DNA from: Candidatus Micrarchaeaceae archaeon
GTDB taxonomy: Archaea > Micrarchaeota > Micrarchaeia > Micrarchaeales > CABMGC01
NCBI GenBank assembly: GCA_038882355.1
Contig: JAVZOJ010000001.1
Location: forward strand, 1-29,827
Reading direction: 5' to 3'
Length of the DNA: 29,827 nucleotides
Part shown: positions 1 through 29,827 of the stretch, piece after piece
How positions within the stretch are numbered: position 1 is the first letter of the stretch
Layout: every line of letters begins with the position of its first letter
Position numbers and translations under genes: made by a program
The notes under the pieces: generated by a model
Told to the model about the DNA's origin: nothing
Seen by the model: only the letters and a program-made list of their open reading frames with translations
Databases searched by the model: none

Positions 1-1
1 T

Positions 2-1228
2 TTGAAGTCGCAACAGGAGCTTCTTACAGCAATGCAAGAAAAGAAATATCCTATCACAGGGCAGAGCGAGCTTAGTTCTGGCGCAATGGTGAGAACAGAG
101 CCAGTTCCATGTGACTTTATACTTGTTGCTGCAGGAAACCTTCAGGATATAGAGAGGATGCACCCGGCTTTAAGGTCAAGAATAAGGGGATACGGATATG
201 AAGTATATATGGAATCTTCCATGCCAGACACTGAAGAAAACAGGAAGAGGCTCATCAGGTTCATTGCCCAAGAGATAAAAAAAGATGGCAGGATACCGCC
301 GTTCAGCTACGAAGCGTGCATGGAGATAATAGAAGAGGCAAAAAGAAGGAGCGGAAGGAAAAACAGGCTCACCCTGGTGCTTAGGGACCTTGGAGGCATC
401 GTAAGGGCTGCAGGAGACATAGCAAAAGAAAACGGCAAGAATATCGTAGAAAGGGAAGACGTGGAAAAGGCTCTAGGAATATCTAAGCCGATAGAAGCGC
501 AGTTCGTTGAGCAGATATTGCAATACAGCAAAGACTATCAGGTATTTAGAAAGAAAGGATTTGCCATAGGAAGGGTAAATGGCTTGGCTGTTATAGGGAC
601 CTCTTACCTTTCTGCCGGCCTCGTCCTCCCTATAGTAGCAGAAGTGACTCCTGCAAGTTCAAAGACCGAAGGAAAGCTAATACCTACAGGCAAGCTTGGA
701 AAGATAGCCCAAGAGGCAGTGAAAAACGTAAGCGCGATCATAAAGAGACACATAGGAAAGGACATGGCAAATTACGACATACACGTGCAGTTCGTGCAGG
801 CTTCTTCTGGAGTAGAAGGGGATAGCGCAAGCATATCTGTTGCAATCGCAGTAATATCTGCTCTTGAAGGCATACCTGTAGACCAAAGCGTGGCCATGAC
901 AGGCTCGCTTTCCGTGAGAGGAGATGTGCTTCCTGTAGGAGGGATTACAAACAAAGTAAAGGCTGCAATAGAAGCAGGAATGAGAAGCGTTATTATTCCT
1001 TATGCAAACAAAGACGATATTTACATCTCAAAAGATGAGCTGAAAAAGATAAAAGTGATTCCTGTGAAGACCTTTGCTGATGTAATAAAGAATTCATTCA
1101 AGAAAGGAAAGAGGTCAGACGCGCTAGTGAAGGAGCTACAGCAATATATGAATAGCGACTCGAAAGAAAGGAGCCCTATAACGTCTTTGGGTGTTTTGGG
1201 TGCAAAAAAACTCGAAAATAAAGCTTGA
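2..1228 (+). CDS. lonB: Archaeal ATP-dependent protease LonB, C-terminal part (5' truncated by window)
   Basis: AAA+ tail ([18 protein letters not shown]) followed by a Lon protease domain with Ser-Lys dyad: GDSASIS ... [15 protein letters not shown] is open at the window start. Confidence 0.95.
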
Positions 1229-2297
1229 AGAACTCGGAAATAGGCTTGTGGAGGAAATCTATTCAGGAAAACCTCCTAAGTTTACAACATATGCAAGGAC
1301 GAGGTCAAACATAATATATGATGAAAAGCAGAGAGTACTAAGACTGGGAGAAGCAAAGGAGGAAAGGAATTTCTTTAATATAAGCCAGTCAAAAAAGTTT
1401 ATGCAGACAATCGCAATAGCAGCGAAGTGCCACAAGTTTTTGTCAGAAAATTTGCATACTTCAATCAGGGGGCTCTTTTATCAGCTGAAGTTCTCTTTCG
1501 GGGAAGAAATAGAAGAAAATATGTTCAACGAGCAGGAGGAATCCAACCCGCTTATAGAGGACCTTGAGGTGGCGCTTGGGGTAAAGAGGGAAGACTTGAA
1601 CCTGAACGCAAAGAGGAGAGGGGTGCTTGTTGGAAATATGAAAGTGATAGACAGATTCGGAGGGGACCTTACTGAGATTGATTGCAGCAAAGTAGGGAGA
1701 GGCGGTTGGGCCATACCTAGCGATGTAGACAACGAGATAGAGTTCAAAGACATTAACGCAAAGTATGTCCTTGTGGTTGAGAAAGACGCAGTTTGGCAGA
1801 GGCTCAATGAAGACGGGTTCTGGAAAAAAGAGAATTGCATATTAATAACCCCTGAAGGGCAAGCGGCGAGGGGCACAAGGAGGCTCATAAGGAAGCTTGC
1901 AGACATGGGCCTGCCAGTATATGTATTTACAGACTCAGACGTATGGGGATGGTACATTTATTGGACCATAAAGACAGGCAGCATAAACCTTGCCTACATT
2001 AGCAAAGAGGTGGCTACGCCAGAAGCAAAGTTTATAGGCGTGTGCATGGTATCTGACATGGAAAGGTACGACTTCCTAAAGAAGCTCACAATAAACGCTA
2101 CAGACCTGGACATAAAGAGGGCCCAAGAAATGCTGAATTATGAATGGATAAAAAAGCACGGAGAATGGGTCAGGGAGCTTGAGACTGTGATAAAGACTAA
2201 GAAAAAGCTCGAGCAAGATGCGCTTCAGGCCCCAAGGCTCACATTTATAGGGGACTATATTAGGGAAAAGATAAGCAAAGAAGAATTCTTGCCATAG
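1200..2297 (+). CDS. top6A: DNA topoisomerase VI subunit A (Spo11-like)
   Basis: Catalytic-Tyr region [16 protein letters not shown] motifs VLVVEKDAV and [27 protein letters not shown]. Start moved from 1191 to GTG at 1200 because GGGTG (1189-1193) sits 6 nt upstream. Overlaps the lonB 3' end. Confidence 0.95.
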
Positions 2298-2299
2298 CG

Positions 2300-3610
2300 T
2301 TACCAAGGCAATGTCCCTAGATCTTCAAGGCCAAGCCTGCTCAATGCGCTCTCTTGGTCGTCATAATAGGCCTTGCAGAATTCGTTTATGCTGTGCACAT
2401 CCCTCATGCCTCTCTTGTTAAGCTCCTCGAGGATCCTTGCCCTTCTCTGCTCTTCAAGTATTATTTCCGTAGGGTGGTATCCGGTAAGCTTTGAGAGCGT
2501 GTCCCTGTAAGATATACTTGGAAGAACCTCGGAAGATTTGTGTGTTTTGTAGTCATACTTATAAAGGTCTGATAGGAGAATTTGCGTTTCTATCCCAGAG
2601 ATTTCGCTTACTTGGGTTATTTTCCTCACATATTTTCCATATTCATTGACCTGAGAAACTACAATAAGAGCGTCGATAAGAGGCACTATGTCCATCTCTA
2701 CGTTCATTGGTGAATGCTGAAGCCTTGTTACAATGTCTCTTGCTGTGCTCGCATGTATTGTTGTCATGGATATCTTCCCTATGTTCATCGCAGTCATCAT
2801 GTCTTTTGCCTCGCTCCCCCTCACCTCTCCTATTATTATTATGTCAGGTCTCATTCGTAAGGCAGCCTTGACAAGGTCTGCCATCGTAACGTCTTCGGCA
2901 GTCTCAAGCCTTACGCAATTCTCCTGGGTATCTGTGTAAAGCTCATAGGTCTCTTCTATCGTTATTACCCTTGCCTCTGGCCTGAAGAAGCTAAACATCG
3001 CGTTGAGGAGCGTCGTCTTCCCAGCGGCAGGAAGGCCTCCTATTACCAAGTTTGCGGGCCTTACTTTTAGTCCTTCTGCATAAAGCCACAGCCTTGCAGC
3101 GAGGTTATAGCTGAGCTCCCCCAAGTTTATCAAGTCAATAATGCTTAGCGCCTTCCCTTTAAAGTTCCTTATTGTAATGTTTGGCCCCAAAGGGGACTCA
3201 ACGACATTCGCCCTTGAGCCGTTGGGAAGGTGCATGTCGAATATCTTTTCCTCAGAGCTTGTGGTTGCAAAGAGCGCCATCTTTTTAACGATGAGATCCA
3301 ACTCCTCCCTGTCTCTTATCGCGTCTTCGACCTTGACAGAACCTTTTCCAGAGACGTAGACAAACATGTTTTTGGTATTATTTACCATAATGTCTTCTAC
3401 GCTCTCGTCAGAGAGGTATTTTCCTATCGGTCCATAAGAGAAAATGTCGTTATAAATTTTTTCAATGTCTTCTTTTGAGGCGCTCGCATCAATCCTTCTT
3501 GCTTCGTTAAAAATCATTTCTTTCTTTTCGTTGTCGTTTAGCCCAAGCAACTTTCCTTTCAAATTGGTTAATATTCTCTTCTCCAATTCCAATAAAGGCT
3601 TTTCAATCAT
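2300..3610 (-). CDS. Type IV pilus / type II secretion assembly ATPase (VirB11/TadA/FlaI family)
   Basis: Walker A GGLPAAGKTT, Asp box TIEETYEL, Walker B RMRPDIIIIGEVRG, His box TTIHAS, and an archaeal-type C-terminal helical tail. Confidence 0.92.
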   Translation of the reverse strand: MIEKPLLELEKRILTNLKGKLLGLNDNEKKEMIFNEARRIDASASKEDIEKIYNDIFSYGPIGKYLSDESVEDIMVNNTKNMFVYVSGKGSVKVEDAIRDREELDLIVKKMALFATTSSEEKIFDMHLPNGSRANVVESPLGPNITIRNFKGKALSIIDLINLGELSYNLAARLWLYAEGLKVRPANLVIGGLPAAGKTTLLNAMFSFFRPEARVITIEETYELYTDTQENCVRLETAEDVTMADLVKAALRMRPDIIIIGEVRGSEAKDMMTAMNIGKISMTTIHASTARDIVTRLQHSPMNVEMDIVPLIDALIVVSQVNEYGKYVRKITQVSEISGIETQILLSDLYKYDYKTHKSSEVLPSISYRDTLSKLTGYHPTEIILEEQRRARILEELNKRGMRDVHSINEFCKAYYDDQESALSRLGLEDLGTLPW

Positions 3611-3617
3611 AGAGTAT

Positions 3618-3650
3618 TTTTCTTAAGAAAAGGATATAAAGTTAAACTTT
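3618..3650 (-). promoter_or_regulatory. Promoter of the pilus ATPase gene: TATA flanked by two palindromes
   Basis: Minus-strand TTTATAT at 3634-3640, 24-30 nt upstream of ATG 3610. Perfect 14-bp palindrome TTTTCTTAAGAAAA at 3618-3631 and AAAGTT-A-AACTTT at 3638-3650. Confidence 0.5.
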
Positions 3651-3699
3651 TCAGAAATCTTTATAATACAAGGGTTGAGTATTAATTAGTGGTGCTATT

Positions 3700-4893
3700 T
3701 TGAAAAAGGAATATCTTTTGCTTAGAGAAATAAAGAGACTGAAGTCAATAAGAGGCACAGGGACGCAGCTGATAAGCGTATACATACCCGCAGGCTTCTC
3801 AATAGCGGAAGAGATGAGCAGGCTAAGAGACGAATACAGCCAATCGTCAAATATAAAGTCAAAAACTACGAGGAACAACGTCTTGTCAGCGCTTGACAAA
3901 ATAATGCAATACCTAAAGCTCTTCAAAGAGGTACCTAAAAATGGGCTTGCCATATTCTGCGGAAACATCTCTCAGGAAGAAGGAAAAGACCAGATCGAGC
4001 TTTTTTCCATAGAGCCGCCCCATCCTCTTAAAGTGAACATATACAGGTGCGACTCGACATTTTTGCTTGATCCGCTTGAAGAGATGCTTTCGATAAGGGA
4101 ATCTTATGTGCTCCTTGTTATGGATGGTAGAGAGGCAACGGTTGCGACAATGAGGGGCTCGCACATACAAATAGTAAAAAGGCACAATTCAACTGCGCAC
4201 GCAAAAGTAAAAAAGGGCGGCCAGAGTGCAAGAAGATATGAAAGGCTAAGGGAGGAAAGCATAGAAGACTACTATAAGAGGGTGTCTGAAACAATAAACT
4301 CTTTGTTCGAGCAAAACAATTTTTCTTTTCAAGGGCTTATCATAGGGGGTCCTGGCCCTGCGAAGGAAGATTTCTCAAAAGGGAAATACCTCAACTACCG
4401 TGTGAAGATACTTGGAATATACGACACAGGTTATACTGACGAATATGGACTGAGGGAGCTTGTAGACAAAGCAGAAGAATTGCTAAAGGAAGAGCAGGCA
4501 ACAAAGGAGAGAAAGGTTATTGAAAAATTTAAAAGCGAAGTAGTAAGAGATGGGCTTGCGACATACGGGTACGAAAATACATTGAAGGCAGTAAAGGGAA
4601 ACCAGGCAAGCCTGCTTATAATAGATGAAGAATTGGAGCTATATAGGGTAAAATACCTTTGTGAAAAGGAAAACATAGAGTTTGAGAAGGTAGAAAAAGG
4701 CAACGAAAGACAGAAGGTCCATGAATGCGGGGGCGGGTTGAAAGTTTTGAAGGAAAGCGACGCAATAGAAGAGATTATAGATGAGGCAGAAAAAAGAGGA
4801 ATAAGTATACAAATGGTATCTGAAGAAAGCCCTTATGGGAAAGAATTCTTTATGGGCTTTGGAGGCATAGGGGCTTTGCTAAAGTACAAATAA
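3700..4893 (+). CDS. prf1: Peptide chain release factor aRF1 (eRF1 family)
   Basis: NIKS motif (SSNIKSK), YxCxxxF (YRCDSTF), GGQ (KKGGQSARRY), C-terminal FGGIGALLKY. TTG start with GTGGTG upstream. Confidence 0.97.
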   Translation: MKKEYLLLREIKRLKSIRGTGTQLISVYIPAGFSIAEEMSRLRDEYSQSSNIKSKTTRNNVLSALDKIMQYLKLFKEVPKNGLAIFCGNISQEEGKDQIELFSIEPPHPLKVNIYRCDSTFLLDPLEEMLSIRESYVLLVMDGREATVATMRGSHIQIVKRHNSTAHAKVKKGGQSARRYERLREESIEDYYKRVSETINSLFEQNNFSFQGLIIGGPGPAKEDFSKGKYLNYRVKILGIYDTGYTDEYGLRELVDKAEELLKEEQATKERKVIEKFKSEVVRDGLATYGYENTLKAVKGNQASLLIIDEELELYRVKYLCEKENIEFEKVEKGNERQKVHECGGGLKVLKESDAIEEIIDEAEKRGISIQMVSEESPYGKEFFMGFGGIGALLKYK

Positions 4894-4913
4894 AATGCAC
4901 ATAAAGCAACAAA

Positions 4914-4972
4914 AAGGTGGGAAGAGGAAGGAAGGTGGGGAGGGTGGGTTTTTAAAAATCAAGACCTTCCTC
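4914..4972. repeat. Purine/G-rich low-complexity tract with inverted-repeat partner, between convergent genes
   Basis: AAGGTGGG twice (4914, 4932); G-runs at 4919-4921, 4937-4940, 4942-4944, 4946-4948; GAGGAAGG (4924-4931) is complementary to CCTTCCTC (4965-4972). Confidence 0.5.
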
Positions 4973-5000
4973 GACCCAAATAATATATTGACAATATAAT

Positions 5001-6221
5001 TTAAATATCTTTCATACTTTGAAAATTTTTTGCGGAATTTTTCGGATTTTGATAAACAATAGAGTCCAGCGCAGCTTCTACCTTATTAGGTTCGCCCACT
5101 CCCAAAATGAAAGAATTGGTTCCAAGTATGTTGCTAATTTCTTCTTTTTCTTCTTTGGGGATTTCGTAACTGCTCAATAGTATCAATACGCCAAACTTGT
5201 TCTCTATTTCTTTCACCTCTTCTTTTAACAATTCAATTTCTCTTTCTATTCCTGTGGCTATAGCCCTTGCGTTGCCGTAAAGCTTGCTAGAGATAAGCGG
5301 ATGCTTCGAATAAGCCATTATGCCTGTAACGTCAAAATAGTTGGACCTTCTCCTTTTCATTGCAGAAGGATTTTCCACAATAAGGCCAAATATATTCCCA
5401 ATAATTACTATCGCCCCTCCCAAAACATCTTGCAAAGAGACTGCTTCTTTCAAGAAAATAGAGGACAGCGCAAATGTAATAAATGGAGAAATAAGCATAA
5501 TATTTCCGACAAAAGATGGATCCAGGCCTTTTAATGCGTAAAAGTAAAAGAATCCGGCTATAAAATATGCGAAGAGAGCAGTTGTAAAAGCTTCAAGGAG
5601 GAAAGTAGAGCTCAGAGTGATGTGATAGAATGGGAGGAAAAAGGAGATAAAAAGAAGGGAAAAGATGTTAAACAAACAAAGCTGAACAATTATGTTCACA
5701 TTGACTTTTTTTGCCAGAACGTTTGAAATGGCAGTAAAGAATGCAGAGAGAAATACAAGAACGAGGTACTTGCTTGCTTGGATATTGACCCCATAAAGGA
5801 TCGTAAAAGAAAACGCAATAAAGGAAATGAGAGAGACAAACAGCCTTCTTGCGCTTACTCTGTTGCCCAGAAGCAGTGTTATGAGCGGTATTGTCATAAG
5901 CGGCCAGCTTCGCGAAACAACGTAGGCCAAATTTACTCCTGTGTGCAGTTCTCCTATTGTCAAAAGAAGCCCTGCAACTGCGAAATTTAGAACACCTGCA
6001 AGAGAAATCATTGTGAGCTCTCTCCACTTTAAATTCGCCTTTACTTTCTTCCTGTTCTTAAATAGCGCTAAAGAAGAAATAATAGAGGAAAAGAGAAACG
6101 TGAAGAAAAGGAAAGGCACAGTTCCGCTAGATCTTCCGCCTAAATATAGAAATATGGGAAGAGATGCTAAAATAAGAAGGGAAATAAAAAGGTAAACGAG
6201 GCTTTTTATTAAGGCTTCCAC
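5001..6221 (-). CDS. EamA/DMT family transporter with an extra ~120-aa soluble C-terminal domain
   Basis: About 10 hydrophobic segments in two repeats; DMT-like motifs (HTGVNLAYVVSRSWPL; FYFYALKGLDPSFVG...SPF...LSSIFLKEAVS...GGAIVIIG), followed by a hydrophilic tail. GTG start. Confidence 0.85.
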   Translation of the reverse strand: MEALIKSLVYLFISLLILASLPIFLYLGGRSSGTVPFLFFTFLFSSIISSLALFKNRKKVKANLKWRELTMISLAGVLNFAVAGLLLTIGELHTGVNLAYVVSRSWPLMTIPLITLLLGNRVSARRLFVSLISFIAFSFTILYGVNIQASKYLVLVFLSAFFTAISNVLAKKVNVNIIVQLCLFNIFSLLFISFFLPFYHITLSSTFLLEAFTTALFAYFIAGFFYFYALKGLDPSFVGNIMLISPFITFALSSIFLKEAVSLQDVLGGAIVIIGNIFGLIVENPSAMKRRRSNYFDVTGIMAYSKHPLISSKLYGNARAIATGIEREIELLKEEVKEIENKFGVLILLSSYEIPKEEKEEISNILGTNSFILGVGEPNKVEAALDSIVYQNPKNSAKNFQSMKDI

Positions 6222-6292
6222 AGCATAACTTTTAATAAAATGTTTTTATATATTAGCTAAATATTAAATTTTATTGCACACATTTTCGGAAA

Positions 6293-7309
6293 TTGGTAAG
6301 TGGTTCATTGAAAGAATATGGTTACATAAAGAAAGTCATCACAAGGGTATTGAGCGAAGACTGCAGGACAAGCATTACAGAACTTTCGAAGAAAATAGGG
6401 ATTTCTAGAAATAGCGTAAGGAAATATTTGCTGCAGATAGAAAAAGAATTCAAGCCAAAGTATACTATAGAGCTTGACAAAAACCTTTTGAAAATAGCAA
6501 ATAGGCATTTCGTTGTGGCGAAGTTTAAGAATCGCCCTTCAGAAAAGGAGCTAAAGGAGATTACAGAAAAAGACATTAATATTCAGATAGCCGCTATTAC
6601 CAAAGGAGACTTTGATGCATTTTTCTATTTGGAAGCAATAGAAGGGAATGAATATACAGAAGCGGAGAACAGGCTCTCGGTGTCACTTTCTAAGTTTACC
6701 CCTACAATCTCGCCTTCATACATCACTTCGCTCCAAACTGGCTTCCTCCCCTCTTCTGAAGCCTTTATAAAGAAGGCCCTTGGCGCAAGCGAAACAAAAG
6801 AAGTGGATCTGAAAATCATATTGGAGCTTATGAATAATGCAAGAGAAAGCTACAGAGAGATAAGCAAGAAAGTAGGAATAAGTGAAGATTCAGTAAGGTA
6901 TAGGACGTTCAGACTCAAGGAGATGGGGTTGATAAAAAGATTTACAATGGCATATATGAGCCCTCCACTGAACCATGTTTTCTGCGCTTTGTTCAATTAT
7001 GTATTTTCTCAAGACATAGGGTTCAAAGCCGCAAAGGCAAGGAACGCCTATTTTGACCAAGAAAGCGAGTTGGGAATTCAGAATAAGTACAATCTGCTAG
7101 TGTCTATGACCGGAAGTTATAGGTTCATGATGTTTGTATCTGGAGAGACCACGGAAAACGCCCTTGAGATTGGTGTAATGAAGCACAAATCGATTTTTGG
7201 AAATTCCATATCTTCTTCTGCATGTGCAGAAGTAAAAAAGATAGTGAAAGGATATCTTCCAATAAGGAACATAGATCTGAAGAAAGACTATAAACAAATA
7301 AAGGTTTAG
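6293..7309 (+). CDS. Tandem (double) Lrp/AsnC-family transcriptional regulator
   Basis: Two Lrp-type HTH units: LSEDCRTSITELSKKIGISRNSVRKYL and DLKIILELMNNARESYREISKKVGISEDSVRYRTFRLKEMGLIKRFT, each followed by a ~100-aa effector-like domain. Confidence 0.88.
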   Translation: MVSGSLKEYGYIKKVITRVLSEDCRTSITELSKKIGISRNSVRKYLLQIEKEFKPKYTIELDKNLLKIANRHFVVAKFKNRPSEKELKEITEKDINIQIAAITKGDFDAFFYLEAIEGNEYTEAENRLSVSLSKFTPTISPSYITSLQTGFLPSSEAFIKKALGASETKEVDLKIILELMNNARESYREISKKVGISEDSVRYRTFRLKEMGLIKRFTMAYMSPPLNHVFCALFNYVFSQDIGFKAAKARNAYFDQESELGIQNKYNLLVSMTGSYRFMMFVSGETTENALEIGVMKHKSIFGNSISSSACAEVKKIVKGYLPIRNIDLKKDYKQIKV

Positions 7310-7962
7310 GCTCTCTCTATTTCTTTTGCAGAAATTTCGTTGCGCATGACAGCGCTTGCTCCAGCCTCGAGAAGCTCCTTTTCCGAAAACAATGATTCTA
7401 CCCCTATCGCCTTGATTCCAAGCTCTTTCGCTCCTATTATCATATACTTAGAGCCTGAAACAAGCTTGAATTCGTCAACATTTGAAATCTCTTTGCATCT
7501 TTCCTCTGCTTTTTTTATTATCTCTGCTGCATTATCTCCTTCATTTCCCCAGCCGCCGGTATAAAGCCTGCTCGATAGCCCAACCTTTTCTAATTTAAAT
7601 TTCGCAACCCTTTCAGGCTCCCACGTTGCGATTCCTACAAACGTTCCTGATTTGGCAAGCTTTTCTATTGAATCTCTCCCGCCTTTTATTTCTACCAGCT
7701 TGTCATGACCCGCTAGGTTGTAGTAAGAATAGTACATTTCTTCTGCGCAGTCACTTATCTTCCTATTTATTTCCCCTTCTTCTACGCCTTCTTTCAGGAG
7801 TATTTCCCTTATCGCCTGCCTTGCAGGTACACCGATATACTCGTTTACAGGCAGGCTTACTTCTATTCCATATATGTTCCTTATGGCCTCTTTTATATAA
7901 TCAGATACCTCTTTCTTCTCCTTCACCAACGTATGGCCTACGTCAAAGAGTATACATTGCAA
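7306..7962 (-). CDS. HAD-superfamily (phosphoglycolate phosphatase-like) protein with degenerate catalytic motifs
   Basis: Motif I ILFDVGHTL, motif II IATW, C-terminal GAKELGIKAIGV...SEKELLEAGA. Start reassigned to TTG 7962 (GGTG upstream); the longer ORF to 8064 overlaps the tRNA. Confidence 0.8.
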   Translation of the reverse strand: MQCILFDVGHTLVKEKKEVSDYIKEAIRNIYGIEVSLPVNEYIGVPARQAIREILLKEGVEEGEINRKISDCAEEMYYSYYNLAGHDKLVEIKGGRDSIEKLAKSGTFVGIATWEPERVAKFKLEKVGLSSRLYTGGWGNEGDNAAEIIKKAEERCKEISNVDEFKLVSGSKYMIIGAKELGIKAIGVESLFSEKELLEAGASAVMRNEISAKEIERA

Positions 7963-7984
7963 AGAGACACCAAGATTTTTTATT

Positions 7985-8000
7985 AAAGAAAGTATATAAA
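7985..8000 (+). promoter_or_regulatory. BRE-TATA promoter of tRNA-Gly
   Basis: AAAGAAAG followed by TATATAAA (7993-8000), 25-32 nt upstream of the tRNA 5' end. Confidence 0.6.
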
Positions 8001-8024
8001 TAATGTTATAAATATCTTTTATAC

Positions 8025-8098
8025 GCGAGTGTAGTCTAGCCTGGTAAGGACTTTGGCCTTCCAAGCCAAAGACCCGGGTTCAAATCCCGGCACTCGCA
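8025..8098 (+). tRNA. tRNA-Gly (anticodon TCC), intronless, CCA not encoded
   Basis: Acceptor stem GCGAGTG/CACTCGC plus discriminator A; D arm TAGTCTAGCCTGGTAAGGAC; anticodon arm TTGGC-CTTCCAA-GCCAA; T arm CCGGG-TTCAAAT-CCCGG. Confidence 0.97.
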
Positions 8099-8136
8099 TC
8101 CACGACATGGCTTCTTCCAGAAAAATTCAAACTTGG

Positions 8137-8272
8137 CAGACTGGGCAACTTAGCCCTTTGAGCAATATGCGTTTTGCTGCCGAGAGCAAGTGACAAAAAA
8201 CTTGCTCTCATTATGCGGCAGAGCCATGATGTTGAAGAGAGTCTCAAAACCTAAGGGCAGAAGCAAGGTCTG
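8137..8272 (+). ncRNA. Candidate structured ncRNA (nested rod-like hairpin) of unknown class
   Basis: Nested helices: 8137-8142/8267-8272, 8153-8158/8253-8258, 8159-8162/8243-8246, 8163-8168/8229-8234, 8177-8182/8216-8221, 8183-8191/8200-8208. Two G-U pairs favour the + strand. Confidence 0.5.
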
Positions 8273-8318
8273 AATAGTTACTTTCACATAAATAAAATTG
8301 CTTTATGATAAAGATCGC

Positions 8319-8339
8319 CGCAGATGGCAAAACCCTGCG
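8319..8339 (-). terminator. Possible hairpin downstream of the DUF460 gene
   Basis: CGCAG/CTGCG stem with inner GG/CC, 7 nt past the stop codon, followed on the minus strand by U-rich sequence. Confidence 0.3.
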
Positions 8340-8346
8340 AAATTAT

Positions 8347-8844
8347 TCACAAATACATTCTGCTCCCTCTTGGGGCTCTCCTCACGTTTATGTTCCTTAT
8401 TGCTTCGCTTATTGAACTTCTCATTATGATCCTCGCTTTGACCTCATCAACATCTGCGCCGAATTCTTTTGCAATCCTCTCTGCTTGGTTAAGCTTGTTT
8501 GTATAGTAGTTATAAGCAACCATAGCTCCAGAAAGGGCATCCCTCTCATGAACAGTGAGCTTTGCGCTAATCTTCTTCTCGATTTCCCTTTTCTTGCTTA
8601 CGCGTATGTCCTCTCTGGGCTCAAACAGAACAGACTGAAATACAGAGGCAAGCCTCACGATGGTTTCTTCGGCCCTGGCCTTGTCTGTAGCGATGATAGA
8701 AGGCCTTCCTGCGCTTTTAATCTCTTTTACAAACCATTCAAAATTAGCGAACCTCTGCTCTGAAGCAGAGACAAACCTGCCTGAGAGATCTATGCATGCG
8801 ATGGCGCTTACCTTTCCCAGGTCTACTCCCACTATTACATGCAG
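8347..8844 (-). CDS. Short DUF460-domain protein (RNase H-like fold N-terminus)
   Basis: VIVGVDLGKVSAIACIDLSG, GRPSIIATDK, LTVHERDALSGAMVAY resemble the DUF460 consensus. The first beta strand needs an upstream start; the only candidate before the in-frame stop is CTG at 8844 (GGGGT upstream). The track start is GTG 8832. Confidence 0.75.
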   Translation of the reverse strand: MHVIVGVDLGKVSAIACIDLSGRFVSASEQRFANFEWFVKEIKSAGRPSIIATDKARAEETIVRLASVFQSVLFEPREDIRVSKKREIEKKISAKLTVHERDALSGAMVAYNYYTNKLNQAERIAKEFGADVDEVKARIIMRSSISEAIRNINVRRAPRGSRMYL

Positions 8845-8909
8845 GCAATTACCCCGTTATTCCATTTTCGGCAACGCCACAGTCAACCCATGGCTCAGGC
8901 CTCGCGTTC

Positions 8910-9953
8910 TTAAGTGTTTGGGCATACGCTCGAGTTTGCGAAGCAGGTAGCATTATACGCACCATTTGGCAAAGACAAGTATCTGCAGTCTGTAATCACC
9001 TCTATCGGTGCAGAGATGTTGTAATAGCTTGCAAGGAGGGATTGGGCAGAGAGCGGCTGTGACGCGTTATACAGGCATGAACTGAGCTCCTTCGTATTTA
9101 AATACTTGTTTGCATAAGAGGAAAGAAGGTATGGAGATATGAATCCTGAAAGGTTGCTTAAAGAATTTACAAATGAATGAAACGATGAAGAGTTTTGAAG
9201 AGAAGCGCAGAATAGATATTCGCTTAGAGCAAGGGAGTTATTAAGCCCATAAGTGCTTGCAATATTTTGCGAATAATACCCAAATACAAGTTTAAGCGAA
9301 GGATTTACTTTTACGCCAAGCTTTTTGGTTTCATTGAACAGGTAGGACAAGCTTCTCAAGGATCCTGGAGCGTATGGATCTATGAACCAGTATTGCTGTA
9401 CAGGGTATGCTACGGAACATGCAGGCTTGTTAGCCAGAACAATAATGCCATTGGCAGATACATAGTTTTCGAGTATTTTTGAAGGAGAGGCTGCTTCTTC
9501 ATATGCATTCTCAACGTTTCCAGTGCTGCTATTGACTACAACTAAAAAGGTGAAGGAGCTGTTGCTGTATCTTACAGGCATTTCTATAATCCAAGCATTT
9601 GCTGTGGGTACAAAGTATTCGCTTGCAGAAGAAGTCCTAGAGTAAAATGGAAGTATTGAAAGAGAAGTATTTGTGTAAATGTAGCTTGCAATAAGCCTTT
9701 CTGCCTGGAGAAGTGCATATGAAGCATTATACTTTGGCACAATGCAAGAGCCCGAATAGAAGTATCTGCATGTGGCATTTGGCGAAGAGTTTGAAGCGGT
9801 AATGATGACTGGCTTTGAAGAAGACACTTCAAGGATTATTCCTATCAGTATTGCGACAAGCACCAATAAAGAAACGTGGAGATAGTCTAGCCCGCCTAAT
9901 CTTCCTACTGGCCTAATAATCAACTTTCCTTCTTTAGACACAGCTTTAGACAC
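8910..9953 (-). CDS. Membrane-anchored, glycosylated surface protein with PepSY-like and degenerate DsbA/thioredoxin-like regions
   Basis: N-terminal TM (VSLLVLVAILIGIIL), about 14 N-x-S/T sequons, 8 Cys, LVVVNSSTGNV (PepSY-like) and WFIDPYAPGS (FxDxxCPxC-like without Cys). Domain calls are by resemblance only. Confidence 0.6.
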   Translation of the reverse strand: MSKAVSKEGKLIIRPVGRLGGLDYLHVSLLVLVAILIGIILEVSSSKPVIITASNSSPNATCRYFYSGSCIVPKYNASYALLQAERLIASYIYTNTSLSILPFYSRTSSASEYFVPTANAWIIEMPVRYSNSSFTFLVVVNSSTGNVENAYEEAASPSKILENYVSANGIIVLANKPACSVAYPVQQYWFIDPYAPGSLRSLSYLFNETKKLGVKVNPSLKLVFGYYSQNIASTYGLNNSLALSEYLFCASLQNSSSFHSFVNSLSNLSGFISPYLLSSYANKYLNTKELSSCLYNASQPLSAQSLLASYYNISAPIEVITDCRYLSLPNGAYNATCFANSSVCPNT

Positions 9954-10121
9954 AGAAGCACCTTTGCCTCATCATAGCGGCCGAATCATAGCCTCGATAA
10001 ACCTATCTTCAATTCCCATGCACAAGGCCTAATCTTCAAATATATCTCCTCCCATGCTTTTATTCCTTTTTATTTACTGAGTACGCACAAAGGTTAAAAC
10101 TTTGATGGTAGAAAGTAAATT

Positions 10122-10412
10122 ATGATAAATATAGGGTTGTACTATAAGGTAAAGGAAGGGCGAGAGAAAGATTTTGAAAAAATGTTTCAAAGGATAAGAG
10201 AAGGATTGACGCGCCAAGAAGGCTTCAATTCGGCAAAGCTGTACAAGTCAGTAGAGGAGCAAAATGAATACATGATATACAGCGAATGGAAAGACCTAGA
10301 TTCATTCGCCAAATTTGTAAGAAGCGAGGCATTCAAGCAGGCAACAGCAGAAGGCAGGGAGATCATAGAGGGCACTCCAAAGCACAGGGTATTCCAAGAG
10401 CTATTTCAATGA
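10122..10412 (+). CDS. Antibiotic biosynthesis monooxygenase (ABM/IsdG-like) domain protein
   Basis: 96 aa; KVKEGREKDFE, QEGFNSAKLY, YMIYSEWKDLDSF and a C-terminal His (PKHRVF) match the ABM dimeric alpha/beta barrel pattern. Confidence 0.85.
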   Translation: MINIGLYYKVKEGREKDFEKMFQRIREGLTRQEGFNSAKLYKSVEEQNEYMIYSEWKDLDSFAKFVRSEAFKQATAEGREIIEGTPKHRVFQELFQ

Positions 10413-11017
10413 TATCTTTTCTTCTTTTAAAGGCAAGAAGCGAGTTCTATTCTCTTCCGCTATCTATGAGAGAGTATCTTTTGGGAGAAACGATAGACCT
10501 ATGCAAAGATTCAAATGTAAAAGCATTTTACTCCAAATACATAGAGCCAACTGTGGACTTGATATTGATGAAAAAGGGAAAAGACATTGAAGAAATATCT
10601 GAATTCTATTCGAATTCCCTTAGAAAAATATATCCATACATAAATACTGTTGAAAACTATTTTGGATATGAAAAGAGCAAAGACGATGTGGAAACAAATG
10701 AAAAGTATTTGATCCTTTACCCATTTACAAAGACCCACGAATGGTACCAAAAAAGTGAGGAAGAAAGGAAGAAAATGATGGAAGAGCACATAAGAATAGG
10801 CTCCAACTACAAAGGAGTAAAGCAGCTTCTTTTGGAATCTTTTGGAATATCAGAATCTGACTTCGTACTTGCATACTTTGCGAATGAGCTTGAGGAATTC
10901 TCAAAAGTTGTAAAAGAGCTCAGGTACACAAAAGCAAGGATTTATACAAAATCAGATACGCCAATATATGTAGGCATAAAGAAAGAAATAGGCCCCGCAT
11001 TTATGGGCATGCTTTGA
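10409..11017 (+). CDS. chdC: Coproheme decarboxylase (ChdC/HemQ; chlorite dismutase family)
   Basis: YPFTK (catalytic Tyr and Lys+4), EWYQ...ERKKMMEEH (proximal His), VKQLLLESFG (distal Gln rather than the chlorite dismutase Arg), KELRYTKAR...TPIYVG. Start ATG 10409 overlaps the ABM stop (ATGA). Confidence 0.82.
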   Translation: MISFLLLKARSEFYSLPLSMREYLLGETIDLCKDSNVKAFYSKYIEPTVDLILMKKGKDIEEISEFYSNSLRKIYPYINTVENYFGYEKSKDDVETNEKYLILYPFTKTHEWYQKSEEERKKMMEEHIRIGSNYKGVKQLLLESFGISESDFVLAYFANELEEFSKVVKELRYTKARIYTKSDTPIYVGIKKEIGPAFMGML

Positions 11018-11174
11018 TAGTTTGTCTGCATGTCAAAAAGCAAAATCAGATTGATCTATATGCATGAGAGGCTTATGCTTGCATGCGTCCTTTCTTACAG
11101 CGCAGCCAAGAAACTGCTACTGCAGAAAGGCCCGTTCTCCATTCACAATGCATGTTTCCTTGCGAGGTGATTAG

Positions 11175-12074
11175 ATGAAAGCATTGCTGATGTCCTACGG
11201 CAGCCCTAAAGAAATAAGCAGAGAAGAGATTAGAAGATATTATACAAATGTAAGGCACGGGGCTGAGCCAAGCGAAGAGCTTCTGAATGATCTTTTCAGA
11301 AGGTACAGTGCAATAGGAGGCGCTACACCTCTTGAAAAGGTCACATATTCGATAGTGAGAAAGGTAAATGAAAGGCTCGGGAAAGAGATAGCAGTGCCTG
11401 CATTTAGGCACTCATTTCCATTTATAAAAGATGCAATAGAAAACATTGAAGAAAAGGATATGGTCTTTTCCTTTCCTCTTGTTCCGCATAAGAGCTCATT
11501 GACTCTAAGCCTTTACCACGAAGAGGTATATGAATATGCAAAAAAGGAAGGATTCAAGTCTGTCGCTTTCTCAAAGGGCTTTGCGGACAACAAAATATTC
11601 CAGGAAGCCTATGCAAAAGAGATAGCGAAGCTGAATGAAGACGCATTTACAATATTTACAGCACACAGCATACCGATAAACAGGCTAATGGTCAAAGAAG
11701 ACCCGTATTTTGAAGACCTGAAGAGATCGGCAGATGGAATAGCGCGCATCGCGAAGATCCACGATTATGCAATCGCGTTTCAAAGTGCAGGAAGAACTAA
11801 TGACATATGGCTTGGACCCACTGTGGAAGAAACAATCGACATGCTTATAGAAAAAGGAGTAAAAAGGTTCTTGATTGTACCCCAAGGGTTCCTTATAGAC
11901 AACCTTGAAACATTATATGACATCGATATTGAACTGAAAGAAAAATACAAAGGAAAGGCAGAAATAAAAAGGGCAAGCTGTGTAAATGATTCAGAAGACA
12001 TTATAAGAATGATTTGCGAGATTTTAGAGAGGCTGGAGAAGATCCAGGTCCAAGGAGCTGCTTCGCTCTTCTGA
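11175..12074 (+). CDS. cpfC: Ferrochelatase (coproporphyrin ferrochelatase CpfC/HemH)
   Basis: LLMSYGSP, RRYSAIGGATPL, FTAHSIP, FQSAGRTNDIWLGP, GFLIDNLETLYDID; GAGGTGA ribosome site upstream. Confidence 0.93.
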   Translation: MKALLMSYGSPKEISREEIRRYYTNVRHGAEPSEELLNDLFRRYSAIGGATPLEKVTYSIVRKVNERLGKEIAVPAFRHSFPFIKDAIENIEEKDMVFSFPLVPHKSSLTLSLYHEEVYEYAKKEGFKSVAFSKGFADNKIFQEAYAKEIAKLNEDAFTIFTAHSIPINRLMVKEDPYFEDLKRSADGIARIAKIHDYAIAFQSAGRTNDIWLGPTVEETIDMLIEKGVKRFLIVPQGFLIDNLETLYDIDIELKEKYKGKAEIKRASCVNDSEDIIRMICEILERLEKIQVQGAASLF

Positions 12075-13043
12075 ATACTCTTTCTTTTCCGCAAGCTTCA
12101 TCTCTACCCCTGTAATTAGGCTCATCACCCTTATCTCGTCTTTTAGCTCAGGCAGAAGCCTTGCTCCAAAGATTACATTTGCGTCTGGGGCCAGCTCAGA
12201 AGTCACGCCTTCGCCTATCTGCCTTGCTTCGTCGATTGTTAGCGCATATCCAGATGTTATATGGACAAGCGCTCCCTTTGCGCCCTTATAATCTACTGAA
12301 AGAAGCGGATGGCTCCTTGTAGATCTAATCGCTTGCTCGACCCTGTCGTTCCCTGCTCCGCTCCCTATGCTTATTACTGCTGTTCCGCTGTTTAGGAGCA
12401 CGCTTCTCAGGTCTGCATAATCGAGCTGTATGAGGCTAGGGAAGGATATTGTGTCTGCAATGCCCTTTACTGCATTTCCTATGATTGTATCTACTGCTTC
12501 AAACGCTTTTTCGAGAGGAAGGTTCGGAACATAGCTTAGCAACTTTTCATTTTCTATAACGATGGTTGAGTCTACCTCCTTTACCAGCTCCTTTAATCCT
12601 TCATCGGCAGTAGCCCTCTTATTCTTTTCCATTTGGAAAGGGTATGTAACGATCGCAACCACCAAAGCGCCAAGCTCTTTCGCTATCCTTCCTATTACTG
12701 GCGCTGCGCCTGTGCCTGTTCCTCCTCCCATTCCTGCGCACAGAAATACGAGGTTATATCCTTCAAGAGCAGCAATGACTTGGTCTTTGCTTATCTCTAC
12801 GCACCTTTTTGCTATTTCCGGGAATCCGCCTGCACCGAGGCCGTTTGTTATCTCTTTTCCGATCAGCAGCTTTTTGTGTGCTTTGGTAGTAGACCTAAGG
12901 TGAAGAAGGTCAGTATTTATTGCAATGGTCTCTGCGCTCTTTATGTTCGAGTTGTACAGCCTCGTTACTGCGTTGCACCCTTGGCCGCCTACTCCTACAA
13001 CGGCAATTCTTGCGCCTTGGAATGTGTCAAATTCGTCTTCCAT
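12024..13043 (-). CDS. ftsZ: Cell division GTPase FtsZ, FtsZ2-like paralog A (divergent)
   Basis: GVGGQGCNAV, INTD, GLGAGG, signature GMGGGTGTGAAPV; FtsZ2-type YVPNLP, PSLIQLDYAD and HPLLSVDYKGA. Confidence 0.95.
   Translation of the reverse strand: MEDEFDTFQGARIAVVGVGGQGCNAVTRLYNSNIKSAETIAINTDLLHLRSTTKAHKKLLIGKEITNGLGAGGFPEIAKRCVEISKDQVIAALEGYNLVFLCAGMGGGTGTGAAPVIGRIAKELGALVVAIVTYPFQMEKNKRATADEGLKELVKEVDSTIVIENEKLLSYVPNLPLEKAFEAVDTIIGNAVKGIADTISFPSLIQLDYADLRSVLLNSGTAVISIGSGAGNDRVEQAIRSTRSHPLLSVDYKGAKGALVHITSGYALTIDEARQIGEGVTSELAPDANVIFGARLLPELKDEIRVMSLITGVEMKLAEKKEYSEERSSSLDLDLLQPL
12697..12752. repeat. 56-bp perfect direct repeat, copy 1 (in ftsZ paralog A)
   Basis: ACTGGCGCTGCGCCTGTGCCTGTTCCTCCTCCCATTCCTGCGCACAGAAATACGAG, identical to 13719-13774 (checked base by base). 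Confidence 0.97.
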
Positions 13044-13054
13044 GCTCTTTCACC

Positions 13055-14098
13055 TTATATAAAGTCTAGGCTTGCATTATGGCTTTCACTCTTTTCTGAA
13101 ATCTTTCCTACAATGCTTCCTCCCTTCACTCCTGTAATTATTGCAACGATTTCCAGCTGGTCTTCCATCCCTGGCATTATTCTTGCTCCAAACTTTATCG
13201 TAGCAGATGGACTCATACGCTCAGAGATAAGCGATCCTGCCCTTATTGCATCGCCTAGGGTCAGGTCTCTTGAGCCGGTAATATGGAGCAAGCCTCCTTT
13301 CGCGTCTTCAAAGTCTACGTCCAAGAGCTTGTTCTTCATTACTCCCTCTACCGCAGCCTCAACCTTTCCGGCTCCCTTTCCTGTGCCTACTGATATGAAT
13401 CCAACTTCTCCTCTGCTCATAACCGCTTTTACATCTGCAAAGTCTATGCGTATAAGGCTTTCTTGCGTTATTGTCCACACAAGGCCGATTATCGCCTTTG
13501 CAAGAATGCTATCTGCCATCTCAAACGCAGTGTTCATCGGACTGTTTGCAAAGGCTTTTACTACTCTGTTGTTATCTAGGATAATTACGCTGTCGCAATA
13601 CTTTCTTAGCTCATTTATCCCCGCCTCTGCATTCACCTTTCTTTGCCTCTCCAAATCGAAAGGATATGTAACCATAGCCATTACAATAGCTCCTTCCTCC
13701 TTTGCAACTTGCGCAATGACTGGCGCTGCGCCTGTGCCTGTTCCTCCTCCCATTCCTGCGCACAGAAATACGAGATGGGAACCTTTGAGCACATCGCTTA
13801 TCAGCTTCCTGTCAGCCTCAGCTGCCTTTCTCCCTATCATTGGATCTCCTCCTGCGCCGAGACCCCTTGTTATTCCTTTTCCAATAAGGACTTTCTTTAT
13901 TCTGTCATCTATGATCCTAAAGTGTTGAACATCTGTATTCACAGCAACTAGCTCAGTTCCTTTTACTCCCATATTCAGGAGTCTATTCACTGTGTTGCTT
14001 CCTCCTCCACCAACGCCTACTGTCACAATCTTTATTTGTGGAATCTCGTCCACAGCTTCGCTATTAGAACCCAAAAATTCTGTTCCAACGTCGGACAT
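13055..14098 (-). CDS. ftsZ: Cell division GTPase FtsZ, FtsZ2-like paralog B
   Basis: GVGGGGSNTVNRL, VNTD, GLGAGGDP, GMGGGTGTGAAPV, PFDLERQR, LDNNR, ESLIRIDFAD. Start reassigned to ATG 14098 (GGCGAT upstream, TATA 32 nt upstream). An 11-nt spacer containing GGTGA links it to paralog A. Confidence 0.95.
   Translation of the reverse strand: MSDVGTEFLGSNSEAVDEIPQIKIVTVGVGGGGSNTVNRLLNMGVKGTELVAVNTDVQHFRIIDDRIKKVLIGKGITRGLGAGGDPMIGRKAAEADRKLISDVLKGSHLVFLCAGMGGGTGTGAAPVIAQVAKEEGAIVMAMVTYPFDLERQRKVNAEAGINELRKYCDSVIILDNNRVVKAFANSPMNTAFEMADSILAKAIIGLVWTITQESLIRIDFADVKAVMSRGEVGFISVGTGKGAGKVEAAVEGVMKNKLLDVDFEDAKGGLLHITGSRDLTLGDAIRAGSLISERMSPSATIKFGARIMPGMEDQLEIVAIITGVKGGSIVGKISEKSESHNASLDFI
13719..13774. 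repeat. 56-bp perfect direct repeat, copy 2 (in ftsZ paralog B)
   Basis: Identical to 12697-12752, 1022 bp apart, in the same codon register. Confidence 0.97.
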
Positions 14099-14130
14099 TC
14101 TGATCGCCCATTTACAATATACCAAGAAAT

Positions 14131-14146
14131 ATTTAAAAGCTTTTTC
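14131..14146 (-). promoter_or_regulatory. BRE-TATA promoter of the ftsZ-ftsZ operon
   Basis: Minus strand GAAAAAGC-TTTTAAAT, 32 nt upstream of ATG 14098. Confidence 0.65.
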
Positions 14147-14217
14147 TAAAGGAATACACATTTTACTTCCACAAGTTTTAAAGGAATTCCAAGCGCAAGT
14201 GAGGAATCACAGGCCGC

Positions 14218-14940
14218 TTATAAATTTTCAGGCGCATAAATATTTAATCCGCTAGTTGTTATTTCATATGGAGCTGTGGCCCTGCTGTGGTTAATGCCTC
14301 TCATCTTTATTACTTCCATCCCCAGCATTCGCTTGTCCTTTTCCCCCATCTGGTACATGGCAATAATTCCGTCGAATAGAAAATCGTCTTCCTTGAATGA
14401 GAGATCAGACCTTTCAGGAGAATGCATCTCCTTTGTCAATATTGAGGTGACTTTGAGTCTCTTCAAGTTTCCTATAAATACAAGCATATTCCTTCTGTAT
14501 ACAATCCTATTTTCCATAATCAGCTCAAATATGGACAAAGAATCTACGACGATTCTTTTTGCATTGTATGTCTCTATCAAACTCTCTATTTCTGCCACTA
14601 CTTTGCTGAATTCATAGCCAGTACGCGTTTCGTCAGTGTCTCTTATTATTCTAGAAGGGTCTGCGCCATCTATTATAAGAAGGTTTTTAGAAATAAGGTC
14701 ATCGATGTCTGTGAAGTCTTTGAAGGTGTTTTTTGCATTCTTTATTACGTCTTCAGTCGACTCTTCCAATGCGAAGAATATGCTGCATGCACCGGCTTTG
14801 GCAGACCTATATGCAAATTCAAAAGAAAGGAGAGTCTTTCCGGATCCGGGACTTCCTGTTACTATTACTTGATTACTTTCAGGTATTCCGCCACCCAAGA
14901 GTGTATCAAGGCCCTTTATATTCGTTGGTATGACCTGCAT
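14218..14940 (-). CDS. Single-domain KaiC-like / RAD55-family ATPase
   Basis: IPTNIKGLDTLLGGGIP, Walker A GSPGSGKT, FALEE, Walker B IVVDSLS, FDGII, IKMRG (Arg finger). Confidence 0.92.
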   Translation of the reverse strand: MQVIPTNIKGLDTLLGGGIPESNQVIVTGSPGSGKTLLSFEFAYRSAKAGACSIFFALEESTEDVIKNAKNTFKDFTDIDDLISKNLLIIDGADPSRIIRDTDETRTGYEFSKVVAEIESLIETYNAKRIVVDSLSIFELIMENRIVYRRNMLVFIGNLKRLKVTSILTKEMHSPERSDLSFKEDDFLFDGIIAMYQMGEKDKRMLGMEVIKMRGINHSRATAPYEITTSGLNIYAPENL

Positions 14941-14969
14941 TCAAATCTATCTTATTATTGACCACAATA

Positions 14970-15064
14970 ATTATAAAGTCTATCTTAGTTTTTCTTCGCA
15001 CTTTTTATGGTTCAAATTGCTTTCGAAAGAGTGGAAGAAAACGTGTGAAAAGATAGATATAAAA
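14970..15064. promoter_or_regulatory. Symmetric divergent promoter region for the kaiC-like and pilin genes
   Basis: Minus-strand TTTATAAT (14970-14977) and plus-strand ATATAAAA (~15057-15064), each preceded by AAGATAGA and, further upstream, AGTG(C)GAAGAAAA(A)C. Confidence 0.55.
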
Positions 15065-15095
15065 GAAAGTGAAGCAATTAGATATGGTCAATTCC

Positions 15096-15614
15096 ATGGT
15101 ATTTGGAAAAGGAAAGCTGTGCTTCGCAGGAAAAAGATTGCAGAGCGCGATGGAATACCTGACGACCTATGGATGGGCAATTCTTATTATTGCAATAGTT
15201 CTTGGAGTTCTTGTCTCTCTGGGCTTGTTCTCCCCTGGCAGGCTGGCTCCAAACCAATGCCTAGTAGAGGCAGGGTTTACGTGCCTGCAGGTTTACCTAA
15301 GCGCAAATGGGCTGCTAACTGTAAACATAGAGCAGACTACAAGCACACCAATTAATGTTACAGGAATAGAATGTGTGAACAACGTTACATTTGCTTATAT
15401 GCAGACGCCTTACAATCCGCCATCAAATCAAATAAACATAAATATAGGGGGAAATTATACGTTCTCCGTATTTTGCAAGAATAGCGCGAATGGGGCAGTC
15501 ATTTCAGGAAATCCTGGCTCTCTTTTTCAAGGCTACTTTATAATGAATTACACAGACATAACTACAGGATTTTCCCACGTGCTTTATGGGAAGATTTCTG
15601 TGAAGTACAGCTAA
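15096..15614 (+). CDS. Class III signal peptide (type IV pilin-like) protein
   Basis: GKRL-QSAMEYLTTYGWAILIIAIVLGVLVSLGLFSP: basic residues, Glu at +5 and a hydrophobic helix, followed by Cys pairs and N-glycosylation sequons. Start uncertain (15069, 15084 or 15096). Confidence 0.8.
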   Translation: MVFGKGKLCFAGKRLQSAMEYLTTYGWAILIIAIVLGVLVSLGLFSPGRLAPNQCLVEAGFTCLQVYLSANGLLTVNIEQTTSTPINVTGIECVNNVTFAYMQTPYNPPSNQININIGGNYTFSVFCKNSANGAVISGNPGSLFQGYFIMNYTDITTGFSHVLYGKISVKYS

Positions 15615-16366
15615 TCATAGGCCGCCTTCCTTAATTCGCCGATGGTGCCAAAGTCTATCGTTTCATGCTCTCCAAGGCAATATGCCCTGAGATTATCAAT
15701 ATTCGCCCTCTTTTTGAAGATTGGAGCCAAGTCATAGAGGTCGCCTCCCATCATATTCGACTCCACGCCCTCTGAATAATAGCTCATTGCTGGAAGTATA
15801 AGAAGGTCGTTTCCTTTTTTCGTCTTGCCATAAAGGAAGCACTTTACTTTTTCTTTCACTCCTACCGAGTTGTATATTGCTATGGCAGGATGCATATGGC
15901 CCATAACCATTGTTTTCTTCTCCTCGCTAGCATCTTCTTCCCCATGGAAAAAGAGGTAATCAAAGACCTTATACTCTTGCCGGTATATCTCAAACCCCAA
16001 AGGTCTAGAGAGCCTGTCTACAAAATTGTCATGGTTTCCCTTTACAAGTATGATTTCTTTTATACCTGTCTTGGCCTTCATAAATGAGATAAGCTCCCTA
16101 AACTCATTAAACTCTTCCACATGTACATTTGAAAACTCATTCTTTATATCCCCATCAATGATAATCTTGCTTGGCGAGAACTCATTGCAGGCTTCTGTGA
16201 TAATCCTTATTATATTCTTCAGATTCGCCTTAGGGAGAAACACGCCTTTGTCTGCCATAACCCCTTCATATCCGAGATGAAGATCTGAACAAACAATGGA
16301 GTCAAGCTCACTTATATATGCGACAGGGATTCCTTCCCCAAGCTCTATTTTTCTGTTTAGCCTCAA
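15611..16366 (-). CDS. Lhr-associated metallophosphoesterase (calcineurin-like, MPE)
   Basis: SDLHLGYE, IIDGDIK, KGNHD, FFHG and MGHMHP metal motifs. Start reassigned to TTG 16366, 4 nt after the lhr stop, with GGGGTGA upstream. Confidence 0.9.
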   Translation of the reverse strand: MRLNRKIELGEGIPVAYISELDSIVCSDLHLGYEGVMADKGVFLPKANLKNIIRIITEACNEFSPSKIIIDGDIKNEFSNVHVEEFNEFRELISFMKAKTGIKEIILVKGNHDNFVDRLSRPLGFEIYRQEYKVFDYLFFHGEEDASEEKKTMVMGHMHPAIAIYNSVGVKEKVKCFLYGKTKKGNDLLILPAMSYYSEGVESNMMGGDLYDLAPIFKKRANIDNLRAYCLGEHETIDFGTIGELRKAAYD

Positions 16367-16370
16367 CGGC

Positions 16371-19025
16371 TCACCCCATTTCTGCGAGCCTTTCAAGGAC
16401 CTGCTTGTGAAGCTCTTTAAGGTGCTTCCTCCTATCTTTCATCATAACAATATCTGCCTCTCCCAATGTTATAAGCGTGTGGGAAAACGGGGACGGCGAG
16501 GGGGTCTTCACTACCATGTACTTTATCTCCTTTCTTGCGATTGAATTTATAATCATCTTGGACTTTGGGAGGTCCATAATGTCTTCGAATATTTCTCTGT
16601 ATGTCTCCTTTAATATTGGAAAATTCTCGCTTATTTCCTCAACAGCCTTCAAGAGTTGCTGAGAGCTTAGCTGCTGCCTATTCACGCTTATCTTCTTTCC
16701 TTTATAATTTCTAAGAACCATAAACCCTCTTGTTGAGCAGTGCCTGAATTTCCTTTTCATGAGCTCCGTCCTCTTTATATTTTCTTTTAGAATCCTTTCT
16801 ATGTCTACTTCGTTGATCCTTTCCAATAGTTCTTCTATGTCTTTTGCGCTCACTTTTACATGCTTTCCCACAACGATGCAGAAGCCATTGTCATTTACCA
16901 TTATCCCAACATCCGTAGAGTAGATATCACCTATTGCTATGCCAAATATTCTCGACAAAGTGTCATTTATCCTTCTTCCAAACATTGAATGAAAGATCAG
17001 ATATTGGTTCTGAGATTTTAGGTCTTTTGTAAGCTCTACAACAAGAAGGTTGTGCTTAGGTATAAAGTCTGCAAAAAGGATTTGCTCTAAAAAGTAAGAG
17101 TAGATTGCCCTTTTTGCATTTTCATCGATAGGCATGGAGTCGAGCAATTCCCTTGCTTCGCTTCCTATCTTAATGCTGTTCTTTACAAGCATATGTGCGA
17201 GCATTCCCTTGCTTTTTATCTCTTTCCTTATAGCGTTCTCCAACTTTTCCCTAAATTTTCCGATCTCCAGCGCAAGCTCGTAAGTCAAAGGGAGCTGCTC
17301 TGAAAACCAAGGAGGTATGGTGGGCGTTGGGGAATCAGACTTTGATACATAGCACTTCATTCCTGAAGACCTTTCGAACTTATAGAGCTTCCCTCCAAGA
17401 ACGAAAATGTCTCCAGGTTTTAGCCTGGAGAGGAATTCTTCCTCTATGCTCCCTATCCACTTCCCTTCTGAAGAAAATACGTCTACGGCTACTTCATCAG
17501 GTATTGTGCCTATGTTCAGGTAGTATATGATCTTCCCATATCTGCCTCTTTTCCCAAATTCCATCGCGTTCTCATCATACCATATCTTGCCATAGACCCT
17601 TCTGCTCTCTAGCCCTACATACATTCCTGAAAGGTATTCAAGAAGTGAGAGGAAGTCTTTCTTGCTGAGGTCCTTATATGGATAAGCCCTCTTTACAACA
17701 TTAAAGGCTTCATCCACCTTCCATTTCTTGTTCAACGCCATGCCTACAATGTGCTGCGCAAGGACGTCAAGCGCGTTTTTAGGGATTGAGAAAGAGTCAA
17801 GATGCCTCTTCTTGGCCGCATCAAGCATTACAGAGCATTCTACAAGGTCATCTCTATTTAAGACGATAACTAGCCCTTTCGCAACGTCGTTGAACCTATG
17901 CCCGCTCCTTCCTATCCTTTGCAGTGCCCTTGTTACGCTCTTTGGGGAACCGAGCTGGATCACCTCGTCTATGCTTCCTATATCTACTCCAAGTTCAAGG
18001 CTTGTCGATGAAACGACGCATTTGAGCTTGCCTTTCTTGAGCATGTCTTCTACGCCAAGCCTTAGCTCTCTGGAAAGGGAGCCGTGATGCGCAGCAATCT
18101 CCTCTTCTTTATAATGCTTCTTCTTCATCAAGTTGAAAACGACCCTCTCTGTTCCGCTTCTTGTGTTTGTAAAAATAAGCACTGTCTTGCTCCTCCTAAT
18201 TTCTCTATCTATTATCGAATAAGTCTTTTCTTCTATCTCTGATTCTTCGGCGCTTATCATGTCTTCTACAGGACTTATTGTTTTAAACTCCATCTTTTTG
18301 TCCCAAGTAGCATCAACGATTACGCAGTCTCTCTCTTGCATATTTTTTCCGAGACCTACAAGGAACCTTGCAGCTTCTTCTATAGGGAAAAGCGTTGCGC
18401 CCAAGCCAATCCTTATGAAGTCCCTTCCTATCATCTCTGCCAGCCTTTCAAGAGAAAGGGAGAGGTGAACCCCCCTTTTGTTGTTTGCTAGCTCATGGAT
18501 TTCATCTATTACTACATACCTCACCTCACTCAAATGCTCGGAAAACTTTTCGCTATTCAGCATGATTGCAAGGCTTTCAGGAGTAGTGACCAATATATGA
18601 GGCGGATTCTTTAATTGCCTTTGCCTCTCGCTTTGGGTCGTATCTCCAGTCCTTATCCCAACCCTTATTCTGTTTGGGCCAAGAAGGGGCGCTATCTCCT
18701 CCAAAGGCTCTGAGAGATTCTTATATATGTCGTTGTTCAAGGCCCTAAGCGGAGAGATGTAAACACAGTATATTTTGTCTTTCAGCTCATTTTTCTCGAT
18801 GAGAGAGATGAGGCTGCTTATTATAGACATAAAAGCAGAGAAGGTTTTTCCGCTTCCTGTAGGGGCAGTTATGAGAACACTCTTTCCTTCTGCGATAAGC
18901 TTGAACGCAAACCTCTGCGGAGAGGTCAATGAAGGATATTTAGACTTGAACCATTCCCTTATTATTGGATGGAGAACTGACAAGGCTTCATCTTCTGAGA
19001 ATGGCTCCTTTTGATAACTAATCAA
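16371..19025 (-). CDS. lhr: Lhr-family SF2 helicase (Lhr-core)
   Basis: HPIIREWF, APTGSGKT, YISPLRALNND, TTPESL, DEIH, GLGAT, HHGSLS, TSSLELGVDIG, QRIGRSGH, LDVLAQH. Start TTG 19025 (GGTGA upstream) or ATG 19043; the track extension to 19157 overlaps lig. Confidence 0.95.
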   Translation of the reverse strand: MISYQKEPFSEDEALSVLHPIIREWFKSKYPSLTSPQRFAFKLIAEGKSVLITAPTGSGKTFSAFMSIISSLISLIEKNELKDKIYCVYISPLRALNNDIYKNLSEPLEEIAPLLGPNRIRVGIRTGDTTQSERQRQLKNPPHILVTTPESLAIMLNSEKFSEHLSEVRYVVIDEIHELANNKRGVHLSLSLERLAEMIGRDFIRIGLGATLFPIEEAARFLVGLGKNMQERDCVIVDATWDKKMEFKTISPVEDMISAEESEIEEKTYSIIDREIRRSKTVLIFTNTRSGTERVVFNLMKKKHYKEEEIAAHHGSLSRELRLGVEDMLKKGKLKCVVSSTSLELGVDIGSIDEVIQLGSPKSVTRALQRIGRSGHRFNDVAKGLVIVLNRDDLVECSVMLDAAKKRHLDSFSIPKNALDVLAQHIVGMALNKKWKVDEAFNVVKRAYPYKDLSKKDFLSLLEYLSGMYVGLESRRVYGKIWYDENAMEFGKRGRYGKIIYYLNIGTIPDEVAVDVFSSEGKWIGSIEEEFLSRLKPGDIFVLGGKLYKFERSSGMKCYVSKSDSPTPTIPPWFSEQLPLTYELALEIGKFREKLENAIRKEIKSKGMLAHMLVKNSIKIGSEARELLDSMPIDENAKRAIYSYFLEQILFADFIPKHNLLVVELTKDLKSQNQYLIFHSMFGRRINDTLSRIFGIAIGDIYSTDVGIMVNDNGFCIVVGKHVKVSAKDIEELLERINEVDIERILKENIKRTELMKRKFRHCSTRGFMVLRNYKGKKISVNRQQLSSQQLLKAVEEISENFPILKETYREIFEDIMDLPKSKMIINSIARKEIKYMVVKTPSPSPFSHTLITLGEADIVMMKDRRKHLKELHKQVLERLAEMG

Positions 19026-19123
19026 AAAATTCACCAAATACATAATATTGCGAAGAAGATTAATATTTGTAATATTGGCAGAGTTTGGAAAGAGATAAAT
19101 TCTTTGATTGTTACATAATAAAT

Positions 19124-20887
19124 ATGTTGTTTTCAGACATGGCAAATTACTACTCAAAGCTTGAATCTACTTCTTCAAGAATATCAATGGTAGAGGTGAT
19201 GAAAGATGCGTTTAAGCAGGCAGAGAAAGATGAGATTAGGAACTTAATATATCTCACCAAAGGCATGCTTGCGCCCCCTTTTGAAAACATAGAAATAGGA
19301 ATAGCTGAAAAGATGGCTGCAGAAGCGATATCGATAACTACTGGCGTTTCAAGGGAGGAGGTAGAAAAAGAGTTCAAAAAAGAGGGCGATTTGGGGGTTG
19401 TGGCTGAAAAGCTAATGGGAAAAAATAAAGTAAGACAAATAAAGGAAAGGAGGTTCAAGGTCAACGAAGTTTATGAAGCTTTGAAGAAGATAGCGATGAT
19501 AACAGGAGAAGGAAGCCAGCAGGCAAAGCTCAAGACTCTCTCTGAACTCCTCGCTTCGTGCTCGCCTAAGGAAGCAAAGTACATCATTAGGTTCGTGCTT
19601 GGCGAGCTAAGGCTTGGCGTTGGAGATGCAACGATACTTGAGGCGCTTGCAAGCGCATATACTGGTAACAGAAAGAACAAATCGCTGCTTGAAAACGCCT
19701 ACAACATTTGCAGCGATCTTGGAAAGGTTGGCGAAGAAGTCGCAAATAAAGGGATAGAGGGAATAAAAGGATTCAAGGTTTCCCTTTTCAATCCCATAAG
19801 GCCTGCGCTCGCAGAAAGGTTGCCTACAGCTGAAGAAATATTAAAAAGGATGGGGGGAATCGCTTCTGTCGAAAGCAAATATGATGGCCTCAGGGCGCAG
19901 GTGCATCTAGACAAGAAGCAAAAGAAAGTAGAGATATTTTCAAGAAATCTAGAAAGGCTTACGCCAATGCTGCCGGATATTGTCGAAGCTGCAATGAAAG
20001 AGATACGCGCAGATGAGGCAATCATCGATGGGGAAGCGATTGCATACAATGAAGTAGAGGACTTATTCTATCCGTTCCAAGAGACCATACAGAGAAAAAG
20101 GAAGCACGGAGTAGAGGAGAAGAGCAAAGAGCTGCCTCTCCACCTTTTTGCATTTGACATAATGTACCTTGATGGCAAAGACCTTTTATCCCTGCCGTAT
20201 TCTGAGAGAAGAAAGAAGCTCGAGGAGGTAGCAAAGGGCGATAGGATAAGGCCTACAGACAGGATTGTAGCAAAGTCCCCAAGAGAGCTCGAAAGGTACT
20301 TTGAGAATGTAGTAAGCAAAGGACTTGAAGGGATTGTTGCAAAAGACATGAATGCACCATATGTAGCAGGGGCAAGGAAATTCAGCTGGATAAAGTTGAA
20401 GAGAAGCTACAAAGGTGAGCTCTCGGACTCTTTGGATTTGGTGATTGTAGGCTATTATTTGGGAAGGGGAACAAGGGCAGAGTTTCAATTCGGAGGGCTT
20501 CTTTGCGCAATATATGACAAAAAGAAGGATATGTTCGAAACAATAACGAGGATAGGGACAGGGTTTACAGAAGAGATGATGAAAGAGCTGAAAGAAGAGC
20601 TTGACAAGATAAAAGTAAGCAAAAAGCCCGCAAGAGTGGATTCGCTCATAGAGCCAGACTTTTGGGTTGAACCTAGATATGTTGTAACTGTCAAGGCAGA
20701 TGAAATAACAAAGTCTCCAATGCACACAGCAGGGAGAGAAGGAGAGACAGGTTATGCTTTAAGGTTTCCAAGAATCGTGGGAAGCGGTATAAGAAGAGAC
20801 AAAAGTCCTGAGGACGCCACGACCCTGGAAGAAGTAATGAAGATGTATAAGGACCAGAAGAAGGTAAGAGTAGAGGAGCAGCAATAA
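19124..20887 (+). CDS. lig: ATP-dependent DNA ligase (archaeal Lig)
   Basis: KYDG adenylation motif, IIDGEA, AFDIMY, EGIVAK, WIKLK, LRFPR; N-terminal DNA-binding domain. Start reassigned to ATG 19124 (MLFSDMA). Confidence 0.97.
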   Translation: MLFSDMANYYSKLESTSSRISMVEVMKDAFKQAEKDEIRNLIYLTKGMLAPPFENIEIGIAEKMAAEAISITTGVSREEVEKEFKKEGDLGVVAEKLMGKNKVRQIKERRFKVNEVYEALKKIAMITGEGSQQAKLKTLSELLASCSPKEAKYIIRFVLGELRLGVGDATILEALASAYTGNRKNKSLLENAYNICSDLGKVGEEVANKGIEGIKGFKVSLFNPIRPALAERLPTAEEILKRMGGIASVESKYDGLRAQVHLDKKQKKVEIFSRNLERLTPMLPDIVEAAMKEIRADEAIIDGEAIAYNEVEDLFYPFQETIQRKRKHGVEEKSKELPLHLFAFDIMYLDGKDLLSLPYSERRKKLEEVAKGDRIRPTDRIVAKSPRELERYFENVVSKGLEGIVAKDMNAPYVAGARKFSWIKLKRSYKGELSDSLDLVIVGYYLGRGTRAEFQFGGLLCAIYDKKKDMFETITRIGTGFTEEMMKELKEELDKIKVSKKPARVDSLIEPDFWVEPRYVVTVKADEITKSPMHTAGREGETGYALRFPRIVGSGIRRDKSPEDATTLEEVMKMYKDQKKVRVEEQQ

Positions 20888-20903
20888 GAAGAAGGCGTAT
20901 GCA

Positions 20904-21902
20904 TTGGAAGAGAAGCCAATCACAAGGGAAAGGATCGCGATAGCTGCAGCGGTTATTGCAGTGCTGCTAGTGGCATCTGCTCTTCTCAATATAAGATATT
21001 ATTACGAAAGCGGCCTTGGAAGGTGCAAGTCTCTTGTTTTTGAAAGCGAGAGAAGCTCTTGCATAACCTCTCTTGCGATCTCTGAGAGAAATTCGAGCCT
21101 TTGCAGAATTTCAGGAAATCCGAGCGTGTGCTACTTGCAGATTGCAGAAAAAGAAGTAAATGGAAGTATGTGCGCAGAAGCCGGAAGCCTGAAGTATGAG
21201 TGCTATTCTTATATGGCGAATTACACAAAAAACCCCTCATTCTGCAGCTTCCTGCCCAATTCTTCTTCATGCATAATCGAAATCGCATCCTTCTTGGGCA
21301 AGCCAGACCTCTGCGTGCAAGTATCAAACAATTCATTATATTACGACTGCCTTTCTGCCTCATTGATAAGGGAAGCCATAGATACAAATAACGTTTCATT
21401 GTGCAACCAAAACTTTAGCGTTCCATTAAGCAGCGCTCTGAGATATATGGAGAATGTAAGCTATAAATTTGAAAGCCCTCTTGTTGATCTGATTGCATAC
21501 AATTCCAGCAACGAAAGCTTTTATAATATATGCACGTATTTTTATGCGACAGCAACATCTTCTCCTTCGTTGTGCAGCAGCATAAAGAGCAGCCTGCTTA
21601 AATACTCATGCGACTACTTTGAAAATGTAAACATAACTTCAAACTATACATACTTCAACTATACAAGCTTCCTTTCAGAGTGCGAGAAATATTCAGGGAG
21701 CTCCTCCTTTTGCTCTGGAGTCGCCAAATTGGCCCTGGGCATAGAAAGCAAGAATTTAAGCGTTTGCGAAGGAATGGAAGGGGTCAACCTTTACTCTTGC
21801 TACTCTGCATTTGCTGAGGCATATAAAAATGCGTCTTACTGCTATTACATACAGAATTCAACATACAGGGGCTACTGCATAAGCAATGTGAATGCAACAT
21901 GA
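20904..21902 (+). CDS. Membrane-anchored Cys-rich repeat surface protein
   Basis: N-terminal TM (IAIAAAVIAVLLVASALL), 20 Cys arranged in ~23-24-aa repeats with six C-x13-C and two C-x17-C spacings, and many N-x-S/T sequons. Confidence 0.85.
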   Translation: MEEKPITRERIAIAAAVIAVLLVASALLNIRYYYESGLGRCKSLVFESERSSCITSLAISERNSSLCRISGNPSVCYLQIAEKEVNGSMCAEAGSLKYECYSYMANYTKNPSFCSFLPNSSSCIIEIASFLGKPDLCVQVSNNSLYYDCLSASLIREAIDTNNVSLCNQNFSVPLSSALRYMENVSYKFESPLVDLIAYNSSNESFYNICTYFYATATSSPSLCSSIKSSLLKYSCDYFENVNITSNYTYFNYTSFLSECEKYSGSSSFCSGVAKLALGIESKNLSVCEGMEGVNLYSCYSAFAEAYKNASYCYYIQNSTYRGYCISNVNAT

Positions 21903-22111
21903 AAAATATCGCGCCTACCTCCAGGAGATGCATTCAGCCAATATTTCTTAAGAGGAGGCTCTGCAGGTTGACGAATTGATTGTTTTTGCTAGATGGCGCG
22001 CCCCATACTAACCAGCGTTATATGAAAAATAACAACGCATGTATTTCTGCTCGCGATTACTTCCACTATACACAGGGCCATTGCAAAGTGATTAGATGAA
22101 GCATAAATATT

Positions 22112-23533
22112 TTGCCAGAGAAAAAATTATCAATTAGGCAAACCATAAATGTAATTGCGAGATTTGCCTTGATAGTGGCAGAAAGGCAGAATGCCGCTAT
22201 TTTGAAGGCTACAGCTATTGCATGCAGTGATGTGTATATGTCTTCAATTCTTTGCTATAAAAAAGATTCAGGAATAGCTTACATTCTAGACAAAGGAAAA
22301 TATGTGAGGGAAGAGGCAGAGCTTGAAGAAAAAAGCAACAAGGAAGCCTTTGAGCATGCAGAAAACCTTGCAGAAAAGAGCATAAGGGACTTTTCTGACA
22401 GAAGGGAAGGCCTGAAGGAAGTTACTGAAAAAATGAGGCAAAGCATAAATAACGCTGCAAAAAGCTTCTTGAGAGAATTTTTCCTTTATTCCCCAATAAT
22501 AGTGAGGTTTCACAACGATGTCGATGGCGCAAGCGGCGCTGCAGCGTTTTGCAATGCAATAAATGAATTAGAGCTGCGTTACAACATGCCAAGGCACGAA
22601 ATCTTATACATACCCCAGAGAAACGTGTTCTATTCTTCTGAAGATGCTGAAGCAGATATCTCTTTTTTCAAAAGATTCAAGTTTATTGGAAAGGGTGCAA
22701 TTGTGAATATAGACTTTGGCACATCCCCAGAGAGCACTGAAGGGATAAGGAAAATAGAAAGCTTTGAGGTTTTTTGGATCGACCATCACCCTGTAGAAGG
22801 GTTTGAAAGAAAAGGAATAAGGCATTATTTGAATCCATGGCTATACAAAGGAGACTCCAATTACACAGGGGGCTACCTTGCAAGCAAATTTGTAGAAGCT
22901 TTCTCCACTGCAAACAACAAAATCTTCGAGGAAGCCTCATTGATTGGAGACTTCAGCGTGTTTGCTAATCCGACAAAAGAGGCAAGGGAGCTCGCAGGGG
23001 CCATAGACCTTTTGACAACCGATAAAAGATTCTTAAAGAACCCGGAGAATGGAATAAGCCCGAAGGAGGTCTTGTCGCTCGCAGAAGACGAAAAAAGGAG
23101 GAAGGAGCTGTTTGTCATCGCAGAAGACAGAATTGAGGAAGCAATACTTGCCAGCTTTGGAGGGATGAAAGAAAAATACGTAAATGAGTGCGCAATATAC
23201 ACCATTGACTTTGACGTTCTAGATGATGAGGTAAGGTACCCAGGGCTTGGAAGGTTTGCTACAAAAGTATATGAAAAACTGTCTTCATTGGTAAAATCAA
23301 AGGTGGTAATAATAGCTTATGCAGGCAAGTATATATCCATTAGGGCAGATTCATCAATAAGATGGTTTAATTCGCATCGATTAATAGATGAACTGAGAAG
23401 CGCAGGATTTAAAATAGAGACTGGAGGGGGCCACACGCACGCCGGCGCAATTAAGGCATTATACAAAGAAGACGTAAAAGACATGGCAAGGTTTCTCTCC
23501 CGCACAGTGGAAAAGATTGCAAGAGAGAGTTGA
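22112..23533 (+). CDS. RecJ-like DHH-family phosphoesterase (shortened COG1107-like)
   Basis: IVRFHNDVDG, NIDFGT, IDHHP, LNPWL, IGDF, and DHHA1 motif GGGHTHAG. Start uncertain (see finding). Confidence 0.85.
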   Translation: MPEKKLSIRQTINVIARFALIVAERQNAAILKATAIACSDVYMSSILCYKKDSGIAYILDKGKYVREEAELEEKSNKEAFEHAENLAEKSIRDFSDRREGLKEVTEKMRQSINNAAKSFLREFFLYSPIIVRFHNDVDGASGAAAFCNAINELELRYNMPRHEILYIPQRNVFYSSEDAEADISFFKRFKFIGKGAIVNIDFGTSPESTEGIRKIESFEVFWIDHHPVEGFERKGIRHYLNPWLYKGDSNYTGGYLASKFVEAFSTANNKIFEEASLIGDFSVFANPTKEARELAGAIDLLTTDKRFLKNPENGISPKEVLSLAEDEKRRKELFVIAEDRIEEAILASFGGMKEKYVNECAIYTIDFDVLDDEVRYPGLGRFATKVYEKLSSLVKSKVVIIAYAGKYISIRADSSIRWFNSHRLIDELRSAGFKIETGGGHTHAGAIKALYKEDVKDMARFLSRTVEKIARES

Positions 23534-23534
23534 T

Positions 23535-24224
23535 TTACACTCCGTGGAACCAAAATCCCTTCTCTTTTTCTTGCTTCTTCTTGAATATTTTGGCAAATAA
23601 GCTCTGCTTCTTTTGCTTTACTTCTATGTTTAGCTCTTTCGCCAAATCTGGATGCTCAAGCAAATAGTTGTTTTGAAACTCTGCAAACTTCTCCATTTTC
23701 CTCTTCTCATAGAGCGCTTTCTTTTTGTTCCATTCTTCTTTTATCTTCTCCCACTCTTCTTTAGTATAGCCATAAGGCGGGTGCTCCCTTATCTGCGCCG
23801 GGTTGTATTGCTTTGAATATACCTCTTTGTAATAGTCCACTTCATTTACTGTCGCGGTTGAAATGTCTACATGCACAGACTTAGACTCAAGGAATTGCTT
23901 CAGCTCTTCAAGGCTTATCTTTGGCTTTCTGTTCTTTGCATCTGGAGGATTAAACATGACATATATGCTTCTCTTGACAAAGCTCACTTGGGCCCTTAGG
24001 ACAGGCTCCAAAAGGAGGAGCTCGTACTGAAGTCTTGCAGAATGCTCAAGGTCTATGAGCTCTTCCTTCTTTATATTGTTGAAAGTCACTTCCTTTACAA
24101 TTCTATATGGCACCCTGAATATCTCTCCATTTTCTTCTACAAACTCCTCCTCAACGCTCTCTCCTCCCTCTTCGAGGTCTTTTAGAAAGCCGCTTTTTTC
24201 TGGGCCTGTTTGCCTCCTATCCAC
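23535..24224 (-). CDS. Hypothetical protein with an HMA-like (ferredoxin-fold) central region lacking CxxC
   Basis: EPVLRAQVSFVKRSIYVMFNPP...ISLEELKQFLESKSVHV resembles the second half of HMA domains; no Cys in the protein; Lys-rich tail. Start reassigned to GTG 24224, 2 nt after the radical SAM stop. Confidence 0.6.
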   Translation of the reverse strand: MDRRQTGPEKSGFLKDLEEGGESVEEEFVEENGEIFRVPYRIVKEVTFNNIKKEELIDLEHSARLQYELLLLEPVLRAQVSFVKRSIYVMFNPPDAKNRKPKISLEELKQFLESKSVHVDISTATVNEVDYYKEVYSKQYNPAQIREHPPYGYTKEEWEKIKEEWNKKKALYEKRKMEKFAEFQNNYLLEHPDLAKELNIEVKQKKQSLFAKIFKKKQEKEKGFWFHGV

Positions 24225-24226
24225 GC

Positions 24227-26041
24227 TTACGCACCGCAGCCGCAGTCTCCATTGCCGCAGGCGCATGTATTTCCTGCGGCATTTTCTATCGCCACCTCTA
24301 CTGCTTCTTTCTCTCTTTTCCTGATTAATTTCGCATCAGCCTTGTTTACTTCGAGACCAAAGTAGTCAATCATGTTTTGGTAAGTCCTCTTATAAGGCTC
24401 ACCTTCTTCAAGGGCCTTGACGTTCCTTATGTACTTGTCTTTTGCATAGTTCCACTCAGGATGCTCCTTCTGCCATTCCTTCGAAGGTATGCTGTACTGC
24501 CTCTGCACTTTGTCTCTGTAAATTTCAGGGAATACATTGAACGTGCAGAATGGAAGCACTCTTCCGTCAGGCATCGCATAATGAATGTCGCATTTCTCTA
24601 CTCTGTGTATGTCATAAGTAAACTCATCCTGGAAGTGCATCATTCCGAGGAATACTGTCTTCATTTGGAATGCTCCTATAGAGGAGAAGTCATGCTTTAC
24701 TATTAGCGAAGTCAATAGCTTGAAGAAGTTTACGGACTTTGGCTGCCTTTCCTTGTCTATGAATCTTTTTATTCCGACGAGCGCCTTCAAAGCTATTAGC
24801 TTTCTTTCTAGCCTTGATTTGCCCTCCATTTCATTTATTGCTTCTTGCAGATAGTCAAGGAGCCCTCTTGCATCTACAAAGCGCGTAAGAGGAATAATCT
24901 TTCCGTTTGGCTCTACAAACAAGTACGAACCTGCGCCGCACGCAAAGTGGATGGAGAGGTCGTATTTGTATTCACCAGTCAGCGCTTCTATAAACTTGTT
25001 TATTCCTCCGACATAAGGGACTGAAAACCAATCCTCTTTTGTTATAACGCCCCCTGTCTGCTCCTCTATGAGCTTTATCGCACCTGGTATAGTGATTCTC
25101 TGCTTCTCCCTTAGCCTGTCAGGCATTCTTCCGACAAGCGATACAGGCTGGAAGTTTACTGCTCTTACTATGTCGCTATTATTAAGGGCAAAGTTTATGA
25201 TCTTCCCAAGTTCGTGGTCGTTTATTGTCCTTATGACTGTAGGCACAAGGACTACGCCAATCCCGGCCTTCCTTGCCGCATCGAGCGTATATGGCACTTC
25301 CCAGTGGTTCTTCGGATTAGCTCTTGGAGTAACGCCATCGAAGCTCATATACAATGTGCTTACCCCGGCATACCTCAATTCCTGTGCAAGCCGAGGATTT
25401 TGGGCGAGTATTATCCCAGTGGTATTCAGCTGTATTTGGTCAAAACCTACTTCTTTCGCCATAGCAATTATCTTAACGATATCTTTTCTCATCAAAGGCT
25501 CTCCACCAGTGATCTGTATTGCGTTTGCAGGTATCGGCTTTTGGTTCCTAAGATTTTGGAATATTTTCCTTAACTCAGAGAGCGAAGGTTCGTATATGGC
25601 TTCTCCCTCTTTCGCATAGAAGAAGCAATACCAGCATGAGAGATGGCATCTGTTTGTAATCACCACGTTTGCCAAGCCAGTATGAGACTTATGCCTTTGG
25701 CACATGCCGCAGTCATAAGGGCAATTGACTCCTGTATTTGGGTAATTCGGATTGTCAAAGCCTCTGCCATAGTAGTTGTAGTCTCTCATTTTCATATACA
25801 TTTCATAATCTTCCCAGTATTTCTCTATAGTCCAGCCATGCTCTTCGCAATACTTTCTTATCATTACGGTATCTCCGTCTTTGTATATAATTCCTTTTAT
25901 AATAAGCTTGCATTGAGGGCATACAGTCATTGTTTGGTCGATGACTGGCATCTTCTCTATTTCTTCCATTGTCCTGTGGTAAACTTGCAAATGAGGCTCT
26001 ATCTTCTCTTGCTGCTTTTCTATTTGCATCTCATCTGTCAT
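24227..26041 (-). CDS. tes: Radical SAM tetraether lipid synthase homologue (Tes / GDGT-MAS, MJ0619 family)
   Basis: N-terminal CPQC...CEEH, CPYDCGMCQRH, radical SAM CHLSCWYC, GGEP, QLNTTG, YMSFDG, NFQPVS, HFACG, MHFQD...EKCDIHY, PFCTFN. Start reassigned to ATG 26041 (AGGTG upstream). Confidence 0.88.
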   Translation of the reverse strand: MTDEMQIEKQQEKIEPHLQVYHRTMEEIEKMPVIDQTMTVCPQCKLIIKGIIYKDGDTVMIRKYCEEHGWTIEKYWEDYEMYMKMRDYNYYGRGFDNPNYPNTGVNCPYDCGMCQRHKSHTGLANVVITNRCHLSCWYCFFYAKEGEAIYEPSLSELRKIFQNLRNQKPIPANAIQITGGEPLMRKDIVKIIAMAKEVGFDQIQLNTTGIILAQNPRLAQELRYAGVSTLYMSFDGVTPRANPKNHWEVPYTLDAARKAGIGVVLVPTVIRTINDHELGKIINFALNNSDIVRAVNFQPVSLVGRMPDRLREKQRITIPGAIKLIEEQTGGVITKEDWFSVPYVGGINKFIEALTGEYKYDLSIHFACGAGSYLFVEPNGKIIPLTRFVDARGLLDYLQEAINEMEGKSRLERKLIALKALVGIKRFIDKERQPKSVNFFKLLTSLIVKHDFSSIGAFQMKTVFLGMMHFQDEFTYDIHRVEKCDIHYAMPDGRVLPFCTFNVFPEIYRDKVQRQYSIPSKEWQKEHPEWNYAKDKYIRNVKALEEGEPYKRTYQNMIDYFGLEVNKADAKLIRKREKEAVEVAIENAAGNTCACGNGDCGCGA

Positions 26042-26073
26042 TTCGACACCTAAAACAAGTTTTATTAGCAACC

Positions 26074-26088
26074 TATTTAAACCTTGCC
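26074..26088 (-). promoter_or_regulatory. TATA promoter of the tes operon
   Basis: Minus-strand GGCAAGG-TTTAAATA, with the TATA about 32 nt upstream of ATG 26041. Confidence 0.55.
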
Positions 26089-26116
26089 AAGATGTTTATT
26101 TATGTCATTACAAATT

Positions 26117-26992
26117 TTACGCGCGCAGCTTTCCTGATATTACTTGGCTTGCGACCTTGTCAGGAAGTATGTCTATCCCATTTTCCCTTAATGCATGAAG
26201 CGGAGCTGCAATCGCTATATCGCGGAGAAGTATAATCTCATTTTCCAAGCCTGCTCTTTTCGCCAATTCGAGGTTCGCGTCTATCGAATTTTTTATAAGG
26301 TTGAGTAGAGGTATTGTAATCTTAAGAACTTCTTCTTTGCTAATCTTTTTGTCTCTAAGAAGCTCTTTTGCTTTTTCTTCTCCCCAGCTACTTTCTTTTG
26401 CATCTTCTTCAAATATCTTCTTTACCTGCTTGAGAAGCTTCGGCGAAACAGGAAAGAACGCTTTGAAGAATGCATTTCCGAATACCTTTGCATAAGAATA
26501 CCTTATAATCAAATCTATGACCAAGATTCTTCCTCTATTCTCCCTAATTCCTCTTATGTAATCGAAGACTTCGACCACTTCTCTTGGATACGTTACTTTC
26601 TTGTCTGTCTTCCTTACTGTGAGAAGAAGGGCATACATCGCCTTGATATGCTTCTCATATGCCTCTAAGAGCTTTTTATAATGCTCTCCGTATTCTCTCT
26701 CATCTCCAACATACCTTTCTTTAGACCACTCCTCGACCACGTTTTTTAGCATTTCTTCCCCATACAAAAAGAGAGAGCAAATATATGCAACCTGGCTGCT
26801 TGAAAGCTCTATGCCATTTGGCAAAACTGCTTTTCTCCCAGTAAAAAGGCCCCTTTTTCTCCCTGTAAGTATGAAGCTCAACGCCCTCTTCACTGCATTG
26901 GCAGGATCTTTCCTTATATACCTAAATGCGTATTTCTTTACCCATGGAGGAAGGTTGTAGTCCCTAATGATCTGGTCTATCGGCCCTTCCAT
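26117..26992 (-). CDS. Hypothetical protein, mostly helical; possible degenerate ferritin-like C-terminal bundle
   Basis: 291-aa ORF with typical composition and ATG start, filling the space between tes and bcp. The fold guess rests only on spaced GEE, EAYEKH and EEDAKE helices. Confidence 0.7.
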   Translation of the reverse strand: MEGPIDQIIRDYNLPPWVKKYAFRYIRKDPANAVKRALSFILTGRKRGLFTGRKAVLPNGIELSSSQVAYICSLFLYGEEMLKNVVEEWSKERYVGDEREYGEHYKKLLEAYEKHIKAMYALLLTVRKTDKKVTYPREVVEVFDYIRGIRENRGRILVIDLIIRYSYAKVFGNAFFKAFFPVSPKLLKQVKKIFEEDAKESSWGEEKAKELLRDKKISKEEVLKITIPLLNLIKNSIDANLELAKRAGLENEIILLRDIAIAAPLHALRENGIDILPDKVASQVISGKLRA

Positions 26993-27099
26993 ATAAAGTC
27001 TTATCTACTTCAAAACTTTTATTTCTTCTTTTTACTTTTCTATAAGCCCACGATTTTCATTTTATAAAAGCTTTTGCATGCAAATAAATATGTGGTAAT

Positions 27100-27552
27100 A
27101 TGGTAAAAGAGGGAGAAAAGGCTCCAACGTTTAAGCTGAAAGGGTCTGACGGAAAAGAGCATACTTTGGAAGAGCTTAACAAAGATACCTTAGTTCTTTA
27201 TTTTTATCCAAAGGACAGAACGCCAGGATGCACTATAGAGGCACAGGAATTTACCAAATTGAAAAAAGAGTTTGAAAAGGTTAATGCGAAGGTCGTCGGA
27301 GTAAGCGCTGACGACTTAGAGTCTCATGAAAAATTTATCAATTCATGTTCCCTAGACATATTGCTGCTTTCAGATCCTAAGAGCGAGGTAATAAAGAAGT
27401 ACGGAGCATACGGGGACCGAGGCGTATTTGGCAAAGGAACACTAAGAAATACATACATAATAAAAGGTGGAAAAGTCGTGAAGGCGTTCGAAAGGGTGAA
27501 CGCAAAAGGTCATGCCTACGAAGTCCTTGAATTTTTGAAGAAAGAAAGTTAA
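27100..27552 (+). CDS. bcp: Peroxiredoxin, BCP/PrxQ family
   Basis: LYFYPKDRTPGCTIEA (peroxidatic Cys), VVGVSADDLESH, LLSDP, RNTYII. Confidence 0.95.
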   Translation: MVKEGEKAPTFKLKGSDGKEHTLEELNKDTLVLYFYPKDRTPGCTIEAQEFTKLKKEFEKVNAKVVGVSADDLESHEKFINSCSLDILLLSDPKSEVIKKYGAYGDRGVFGKGTLRNTYIIKGGKVVKAFERVNAKGHAYEVLEFLKKES

Positions 27553-29367
27553 ATGGAGATTTTATTCAGATTCGACAAACCAAGGAAGAATCAAGACGTC
27601 ATGATTAATGAGATATACAACGCCCTTTCTGAGAAGAAGAGCATAATTATAAACGCGCCTACTGGAATAGGAAAAACAGATGCCTCGATAAGCGCTGCGC
27701 TCTCGTTCGCTTTGGAATCTAACACAGATATACTCTTTCTAACGCCCAAGATATCGCAGCACAGGATGGCTATAGAAGTGATAAACGGAATAAACAAGAA
27801 GTACGGCACTTCTATAACTTATGCGGACATTGTAGGAAAGTATAGGATGTGCACAAACCCAGATGTCAATCTAATAGAAAGCAGCGCCTTTTACAAGATC
27901 TGCGATGAGCTTGTAAAAAGCAAAAAGTGCCCGTTCTACCAGTATTATGAGTCTATAAAAGGAGAACTGCCAGGAGAATTGGAGAAGCCAAAGGACCATA
28001 TCTCTTTGATGAGAGATTCTTTTGATTTTGGTTTATGTGGCTATGAAGTCGCTGCAGAGCTGGCAAGGAAAGCAAAAGTAGTAATATGCGGCTACAGCCA
28101 CCTACTAAATCCAATGATAAGGGGCAGGTTCATAAAGAGGATAGGAAAGAACATAGAAAACTGCATACTTATCTGGGATGAGGCGCACAATATCATAGAC
28201 ATAGCAAACTCATACCTCACTGTAGATGTGTCCCTTTCTACCTTGAACAAGGCAGAAAAGGAGCTCGAAGAGATAGGAAGTAGCGTCGACCTTTTTCCGC
28301 TAAGAGAGCTCTTTTATTCATTGTCAAAGAAAGCGAATGGGGATGAAGCTTTTGTAGAGAGGGAAGACATACCTGAATTGTTCCTTGAAAATTCTGAAGA
28401 CATTGCAGATATACTAGAAAACGAAGGGATAAGATACCTGAGAGAAAAGAAAAAGAAAAGGTCCAGTCTGTTCAAGGTTGCGAACCTTGTAAGGAGGTTT
28501 GGGATTTGGAATGAGGAAAGCAAGATTATTGTGGGGAAAGAAGGGGAGAAGATTAGTCTGAGAGTGGCTTCTCTATTTCCAAAAGAGCCGCTTGAAATAT
28601 TGAAAGATGCATATGCAAACGTATTTATGAGCGGCACTATGTTCCCTCTGAAAATGTACAAAGACTTATTTTCAATCAAGGATGCGAGAACATTGGATAT
28701 AGAATCGCCATTCCTCCCAACAAACAAGCTATGCTTCATAGACAATGAGGTGTCAACAAAGTTTACTGAAAGATCAGAAAAGATGTATAAAAGGCTTGGT
28801 GAGAAGCTTGATCTTATAAGAAAGGAAATAAAGGGAAATATGTGCGTGTTCTTTCCAAGCTTCTCTGTGCTCGAGAATGTAGAAAGGTACATAAATCATA
28901 AAAACATACTTGTCCAGAAGGCACATATGAGAACAGAAGACGTTGCAAAGACTATTGAAAAGTTTATCTCCTCTAACGATTCAATGCTTCTGGGAGTAAT
29001 GGGCGGGAGTCTCAGCGAAGGCGTAGACTATCCGAACAATTCGATAAAGTGCATTGCAATTGTGGGCATACCCCTGGCAAAGCCCAATCTTGAGATAAAG
29101 GCAAAGATAGCCCTTTATGAGTCAATGTTTGGGGGAAACGGCGAAAAATATGCATACATACTTCCGGGGCTGATAAAGTCAATCCAATCAGCAGGAAGGG
29201 CGATAAGGAATGAAAAAGATAGGTGCGTGATAATATTTATCGATAGAAGGTATGAATGGAATGTCTATAGAAGCATAATTGGCAGATTTTACAATACAAA
29301 AATAAAAAGCGACTACTTAAAAGACACGAAAGATTTCCTTAACGAAGCGAGCGAGAAATCAATATAG
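27553..29367 (+). CDS. xpd: XPD/Rad3-family Fe-S DNA helicase
   Basis: NAPTGIGKT, four Fe-S Cys (RMC, KIC, KKCP, LCGYE), WDEAHN, MSGT, FFPSF, SEGVDY, QSAGRAIR. Confidence 0.93.
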   Translation: MEILFRFDKPRKNQDVMINEIYNALSEKKSIIINAPTGIGKTDASISAALSFALESNTDILFLTPKISQHRMAIEVINGINKKYGTSITYADIVGKYRMCTNPDVNLIESSAFYKICDELVKSKKCPFYQYYESIKGELPGELEKPKDHISLMRDSFDFGLCGYEVAAELARKAKVVICGYSHLLNPMIRGRFIKRIGKNIENCILIWDEAHNIIDIANSYLTVDVSLSTLNKAEKELEEIGSSVDLFPLRELFYSLSKKANGDEAFVEREDIPELFLENSEDIADILENEGIRYLREKKKKRSSLFKVANLVRRFGIWNEESKIIVGKEGEKISLRVASLFPKEPLEILKDAYANVFMSGTMFPLKMYKDLFSIKDARTLDIESPFLPTNKLCFIDNEVSTKFTERSEKMYKRLGEKLDLIRKEIKGNMCVFFPSFSVLENVERYINHKNILVQKAHMRTEDVAKTIEKFISSNDSMLLGVMGGSLSEGVDYPNNSIKCIAIVGIPLAKPNLEIKAKIALYESMFGGNGEKYAYILPGLIKSIQSAGRAIRNEKDRCVIIFIDRRYEWNVYRSIIGRFYNTKIKSDYLKDTKDFLNEASEKSI

Positions 29368-29544
29368 TAGCAGAGGGGCACTGAGAGCAAACAAAATGCA
29401 TCGCAACAATTTTTGTACGATTCGATTTATTATCATTCTCTATGACTCAGACAGGATTTCGCAGGGGCAAGCAAATATAGGATGTTCTAGCATAGATTCC
29501 GCATACAGCTCCCATAAAAATCTTTGCGCCTTTTATCTTGTTGT

Positions 29545-29827
29545 TTAAAGCGTCGGCCTGTTCTCTTCTTCCAAAGAGTCTTTAGAGCTGAGGGCATACT
29601 TTCTTCCTCTCCAGGTAATCTCTTTCATCGTTGAAGCACTGGAGAGATTGAAGAAATATATAAAGGGAATAATCAATCCATCTAAAGCAATAACTGGCTT
29701 CCTTACCTTGCTCCTTTTCAATACAAGGTACTCGCTCAATGCAAGGTGATAAAGGCCAAGAAGGAATAGAGGGGATATGAGAAATGCAAATAATATTGAG
29801 CCCACGATAGAGATACACTCGCTTCCG
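29545..29827 (-). CDS. C-terminal end of a membrane glycosyltransferase family 2-like protein (5' part outside window)
   Basis: The frame is open to the window end. Hydrophobic helices followed by ITWRGRKY resemble the C-terminal W-R-G-R-x-Y of ceramide-glucosyltransferase/HpnI-like GT2 enzymes. Confidence 0.55.
   Translation of the reverse strand, partial: GSECISIVGSILFAFLISPLFLLGLYHLALSEYLVLKRSKVRKPVIALDGLIIPFIYFFNLSSASTMKEITWRGRKYALSSKDSLEEENRPTL

Follow-up and report, generated by a model that had tools for sequence, protein, structure and literature searches.

What is the long hairpin that lies directly behind a tRNA-Gly gene in a Candidatus Micrarchaeaceae archaeon: a transcribed RNA, the scar of an insertion, or a signal that ends transcription? 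The analysed window, a stretch of 29,827 nucleotides, is contig C1 of a host assembly (GCA_038882355.1) of 549,520 bp in 57 contigs that is 88.7% complete by marker estimate. With 0.55 Mb, compared with about 0.8 Mb for its relatives, the genome probably falls short of this estimate; the assembly holds no 16S rRNA gene, no fibrillarin gene and only 22 tRNA genes. The 3' end of tRNA-Gly(UCC) and the convergent 3' end of a DUF460 gene enclose 248 nt in which no open reading frame (ORF) of at least 60 aa was found, in line with the ORF-free gap described in a first-pass annotation, which placed a nested-hairpin RNA there and offered a co-transcribed non-coding RNA, a box H/ACA guide or a MITE-like remnant as its identity. 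The coordinates of the features are collected in the table below.

Table. Features of the tRNA-Gly/DUF460 region, with positions in the window
Feature	Position	Strand	Evidence
TATA-like box (TATATAAATAA) with a BRE-like purine-rich run 5' of it	7993-8003	+	sequence reading; archaeal promoter consensus
tRNA-Gly(UCC) gene, without encoded CCA in register	8025-8098	+	ARAGORN; Rfam tRNA 72.1 bits
Trailer/spacer, without a T run of 4 or more	8099-8136	+	sequence
Extended rod (conformation B): basal helices, GGGC/GCCC side hairpin, long upper arm	8104-8270	+	MFE in trailer context
Hairpin as first delimited (conformation A)	8137-8276	+	MFE -57.3 kcal/mol, z -5.59
Mini-hairpin GGGC / AACUUA / GCCC	8143-8156	+	pair probability 0.94-0.95, full context
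Robust core: upper arm of ~32 bp, interrupted by 1-nt bulges and mismatches and by a 5-nt bulge (8210-8214), with five G-U pairs	8157-8237	+	
Perfect 10-bp apical stem with 8-nt A-rich loop (GACAAAAA)	8182-8209	+	100% complementary inverted repeat I4; probability 1.0
T-rich run TTTTATTTA, also TATA-like AT-rich	8289-8300	-	sequence reading
DUF460 gene, 161 aa	8347-8832	-	Pfam PF04312, E 6e-23

A HAD-type hydrolase gene is divergent from tRNA-Gly, and about 70 nt separate the hairpin from the stop of the DUF460 gene. DUF460 homologs in Micrarchaeia measure 157-164 aa, so the gene is full length for its lineage, and the idea that the hairpin is a C-terminal remnant of DUF460 is rejected on the same ground. 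An assembly artefact is unlikely, as the palindrome is imperfect and sits mid-contig in 29.8 kb. The DUF460 gene directly follows a gene of about 350 aa that has no Pfam match, and the two form a pair (window 8347-9953, minus strand); this pair is conserved in Micrarchaeia, and its surroundings vary among the loci inspected (L038-L042).

The hairpin is real, exceptionally stable and strand-biased. As first delimited, it folds in RNAfold with a minimum free energy (MFE) of -57.3 kcal/mol, against -35.4 +/- 3.9 kcal/mol for dinucleotide shuffles (z -5.59), and none of 200 shuffles matches its energy. The MFE fold reproduces the nested helices drawn in the first-pass annotation, and the comparison with dinucleotide shuffles suggested there comes out clearly on the side of the structure. 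Folding of the minus strand yields -44.7 kcal/mol (z -3.2), which leaves the plus strand better by 12.6 kcal/mol. When every 140-nt window of the genome was folded on both strands (36,154 windows) and the energies were regressed on GC content, the exactly framed hairpin ranked second, 4.5 standard deviations below expectation. The sole better window after this correction is 23S rRNA, and only three windows have a lower raw energy. Other strongly folded windows without long ORFs or an Rfam match occur at C9:7350-7549 (-; L048), which holds two long hairpins next to each other, C19:7650-7849 (-; L045), C24:9270-9461 (+; L044) and C50:2910-3109 (+; L047).

The solid part of the hairpin is a core of 81 nt (8157-8237), which folds at -37.8 kcal/mol (z -7.3; 0 of 300 shuffles equal) with pair probabilities of at least 0.95. 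At its tip, the perfect stem reported earlier is present as 10 bp (8182-8191 with 8200-8209) around a loop of 8 nt. The stems contain five to six G-U pairs, which favour the tRNA strand as had been remarked, and no A-C opposition. A DNA palindrome that decays by transitions should yield G-U pairs and A-C oppositions equally; the one-sided chance of the observed split under such decay is about 1/32 to 1/64. Because the split is unequal, it points, if modestly, to selection on the plus-strand RNA.

The base of the hairpin is ambiguous, and the sole unambiguous part is the upper arm. Folding of the complete trailer (8099-8300) gives conformation B at -64.1 kcal/mol with the upper arm unchanged, while enforcing the basal helices of the first-pass annotation in the same segment costs 2.7 kcal/mol (-61.4). 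Of the nested helices originally drawn, those of the upper arm are thus solid and the basal ones lose in trailer context. As conformation B prevails over the earlier base by this amount, the modelled rod probably spans 8104-8270 and starts 5 nt past tRNA-Gly; on its own, this segment folds at -61.4 kcal/mol (z -4.8; 0 of 200 shuffles equal). Its base pairs 8138-8142 with 8240-8244 and 8104-8118 with 8256-8270 and includes the GGGC/GCCC mini-hairpin, with pair probabilities of about 0.95; those of the helix 8104-8118/8256-8270, which corresponds to inverted repeat I2, range from 0.68 to 0.96. The mini-hairpin and the GCCCU/AGGGC helix drawn earlier are mutually exclusive. The alternative pairing of GGGC (8143-8146) with GCCC (8153-8156), from which a possible switch had been suggested, is therefore genuine as a thermodynamic alternative.

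A third, weaker pairing exists as well: 8106-8112 is perfectly complementary over 7 nt to 8222-8228 in the 3' arm of the core, within a 21-nt inverted repeat of 76% complementarity that runs into the tRNA's final 7 nt. The boldest reading of these competing structures would make the rod a micrarchaeial regulatory RNA of a new, tRNA-linked type. The tRNA would supply its promoter and its handle for processing, and the two basal folds (-64.1 and -61.4 kcal/mol) and the pairing of 8106-8112 with 8222-8228 would form a switch that couples tRNA-Gly 3' processing to release or activity of the RNA. This reading is improbable.

The hairpin shares its strand with tRNA-Gly and begins 5 nt (conformation B) or 38 nt (conformation A) past the tRNA end, the latter in agreement with the spacing given when it was first drawn. 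The TATA-like box TATATAAATAA, centred about 28 nt 5' of the start of tRNA-Gly, is the putative promoter of this transcription unit, and no convincing promoter of the hairpin's own was found. No run of four or more T occurs in 8099-8171 of the plus strand. The first T4 run (8172-8175) lies in the 5' arm of the hairpin, where it could stop part of the transcription. Since a terminator scan from the tRNA end (8098) to 8315 returned nothing terminator-like, nothing separates the tRNA from the hairpin. The genome encodes RNase Z (TIGR02651, 321 bits, above the curated cut-off; contig C14:192-1067). In two public sequencing runs, only 0.04 of the sampled words of 7900-8500 were present, and the locus is in neither.

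Structure of this kind is not a general property of tRNA trailers in the genome. The 20 other foldable trailers have z values from +1.9 to -3.4 and none is comparable to the hairpin behind tRNA-Gly, so a generic trailer or terminator feature is rejected. Two of these trailers, at z -2.0 and -3.1, belong to convergent tRNA genes, each folding the antisense of the other.

Nor does the hairpin belong to a known RNA family. An Rfam scan, as had been proposed for it, found nothing at the locus except the tRNA, both at gathering thresholds and at permissive ones (E up to 10), in accordance with the earlier remark that hallmarks of 5S rRNA, SRP RNA and RNase P are lacking. Identity with any of these three RNAs is rejected in addition by their presence on contigs C5 and C23. 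The SRP RNA (C5:2381-2660, minus strand; L005) matches the full archaeal Rfam model with 75.9 bits versus a gathering threshold of 96.5 and, on this ground, reads as divergent or reduced; the 5S rRNA gene lies about 2 kb from it on the same strand.

The hairpin is not a guide RNA. The suggestion that it could be an H/ACA guide, carried on the tRNA transcript, drew on a likeness to archaeal box H/ACA sRNAs, with a basal stem, an internal loop, an upper stem and an AUA at about the right distance. The 10/8-nt internal loop is indeed there, and the triplet at 8274-8276 starts after 15 intervening nt, within the usual spacing of the ACA box (about 14-16), but it reads ATA/AUA and not ACA, and the strands of the supposed pocket are paired elsewhere in the full-context fold. 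The geometry fits superficially, and in the favoured conformation the pocket is not an open loop. The upper arm, at about 100 nt, also departs from that of box H/ACA sRNAs. The rule for archaeal H/ACA RNAs is a K-turn or K-loop that sits above the pocket at a distance of 5-6 nt (PMC7991803). Inspection of the sequence by eye finds no tandem G-A pairs of this kind: the 5' strand offers UUU-GA (8157-8161), the opposite strand has UA (8252-8253) where GA is needed, and the apical loop has no G-A/A-G closure. The K-turn, described at first as not clear, is thus absent. A search of the kind proposed with the guide suggestion, over 23S rRNA, 5S rRNA and the 22 assembled tRNAs (16S being absent from the assembly), gave a best target of 3+4 bp, which 130 of 500 shuffled guides equalled.

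A C/D guide fares no better. L7Ae is present, fibrillarin occurs in 59 of 60 family relatives, absent as it is from the host's own incomplete assembly, and the hairpin contains a C-box-like AUGAUGU (8226-8232) and a CUGA (8270-8273), but the UGAUG motif is buried inside a regular helix. A scan of 7900-8400 for the pattern of boxes C, D', C' and D with up to four mismatches found nothing, while the same pattern recovered two textbook sRNAs elsewhere in the genome, and on these positive controls a C/D sRNA is rejected. These two, at C38:2209-2257 (+; no mismatch) and C36:1231-1285 (+; one mismatch), have 12-nt guides. Taken over both classes, a guide role is very improbable indeed.

The proteins themselves weigh against the H/ACA reading. 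Nop10 and Gar1 were not found in the host genome, and Cbf5, the H/ACA pseudouridine synthase, searched as Pfam TruB_N, is found in none of 61 genomes of the host's family (f1). A class-wide sample gave the same result for the two families of the order (0 of 16 in f1 and 0 of 25 in f3), while the same search detected TruB_N in 107 genomes, every one of them in another family of the class; control genomes were positive in 14 of 14 cases. Cbf5 was found in nearly all other families of the class, while about 100 genomes from this order, many of them more than 90% complete, yielded none. To judge from these genomes, this order of Micrarchaeia appears to have lost Cbf5, and a search of the literature found no paper on such a loss. 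With the proteins and the K-turn missing and no convincing target in 23S rRNA, 5S rRNA or the 22 tRNAs, the H/ACA guide is rejected.

Two explanations that assign no free RNA to the hairpin have to be weighed against a transcribed one. It could be a palindrome, neutral or DNA-level, that an insertion or inverted duplication left beside a tRNA gene, MITE-like or as an integration scar, with no selected RNA function. This is possible but doubtful. The 3' ends of tRNAs are common insertion sites, a structure known from one genome can be a neutral palindrome, and the distribution fits: BLAST found no homolog in 60 relatives, a single-sequence covariance model, which has low power for diverged copies, matched none of 117 family and 150 class genomes (267 relatives), and the stretches that follow the orthologous tRNA-Gly genes of 28 relatives, gathered as the first-pass annotation had envisaged, are unrelated to the hairpin and in many cases coding. 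Among 5.8 billion proteins, none is closer to the neighbouring DUF460 protein than a homolog of 50% identity. The hairpin is absent from the loci of DUF460 homologs examined, which have different neighbours, and a peptide scan of metagenome contigs retrieved no homolog locus. By these searches, the hairpin is an orphan, lineage-restricted and present in a single copy. It is this single copy that speaks against a mobile element. BLAST, short-word BLAST and the covariance model each count one copy in the genome, with no partial copy longer than chance, and the many dispersed copies that would have favoured a MITE were not found, although an 88.7%-complete assembly of 57 contigs could have missed others. 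A search for a second tRNA 3' end, with up to three mismatches, was negative, the best local alignment of that end to the hairpin, direct or inverted, is equalled by 37-253 of 300 shuffles, and direct repeats of at least 8 nt do not flank it. BLAST against phage and plasmid collections gave no match, and apical-stem pattern scans of metagenome, genome and viral contigs gave only chance matches to the 10-bp stem. The covariance model extended none of the metagenome or viral stem matches, those in genome contigs fell mostly in Clostridia and never in archaea, and one match with a similar loop (L091) was discarded as lying inside a coding ORF with unrelated flanks. The MITE-like remnant is thus left unsupported, and a neutral origin would, in addition, have to accommodate the unexpected excess of G-U pairs over A-C oppositions.

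Alternatively, the hairpin could act purely in cis as a terminator or insulator between convergent units, which stops read-through from tRNA-Gly into DUF460 antisense and the reverse, or protects 3' ends, without any role for a free RNA. Its position, with the 3' end of a convergent gene on either side, would suit such a function, as would the folding of both strands (z -5.6 for plus, -3.2 for minus) and the T runs of the minus strand (T6 at 8195-8200, T5 at 8121-8125 and T4+T3 at 8290-8297). The run TTTTATTTA, which includes the last of these, is likely the oligo-T terminator of the convergent DUF460 gene as its sequence reads; as a TATA-like AT-rich stretch, it also leaves minus-strand transcription possible. 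Intrinsic termination in archaea, however, depends on oligo-T tracts and is not known to require a hairpin, and the plus strand has no T run behind the hairpin. A rod of 167 nt far exceeds the size of a terminator hairpin; we know of none that approaches it. The other strongly folded intergenic regions of the genome, moreover, show no common pattern at convergent junctions. A purely cis-acting device is therefore unlikely, and more so than a neutral palindrome.

The best explanation, held tentatively and at somewhat less than an even chance, is a lineage-specific structured trailer RNA, transcribed with tRNA-Gly, cut loose by RNase Z as a stable molecule of about 170 nt, and under selection for its fold. 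Transcription would start at the tRNA promoter and, without an oligo-T stop behind the tRNA, would continue through 8099-8276. Cleavage by RNase Z after the discriminator base (8098) would then release the RNA, which would fold as a rod in which 8157-8237 is the long arm, 8143-8156 the side hairpin, and the start of the trailer pairs with 8256-8270 as the basal helix. Selection would act on the fold as such, which would render the trailer resistant to exonucleases and keep the tRNA unit apart from the convergent DUF460 gene. The rod may work in cis, as an insulator where the two units converge, or as a trans-acting RNA. For this locus, we infer co-transcription, release by RNase Z, stability in vivo and any function. 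The reduced genomes of DPANN archaea, to which the Micrarchaeia belong, leave scant space for idle DNA.

Comparable arrangements are known from other genomes. Small RNAs of archaea and plants are expressed as tRNA-sRNA dicistrons and freed by tRNA processing (PMC7994747; PMC3491384). In archaea, such dicistrons sit directly downstream of tRNA-Val, tRNA-Ser and tRNA-Pro, and in the tRNA-snoRNA genes of plants, processing is carried out by RNase Z (PMC7994747). The candidate trailer RNA resembles these genes as a small structured RNA that follows its tRNA immediately and on the same strand, with no recognisable terminator between the two, no convincing promoter of the downstream RNA and RNase Z in the genome. 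It differs from them as a near-continuous rod, two to three times longer, that is neither a C/D nor an H/ACA guide, has no known protein partner or target and is a predicted partner in co-transcription.

The clearest positive result is a side finding, the apparent loss of the H/ACA pseudouridylation machinery in an order that has kept C/D box methylation. The trailer RNA is a candidate from one genome, and its value lies in the target that it sets for metatranscriptomics. Should its transcription and stability be borne out, Micrarchaeia would have their first demonstrated case of a structured RNA other than a guide that is carried by a tRNA gene.

Follow-up and report, generated by a model that had tools for sequence, protein, structure and literature searches.

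Why would a genome-reduced archaeon keep genes for the end of haem b synthesis? DPANN archaea are assumed to receive finished cofactors from their hosts. The source genome here is a Micrarchaeota MAG of 0.55 Mb in 57 contigs, 88.67% complete and the smallest of 61 genomes compared. The window, that is, the whole stretch of 29,827 nt that was analysed, was given a sequence-only reading before this work. It described co-oriented ABM, chdC and cpfC genes in a cluster with neither hemE nor cgoX, and proposed that the cell finishes haem from acquired porphyrin while the ABM protein handles or degrades haem. The three genes were indeed found side by side at 10122-12074, all on the plus strand, with the following features.

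10092..10099, plus strand: TATA-like A/T-rich element GGTTAAAA, 23-30 nt 5' of the ABM start codon (sequence reading)
10122..10412, plus strand: ABM-fold protein, 96 aa (PF03992, E = 1.6e-17)
10409..11017, plus strand: ChdC/HemQ-like coproheme decarboxylase, 202 aa (PF06778, E = 3.1e-35)
11164..11170, plus strand: Shine-Dalgarno-like GAGGTGA, 4 nt 5' of the ferrochelatase ATG (sequence reading)
11175..12074, plus strand: CpfC-type coproporphyrin ferrochelatase, 299 aa (PF00762, E = 4.1e-53)

The listed open reading frame of ChdC runs over 10286-11017, but translation probably begins at the ATG at 10409, so that the gene shares 4 nt (ATGA) with the end of the ABM gene and the product has 202 aa. 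The element GGTTAAAA is a possible promoter, from which the operon mRNA would be nearly leaderless. The GAGGTGA motif lies within the 157-nt spacer between the ChdC and ferrochelatase genes, which suggests an internal ribosome-binding site on a transcript common to the cassette. On the 5' side there are two minus-strand genes, for a DUF460 protein and for a 347-aa protein without Pfam match. On the 3' side there are two convergent ftsZ genes, and the final 51 nt of the ferrochelatase gene overlap the 3' end of one of them. Since none of these neighbours is a haem gene, hemE and cgoX are missing from the cluster as had been read. The locus was assembled without a break for some 10 kb to one side and 18 kb to the other, and no further haem genes were found there. 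Judged from sequence, chance open reading frames are excluded, as all three genes match their families strongly over the full length and the catalytic residues are conserved.

Is the ferrochelatase of the coproporphyrin type? It scores 180.9 bits with PF00762 (cut-off 27), residues 4-285 covering profile positions 5-314 of 317, and 142.9 bits with TIGR00109 hemH (cut-off 124.6). The closest solved proteins are CpfC of B. subtilis and L. monocytogenes; the E-value to the solved Bacillus/Listeria CpfCs is 3e-41, whereas human or yeast PpfC gives about 1e-16. The alignment places Y8, the AHS His and the DNLE Glu on Y13, H183 and E264 of B. subtilis, where the last motif reads DHLE; the Asn in place of His is shared with most Micrarchaeota orthologs. 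A Tyr at B. subtilis position 13 is what we take to mark the CpfC type from the PpfC type. The protein is therefore classed as CpfC-type rather than PpfC-type and is predicted to insert Fe2+ into coproporphyrin III. It has at most 36% identity to anything found outside its own genome.

The second enzyme is a divergent one. ChdC scores 122 bits with PF06778 and falls far below the NCBIfam HemQ equivalog cut-offs (NF042928, 84.9 bits against 235; NF008913, 47.8 against 253). These models are fitted to Actinobacteria and Firmicutes, and we ascribe the low scores to sequence divergence and a reduced N-terminal half. It has small deletions (202 aa, against 213-231 aa in orthologs) and at most 44% identity to anything found outside its own genome. 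In alignments with solved and actinobacterial ChdCs, Y104-P-F-T-K108 falls on the catalytic Tyr motif (YPFVRS) and H127 on the proximal His; across 66 homologs, conservation of Y104, P105, K108 and H127 is 90% or higher. The AlphaFold model (pLDDT 95.2) contains both ferredoxin-like domains of the chlorite-dismutase-family fold, and the best Foldseek matches in the PDB are to ChdC of Streptomyces coelicolor (TM 0.83-0.86), also the closest solved protein. The block SFGISESDF, presumably at the distal Arg position of true chlorite dismutases, has no Arg. We regard this protein as ChdC-like in mechanism and do not call it a strict equivalog. The earlier proposal depends on active enzymes, and both ChdC and CpfC look active as far as kept catalytic residues and the ChdC model (pLDDT 95) can tell. 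On their very long branches, however, both may have acquired an altered or relaxed function.

Does the genome make its own coproporphyrin III? A full upstream pathway elsewhere would leave nothing of the proposed porphyrin acquisition, and none was found in the 88.7%-complete genome by Pfam, tblastn or phmmer. Pfam searches for ALAD, URO-D, PBGD, HEM4, GlutR_N and Amino_oxidase were all negative, with positive controls. Queries with Micrarchaeota UROD, PBGD-HEM4, GluTR, CgoX and ALAD gave no tblastn match at E <= 0.01, phmmer with the Micrarchaeota versions of the upstream genes gave no match either, and the contig ends hold no upstream-gene fragments. In this assembly, then, neither genes nor remnants of hemA, hemB, hemC, hemD, hemE or cgoX were found. 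Two other routes were considered. The siroheme (Ahb) route was rejected because the sole TP_methylase match is diphthine synthase (TIGR00522, 162.9 bits) and hemB, hemC and hemD were not found. The radical-SAM alternative was also rejected: the AhbD-like enzyme of three relatives (G040, G060 and G052) has no ortholog here, where only a generic 32-bit match was obtained.

What are the two enzymes for, then? The best explanation, to which we give a probability of about 0.55, is that the cassette is the surviving end of a coproporphyrin-dependent (CPD) haem pathway in a genome-reduced Micrarchaeon that uses external coproporphyrin III. It builds on the identity of the genes, their catalytic residues, the fold, the upstream genes not found and the recurrent truncation in relatives; the external porphyrin supply, its uptake, the role of ABM and the haem client are what we infer. 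CpfC would put Fe2+ into coproporphyrin III supplied by a host or by the surroundings, not by the cell's own synthesis. Coproheme would then be turned into haem b by ChdC, through decarboxylation at the Tyr104 and His127 site. ABM, translationally coupled to ChdC, would accept the product haem and protect or deliver it, as has been proposed for the ABM domain of PitA from haloarchaea.

The part given to ABM can be considered further. Of the NCBIfam models, PRK09565, 'heme-binding protein', matches it best (E = 7.3e-12), but only over the last 85 profile positions, the C-terminal ABM part, with 45.5 bits against a whole-protein cut-off of 446. N3, W56 and H88 are conserved across five Micrarchaeota orthologs. 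An ABM ortholog occurs in 9 of the 61 genomes, all 9 of which have ferrochelatase; its gene adjoins ChdC or CpfC on the nearest relative contig, L002, and in G024 and G048, and is close to the operon in G060. By analogy with the ABM domain of haloarchaeal PitA, of which it would be a stand-alone equivalent, the protein probably accepts or chaperones haem. Of the two roles proposed earlier, handling of haem fits this precedent, while degradation is unsupported: the HmuQ, IsdG and IsdI models give 17-42 bits against cut-offs of 115-200 (HmuQ 42.1 against 130, IsdI 18.6 against 200, the remaining haem-oxygenase models 17-22 against 115-119), so an IsdG-type haem oxygenase was set aside. The sole His, H88, stands 32 residues past the conserved Trp, a position that presumably differs from where the IsdG ligand sits.

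These scores also bear on an explanation that we regard as unlikely, namely that the proteins work on haem or protoporphyrin from outside the cell instead of finishing coproporphyrin. CpfC would metallate scavenged protoporphyrin IX or aid iron removal, and the ChdC-like protein and ABM would be haem binders, chaperones, peroxidases or degraders, serving iron supply or detoxification. Such a use has a precedent in the haem auxotroph L. lactis, whose ferrochelatase acts on exogenous protoporphyrin IX and thereby activates CydAB (PMC4696147), and Micrarchaeon Mia14 is thought to get haem from its host (PMC5498576). ABM does have weak similarity to HmuQ/IsdG haem-degrading proteins (E = 8e-11 to 5e-3), yet the bit scores and the place of H88 given above speak against a degrader. 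What is more, ChdC is kept with its catalytic Tyr motif and proximal His intact, which points to coproheme as substrate, and relatives carry these genes inside biosynthetic operons with UROD and PBGD.

There is a further question of concern, where would the haem go? None of the haem-using proteins searched for (cytochrome bd subunit I, COX1, cytochrome b, catalase, KatG-type peroxidase and DyP) was found in the genome, CxxCH occurs in its proteins only as single motifs at chance level, and a search for a porphyrin or haem importer gave no identifiable one. The missing client would suit a use of exogenous haem as well. The proposal that haem is finished from acquired porphyrin is thus supported in part, by the upstream genes not found, the intact enzymes and the same truncation in two relatives (G050 and G052), and weakened on the side of importer and client. 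Cytochrome bd was found in 6 of the 8 relatives with both ChdC and CpfC, against 9 of the 52 others, counts that are not phylogenetically independent. The client is probably cytochrome bd, present in most cassette-bearing relatives and not found in this assembly. Contig C45 breaks off within a membrane-protein gene, one that precedes cydA in many relatives, and over its first 385 nt the contig shows 97.9% identity to a relative from another genus. A cytochrome bd concealed in the gap at that end was not counted as evidence because the end may be chimeric.

Is the truncation peculiar to this genome? Among the 61 genomes (this one and 60 relatives, again not phylogenetically independent), the pathway forms a staircase. 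A complete coproporphyrin operon occurs in G040, in the order UROD-CpfC-PBGD-UROS-GluTR-CgoX-radical SAM-GSAM-ALAD, and in G060. Six genomes (G007, G024, G043, G045, G048 and G049) start at PBGD, from porphobilinogen; one (G038) starts at UROD, from uroporphyrinogen; and the last two steps only are held by G050 (95% complete), G052 (93% complete, with two CpfC copies and a radical-SAM enzyme) and the present genome, while 48 of the 60 relatives have no ferrochelatase. The additional haem genes of relatives mostly lie near CpfC and ChdC. G040 and G060 would be capable of de novo haem synthesis, with a radical-SAM enzyme instead of ChdC, whereas the present genome holds the pathway end only. The same truncation in G050 and G052, both at least 93% complete, together with the staircase, indicates a recurrent state rather than an assembly gap.

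The trees tell something about descent. In the ChdC tree the gene is sister to that of L002, with which flanking synteny is shared, inside a Micrarchaeota clade. Constraining CpfC with L002 improved the likelihood by 9.97; the free CpfC tree does not settle the position of the gene because of the long branch (2.17), so only the constrained test is informative. The end branch of ChdC is also very long (1.25). The cassette genes share 40-49% identity with their L002 counterparts, and the flanking genes 34-46%. In L002 the ferrochelatase gene is immediately followed by hemA, at the place where the present genome holds ftsZ.

Might the cassette then be a decaying relic, whose upstream pathway and clients were lost and whose genes persist for a while without present function? 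The smallest genome of the set, the client not found, the very long terminal branches, the small deletions in ChdC and the outright loss of ferrochelatase in most relatives would all be in accordance with it. We nevertheless consider it doubtful. All three frames are open and every checked catalytic residue is kept, the ChdC model is confident, and the cassette has a start-stop overlap and a Shine-Dalgarno-like site. The cassette has diverged from L002 no more than the flanking genes have and thus shows no extra decay, and the two well-assembled genomes that keep the last two steps only suggest a stable rather than a fleeting state. As for the pathway being complete or much longer with its genes in the unassembled 11%, the incomplete and fragmented assembly, the hemA of L002 and a PBGD about 45 kb away from the cassette in G043 speak for it, but it is very improbable, as it needs every one of six or seven genes to sit in gaps when most such genes flank CpfC and ChdC in relatives, the own locus is contiguous with ftsZ where L002 has hemA, the contig ends are free of gene fragments, and similar truncations occur in relatives of 93-97% completeness.

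Intact CpfC, ChdC and ABM without upstream genes, recurring in relatives, suggest that some Micrarchaeota take up a porphyrin intermediate and carry out the last steps to haem on their own. Such import would be a concrete and testable metabolite exchange, and feeding coproporphyrin III might help cultivation. The staircase offers a natural series for the order in which a cofactor pathway erodes. More tentatively, if each of its stages is functional, symbionts would draw porphobilinogen, uroporphyrinogen III or coproporphyrin III from their hosts, and tetrapyrrole precursors would be a traded currency in DPANN symbioses. The haem source of cytochrome-bd-bearing Micrarchaeota, termed puzzling in the Mia14 study (PMC5498576), would thereby be explained, with the present genome as the extreme coproporphyrin-dependent end. 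A survey covering Altiarchaeota, Diapherotrites and Micrarchaeota includes HemC, HemE and HemH in the enzymes of cofactor synthesis that it annotated (PMC8407392), and no paper that mentions a ChdC/CpfC cassette in Micrarchaeota turned up in our literature search.

How does the cassette compare with known systems? With the CPD pathway of Firmicutes and Actinobacteria (UroD, CgoX, CpfC and ChdC) it shares homologs of the last two enzymes with catalytic residues kept, and it differs in that the genome encodes only these two steps, in very divergent sequences. As in haloarchaeal PitA, where a ChdC domain is fused to an ABM-like domain, ABM and ChdC are associated here too, but as two separate genes with ABM first and without the His-rich linker. 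The ABM domain of PitA binds protoheme and PitA is required for aerobic haem synthesis (PMC5746218), while haem binding of the present ABM is predicted by analogy. Among long ChdC homologs there were no ChdC-ABM fusions like PitA; the fusions found are to Rieske, AhbA/B-like, M48 and other domains. Truncated pathways are reported in haem auxotrophs such as Porphyromonas gingivalis (HemD/N/G/H) and Bacteroides on protoporphyrin IX (PMC13096392, PMC4696147), and the likeness is top-down loss with terminal enzymes kept for acquired porphyrins; those cases concern the protoporphyrin branch in host-associated bacteria, unlike the coproporphyrin branch in a DPANN archaeon here. The nearest parallel is Lactococcus lactis, in which hemH, a ChdC-like gene and cydAB occur without upstream genes; as a control genome it was positive for Ferrochelatase, Chlor_dismutase and Cyt_bd_oxida_I and negative for ALAD, PBGD, HEM4 and URO-D. 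Its hemH metallates external porphyrin, and it respires with CydAB when fed haem or protoporphyrin IX (PMC4696147). L. lactis differs in being a bacterium whose documented substrate is protoporphyrin IX and for which an ABM partner is not described; in the present assembly cydAB was not found, and the ChdC retained points instead to coproporphyrin III or coproheme as the substrate.

The sequence-only reading had proposed a cassette for only the last two steps of haem b synthesis, by which haem might be finished from porphyrin obtained from a host. ORFs and Pfam searches bear out its three co-oriented genes, at the coordinates it gave and with no hemE or cgoX in the cluster:

10122-10412, + strand: ABM-fold protein (PF03992, E 1.6e-17)
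ORF from 10286, probable start ATG 10409, + strand: chlorite-dismutase-family (ChdC-like) protein (PF06778, E 3.1e-35)
11175-12074, + strand: ferrochelatase, CpfC (PF00762, E 4.1e-53; TIGR00109 hemH above cut-off)

The ortholog alignment of the ChdC-like protein begins at ATG 10409 rather than at 10286 of the listed ORF, and this ATG overlaps the ABM stop as ATGA; with this start the protein has 202 aa. A GAGGTGA motif lies 4 nt upstream of the ferrochelatase start codon. The neighbours are genes for a DUF460 protein and a 347-aa protein and two convergent ftsZ genes, and Pfam found no haem genes among the flanking ORFs of the window. The 347-aa protein (8910-9953, - strand) is without a Pfam match; with an N-terminal hydrophobic segment and many Asn-x-Ser/Thr and Cys residues, it probably belongs to the cell surface, and nothing ties it to haem.

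Are the two enzymes likely to be active? CpfC matches the solved Bacillus and Listeria coproporphyrin ferrochelatases at ~3e-41, whereas the human protoporphyrin ferrochelatase is matched at ~1e-16. In the alignment, B. subtilis Y13, H183 and E264 fall on its Y8, its AHS His and its DNLE Glu. The Asn of DNLE replaces a B. subtilis His, but it is common to most Micrarchaeota orthologs and is therefore no private defect. For the ChdC-like protein, the Pfam match is confined to the C-terminal half, and the score is well under the NCBIfam HemQ equivalog thresholds, a shortfall that we attribute to divergence. Aligned with actinobacterial ChdCs, it has Y104-P-F-T-K108 in place of their catalytic Tyr motif and H127 in place of their proximal His, positions conserved at 90% or more among 66 homologs. 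An AlphaFold model on the homolog alignment (mean pLDDT 95.2) has both ferredoxin-like domains, and in the PDB its fold is matched best by coproheme decarboxylase chains of Streptomyces coelicolor (TM 0.83-0.86). The predicted catalytic residues of both enzymes and the modelled ChdC fold thus appear to be kept, and inactivity, which would count against salvage, is not indicated. In the same family, four database proteins (P0219, P0233, P0250, P0263) fuse a ChdC-family protein to a Rieske [2Fe-2S] domain, P0263 running on into siroheme-decarboxylase-like (AhbA/B-type) domains; as architectures of a haem terminal enzyme, such fusions are little charted.

Is an upstream pathway encoded elsewhere? 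The genome assembly is 549,520 bases long, is split over 57 contigs and is rated 88.67% complete and 0.2% contaminated. The window also encodes the archaeal proteins LonB, topoisomerase VI A, aRF1, ATP-dependent DNA ligase and Lhr, and the best named matches of aRF1 are from Candidatus Micrarchaeia or Micrarchaeota, at no more than 69% identity. Pfam searches of this 88.67%-complete genome found no ALAD, URO-D, porphobilinogen deaminase, Amino_oxidase (CgoX), GlutR_N or HEM4, with control genomes positive every time. The sole match to TP_methylase of the siroheme route is diphthine synthase (TIGR00522, 162.9 bits). With Micrarchaeota queries, phmmer and tblastn gave no ortholog or fragment of UROD, PBGD-UROS, GluTR, CgoX, ALAD, GSAM or the radical-SAM enzyme. 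A complete upstream pathway was thus not found, though in an incomplete genome these negatives fall short of proving absence. The cassette locus is informative here, because the extra haem genes of relatives mostly flank CpfC and ChdC, and the present locus, unbroken over flanks of ~10 kb and 18 kb, is without any upstream haem gene.

Is the short cassette an assembly artefact? Among 60 searched genomes from its family and order, the coproporphyrin pathway forms a staircase of progressively shorter versions.

Haem pathway forms in the relatives (G, genome; L, locus; C, contig; GluTR, hemA; ALAD, hemB; PBGD, hemC; UROS, hemD; UROD, hemE; GSAM, hemL product)
Complete pathway: G040 (L040, C3 7404-17299), G060 (L041, C17); operon UROD-CpfC-PBGD-UROS-GluTR-CgoX-radical SAM-GSAM-ALAD
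From porphobilinogen on: G007 (L032), G024 (L035), G043 (L037), G045 (L033), G048 (L034), G049 (L031); PBGD, UROD, CpfC, ChdC
From uroporphyrinogen on: G038; UROD, CpfC, ChdC
Last two steps only: G050 (95% complete); CpfC and ChdC alone
Last two steps only: G052 (93% complete; L039, C30 ~7230-10371); two tandem ferrochelatases and an adjoining AhbD-like radical-SAM gene

No Chlor_dismutase-family gene was found in either complete-pathway genome. The six porphobilinogen-stage genomes (93-96% complete) have no detectable GluTR, ALAD or CgoX, and their pathway would therefore have to begin at porphobilinogen; PBGD and UROS are fused (~560-590 aa) in four of them. The radical-SAM gene of G052 matches the G040 enzyme at E 9e-136, and neither ChdC nor upstream haem genes were found in G052; judged by its genes, this locus would be a second, oxygen-independent version of the shortest state. 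Since truncated forms recur, the present genome is one of a recurrent class, and its pattern is no artefact of assembly. A second ChdC lineage (L035:9197-9835 in G024, with orthologs in G038, G043, G045, G048 and G050) has a YP(I/M)SK motif and a 3-residue insert, and is closer to Thermoplasma acidophilum Ta0507 (2e-37) than to actinobacterial ChdC (1e-14). This lineage may reflect gene exchange with Thermoplasmatales, a group with known hosts of Micrarchaeota.

The closest ChdC (44% identity) lies on L002, the nearest relative contig, from another metagenome, where a DUF460 gene and a 367-aa counterpart of the 347-aa gene (34% identity) also adjoin ABM-ChdC-CpfC. The ChdC tree places the two as sisters (support 99), within a clade with G007 and G049. 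The unconstrained CpfC tree does not settle the place of our gene, and the likelihood improves by 9.97 when it is constrained to group with L002. Identities to L002 (ABM 49%, ChdC 44%, CpfC 40%) are comparable with those of the flanking genes (34% and 46%), so the cassette decays no faster than its neighbourhood. Directly after the L002 ferrochelatase comes hemA, encoding a short GluTR (4725-5735, 336 aa; TIGR01035 185 bits, under the 209.55 cut-off), and at that position the window has an ftsZ 3' end. Together this favours vertical descent with apparent loss of upstream genes. The convergent ferrochelatase and ftsZ genes share their last 51 nt (12024-12074), and the ferrochelatase C-terminus extends beyond the ends of most orthologs, a pattern that would be expected after deletion or rearrangement at the junction.

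What might the ABM protein do? In NCBIfam it is matched best by the ABM portion at the C-terminal end of the PRK09565 'heme-binding protein' model, whose N-terminal part is also matched by the ChdC-like protein; this model probably stands for the haloarchaeal PitA family. Orthologs occur in 9 of 61 genomes, all nine with ferrochelatase, and in none of the 48 without it; N3, W56 and H88 are conserved in five orthologs. Haloferax volcanii PitA joins a ChdC domain to an ABM-like domain. Its deletion impairs aerobic growth unless protoheme is supplied, and the bound protoheme is located in the ABM-like domain; this domain, the authors propose, receives the product (PMC5746218). Of the two roles suggested earlier, handling haem is in keeping with the PitA example and the co-occurrence with ferrochelatase, and degrading it is not supported, as the IsdG, IsdI and HmuQ models all score far under their cut-offs. 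A haem acceptor is favoured by these comparisons.

Then which protein would use the haem? No cytochrome bd subunit I, COX1, cytochrome b, catalase, KatG-type peroxidase or DyP was found in the 88.67%-complete genome, and CxxCH motifs are single only. This missing client is, for this one genome, the chief weakness of the salvage interpretation, which stays plausible; porphyrin import and use of the product haem are what we infer. Cytochrome bd is present in 6 of the 8 relatives with ChdC and CpfC and in 9 of the 52 others, a pattern rather than a test since the genomes are not independent. Of the 15 relatives with cytochrome bd, 10 have immediately before cydA a gene for a polytopic membrane protein of ~215 aa (e.g. 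G007:C18:15689-16204, L038:11198-11821) that matches nothing in Pfam or NCBIfam; in G038 this gene lies ~3 kb away from the haem genes, and many genomes that lack cydA carry it too. In our genome, the contig end C45:1-385 encodes the beginning of an uncharacterised ~215-aa membrane protein; its DNA is 97.9% identical to G001:C27, from a relative in a different genus, and the likeness breaks off abruptly at 385. A recent transfer is one possible origin, a chimeric contig end another.

Our literature search found no paper naming a state with only CpfC and ChdC, with or without ABM, in Micrarchaeota. A DPANN survey lists HemC, HemE and HemH among annotated cofactor-synthesis enzymes of Altiarchaeota, Diapherotrites and Micrarchaeota (PMC8407392), and the micrarchaeon Mia14 is reported to have cytochrome bd without haem synthesis genes, described as puzzling (PMC5498576). 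Shortened pathways with the terminal enzymes retained are on record for Porphyromonas and Bacteroides (PMC13096392, PMC4696147). The auxotroph Lactococcus lactis uses hemH to metallate external protoporphyrin IX, which activates CydAB (PMC4696147). In our control searches it has, like the present genome, a ferrochelatase and a Chlor_dismutase-family gene without ALAD, PBGD, UROS or UROD; it also has cytochrome bd, while none was found here. Of more interest than the cassette itself is a by-product of the analysis, the staircase across the lineage. Terminal-enzyme retention in haem auxotrophs is already known, and the cassette would be a new instance, in coproporphyrin form, in a DPANN archaeon.

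Follow-up and report, generated by a model that had tools for sequence, protein, structure and literature searches.

Few residues are conserved throughout the FtsZ proteins, and the asparagine of the T7 synergy loop is among them. Two adjacent ftsZ-like genes of a Micrarchaeota archaeon, both of which have replaced it, raise the question of what such a pair does beside an ordinary FtsZ. The genes lie in the window, the whole 29,827-nucleotide stretch of DNA that was analysed, which is part of a 550-kb MAG (57 contigs, 88.7% complete) that is the smallest genome among its relatives. The host archaeon is described as tiny and symbiotic, with a strongly reduced genome. The original prediction held that the two genes are a tandem FtsZ2-like pair whose products may form an obligate alternating heteropolymer or have altered GTPase kinetics.

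The upstream gene, paralogue B (13055..14098, reverse strand; 347 aa), is followed after 11 nt and in the same orientation by paralogue A (12024..13043, reverse strand; 339 aa), an operon-like arrangement as predicted. Both open reading frames are intact and of lengths typical of the family; the ATG of B at 14098 is backed by the family consensus N-terminus, and the terminal 51 nt of A are shared with a convergent ferrochelatase gene. By inspection, a GGTGA Shine-Dalgarno-like site (13050..13054, reverse strand) overlaps the stop codon of B and precedes the ATG of A by 6 nt, which suggests translational coupling, and a TATA-like box (TTTTAAATATTT, 14127..14138, reverse strand) some 30-40 nt upstream of the ATG of B is probably the pair's own promoter. 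A KaiC-like ATPase gene upstream of B (14218..14940, reverse strand) was considered as a member of the operon and rejected: it adjoins the pair in 0 of 29 related loci and thus probably lies outside the A/B unit. Long antisense open reading frames on the plus strand (for example, 12633-13928) were taken as by-products of the coding strand.

Both proteins score above the curated cut-off of the TIGR00065 ftsZ model (A, 381.5 bits; B, 343.4 bits; cut-off, 295.2 bits), contain the Pfam domains Tubulin (PF00091) and FtsZ_C (PF12327), and have intact T1 (GxGGxGxN; GVGGQGCN in A, GVGGGGSN in B) and T4 (GGGTG[ST]G; GMGGGTGTG in both) GTP loops. Possession of FtsZ_C, and matches to FtsZ instead of CetZ in PDB and Swiss-Prot searches, set them apart from CetZ. 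Their FtsZ2-like character was upheld: the best Swiss-Prot matches of both are FtsZ2 proteins of M. jannaschii, Haloferax, Halobacterium and Archaeoglobus (43-52% identity), the top five matches are all FtsZ2 for both models, and in a tree of A, B, D (a fourth paralogue carried by most relatives) and FtsZ1, built without named FtsZ2 or CetZ outgroups, A, B and D form a single clade (SH-aLRT 96) apart from the FtsZ1 clade, so that neither gene groups with FtsZ1. No trace of D was found among the 57 contigs of this 88.7% complete genome; an orthologue of its left neighbour lies at the extreme end of one contig (C51), and synteny on its right side is unconserved. A canonical FtsZ1, which keeps the T7 asparagine, and SepF are encoded in the same MAG on contigs other than that of the pair, in keeping with the suggestion that they be sought elsewhere in the genome; this FtsZ1 matches MjFtsZ1 at 388 bits, versus 276 and 258 bits for A and B.

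The tandem pair did not arise in this genome. The order B-then-A recurs in 29 of 29 related loci examined, and most relatives have sepF 2.5-6 kb away from the two genes; in this genome sepF is on a separate contig and the local synteny with it is broken. In this genome, A and B thus represent an ancient operon that is found throughout the Micrarchaeales and encodes two FtsZ2-like paralogues; we found no description of it in the literature searched. Pende et al. report that two or more copies of FtsZ1 and FtsZ2 are common and that in a few DPANN ftsZ adjoins sepF; Micrarchaeales with genomes of less than 1 Mb retain up to four FtsZ paralogues. The GGQG of the first glycine loop of A, originally noted, is indeed present and is the norm among A orthologues.

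What distinguishes this genome is the T7 loop itself. At the asparagine position, codon 206 of A is CAG (Gln; 12426..12428, reverse strand; SLIQLDYAD) and codon 217 of B is CGC (Arg; 13448..13450, reverse strand; SLIRIDFAD; equivalent to EcN207/SaN208), and both T7 aspartates are retained in each protein, exactly as first read. The loops of A (QLDYAD) and B (RIDFAD) deviate from the consensus NxDxx[D/E], which the orthologues match fully. B has a further change in the same loop, four residues before Arg217, where codon 213 is GAA (Glu; 13460..13462, reverse strand) at a position occupied by Pro in 98 of 98 FtsZs of relatives. The T7 asparagine is kept by 119 of the 119 nearest homologues of A, by 119 of the 119 nearest homologues of B (238 in total), and by all 98 FtsZs of relatives (four paralogue families, 40 related genomes), so the deviation is real without being a family trait; as the original prediction required, the substitutions are uncommon among orthologues. 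Loss of the asparagine is private to one long-branch genome among those compared, and it therefore cannot define the A/B partnership. Gln at this site also occurs in a chromosomal archaeal FtsZ found on four independent contigs, implying that N-to-Q is tolerated in nature; a homologue search restricted to the T7 region of B returned 3 candidates only. Residues 202-206, the T7 loop of A, are modelled with pLDDT <50 in the AlphaFold monomer, and the T7 region of B averages about 63-67 in its own monomer model.

Both codons are known from the assembled sequence of one MAG, the sole member of its genus, and the best hits of the two proteins in the searched collections reach 68% and 73%; an assembly or consensus error, or a chimeric contig, might accordingly have produced them. 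We regard such an artefact as very improbable, given that AAY-to-Gln and AAY-to-Arg each need two nucleotide substitutions, which is atypical of errors, that the codons lie in genes coherently diverged along their whole length, and that the 29.8-kb contig has gene content normal for Micrarchaeota.

The concentration of changes in the T7 loop can be gauged against the 45 superfamily-invariant columns, of which 42 are kept in A and 42 in B. Given three changes in each among 45 columns, the chance expectation that A and B share one changed column is ~19%, so the shared column is insignificant taken alone. Changes are in excess in the T7 loop (4 of 7 within 5 of the 45 columns; binomial p ~0.004), a post hoc comparison in which one of the four is P211S of FtsZ1, Ser being the native S. 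aureus FtsZ residue there.

The function of this asparagine is known from S. aureus FtsZ, in which the N208 side chain coordinates K+, contacts the subunit below through hydrogen bonds to D46 and Q48, and is connected to the Mg2+/gamma-phosphate water network (Ruiz et al. 2022, PMC8936486). Substitution N208L abolishes assembly, whereas Q48A and R143K retain assembly with ~6-fold lower GTPase activity and stabilised filaments (PMC8936486). Since the asparagine ligates K+ and assembly needs it, our preferred reading, which we hold with about even confidence, is that A and B form a functional pair, encoded by an old operon, in which the GTPase is re-tuned and probably slower or the cation dependence is altered, and which acts beside a separate FtsZ1 (and beside D in most relatives). 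The intact glycine loops and both catalytic aspartates suggest that A and B still bind GTP and polymerise. Hydrolysis would be slowed, the usual K+ dependence lost, or both: Gln206 of A would preserve the amide, and Arg217 of B, with the new Glu213, may supply a tethered charge instead of the cation. Filaments of greater stability would be expected. These biochemical consequences are inferred by analogy, and since N208L eliminates assembly of SaFtsZ, N-to-R in B could equally be inactivating.

Changes elsewhere in the two proteins must be weighed alongside those in T7. In B, residues 179-186 of the H6/T6 region on the top face (13541..13564, reverse strand) read VVKAFANSP where the family has LVkLVPNLP, altering four otherwise invariant residues. 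In A, residues 142-143 of T5/H5 (12615..12620, reverse strand) are Lys-Arg in place of the family Arg-Lys. The Arg of this pair is the counterpart of SaFtsZ R143 and MjFtsZ R169 in a match that is alignment-dependent; an "R142K" copy of SaFtsZ R143K was considered and rejected, the change being a Lys-Arg swap in which HMMER places Arg143 on MjFtsZ R169. Interface elements are altered in both proteins: A is affected at T5/H5 and T7, B at T6, T7, H8 and H10. In A, 14 columns with an invariance of at least 99% within the family are changed, and B likewise has 14 such changes against its own family.

The FtsZ2-like/SepF module has also diverged more quickly in this genome than in its relatives. 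Identity to the relatives, set beside identity among those same relatives, is 0.70 versus 0.84 for B, 0.62 versus 0.72 for A and 0.60 versus 0.69 for SepF; the controls, FtsZ1 (0.74 versus 0.77) and an aminoacyl-tRNA synthetase (0.65 versus 0.68), are not accelerated. Acceleration limited to A, B and SepF, together with the many altered family-invariant columns, the smallest genome of the group, the local loss of sepF synteny, a C-terminal peptide in A that deviates from its family motif and the loss of assembly in N208L, would fit relaxed constraint: the FtsZ2-like pair and SepF would be becoming dispensable or less important, FtsZ1 would carry out division, and the T7 changes would be tolerated damage preceding the loss of GTPase activity or of polymer function. 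We consider this possible but doubtful, because both genes persist full length and intact despite strong genome reduction, every glycine loop and both catalytic aspartates are kept, many replacements in A and B are conservative (Asn to Gln among them), B retains a family-typical C-terminal peptide, and the Shine-Dalgarno-like coupling site is preserved.

A 56-bp tract of A at the T4 signature (LVFLCAGMGGGTGTGAAPV; 12697..12752, reverse strand) is identical to its counterpart in B (13719..13774, reverse strand), and the presence within it of B-type "LC" residues in A indicates gene conversion in the direction B to A. This link, the order-wide conservation of an operon with apparent translational coupling, the altered interface elements in both proteins, and a natural fusion elsewhere of two FtsZ2-like domains in an 826-aa protein encoded beside a third ftsZ, are all consistent with a heteropolymer in which A and B would alternate obligatorily, as the subunits of alpha/beta-tubulin or BtubA/B do, each T7 loop being co-adapted to the nucleotide pocket of its partner. 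In all relatives, however, the catalytic T7 loop and the GTP pocket are complete in A as well as in B, and the two do not divide into catalytic and non-catalytic partners. Mirror-tree and rate correlations among relatives are no higher for A-B (0.78-0.79) than for A-FtsZ1 (0.85-0.86) or B-FtsZ1 (0.80-0.81); this comparison revealed no A-B-specific covariation, the correlations being dominated by phylogeny. The paralogue families differ from one another in their C-terminal peptides, which point as readily to separate partners as to a joint polymer. An obligate heteropolymer thus seems improbable. More speculative still is a combination in which Arg217 of B, held by Glu213, would fill the T7 K+ site as a tethered cation and Gln206 of A would retain a weakened K+ site, giving a slow-hydrolysing, cation-independent FtsZ2-type co-polymer, and in which the order-wide operon near sepF would encode an undescribed archaeal FtsZ heteropolymer.

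Re-tuning of the GTPase remains the reading that we prefer, and of the two proposals originally made, altered GTPase kinetics appears to be the one best backed by published mutants (PMC8936486). A genome in which both FtsZ2-like paralogues lack the T7 asparagine and FtsZ1 has it amounts to a natural experiment, bearing on the amount of GTP turnover that division rings in archaea require and on whether a side chain can replace a monovalent cation. The fixed B-then-A operon near sepF is a concrete candidate for co-assembly of archaeal FtsZ paralogues.

Among known systems, archaeal FtsZ2 (Haloferax volcanii HVO_0581/D4GSH7; M. jannaschii Q58039) shares the fold and the domain pair of A and B, is 44-52% identical to them, exceeding their identity to FtsZ1, and likewise co-exists with a separate FtsZ1 and SepF, the pair of relatives being located near sepF. 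Unlike that system, this genome carries a two-gene FtsZ2-like operon (relatives have three FtsZ2-like genes), a C-terminal peptide is particular to each paralogue family, and in this genome the T7 asparagine is replaced by Gln in A and by Arg in B. The engineered SaFtsZ mutants N208L, Q48A and R143K (PMC8936486) resemble the pair in alteration of the same K+-ligating T7 asparagine, possibly also of the R143 neighbourhood in A, and the expected likeness would be lost or slowed GTP hydrolysis with altered filament stability; A and B differ in that their changes are natural, to Gln and Arg rather than the Leu of N208L, and occur in archaeal FtsZ2-like proteins with further interface changes. Plastid FtsZ1/FtsZ2, alpha/beta-tubulin and BtubA/B are, like A and B, paralogous tubulin-fold GTPases kept as pairs, and A/B co-assembly is possible by this comparison, but A and B both have the catalytic acidic residues, are both of FtsZ2 type, and are archaeal. 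Taken against these systems, A and B probably represent slower or re-tuned filament dynamics rather than a new kind of system.

Both ftsZ genes of the Micrarchaeaceae archaeon are intact and lie on the reverse strand: ftsZ B (13055-14098; 347 aa) is the upstream gene and ftsZ A (12024-13043; 339 aa) follows 11 nt downstream, with a TATA-like TTTTAAATATTT about 30-40 nt before the B ATG and a GGTGA site overlapping the B stop codon, 6 nt before the A ATG, both read from the sequence and putatively functional. The two proteins are 43% identical; each contains Tubulin and FtsZ_C Pfam domains and exceeds the curated TIGR00065 cut-off for ftsZ. The first residue of the T7 synergy loop (NxDxxD in FtsZ), which triggers GTP hydrolysis, is Gln206 (CAG) in A and Arg217 (CGC) in B, and both retain the two Asp; a re-check of the sequence found these residues and coordinates exactly as originally predicted. 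The C-terminal peptide of A deviates from the motif of its family (B and the FtsZ1 of this genome have family-typical tails), and a ferrochelatase gene (11175-12074, forward strand) converges on ftsZ A with a 51-nt overlap, so that the codons of the atypical tail face the last part of the ferrochelatase gene on the other strand; a heme cassette adjoins A in this genome. Upstream of B lies a KaiC-like gene that is not conserved beside the pair in the 29 related loci. A 181-aa gene divergent from it (15069-15614, forward strand) has a homologue of 50% identity immediately upstream of a further FtsZ paralogue, D, in a related genome (G017, L078:4264-4758).

The window corresponds to contig 1 of a 549,520-bp MAG (57 contigs, 88.7% complete); no other genome in the comparison belongs to the same genus. 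Besides A and B, the MAG has a third FtsZ gene on contig 4 (L001:979-2043, reverse strand), whose T7 loop is the canonical LVNLDFAD and which is identified as FtsZ1 because it matches the M. jannaschii FtsZ1 structures with 388 bits, where A and B reach 276 and 258; one SepF is encoded on contig 44, and thus ftsZ1 and sepF, which the original prediction suggested seeking elsewhere in the genome, are both present. The genes of the pair belong to a known family, and their near homologues are all from Micrarchaeota (Micrarchaeia). The top five Swiss-Prot matches of the AlphaFold models (mean pLDDT 79 for A, 72 for B) are FtsZ2 proteins (M. jannaschii, Halobacterium, Haloferax, Archaeoglobus; 43-52% identity), with FtsZ1 proteins ranked below them, and in a tree that included 84 50%-cluster representatives, A, B and D form a single supported clade (SH-aLRT 96) separate from the FtsZ1 clade, which bears out the description of A and B as FtsZ2-like.

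The tandem B-A pair is ordinary for the order. Most of 40 related genomes, from 37 other genera, carry four FtsZ homologues, namely FtsZ1, B and A, plus D at a separate locus, and B is followed directly by a co-oriented A in 29 of 29 fetched related loci; the pair is real in this genome but not peculiar to it, and GGQG, also singled out in A, is present but is the norm among A orthologues. In most relatives sepF lies 2.5-6 kb beyond A; the order in G003 (C3:104000-115000, L132; see also L131) is B, A, aIF5A, S24e, CPBP/Rce1-like protease, SpoU methylase and divergent sepF. This type of neighbourhood is conserved in relatives but split in the MAG, where sepF, SpoU and the CPBP gene are on a separate 4-kb contig (C44, L004). 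Paralogue D, found in most Micrarchaeales relatives (e.g. G010:C1:22940-23905; other loci L035-L054), is about 50% identical to B, has a C-terminal GLGxL peptide, and has Lys at the position of S. aureus FtsZ Q48. It has no match in the 57-contig, 88.7% complete assembly, and because contig C51 breaks off at the orthologue of its left neighbour, loss of D and an assembly gap are indistinguishable. The literature searched contains no description of the tandem B-A operon; Pende et al. report that FtsZ1/FtsZ2 occur in multiple copies and that ftsZ lies close to sepF in a few DPANN. Conservation of the operon lends indirect support to the proposal that A and B form an obligate heteropolymer, as does a natural fusion in another archaeal lineage, an 826-aa protein with two complete FtsZ2-like domains and a Q/P-rich linker, followed by a third, 350-aa ftsZ (L141:4001-7670, GCA_009995055.1) and found in two independent assemblies (the GCA_009995055.1 contig and JGI 3300025786), but rate covariation between A and B is not above background, and we consider such a polymer improbable.

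The T7 Asn is kept in 119 of 119 nearest homologues of A and 119 of 119 of B (238 in all), and in all 98 FtsZs of the relatives (four families); against these sequences its replacement in A and B is private to this genome. The double loss, for which one MAG is the evidence, is a new natural variant; that its codons are a sequence artefact is very unlikely. Among 45 columns invariant across the relatives' 98 FtsZs, three are changed in A (the Arg of the T5/H5 'ExxR' motif, the T7 Asn and a Gly), three in B (L179V, P213E and N217R) and one in FtsZ1 (P211S, the T7-loop Pro). S. aureus FtsZ has a native Ser at this last position. R142K of A was rejected as a plain change, being really an Arg-Lys to Lys-Arg swap whose meaning hinges on gap placement. 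Within its own family, each of the two proteins deviates at 14 columns of at least 99% invariance; by the secondary structure of the models rather than a filament model, these cluster in T5/H5 and T7/H8 of A and in H6/T6, T7/H8 and H10/S9 of B. In the established FtsZ filament structure these elements form the longitudinal interface.

Identity of the MAG proteins to those of family-level relatives, compared with identity among the same relatives, marks B (0.70 versus 0.84; lowest relative median 0.81), A (0.62 versus 0.72; 0.68) and SepF (0.60 versus 0.69; 0.63) as outliers, with FtsZ1 borderline-normal (0.74 versus 0.77; 0.75) and an aminoacyl-tRNA synthetase in the normal range (0.65 versus 0.68; 0.63). 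Terminal branches are 0.77 for A, 0.48 for B and 0.23 for FtsZ1 (overall median 0.21). Thus, the shift is one of the FtsZ2-like/SepF module, not of the genome as a whole. A perfect 56-bp identity between A (12697-12752) and B (13719-13774) spans the T4 GTP-binding signature, whereas their DNA is elsewhere only about 50-55% identical; since A carries the B-type LVFLCAG there instead of the A-family LVFVAAG, the tract indicates a B-to-A gene conversion. The intact, full-length ORFs in a strongly reducing genome, the retention of every glycine loop and of both catalytic Asp, and the conservative nature of many replacements argue that A and B are probably still functional and under selection. The same features count against decay of the pair, which we regard as possible but doubtful, and so tip the balance towards a re-tuned pair, one that hydrolyses GTP more slowly and/or depends differently on cations, a reading to which we give about an even chance.

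Residues other than Asn at T7 are rare yet occur elsewhere: of 155 FtsZ domains (from the 150 best 50%-cluster representatives), 144 carry Asn and the remaining 11 lack it. One Gln variant, a chromosomally encoded archaeal FtsZ, occurs on four contigs; two Gly variants (P0377, P0285; L134-L137) are surrounded by small ORFs and by AAA, SMC_N-like and CARF/Csa3-type genes, which may be mobile-element or defence-island contexts. Published accounts regard the T7 Asn as conserved across FtsZ proteins (PMC8456036; bioRxiv 10.1101/677963). In S. aureus filament structures its equivalent, N208, coordinates K+ inside the T7 loop through its side chain, hydrogen-bonds D46 and Q48 of the lower subunit and, in a transition-state analogue, touches the Mg2+ shell (PMC8936486). 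Gln206 of A retains the amide, one methylene further out; Arg217 of B is unable to ligate a cation but could itself fill the cation site, with the Pro-to-Glu replacement four residues before it possibly supplying a counter-charge. In S. aureus FtsZ, N208L abolishes assembly, and Q48A and R143K keep assembly, with GTP hydrolysis about six-fold slower and filaments stabilised (PMC8936486).

Follow-up and report, generated by a model that had tools for sequence, protein, structure and literature searches.

Haloferax volcanii has a dual division system in which FtsZ1 and FtsZ2 are functionally distinct paralogs, and in eukaryotes micro-conversion between tandem paralogs is familiar from CYP21A2 and CYP21A1P as well as from the globin and opsin genes. 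GBA1 and GBAP1 provide a further eukaryotic example of paralog micro-conversion (PMC12075325). Recurrent and long-lasting concerted evolution of prokaryotic paralogs has been described for 26 genes, including tufA/tufB and the methanogen mtrA, mtmB/C, mtbB/C, glnB and histone genes; all seven of the seven archaeal cases are from methanogens, and the set contains neither ftsZ nor any DPANN representative (PMC6053082). In Sulfolobus acidocaldarius, short-patch conversion is discontinuous and unidirectional, separates markers only 20–30 nt apart, and proceeds without MutS/MutL (PMC3367456). In the literature searched we found no report of gene conversion between ftsZ paralogs. Here we describe a 56-nt identity shared by two tandem, ancient ftsZ paralogs of a Micrarchaeota genome, which from its sequence context appears to be the footprint of a recent and very short ectopic conversion.

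The window, by which we mean the whole 29,827-nt stretch of DNA analysed, belongs to a MAG of 549 kb in 57 contigs that is 88.7% complete. The source archaeon is tiny and symbiotic. Two ftsZ genes, referred to here as A and B, lie in the window in tandem, in the same orientation and with comparable lengths (Table 1). Both have Tubulin and FtsZ_C domains above curated cut-offs, with Pfam values of 1.6e-42 and 4.8e-29 for A and 5.5e-42 and 5.2e-22 for B, and both carry the signature GMGGGTGTG. Scores against TIGR00065 are 381 bits for A and 343 bits for B (cut-off 295), and A matches M. jannaschii FtsZ (1W5E/1FSZ) at 5e-81. The two genes are 43% identical in protein and 54% identical in DNA. The longest open reading frame is listed for B, and the ATG at 14098, which gives a 347 aa product, is perhaps the true start. 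The short spacer and the GGTGA within it suggest that B and A are co-transcribed. A third ftsZ encoded elsewhere in the source genome uses other codons at the motif, and Micrarchaeota have up to four ftsZ paralogs, of which two form a tandem operon that is conserved. A 431-aa plus-strand ORF (12633–13928) runs antisense through both A and B; it is a mechanical ORF and nothing favours its being a gene.

Table 1. Coordinates of the ftsZ pair, its spacer and the shared tract within the window; recipient and donor assignments are putative.
Feature	Coordinates	Strand	Description
ftsZ paralog A	12024..13043	-	339 aa; lies downstream of B; putative conversion recipient
ftsZ paralog B	13055..14161	-	longest ORF 368 aa; upstream gene; putative conversion donor
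A/B spacer	13044..13054	-	11 nt, from B stop (TAA) to A start; GGTGA six bases 5' of the ATG
Putative converted tract in A	12697..12752	-	codons 98-115 (LVFLCAGMGGGTGTGAAP) plus 2 nt of the next Val codon
Putative donor tract in B	13719..13774	-	codons identical to, and in identical phase with, 12697-12752

A preliminary description of this DNA had reported a perfect 56-bp identity between the two genes, and its observations are accurate in detail. The two tracts agree at 56 of 56 bases with a mismatch directly beyond each end, they are direct repeats, in phase and 1022 nt apart, and all 17 of the 17 degenerate codons that they contain are the same; the codons said to differ just downstream (GTA/GTC, ATA/ATT, GCG/GCA, AAA/AAG) do so. 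These two tracts are the only copies of the 56-mer in the window and in the 549-kb genome as a whole, which has no antisense partner for it either, and the second-longest identical run between A and B is 11 nt. In A the tract covers strand S4, the T4 tubulin-signature loop and the start of helix H4, and aligns to MjFtsZ 124–141. The further contention that protein conservation is insufficient to account for the identity is borne out by the remainder of the two genes: outside the tract the same codon is used at 53 of 123 identical degenerate residues, against 45 expected from genome codon usage, and the synonymous sites there are therefore saturated. The chance of 17 matches in 17 is 4e-9 using whole-genome codon usage and 6e-7 using the empirical rate outside the tract, and when amino acids were held fixed and synonymous codons redrawn in 20,000 simulations, the longest run was no more than 43 nt and none reached 56 nt. 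Recurrent short-tract interlocus gene conversion is the best reading of this identity, and we consider it very probably correct.

It could be supposed that the tract is simply the last unmutated remnant of two young copies, as the tandem, co-oriented arrangement and similar lengths of the genes would allow, but the protein identity of 43% and synonymous matching at random expectation outside the tract (53 versus 45) speak against this. In a tree of 27 Micrarchaeota genomes constructed without the motif columns, A forms one clade (SH-aLRT 99) and B another (SH-aLRT 100), and the tandem B-A order is present in 37 relatives from three families. As A and B are separate clades even with the motif removed, a recent duplication is excluded; the orthologs make up two clades across three families of the order, a topology that refutes young duplication and to which we attach practically no residual doubt. 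The A/B duplication is thus ancient and predates the speciation events.

Comparison with the nearest kin points to the direction in which sequence moved. When the shared tract is compared with the B orthologs in these relatives, 48, 46 and 46 of 54 nt agree, whereas 37–40 of 54 agree with the A orthologs; moreover, the tract in A encodes the B-type Leu-Cys at residues that are Val/Ile-Ala in the A genes of the closest relatives. Because the tract is closest to the B orthologs, B is the apparent donor and A the recipient, a polarity of transfer that is read from sequence. Within the source genome (G000) the A and B tracts are identical at 54 of 54 nt, as against 48 of 54 for the best ortholog. 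The preliminary description had considered whether unrelated ftsZ genes share these codons, and they do not, with the best other ftsZ likewise reaching 48 of 54 over the 54-nt motif. Among 5.8e9 proteins the closest homolog has 68% amino acid identity, the source protein being a singleton from one contig, and a scan of genome contigs for relatives recovered distant Micrarchaeota and other archaea only.

Similar traces are found in other members of the order. Taken one genome at a time, the longest run of A/B identity is significant (P<0.01, by simulation with genome-specific codon usage) in 14 of 27 genomes, and the significant runs sit almost always at the GMGGGTGTG loop, where every genome has a shared set of codons of its own. 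In family f3 the A gene reads GGGTGGG at this place. Thirteen of these are genomes other than the source, from independent assemblies, with runs of 21–46 nt at the same site, and in one (G013) there is a 70-nt tract with one mismatch. Run lengths at the motif range from 7 to 46 nt among the relatives and the sequences are unlike one another; the shared A/B haplotypes of the significant genomes are mostly 2–9 nt apart, so most represent separate events. Within genomes the longest motif run between A and B has a median of 21 nt and is at least 20 nt in 15 of 27, whereas comparisons between genomes have a median of 11 nt and 5.6% of them are at least 20 nt; for orthologs the median is again 11 nt and the longest run 29 nt. 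The traces in relatives are weaker than in the source genome, and about half of the relatives show them.

The same signal is seen in codon usage. At the motif, A and B use the same codon in a fraction of 0.602 within genomes versus 0.383 between genomes (27 genomes; 0 of 2000 permutations; z 10.4, a pooled score that overstates significance as the relatives are not phylogenetically independent, a condition that the per-genome simulations do not need), and elsewhere in the gene the fractions are 0.465 and 0.416, respectively. The only peak in the per-column codon profile is at LVF.CAGMGGGTG. A nearest-neighbour test over the full 18 codons gave a weak result, with a genome's own B as the best match for its A in 3 of 27 genomes and in 0 of 27 for each of three control segments; paralog-specific residues inside the segment split A from B, and run lengths and synonymous codons are the better guide. 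The earlier proposal of a recent conversion homogenising the nucleotide-binding loop is therefore strongly supported, and is extended both by the B-to-A polarity and by the recurrence across the order.

We considered whether convergent choice of Gly, Thr and Ala codons at a highly expressed motif, driven by tRNA supply, avoidance of G-runs or an mRNA feature, could generate the same pattern with no exchange of DNA. Some general preference does exist, as between-genome codon matching is 0.38–0.48 at motif columns and about 0.25–0.35 at the remaining conserved Gly columns, all four paralogs use GGC in GC-rich genomes (G010, for example), and non-tandem pairs have a slight within-genome excess at the motif. 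However, the tract codons are mixed (GGA four times, GGC twice, both GCA and GCG, both CTC and CTG), a pattern that no single preference predicts, and the identity extends through Leu, Val, Phe, Cys and Pro codons before stopping abruptly at its ends. Nor is such a preference evident elsewhere: other Gly codons shared by A and B match at 6 of 20, and the N-terminal GxGxxG and GLGAGG columns have no within-genome excess. Paralogs C and D have the same peptide motif and are not in tandem, yet motif concordance for A-C, A-D, B-C, B-D and C-D is 0.36–0.46 compared with 0.602 for A-B, and in the third ftsZ of the source genome other codons spell out this peptide motif. Codon-level selection is thus largely refuted, and we regard it as quite improbable.

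We also considered whether the two copies truly differ and were homogenised over 56 nt by metagenome error-correction, graph simplification or polishing, a concern for a fragmented MAG of 57 contigs and 88.7% completeness, for which run searches with the 2.4-kb locus and with gene A by itself listed no sequencing run. Against this, A and B are full-length and orthologous end to end to the A and B genes of relatives, so there has been no swap of flanks, and reads and final assembly k-mers are usually longer than a 56-nt repeat, such that collapse is not required. The same phenomenon recurs at the same site in 13 other independently assembled genomes, and the patch brings with it amino acid changes (Leu-Cys) that are consistent with transfer from B to A. 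An assembly artefact is accordingly very improbable.

On the conversion reading, the stretch of A that encodes strand S4, the T4 GTP-binding loop and the beginning of H4 was overwritten with the B sequence, and a plausible route can be proposed. The invariant GMGGGTGTG signature would impose near-identical DNA on two genes that are 1 kb apart on one strand, and this micro-homology could pair one copy with the other when RadA-dependent repair takes place or replication switches template, with the short heteroduplex or synthesis patch then being resolved toward the donor. Tracts that entered the diverged flanks would either fail to pair or alter paralog-specific residues and be purged, leaving as survivors only patches within the shared motif. 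Each event would renew the perfect identity and make the next one likelier, and such self-renewal would account for the repeated and independent homogenisation of one spot in many genera of the order. The machinery for homologous recombination is on hand, as the source genome encodes RadA (Rad51 family, 5.9e-87) and Hjc (1.7e-24); we infer both the molecular pathway and the trimming of tracts by purifying selection. Pairing across flanks of approximately 54% identity is mechanistically demanding, and this counts against conversion.

The preliminary description had also suggested that a crossover between the repeats would produce an in-frame chimera and might act as a switch between two-gene and one-gene states. 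Such a deletion would indeed keep an open frame, of 371 aa, and general recombination genes are present in the genome, but the proposal that direct in-phase repeats are kept for this purpose, releasing a 1022-bp circle and leaving a chimeric B/A ftsZ as a reversible or heritable division switch, is unsupported. In every one of the 37 relatives whose locus could be assessed, the tandem pair is intact and no chimera is seen; A and B have each been maintained over the long term as a conserved clade; and the identical run in relatives often spans just 8–25 nt, so it is not the repeat itself that is conserved. Re-insertion of an excised circle lacking an origin would be unreliable, and no match to a tyrosine or serine recombinase (PF00589, PF00239) was found in the 549-kb, 88.7% complete assembly. 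A switch of this type is highly improbable. It is also very unlikely, by our estimate, that the patch goes beyond a tolerated by-product and is a self-sustaining conversion hot spot, kept active by selection in Micrarchaeota so that the GTP-binding loops of two co-expressed FtsZ paralogs stay strictly the same (co-polymerisation into mixed filaments being one conceivable reason), or that the repeat occasionally crosses over to give viable B/A chimeras in nature.

If short-tract conversion is the correct reading, the locus offers sequence-level evidence of homologous recombination in the very small genomes of DPANN archaea (Micrarchaeota), and suggests that recombination can exploit homology imposed by a protein motif alone in genes where substitutions have reached saturation everywhere else. 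Micro-conversion would also shift amino acid states between paralogs of distinct function, as with the Leu-Cys introduced into A and a longer B-type stretch in G013. For archaeal ftsZ, any tree, dS estimate, primer or probe that includes the T4 loop would be distorted, and the identical repeat could give rise to mis-assembly or to spontaneous deletion.

The locus is a clean instance of a known process, and is neither a new kind of system nor a genetic switch. [quoted passage not shown] The 56-nt tract is on the scale of short-patch conversion in S. acidocaldarius (PMC3367456), although that was an experiment in a crenarchaeon with an exogenous, near-identical donor, and here the donor would be a paralog on the chromosome, 54% identical, and the host a DPANN archaeon, with the event deduced from sequence. 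Like the eukaryotic pairs, direct-repeat neighbours on one chromosome seem to have swapped short patches to leave a mosaic of identity, but overall identity in the eukaryotic pairs exceeds 90%, and the ftsZ pair is synonymously saturated with its sole homology coming from a protein motif. As for the archaeal FtsZ1/FtsZ2 system, there are multiple paralogs with the canonical GGGTGTG T4 loop, and A matches MjFtsZ1 (5e-81); unlike that system, Micrarchaeota have as many as four paralogs, two of which are held in a conserved tandem operon.

The two ftsZ genes of the window, A and B, are adjacent and co-oriented with B upstream, and an 11-nt spacer carrying GGTGA separates the TAA stop of B from the ATG of A, a spacing from which the pair looks co-transcribed. 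Both proteins score above the Pfam and NCBIfam cut-offs for the families listed in the table, and an alternative B start (ATG at 14098) would give a 347 aa product. A aligns with Methanocaldococcus jannaschii FtsZ (MjFtsZ; 1W5E/1FSZ) at 5e-81, and by this alignment the peptide common to A and B, LVFLCAGMGGGTGTGAAP, corresponds to MjFtsZ 124-141. In the FtsZ fold this segment comprises strand S4, the GTP-phosphate-binding T4 loop (the tubulin signature) and the first part of helix H4. The genome assembly comprises 549,520 bp in 57 contigs and is 88.7% complete, and the database names of the nearest homologs point to Candidatus Micrarchaeota / Micrarchaeia, in the DPANN lineage.

Coordinates of the ftsZ genes and associated features (window positions unless a contig, C4, or extracted ftsZ locus, L001, is named)
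Feature	Position	Strand	Remarks
ftsZ A	12024-13043	-	339 aa; Pfam Tubulin + FtsZ_C, NCBIfam FtsZ equivalog
ftsZ B	13055-14161	-	368 aa longest ORF; Pfam Tubulin + FtsZ_C, NCBIfam FtsZ equivalog
D-type ftsZ, window genome	C4:7441-8385 (L001:979-2043)	-	unusual VTYGLGGGTGTGGGH loop
KaiC-like ATPase, single-domain	14218-14940	-	Pfam KaiC 2.6e-50; 56 nt upstream of the ftsZ pair, co-oriented
SbcD-related phosphoesterase	15611-16396	-	TIGR00024; farther upstream
Helicase-like ORF	16371-19157	-	928 aa; farther upstream
Antisense open frame	12633-13928	+	431 aa; crosses both ftsZ genes; probably a by-product of ftsZ codon composition

A and B share 43% protein identity and 54% DNA identity over the codon-aligned genes. 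Positions 12697-12752 and 13719-13774 are identical at 56/56 positions and in the same codon phase, with mismatches directly at both ends; the next longest A/B identical run is 11 nt, and the 56-mer has only two copies in the whole genome. All 17 degenerate codons within the run agree, whereas the same codon is used at 53 of 123 identical degenerate residues beyond it, compared with 45 expected from genome-wide codon usage, and synonymous sites outside the run are therefore at saturation. Other glycines common to A and B share a codon in only 6/20 cases. The probability of 17/17 agreement is 4e-9 using genome codon usage and 6e-7 using the empirical rate outside the run, and in 20,000 simulations in which the amino acids of A and B were fixed and synonymous codons redrawn the longest run was at most 43 nt. 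The perfect 56-bp identity with 17 matching degenerate codons noted in the preliminary description is borne out by these figures; it is real and far beyond chance.

Of 40 relatives, 37, from three families of the order, carry B and A in tandem, and in three further relatives a contig ends inside the locus. Complete A/B pairs were taken from 27 genomes, together with 39 non-tandem paralogs (type C, LTAGMGGG; type D, TCGLGGG). In a maximum-likelihood tree with the motif columns left out, one branch sets all 27 A sequences apart and another all 27 B sequences (SH-aLRT 99 and 100), and the duplication therefore predates the whole 27-genome sample; a young duplication is rejected on the tree and on the prevalence of the pair. 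G036 (a relative about 93% complete) has a different paralog only, a single D-type match at 41% identity, and its congeners G026 and G040 carry the tandem pair; its lack of the pair may be an assembly gap or a real loss. G014 has two separate tandem B-A pairs (contigs C20:9953-11971 and C32:1852-3832), whose A copies have 65% and 60% identity to the query; these pairs could represent a real operon duplication or a mixed bin.

At the motif, the synonymous codons of the two copies vary together from genome to genome. Both copies read GGA-ATG-GGA-GGA-GGA-ACA-GGC-ACA-GGC in the window genome, GGC-ATG-GGC-GGC-GGC in the relative G010, and GGA-ATG-GGT-GGC-GGC in G017. The pooled same-codon fraction at the motif is 0.602 within versus 0.383 between genomes (z 10.4; 0/2000 permutations), although these pooled statistics take related genomes as independent and overstate the significance; over the rest of the gene the fractions are 0.465 and 0.416, an ordinary genome-level codon-usage effect. 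The per-column excess is concentrated in L-V-F-x-C-A-G-M-G-G-G-T-G (0.6-0.8 within versus 0.3-0.5 between genomes), and in this profile the GxGxxG and GLGAGG glycine motifs have no within-genome excess. Codon bias is rejected on this ground, and because non-tandem pairs from these genomes, which also have the peptide motif, reach a concordance of only 0.36-0.46, compared with 0.602; the co-variation is recurrent. Median lengths of the longest exact run at the motif are 21 nt between A and B of one genome (at least 20 nt in 15/27), 11 nt between A of one genome and B of another (at least 20 nt in 5.6%), and 11 nt between A orthologs (at most 29 nt). At this site, then, paralogs of one genome resemble each other more closely than orthologs do, which is the hallmark of concerted evolution. 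When each genome was simulated with its own codon usage (estimated for the relatives from ftsZ genes only), the gene-wide longest A/B run was significant (P<0.01) in 14/27 genomes, and the shared haplotypes of these 14 are mostly 2-9 nt apart, so that most stem from independent events rather than from one inherited event. Neither these per-genome simulations nor the distinct haplotypes depend on the independence assumption.

The residues preceding AGMGGG are Leu-Cys in B orthologs of 25/27 genomes, and in A orthologs they are usually Val, Ile or Met and then Ala, Cys or Gly; in A of G010, G020, G003 and G017, the four closest relatives, they are Val-Ala or Ile-Ala. The A gene of the window genome has Leu-Cys. 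The 54 nucleotides that it shares with B agree with the B genes of G020, G010 and G003 at 48, 46 and 46 positions, and with their A genes at only 37-40. B was the donor and A the recipient, and two residues of A were replaced in the conversion. On the scale of synonymous divergence the event is recent, since the copies have zero difference at the approximately 17 synonymous sites of the tract (by a rough estimate, far less than about 0.1 substitution per site); no close strain for dating was found in sequence collections. An assembly artefact in a single MAG is an unlikely source of the identity, because the same site-specific pattern occurs in 13 independent assemblies and the patch has a coherent B-type amino-acid signature. 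The proposal of recent gene conversion homogenising the GTP-binding loop is thus upheld by the 17/17 codons against a saturated background, the motif-free tree, and the within-genome concordance.

Related tracts are found elsewhere. In G013 a 70-nt A/B tract with one mismatch (23 + 46 nt; locus L017:2103-2172 and L017:3125-3194) spans GMGGGTG through GASPVVAQIAKEQGA and into helix H4/H5, and its A copy has B-type residues (Ser, Gln) there, which makes it a longer B-to-A conversion than that in the window. The longest A/B run in G009 (31 nt; L025:1858-1888 and L025:2891-2921) is not at T4 but at the MPSLINIDFAD loop motif in the T7 region, pointing to a second conserved motif as another possible conversion site. 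Relatives in Micrarchaeota usually have a set of four ftsZ genes, with A and B in tandem and C and D unlinked; the window genome has A, B and one D-type copy, with type C either missing or unassembled (88.7% completeness). A-C runs of at least 20 nt occur in 3/20 genomes, versus 0.8% between genomes. A 23-nt string (ATG GGT GGC GGC ACA GGA ACA GG) is common to A, B and C of G017 (L015, L038, L039), and B-type Leu-Cys is present in C paralogs of G002, G011 and G017, hinting at occasional conversion between unlinked copies. Given this weaker A-C signal, conversion is thus not strictly confined to the tandem pair, yet it is much more frequent there. In family f3 (L026, L028, L029, L033, L034) A has GGGTGGG rather than the canonical GGGTGTG tubulin signature, B of L029 has GEGGGTGTG in place of GMGGG, and the A/B motif runs are shorter; this weaker signal would fit a dependence of conversion on motif identity.

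The genome encodes RadA and the Holliday-junction resolvase Hjc, and neither a tyrosine nor a serine recombinase turned up in the 549,520-bp, 88.7% complete assembly; general recombination or template switching is the most likely process. A plausible scheme is that the invariant GMGGGTGTG peptide imposes micro-homology that would nucleate recombination or a template switch, ending in a short patch without crossover. Tracts that reach into the diverged flanking DNA would either fail to form or be selected away because they overwrite paralog-specific residues, and each conversion would renew identity and so favour the next. For Sulfolobus acidocaldarius, unidirectional patches that are short and discontinuous, separating markers 20-30 nt apart, are documented (PMC3367456), which shows that archaeal recombination can act at this scale.

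A crossover between the repeats was also proposed as a potential switch between two-gene and one-gene states. The geometry was described correctly, as these are direct repeats in the same phase with a spacing of 1022 nt, and a deletion would leave an open 371-aa B/A frame, but nothing else supports a functional switch: both genes are retained in every relative that could be assessed, A and B are conserved as separate clades, the repeat itself is conserved neither in length nor in sequence, and a dedicated recombinase was not seen in the 88.7%-complete assembly. Rare spontaneous deletions are expected at such a repeat, and are probably deleterious.

Concerted evolution by gene conversion is already well known in prokaryotes. 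A phylogenomic survey described 26 genes with long-lasting recurrent conversion, including seven archaeal cases, all in methanogens, and ftsZ is absent from the 26 (PMC6053082); we found no report of conversion between ftsZ paralogs in the searchable literature. Whole genes are homogenised in the survey cases, whereas in the ftsZ pair only an 18-codon patch is affected, the paralogs are otherwise saturated, and the same protein motif recurs as the site across an order of DPANN archaea. The ftsZ patch is therefore not a new system and differs from known cases in scale and substrate, providing a clean natural example together with evidence of active recombination in Micrarchaeota.

Follow-up and report, generated by a model that had tools for sequence, protein, structure and literature searches.

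A tetraether lipid synthase and its linked partner gene in the Micrarchaeales

Here we report that a reduced genome of the archaeal order Micrarchaeales encodes what is probably a functional tetraether lipid synthase (Tes, of the GDGT-MAS family), a reading to which we give a probability of about three in four. According to this reading, tes belongs to the native core gene set and has descended vertically from the ancestor of the Micrarchaeales, and the most likely substrates of its product are diether phospholipids made by the cell itself, with the backbone or a precursor coming from an external source. The gene would be co-transcribed with a lineage-specific gene for a 229-residue, cysteine-free, HMA-like protein, and the two proteins would probably act jointly.

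In the proposed mechanism, the mevalonate pathway would lead to GGPP, which GGGPS, a DGGGPS-like enzyme, CarS and GGR would turn in succession into diethers, using a glycerol-1-phosphate (G1P) backbone, or a precursor of it, taken from outside. Tes would then couple two saturated phytanyl tails at their methyl ends, in successive hydrogen abstractions by the 5′-deoxyadenosyl radical, so that diether phospholipids of the archaeol type become membrane-spanning GDGT and, possibly, macrocyclic archaeol.

Identity and metal sites of the window Tes

The window, which is the whole 29,827-nucleotide stretch of DNA analysed, is the largest contig (29.8 kb) of a Micrarchaeales MAG of 549,520 bp (completeness 88.7%, contamination 0.2%), and carries tes together with archaeal housekeeping genes for LonB, Topo VI-A, aRF1, two FtsZ proteins, Lhr, DNA ligase and XPD. 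A first-pass annotation had judged the genome to be a probable DPANN, which is borne out by its placement in the Micrarchaeales and its reduced size. Genomes of the same family bear NCBI names such as Ca. Micrarchaeota/Micrarchaeia, and Ca. Mancarchaeum acidiphilum belongs to the same order.

The tes gene (24227..26041, minus strand, coordinates including the stop codon) extends from an ATG at 26041 to a stop codon at 24227–24229 and encodes 604 residues with no internal stops, and is thus intact. The protein contains Radical_SAM and Zn_ribbon_HMPTM Pfam domains. It scores 673.7 bits against the NCBIfam Tes equivalog NF045702 (cut-off 450), covering model positions 1–485 of 486, and reaches 302.6 bits with the TrsS model, below that model's own cut-off of 490. 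In a control search, the proteins of M. jannaschii, S. acidocaldarius and M. acetivorans all scored above the NF045702 cut-off, and the window Tes accordingly shares its equivalog with MA_1486 of Methanosarcina acetivorans and the Tes of Sulfolobus acidocaldarius (Zeng et al. 2022, PMC8941075). Residues 35–528 align with residues 23–516 of the chain in the M. jannaschii GDGT-MAS structure 7TOL (E 1.5e-126). These scores, along with the position of the protein inside the Tes clade (SH-aLRT 100), argue that it is a genuine Tes orthologue rather than a non-Tes paralogue, as the first-pass annotation had proposed; Micrarchaeales proteins are already named Tes by NCBI.

All four metal-binding sets recognized in the first pass retain every ligand, with residue coordinates verified against the sequence. 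The rubredoxin-type Fe site, C41-X2-C44-X20-C65-X2-H68 (25838..25921, minus strand), has the spacing of C9X2C12X20C33X2H36 in MJ0619, the M. jannaschii enzyme (PMC9433317). The ligands of the N-terminal auxiliary [4Fe-4S] cluster, C107-X3-C111-X2-C114-X2-H117 (25691..25723, minus strand), match C73, C77, C80 and the histidine of MJ0619, and the radical-SAM CX3CX2C motif, C132-X3-C136-X2-C139 (25625..25648, minus strand), is invariant in two Tes alignments. The region of the C-terminal auxiliary cluster (24545..24940, minus strand), defined by the 7TOL alignment and by invariance, comprises C368, M468, C484, Y488 and C499. An alignment of 16 diverse homologues revealed that H117, C132, C136, C139, C368, M468, C484 and C499 are invariant, and from the alignment and this invariance we infer that C368, C484 and C499 are the ligands of the C-terminal cluster. 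M468 and Y488, which lie 20 residues apart, align with Met439 and Tyr459 of 7TOL. The first-pass annotation was therefore right about the presence and spacing of this Met/Tyr pair and wrong in calling it functionally important, since both residues are conserved and non-essential in MJ0619, in which the M439A and Y459F/L variants are robustly active (PMC9433317).

The window Tes thus shares four metallocofactor sites with identical spacing, and the Met/Tyr positions, with MJ0619 (PDB 7TOL and 7TOM; Lloyd et al. 2022, PMC9433317), whereas it has N-terminal and C-terminal extensions of about 35 and 75 residues, respectively, and a cysteine-rich CxC tail. Moreover, unlike the M. jannaschii gene, the window gene has an obligate downstream partner and belongs to a symbiont of reduced genome in which G1P dehydrogenase is missing. 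A putative promoter and ribosome site (26047..26081, minus strand) precedes it, consisting of a TATA-like TTTAAATAGG at 26072–26081, 31–40 nt upstream of the ATG, and a GGTG at 26047–26050, 5 nt upstream. Both elements claimed in the first pass are therefore present as matches to consensus, although a single match to the 10-mer TTTAAATAGG also arose in 13 of 100 shuffled sequences.

Source of the diethers and product of the enzyme

Of the genes that the first-pass annotation had listed for a search, GGGPS, DGGGPS, CarS and GGR were recovered with differing scores. GGGPS was found above cut-off (TIGR01769, 190 against 161), as were mevalonate kinase and an enzyme of the diphosphomevalonate-decarboxylase type, whose gene precedes an IPK-like one. 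The best matches for HMG-CoA reductase, an IdsA-like prenyl-diphosphate synthase, a DGGGPS-like UbiA protein, a partial CarS and a DGGGPL-reductase-like GGR fell below the NCBIfam equivalog cut-offs. A search for HMG-CoA synthase gave no match with PF08540, a model that fails on the M. jannaschii and Sulfolobus controls as well. The only systematic gap is G1P dehydrogenase, which was sought without success in the window genome and which 1 of 30 near-complete family members encodes, and therefore some dependence on the host probably remains. A CDP-alcohol phosphatidyltransferase was not found in the window genome, which is 88.7% complete, and gave a weak match in 25 of 30 relatives.

Because the mevalonate-pathway genes, GGGPS, the DGGGPS-like enzyme, CarS and the GGR-like protein are retained, self-made diethers appear to be a likelier substrate for Tes than host diethers. 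The alternative is that the cell imports host diethers and that Tes merely converts them to tetraethers. The systematic absence of G1P dehydrogenase in the family would fit such remodelling, as would the head-group transferase not found in the window genome and the host dependence and incomplete lipid pathways of Micrarchaeota (PMC8975820). Also counting against the preferred reading, lipidomics of a related Micrarchaeon in co-culture detected no lipid difference from the host, which the authors read as reliance on lipids or precursors supplied by the host (PMC8975820). However, a cell importing finished diethers would have no need of GGGPS, the DGGGPS-like enzyme, CarS, GGR and the mevalonate-pathway genes, and the known Thermoplasmatales host would have few diethers to offer, because its membrane consists of about 97% GDGT-0 with minor archaeol (PMC8975820). 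On these grounds we consider host-lipid remodelling improbable, at odds of roughly one to several, and the first-pass suggestion that GDGTs are made from host diethers loses ground to synthesis from self-made diethers.

The product of the enzyme raises a separate alternative, in which a Tes-family protein makes macrocyclic archaeol alone, or catalyses another tail-to-tail C–C coupling, instead of forming GDGT. MJ0619 yields both macrocyclic archaeol and GDGT (PMC9433317), and since some halobacterial strains possess Tes homologues with no detected GDGT (PMC8941075), homology by itself does not prove a Tes product; furthermore, the C-terminal extension, cysteine tail and partner gene of this clade are absent from the characterized enzyme. 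Against this, the window Tes exceeds the curated equivalog cut-off with all ligands conserved, and almost no lipid other than GDGT-0 is present in a co-culture with a cultivated Micrarchaeon (PMC8975820). A product other than GDGT is thus very unlikely, and we favour GDGT formation from self-made diethers.

Distribution and origin of tes

Tes is encoded in 120 of the 128 Micrarchaeales genomes sampled (50/53 and 70/75 in the two families), including closed one-contig genomes such as that of Ca. Mancarchaeum acidiphilum. The gene is therefore not the oddity that the first-pass annotation had made of it; it is near-universal across the order, where NCBI annotates it as Tes. Across the phylum, GGGPS occurs in 294 of the 301 genomes, and the sampling here suggests that most other Micrarchaeota lineages keep GGGPS and lack Tes, which would mark off the Micrarchaeales. 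The gene order DHH–partner–tes is common to the window and the genomes of the same family. Across the order, amino acid identity is 69–77% for Tes, 32–37% for the DHH neighbour and 36–51% for the partner; Tes is apparently under strong constraint within the order.

In the phylogeny, the window Tes falls within a Tes clade of 83 rows, which a branch of 1.25 (SH-aLRT 100) sets off from four outgroups of paralogues, in a tree that omitted the characterized MJ, MA and Saci sequences and whose 50%-identity representatives mainly supplied outgroups; the representative search had returned mostly intein-containing or distant Tes. Within this clade, it belongs to a 21-row group (SH-aLRT 100, stem 0.7) of genomes from the same order and MAGs mostly labelled Micrarchaeota by NCBI, whereas the Tes proteins of Thermoplasmata/Ferroplasma form a separate clade with 100% support. 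Forcing the Micrarchaeales and Thermoplasmata Tes to be monophyletic worsened the log-likelihood by 33.8 (AU test, p-AU 0.093), so that an ancient sister relationship is not formally rejected. On the question of vertical against host-derived descent posed in the first pass, the separation of the Micrarchaeales clade from Thermoplasmata favours the vertical side. Because tes is order-wide, closed genomes included, and falls in a long-stemmed clade apart from Thermoplasmata hosts, neither host contamination nor recent transfer accounts for it.

This contrasts with the report of Zeng et al. 2022 (PMC8941075), in which Tes homologues in DPANN MAGs were suspected of being host contamination; the Micrarchaeales gene is native and order-wide, and the supplements of that study hold no entries labelled 'Micrarchaeota'. 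That the gene is host DNA wrongly assigned to a DPANN MAG, as Zeng et al. proposed, has a negligible probability here: a few Micrarchaeales-clade Tes in MAGs labelled Methanothrix, Baltobacteraceae and Acidiferrales attest that mis-binning occurs, but in the opposite direction, and this reading is refuted by the closed single-contig Micrarchaeales genomes that carry tes and opposed by the archaeal housekeeping genes on the 29.8-kb contig, the 0.2% bin contamination, the distinctness of the clade from Thermoplasmata and the conserved gene order around tes across the family.

The partner gene and the cysteine-rich tail

The partner gene (23535..24224, minus strand) has a GTG start 2 nt past the tes stop codon. 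It adjoins tes in all Micrarchaeales loci examined and, in a phylum-wide scan, turned up in exactly the genomes that have Tes (50/53 in one family of the order and 70/75 in the other). The AF2 model of the protein (pLDDT 82.5) has an HMA-like ferredoxin fold, a long helix and a basic tail ending in GFWFHGV, and its best fold matches are HMA/copper-chaperone domains (Foldseek E 1e-4 to 1e-2, TM by target 0.7–0.8). By contrast, a Pfam search with E values up to 1 gave no consistent family and no HMA match, and the GMxCxxC metal-binding motif of HMA domains is absent from the translation, which has zero cysteines. The predicted core thus shares the ferredoxin-like βαββαβ arrangement of the HMA/Atx1/CopZ metallochaperones, whereas the partner lacks their CxxC site and adds an N-terminal β-hairpin, a 45-residue helix and a basic aromatic tail.

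The cysteine-rich tail of the window Tes, CACGNGDCGCGA (24230..24265, minus strand), extends beyond the solved core and contributes four additional C-terminal cysteines (C593, C595, C600 and C602) outside the conserved region. It is the sole tail of its type in the window genome, where no second one was found. CGCG-repeat tails longer than that of the window occur in 79 of 119 close Tes homologues, and among Micrarchaeales Tes the window copy has the shortest cysteine tail, with a single CxC...CxC unit. The clade and the two-gene arrangement are shared, at 70–78% identity, with the Tes of other Micrarchaeales, such as that of Ca. Mancarchaeum acidiphilum P0058, in which Tes lacks the cysteine tail and the partner lacks the WFHG tail. 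The two tails are concordant in 68 of 72 cases; among four phylogenetically independent contrasts, three go in the same direction and none in the opposite one (sign test, p ~0.25), so that their co-variation is suggestive and not significant.

The linkage of Tes with this partner appears to be a new element of the locus, and a 2026 review on lipid radical-SAM enzymes mentions neither DPANN nor any Tes partner. We tentatively raise the possibility, which we hold to be clearly less than even, that tetraether synthesis in Micrarchaeales depends on an undescribed two-protein module, comprising a Tes with a variable (CxC)n tail and an obligate, cysteine-free, HMA-like partner, with the WFHG and cysteine tails gained and lost jointly. 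Such a pair could anchor the soluble radical-SAM enzyme at the membrane or, alternatively, store or supply metal or Fe–S for its four cofactors in an acidic, oxidising habitat. The partner gene and the cysteine-rich tail thereby offer a testable lead towards an accessory factor for tetraether synthesis.

Collectively, our findings show for one DPANN lineage, the Micrarchaeales, that tes is native and order-wide, and so meet the contamination caveat raised by Zeng et al. 2022. The presence of Tes together with a retained ether-lipid pathway speaks for symbionts that make and cross-link membrane lipids of their own and rely on the host chiefly for the G1P backbone, which would qualify the view of DPANN archaea as mere borrowers of host lipids and bears on which organisms contribute GDGT-0 in acidic environments.

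The tes gene and its metal-binding sites

The tes gene (24227-26041, minus strand) is an uninterrupted open reading frame that starts with the ATG at 26041 and encodes 604 residues; a TTG 30 nt upstream of this ATG is the mechanical start of the frame. The first-pass annotation had assigned the gene its own TATA box and ribosome site, and a TATA-like TTTAAATAGG (26072-26081, minus strand) and a GGTG before the ATG are present, but both are putative elements recognized as consensus matches only. The protein has Pfam matches to Radical_SAM and to an HMPTM-type N-terminal zinc ribbon, and scores 673.7 bits against the NCBIfam equivalog for tetraether lipid synthase (NF045702; cut-off 450 bits) over model positions 1-485 of 486. 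The next non-Tes model, TrsS, gives 302.6 bits, below its cut-off of 490. Methanocaldococcus jannaschii GDGT-MAS (MJ0619; 7TOL/7TOM) aligns to residues 35-528 with an E value of 1.5e-126.

All four metal-binding sets of GDGT-MAS proposed at first reading were found, with the spacing reported by Lloyd et al. 2022 (PMC9433317). The rubredoxin-type site (C41-X2-C44-X20-C65-X2-H68) has the spacing of MJ0619, the N-terminal cluster (C107, C111, C114 and H117) and the radical-SAM cluster (C132, C136 and C139) are spaced as in that study, and the C-terminal cluster region (C368, M468, C484 and C499) follows its ligand description. These residues and Y488 are invariant or nearly so in alignments of 16 diverse and 38 closer homologues. 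M468 and Y488 are the conserved equivalents of Met439 and Tyr459, as had been noted, but the label 'functionally important' does not hold: in GDGT-MAS, the two residues are conserved, yet dispensable for in vitro activity (PMC9433317), and are therefore better regarded as family markers.

C-terminal to the part covered by the MJ0619 structure, residues ~529-575 (24380-24460, minus strand) form a conserved extension, DKY.RN.K.LE...Y.KTY..M.DYF.LPVN, which is common to Micrarchaeales and, in a looser form, to some of the other long Tes proteins. Among the nearest 50%-identity representatives, many (proteins P0122, P0123 and P0126-P0129) are Tes proteins of 800-1300 residues whose matches fall in at least two separate stretches, the pattern that intein insertions would produce; among these long representatives, source names exist only for P0122 (an intein-containing Thermococcus Tes) and for members of the P0127 cluster (Archaeoglobales). 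Upstream of tes, a 291-residue frame (26117-26992, minus strand) has no Pfam family and, among the related loci searched, has counterparts in only two same-family genomes (41-43% identity).

Distribution and inheritance of Tes

The genome (549,520 bp in 57 contigs, 88.7% complete, 0.2% contamination) is that of a member of Micrarchaeales and thus of DPANN, as had been presumed. GC content is uniform (~0.41). The window is the largest contig, and on it lie housekeeping genes of archaea (LonB, Topo VI-A, aRF1, two FtsZ, a KaiC-like ATPase, Lhr, an ATP-dependent DNA ligase and XPD). The Tes proteins closest to the window's, at 70-78% identity, bear the source names Ca. Micrarchaeota, Micrarchaeales, Micrarchaeaceae or Mancarchaeum. 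Several genomes of the window's GTDB family contain loci that share all match statistics with loci of MAGs called Ca. Micrarchaeota or Micrarchaeia (L037 with L044 and L029 with L048, for example), and the Tes of Ca. Mancarchaeum acidiphilum is exactly that of a closed genome of the same order (952,257 bp). A Tes in such a genome is a known kind of finding, and less surprising than first thought, because NCBI already names Micrarchaeales proteins Tes, Zeng et al. 2022 reported homologues across DPANN, with host contamination suspected (PMC8941075), and Aenigmatarchaeota and Iainarchaeum MAGs in our tree also carry it. The literature that we searched contained no evidence for Tes as a native, vertically inherited and near-universal Micrarchaeales gene, nothing on Micrarchaeales Tes within an otherwise nearly complete ether-lipid pathway devoid of G1P dehydrogenase (G1PDH), and no obligate partner gene with co-varying tails.

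Our analysis provides evidence for such native, vertical and near-universal inheritance. In a sample of 300 genomes from the phylum, Tes occurs in 50 of the 53 from the window's family and 70 of the 75 from its sister family, one-contig closed genomes included; in all other families, 12 of 172 genomes have a match, 10 of them above the cut-off. The window Tes is ~50% identical to every non-Micrarchaeales sequence, and the copies in the remaining Micrarchaeota families belong to different types (48-54% identity for those fetched) and scattered in the tree (L011-L015 and L051), which suggests several origins of Tes within the phylum. Of these other-family proteins (L011-L015 and L051; genomes G005, G052, G139, G155 and G233), one group scores ~700-730 bits; a second consists of open frames of ~490-530 residues scoring ~550-560 bits.

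In a maximum-likelihood tree of 87 sequences (LG+C20 PMSF with a quick search; outgroup of four non-Tes paralogues), the window Tes falls within a 21-member clade (SH-aLRT 100) on a long stem (0.7), comprising the window's order and MAGs mostly labelled Micrarchaeota by NCBI, with one row labelled Acidiferrales and another 'uncultured archaeon'. Closest to this clade are two further Micrarchaeota sequences and an intein-containing Thermococcus Tes, whereas Tes of the usual hosts (Thermoplasmata, Ferroplasma and Thermoplasmataceae) forms a separate clade, also with support of 100. An AU test of uniting Micrarchaeales and Thermoplasmata Tes gave a delta lnL of 33.8 and p 0.093, no formal rejection, so that an ancient common origin of the two is possible. 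The ~50% identity outside Micrarchaeales rules out both contamination and a recent transfer from host to symbiont. Across the order, Tes is 69-77% identical and its neighbours 32-51%, a difference that indicates strong purifying selection on Tes.

Some Tes genes of Micrarchaeales or Thermoplasmata type come from MAGs that carry the labels Methanothrix sp., Baltobacteraceae, Acidiferrales bacterium or 'bacterium' (P0010, P0068, L043 and L081), and their contigs are probably mis-binned.

A conserved partner gene

Directly downstream of tes, a 229-residue partner gene (23535-24224, minus strand) starts with a GTG 2 nt after the tes stop. All Micrarchaeales loci examined have it 3′ of tes in the same orientation, and in the phylum scan it occurs in exactly the Tes-bearing genomes of both families, the same eight genomes lacking both genes. 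Outside these families the scan yielded one weak match, in the sister lineage, and no partner was found beside Tes in other phyla. Tes and the partner are probably functionally linked. The partner has no Pfam family, and its Atlas clusters hold only Micrarchaeota 'hypothetical proteins'. Its AF2 model (pLDDT 82.5) comprises a β-hairpin and a ferredoxin-like domain, a helix of 45 residues and, last, a basic tail that is disordered and terminates in GFWFHGV. HMA/copper-chaperone domains are the best fold matches, although the partner lacks cysteine; membrane tethering and metal or Fe-S handling are candidate roles.

In two closed same-order genomes, Tes is damaged, by TAA stops in one and by a split into two adjacent frames in the other (G193:C1:309446-310905 and G063:C1:264809-266267), which may reflect Tes decay; the partner beside each reads intact.

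Gly/Cys-rich (CxC)n C-terminal tails occur in 79 of 119 close Tes homologues, and the window's CACGNGDCGCGA, the sole such tail in its genome, is a minimal version. Among 72 distinct Tes-partner pairs, 35 have both the Cys tail and a partner WFHG tail, 33 neither, four WFHG only and none Cys only. With ~8-10 changes on the tree and four independent contrasts (three concordant, none discordant; p ~0.25), this co-variation is suggestive only.

The ether-lipid pathway and the substrate of Tes

The genome encodes GGGPS (TIGR01769, score 190, cut-off 161), a single UbiA prenyltransferase best matching the DGGGPS group and a DGGGPL-reductase-like GGR (325 bits), the latter two below cut-off, a CarS truncated at the edge of its contig, an IdsA-like prenyl-diphosphate synthase, HMG-CoA reductase and mevalonate kinase (above cut-off). 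On contig C13, a gene of the diphosphomevalonate-decarboxylase type that scores above the TIGR01240 cut-off immediately precedes an IPK-like amino-acid-kinase gene truncated where the contig stops (loci L010:1279-2304 and L175, C13:13663-15045), and the pair looks like a mevalonate-pathway operon. CDP-alcohol phosphatidyltransferase was not found in this 88.7% complete genome; 25 of 30 relatives have weak matches. G1P dehydrogenase was found neither here nor in 29 of 30 near-complete family genomes, closed ones included, in agreement with Krause et al. 2022 on Ca. Micrarchaeum harzensis (PMC8975820).

The small radical-SAM set comprises LipA, an MtaB-like protein, TYW1, an uncharacterized rSAM/SPASM protein, a partial AmmeMemoRadiSam enzyme and a 558-residue B12-binding radical-SAM-like protein (L132:763-2436, equal to C15:10319-11992, plus strand; Pfam Radical_SAM 25.6 bits, TIGR04013 weak). 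Closest to this protein among the Atlas clusters are ~560-residue archaeal proteins of Thermoplasmatota and Nitrososphaerota, and it may resemble GDGT ring synthase (Grs) or be a different radical-SAM enzyme that modifies lipids.

By homology to GDGT-MAS (PMC9433317), Tes would bind two saturated diether phospholipids, two SAM-derived 5′-dA radicals would abstract hydrogen from the terminal methyls, the first radical would be stored on the C-terminal cluster by way of a C-S bond, and the C-C bond would form last. The first-pass annotation had raised host diethers as a possible substrate. Import of host lipids is possible, but the known Thermoplasmatales host membrane is ~97% GDGT-0 (PMC8975820) and so offers little diether. 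Because the ether-lipid pathway is retained, we infer that the cell's own archaetidyl lipids are the most economical substrate, and, with G1PDH missing, that the glycerol backbone, or a precursor of it, has to come from outside the cell. Since GGGPS is present in 294 of 301 genomes of the phylum, ether-lipid assembly is a general trait of Micrarchaeota; what distinguishes Micrarchaeales is Tes.
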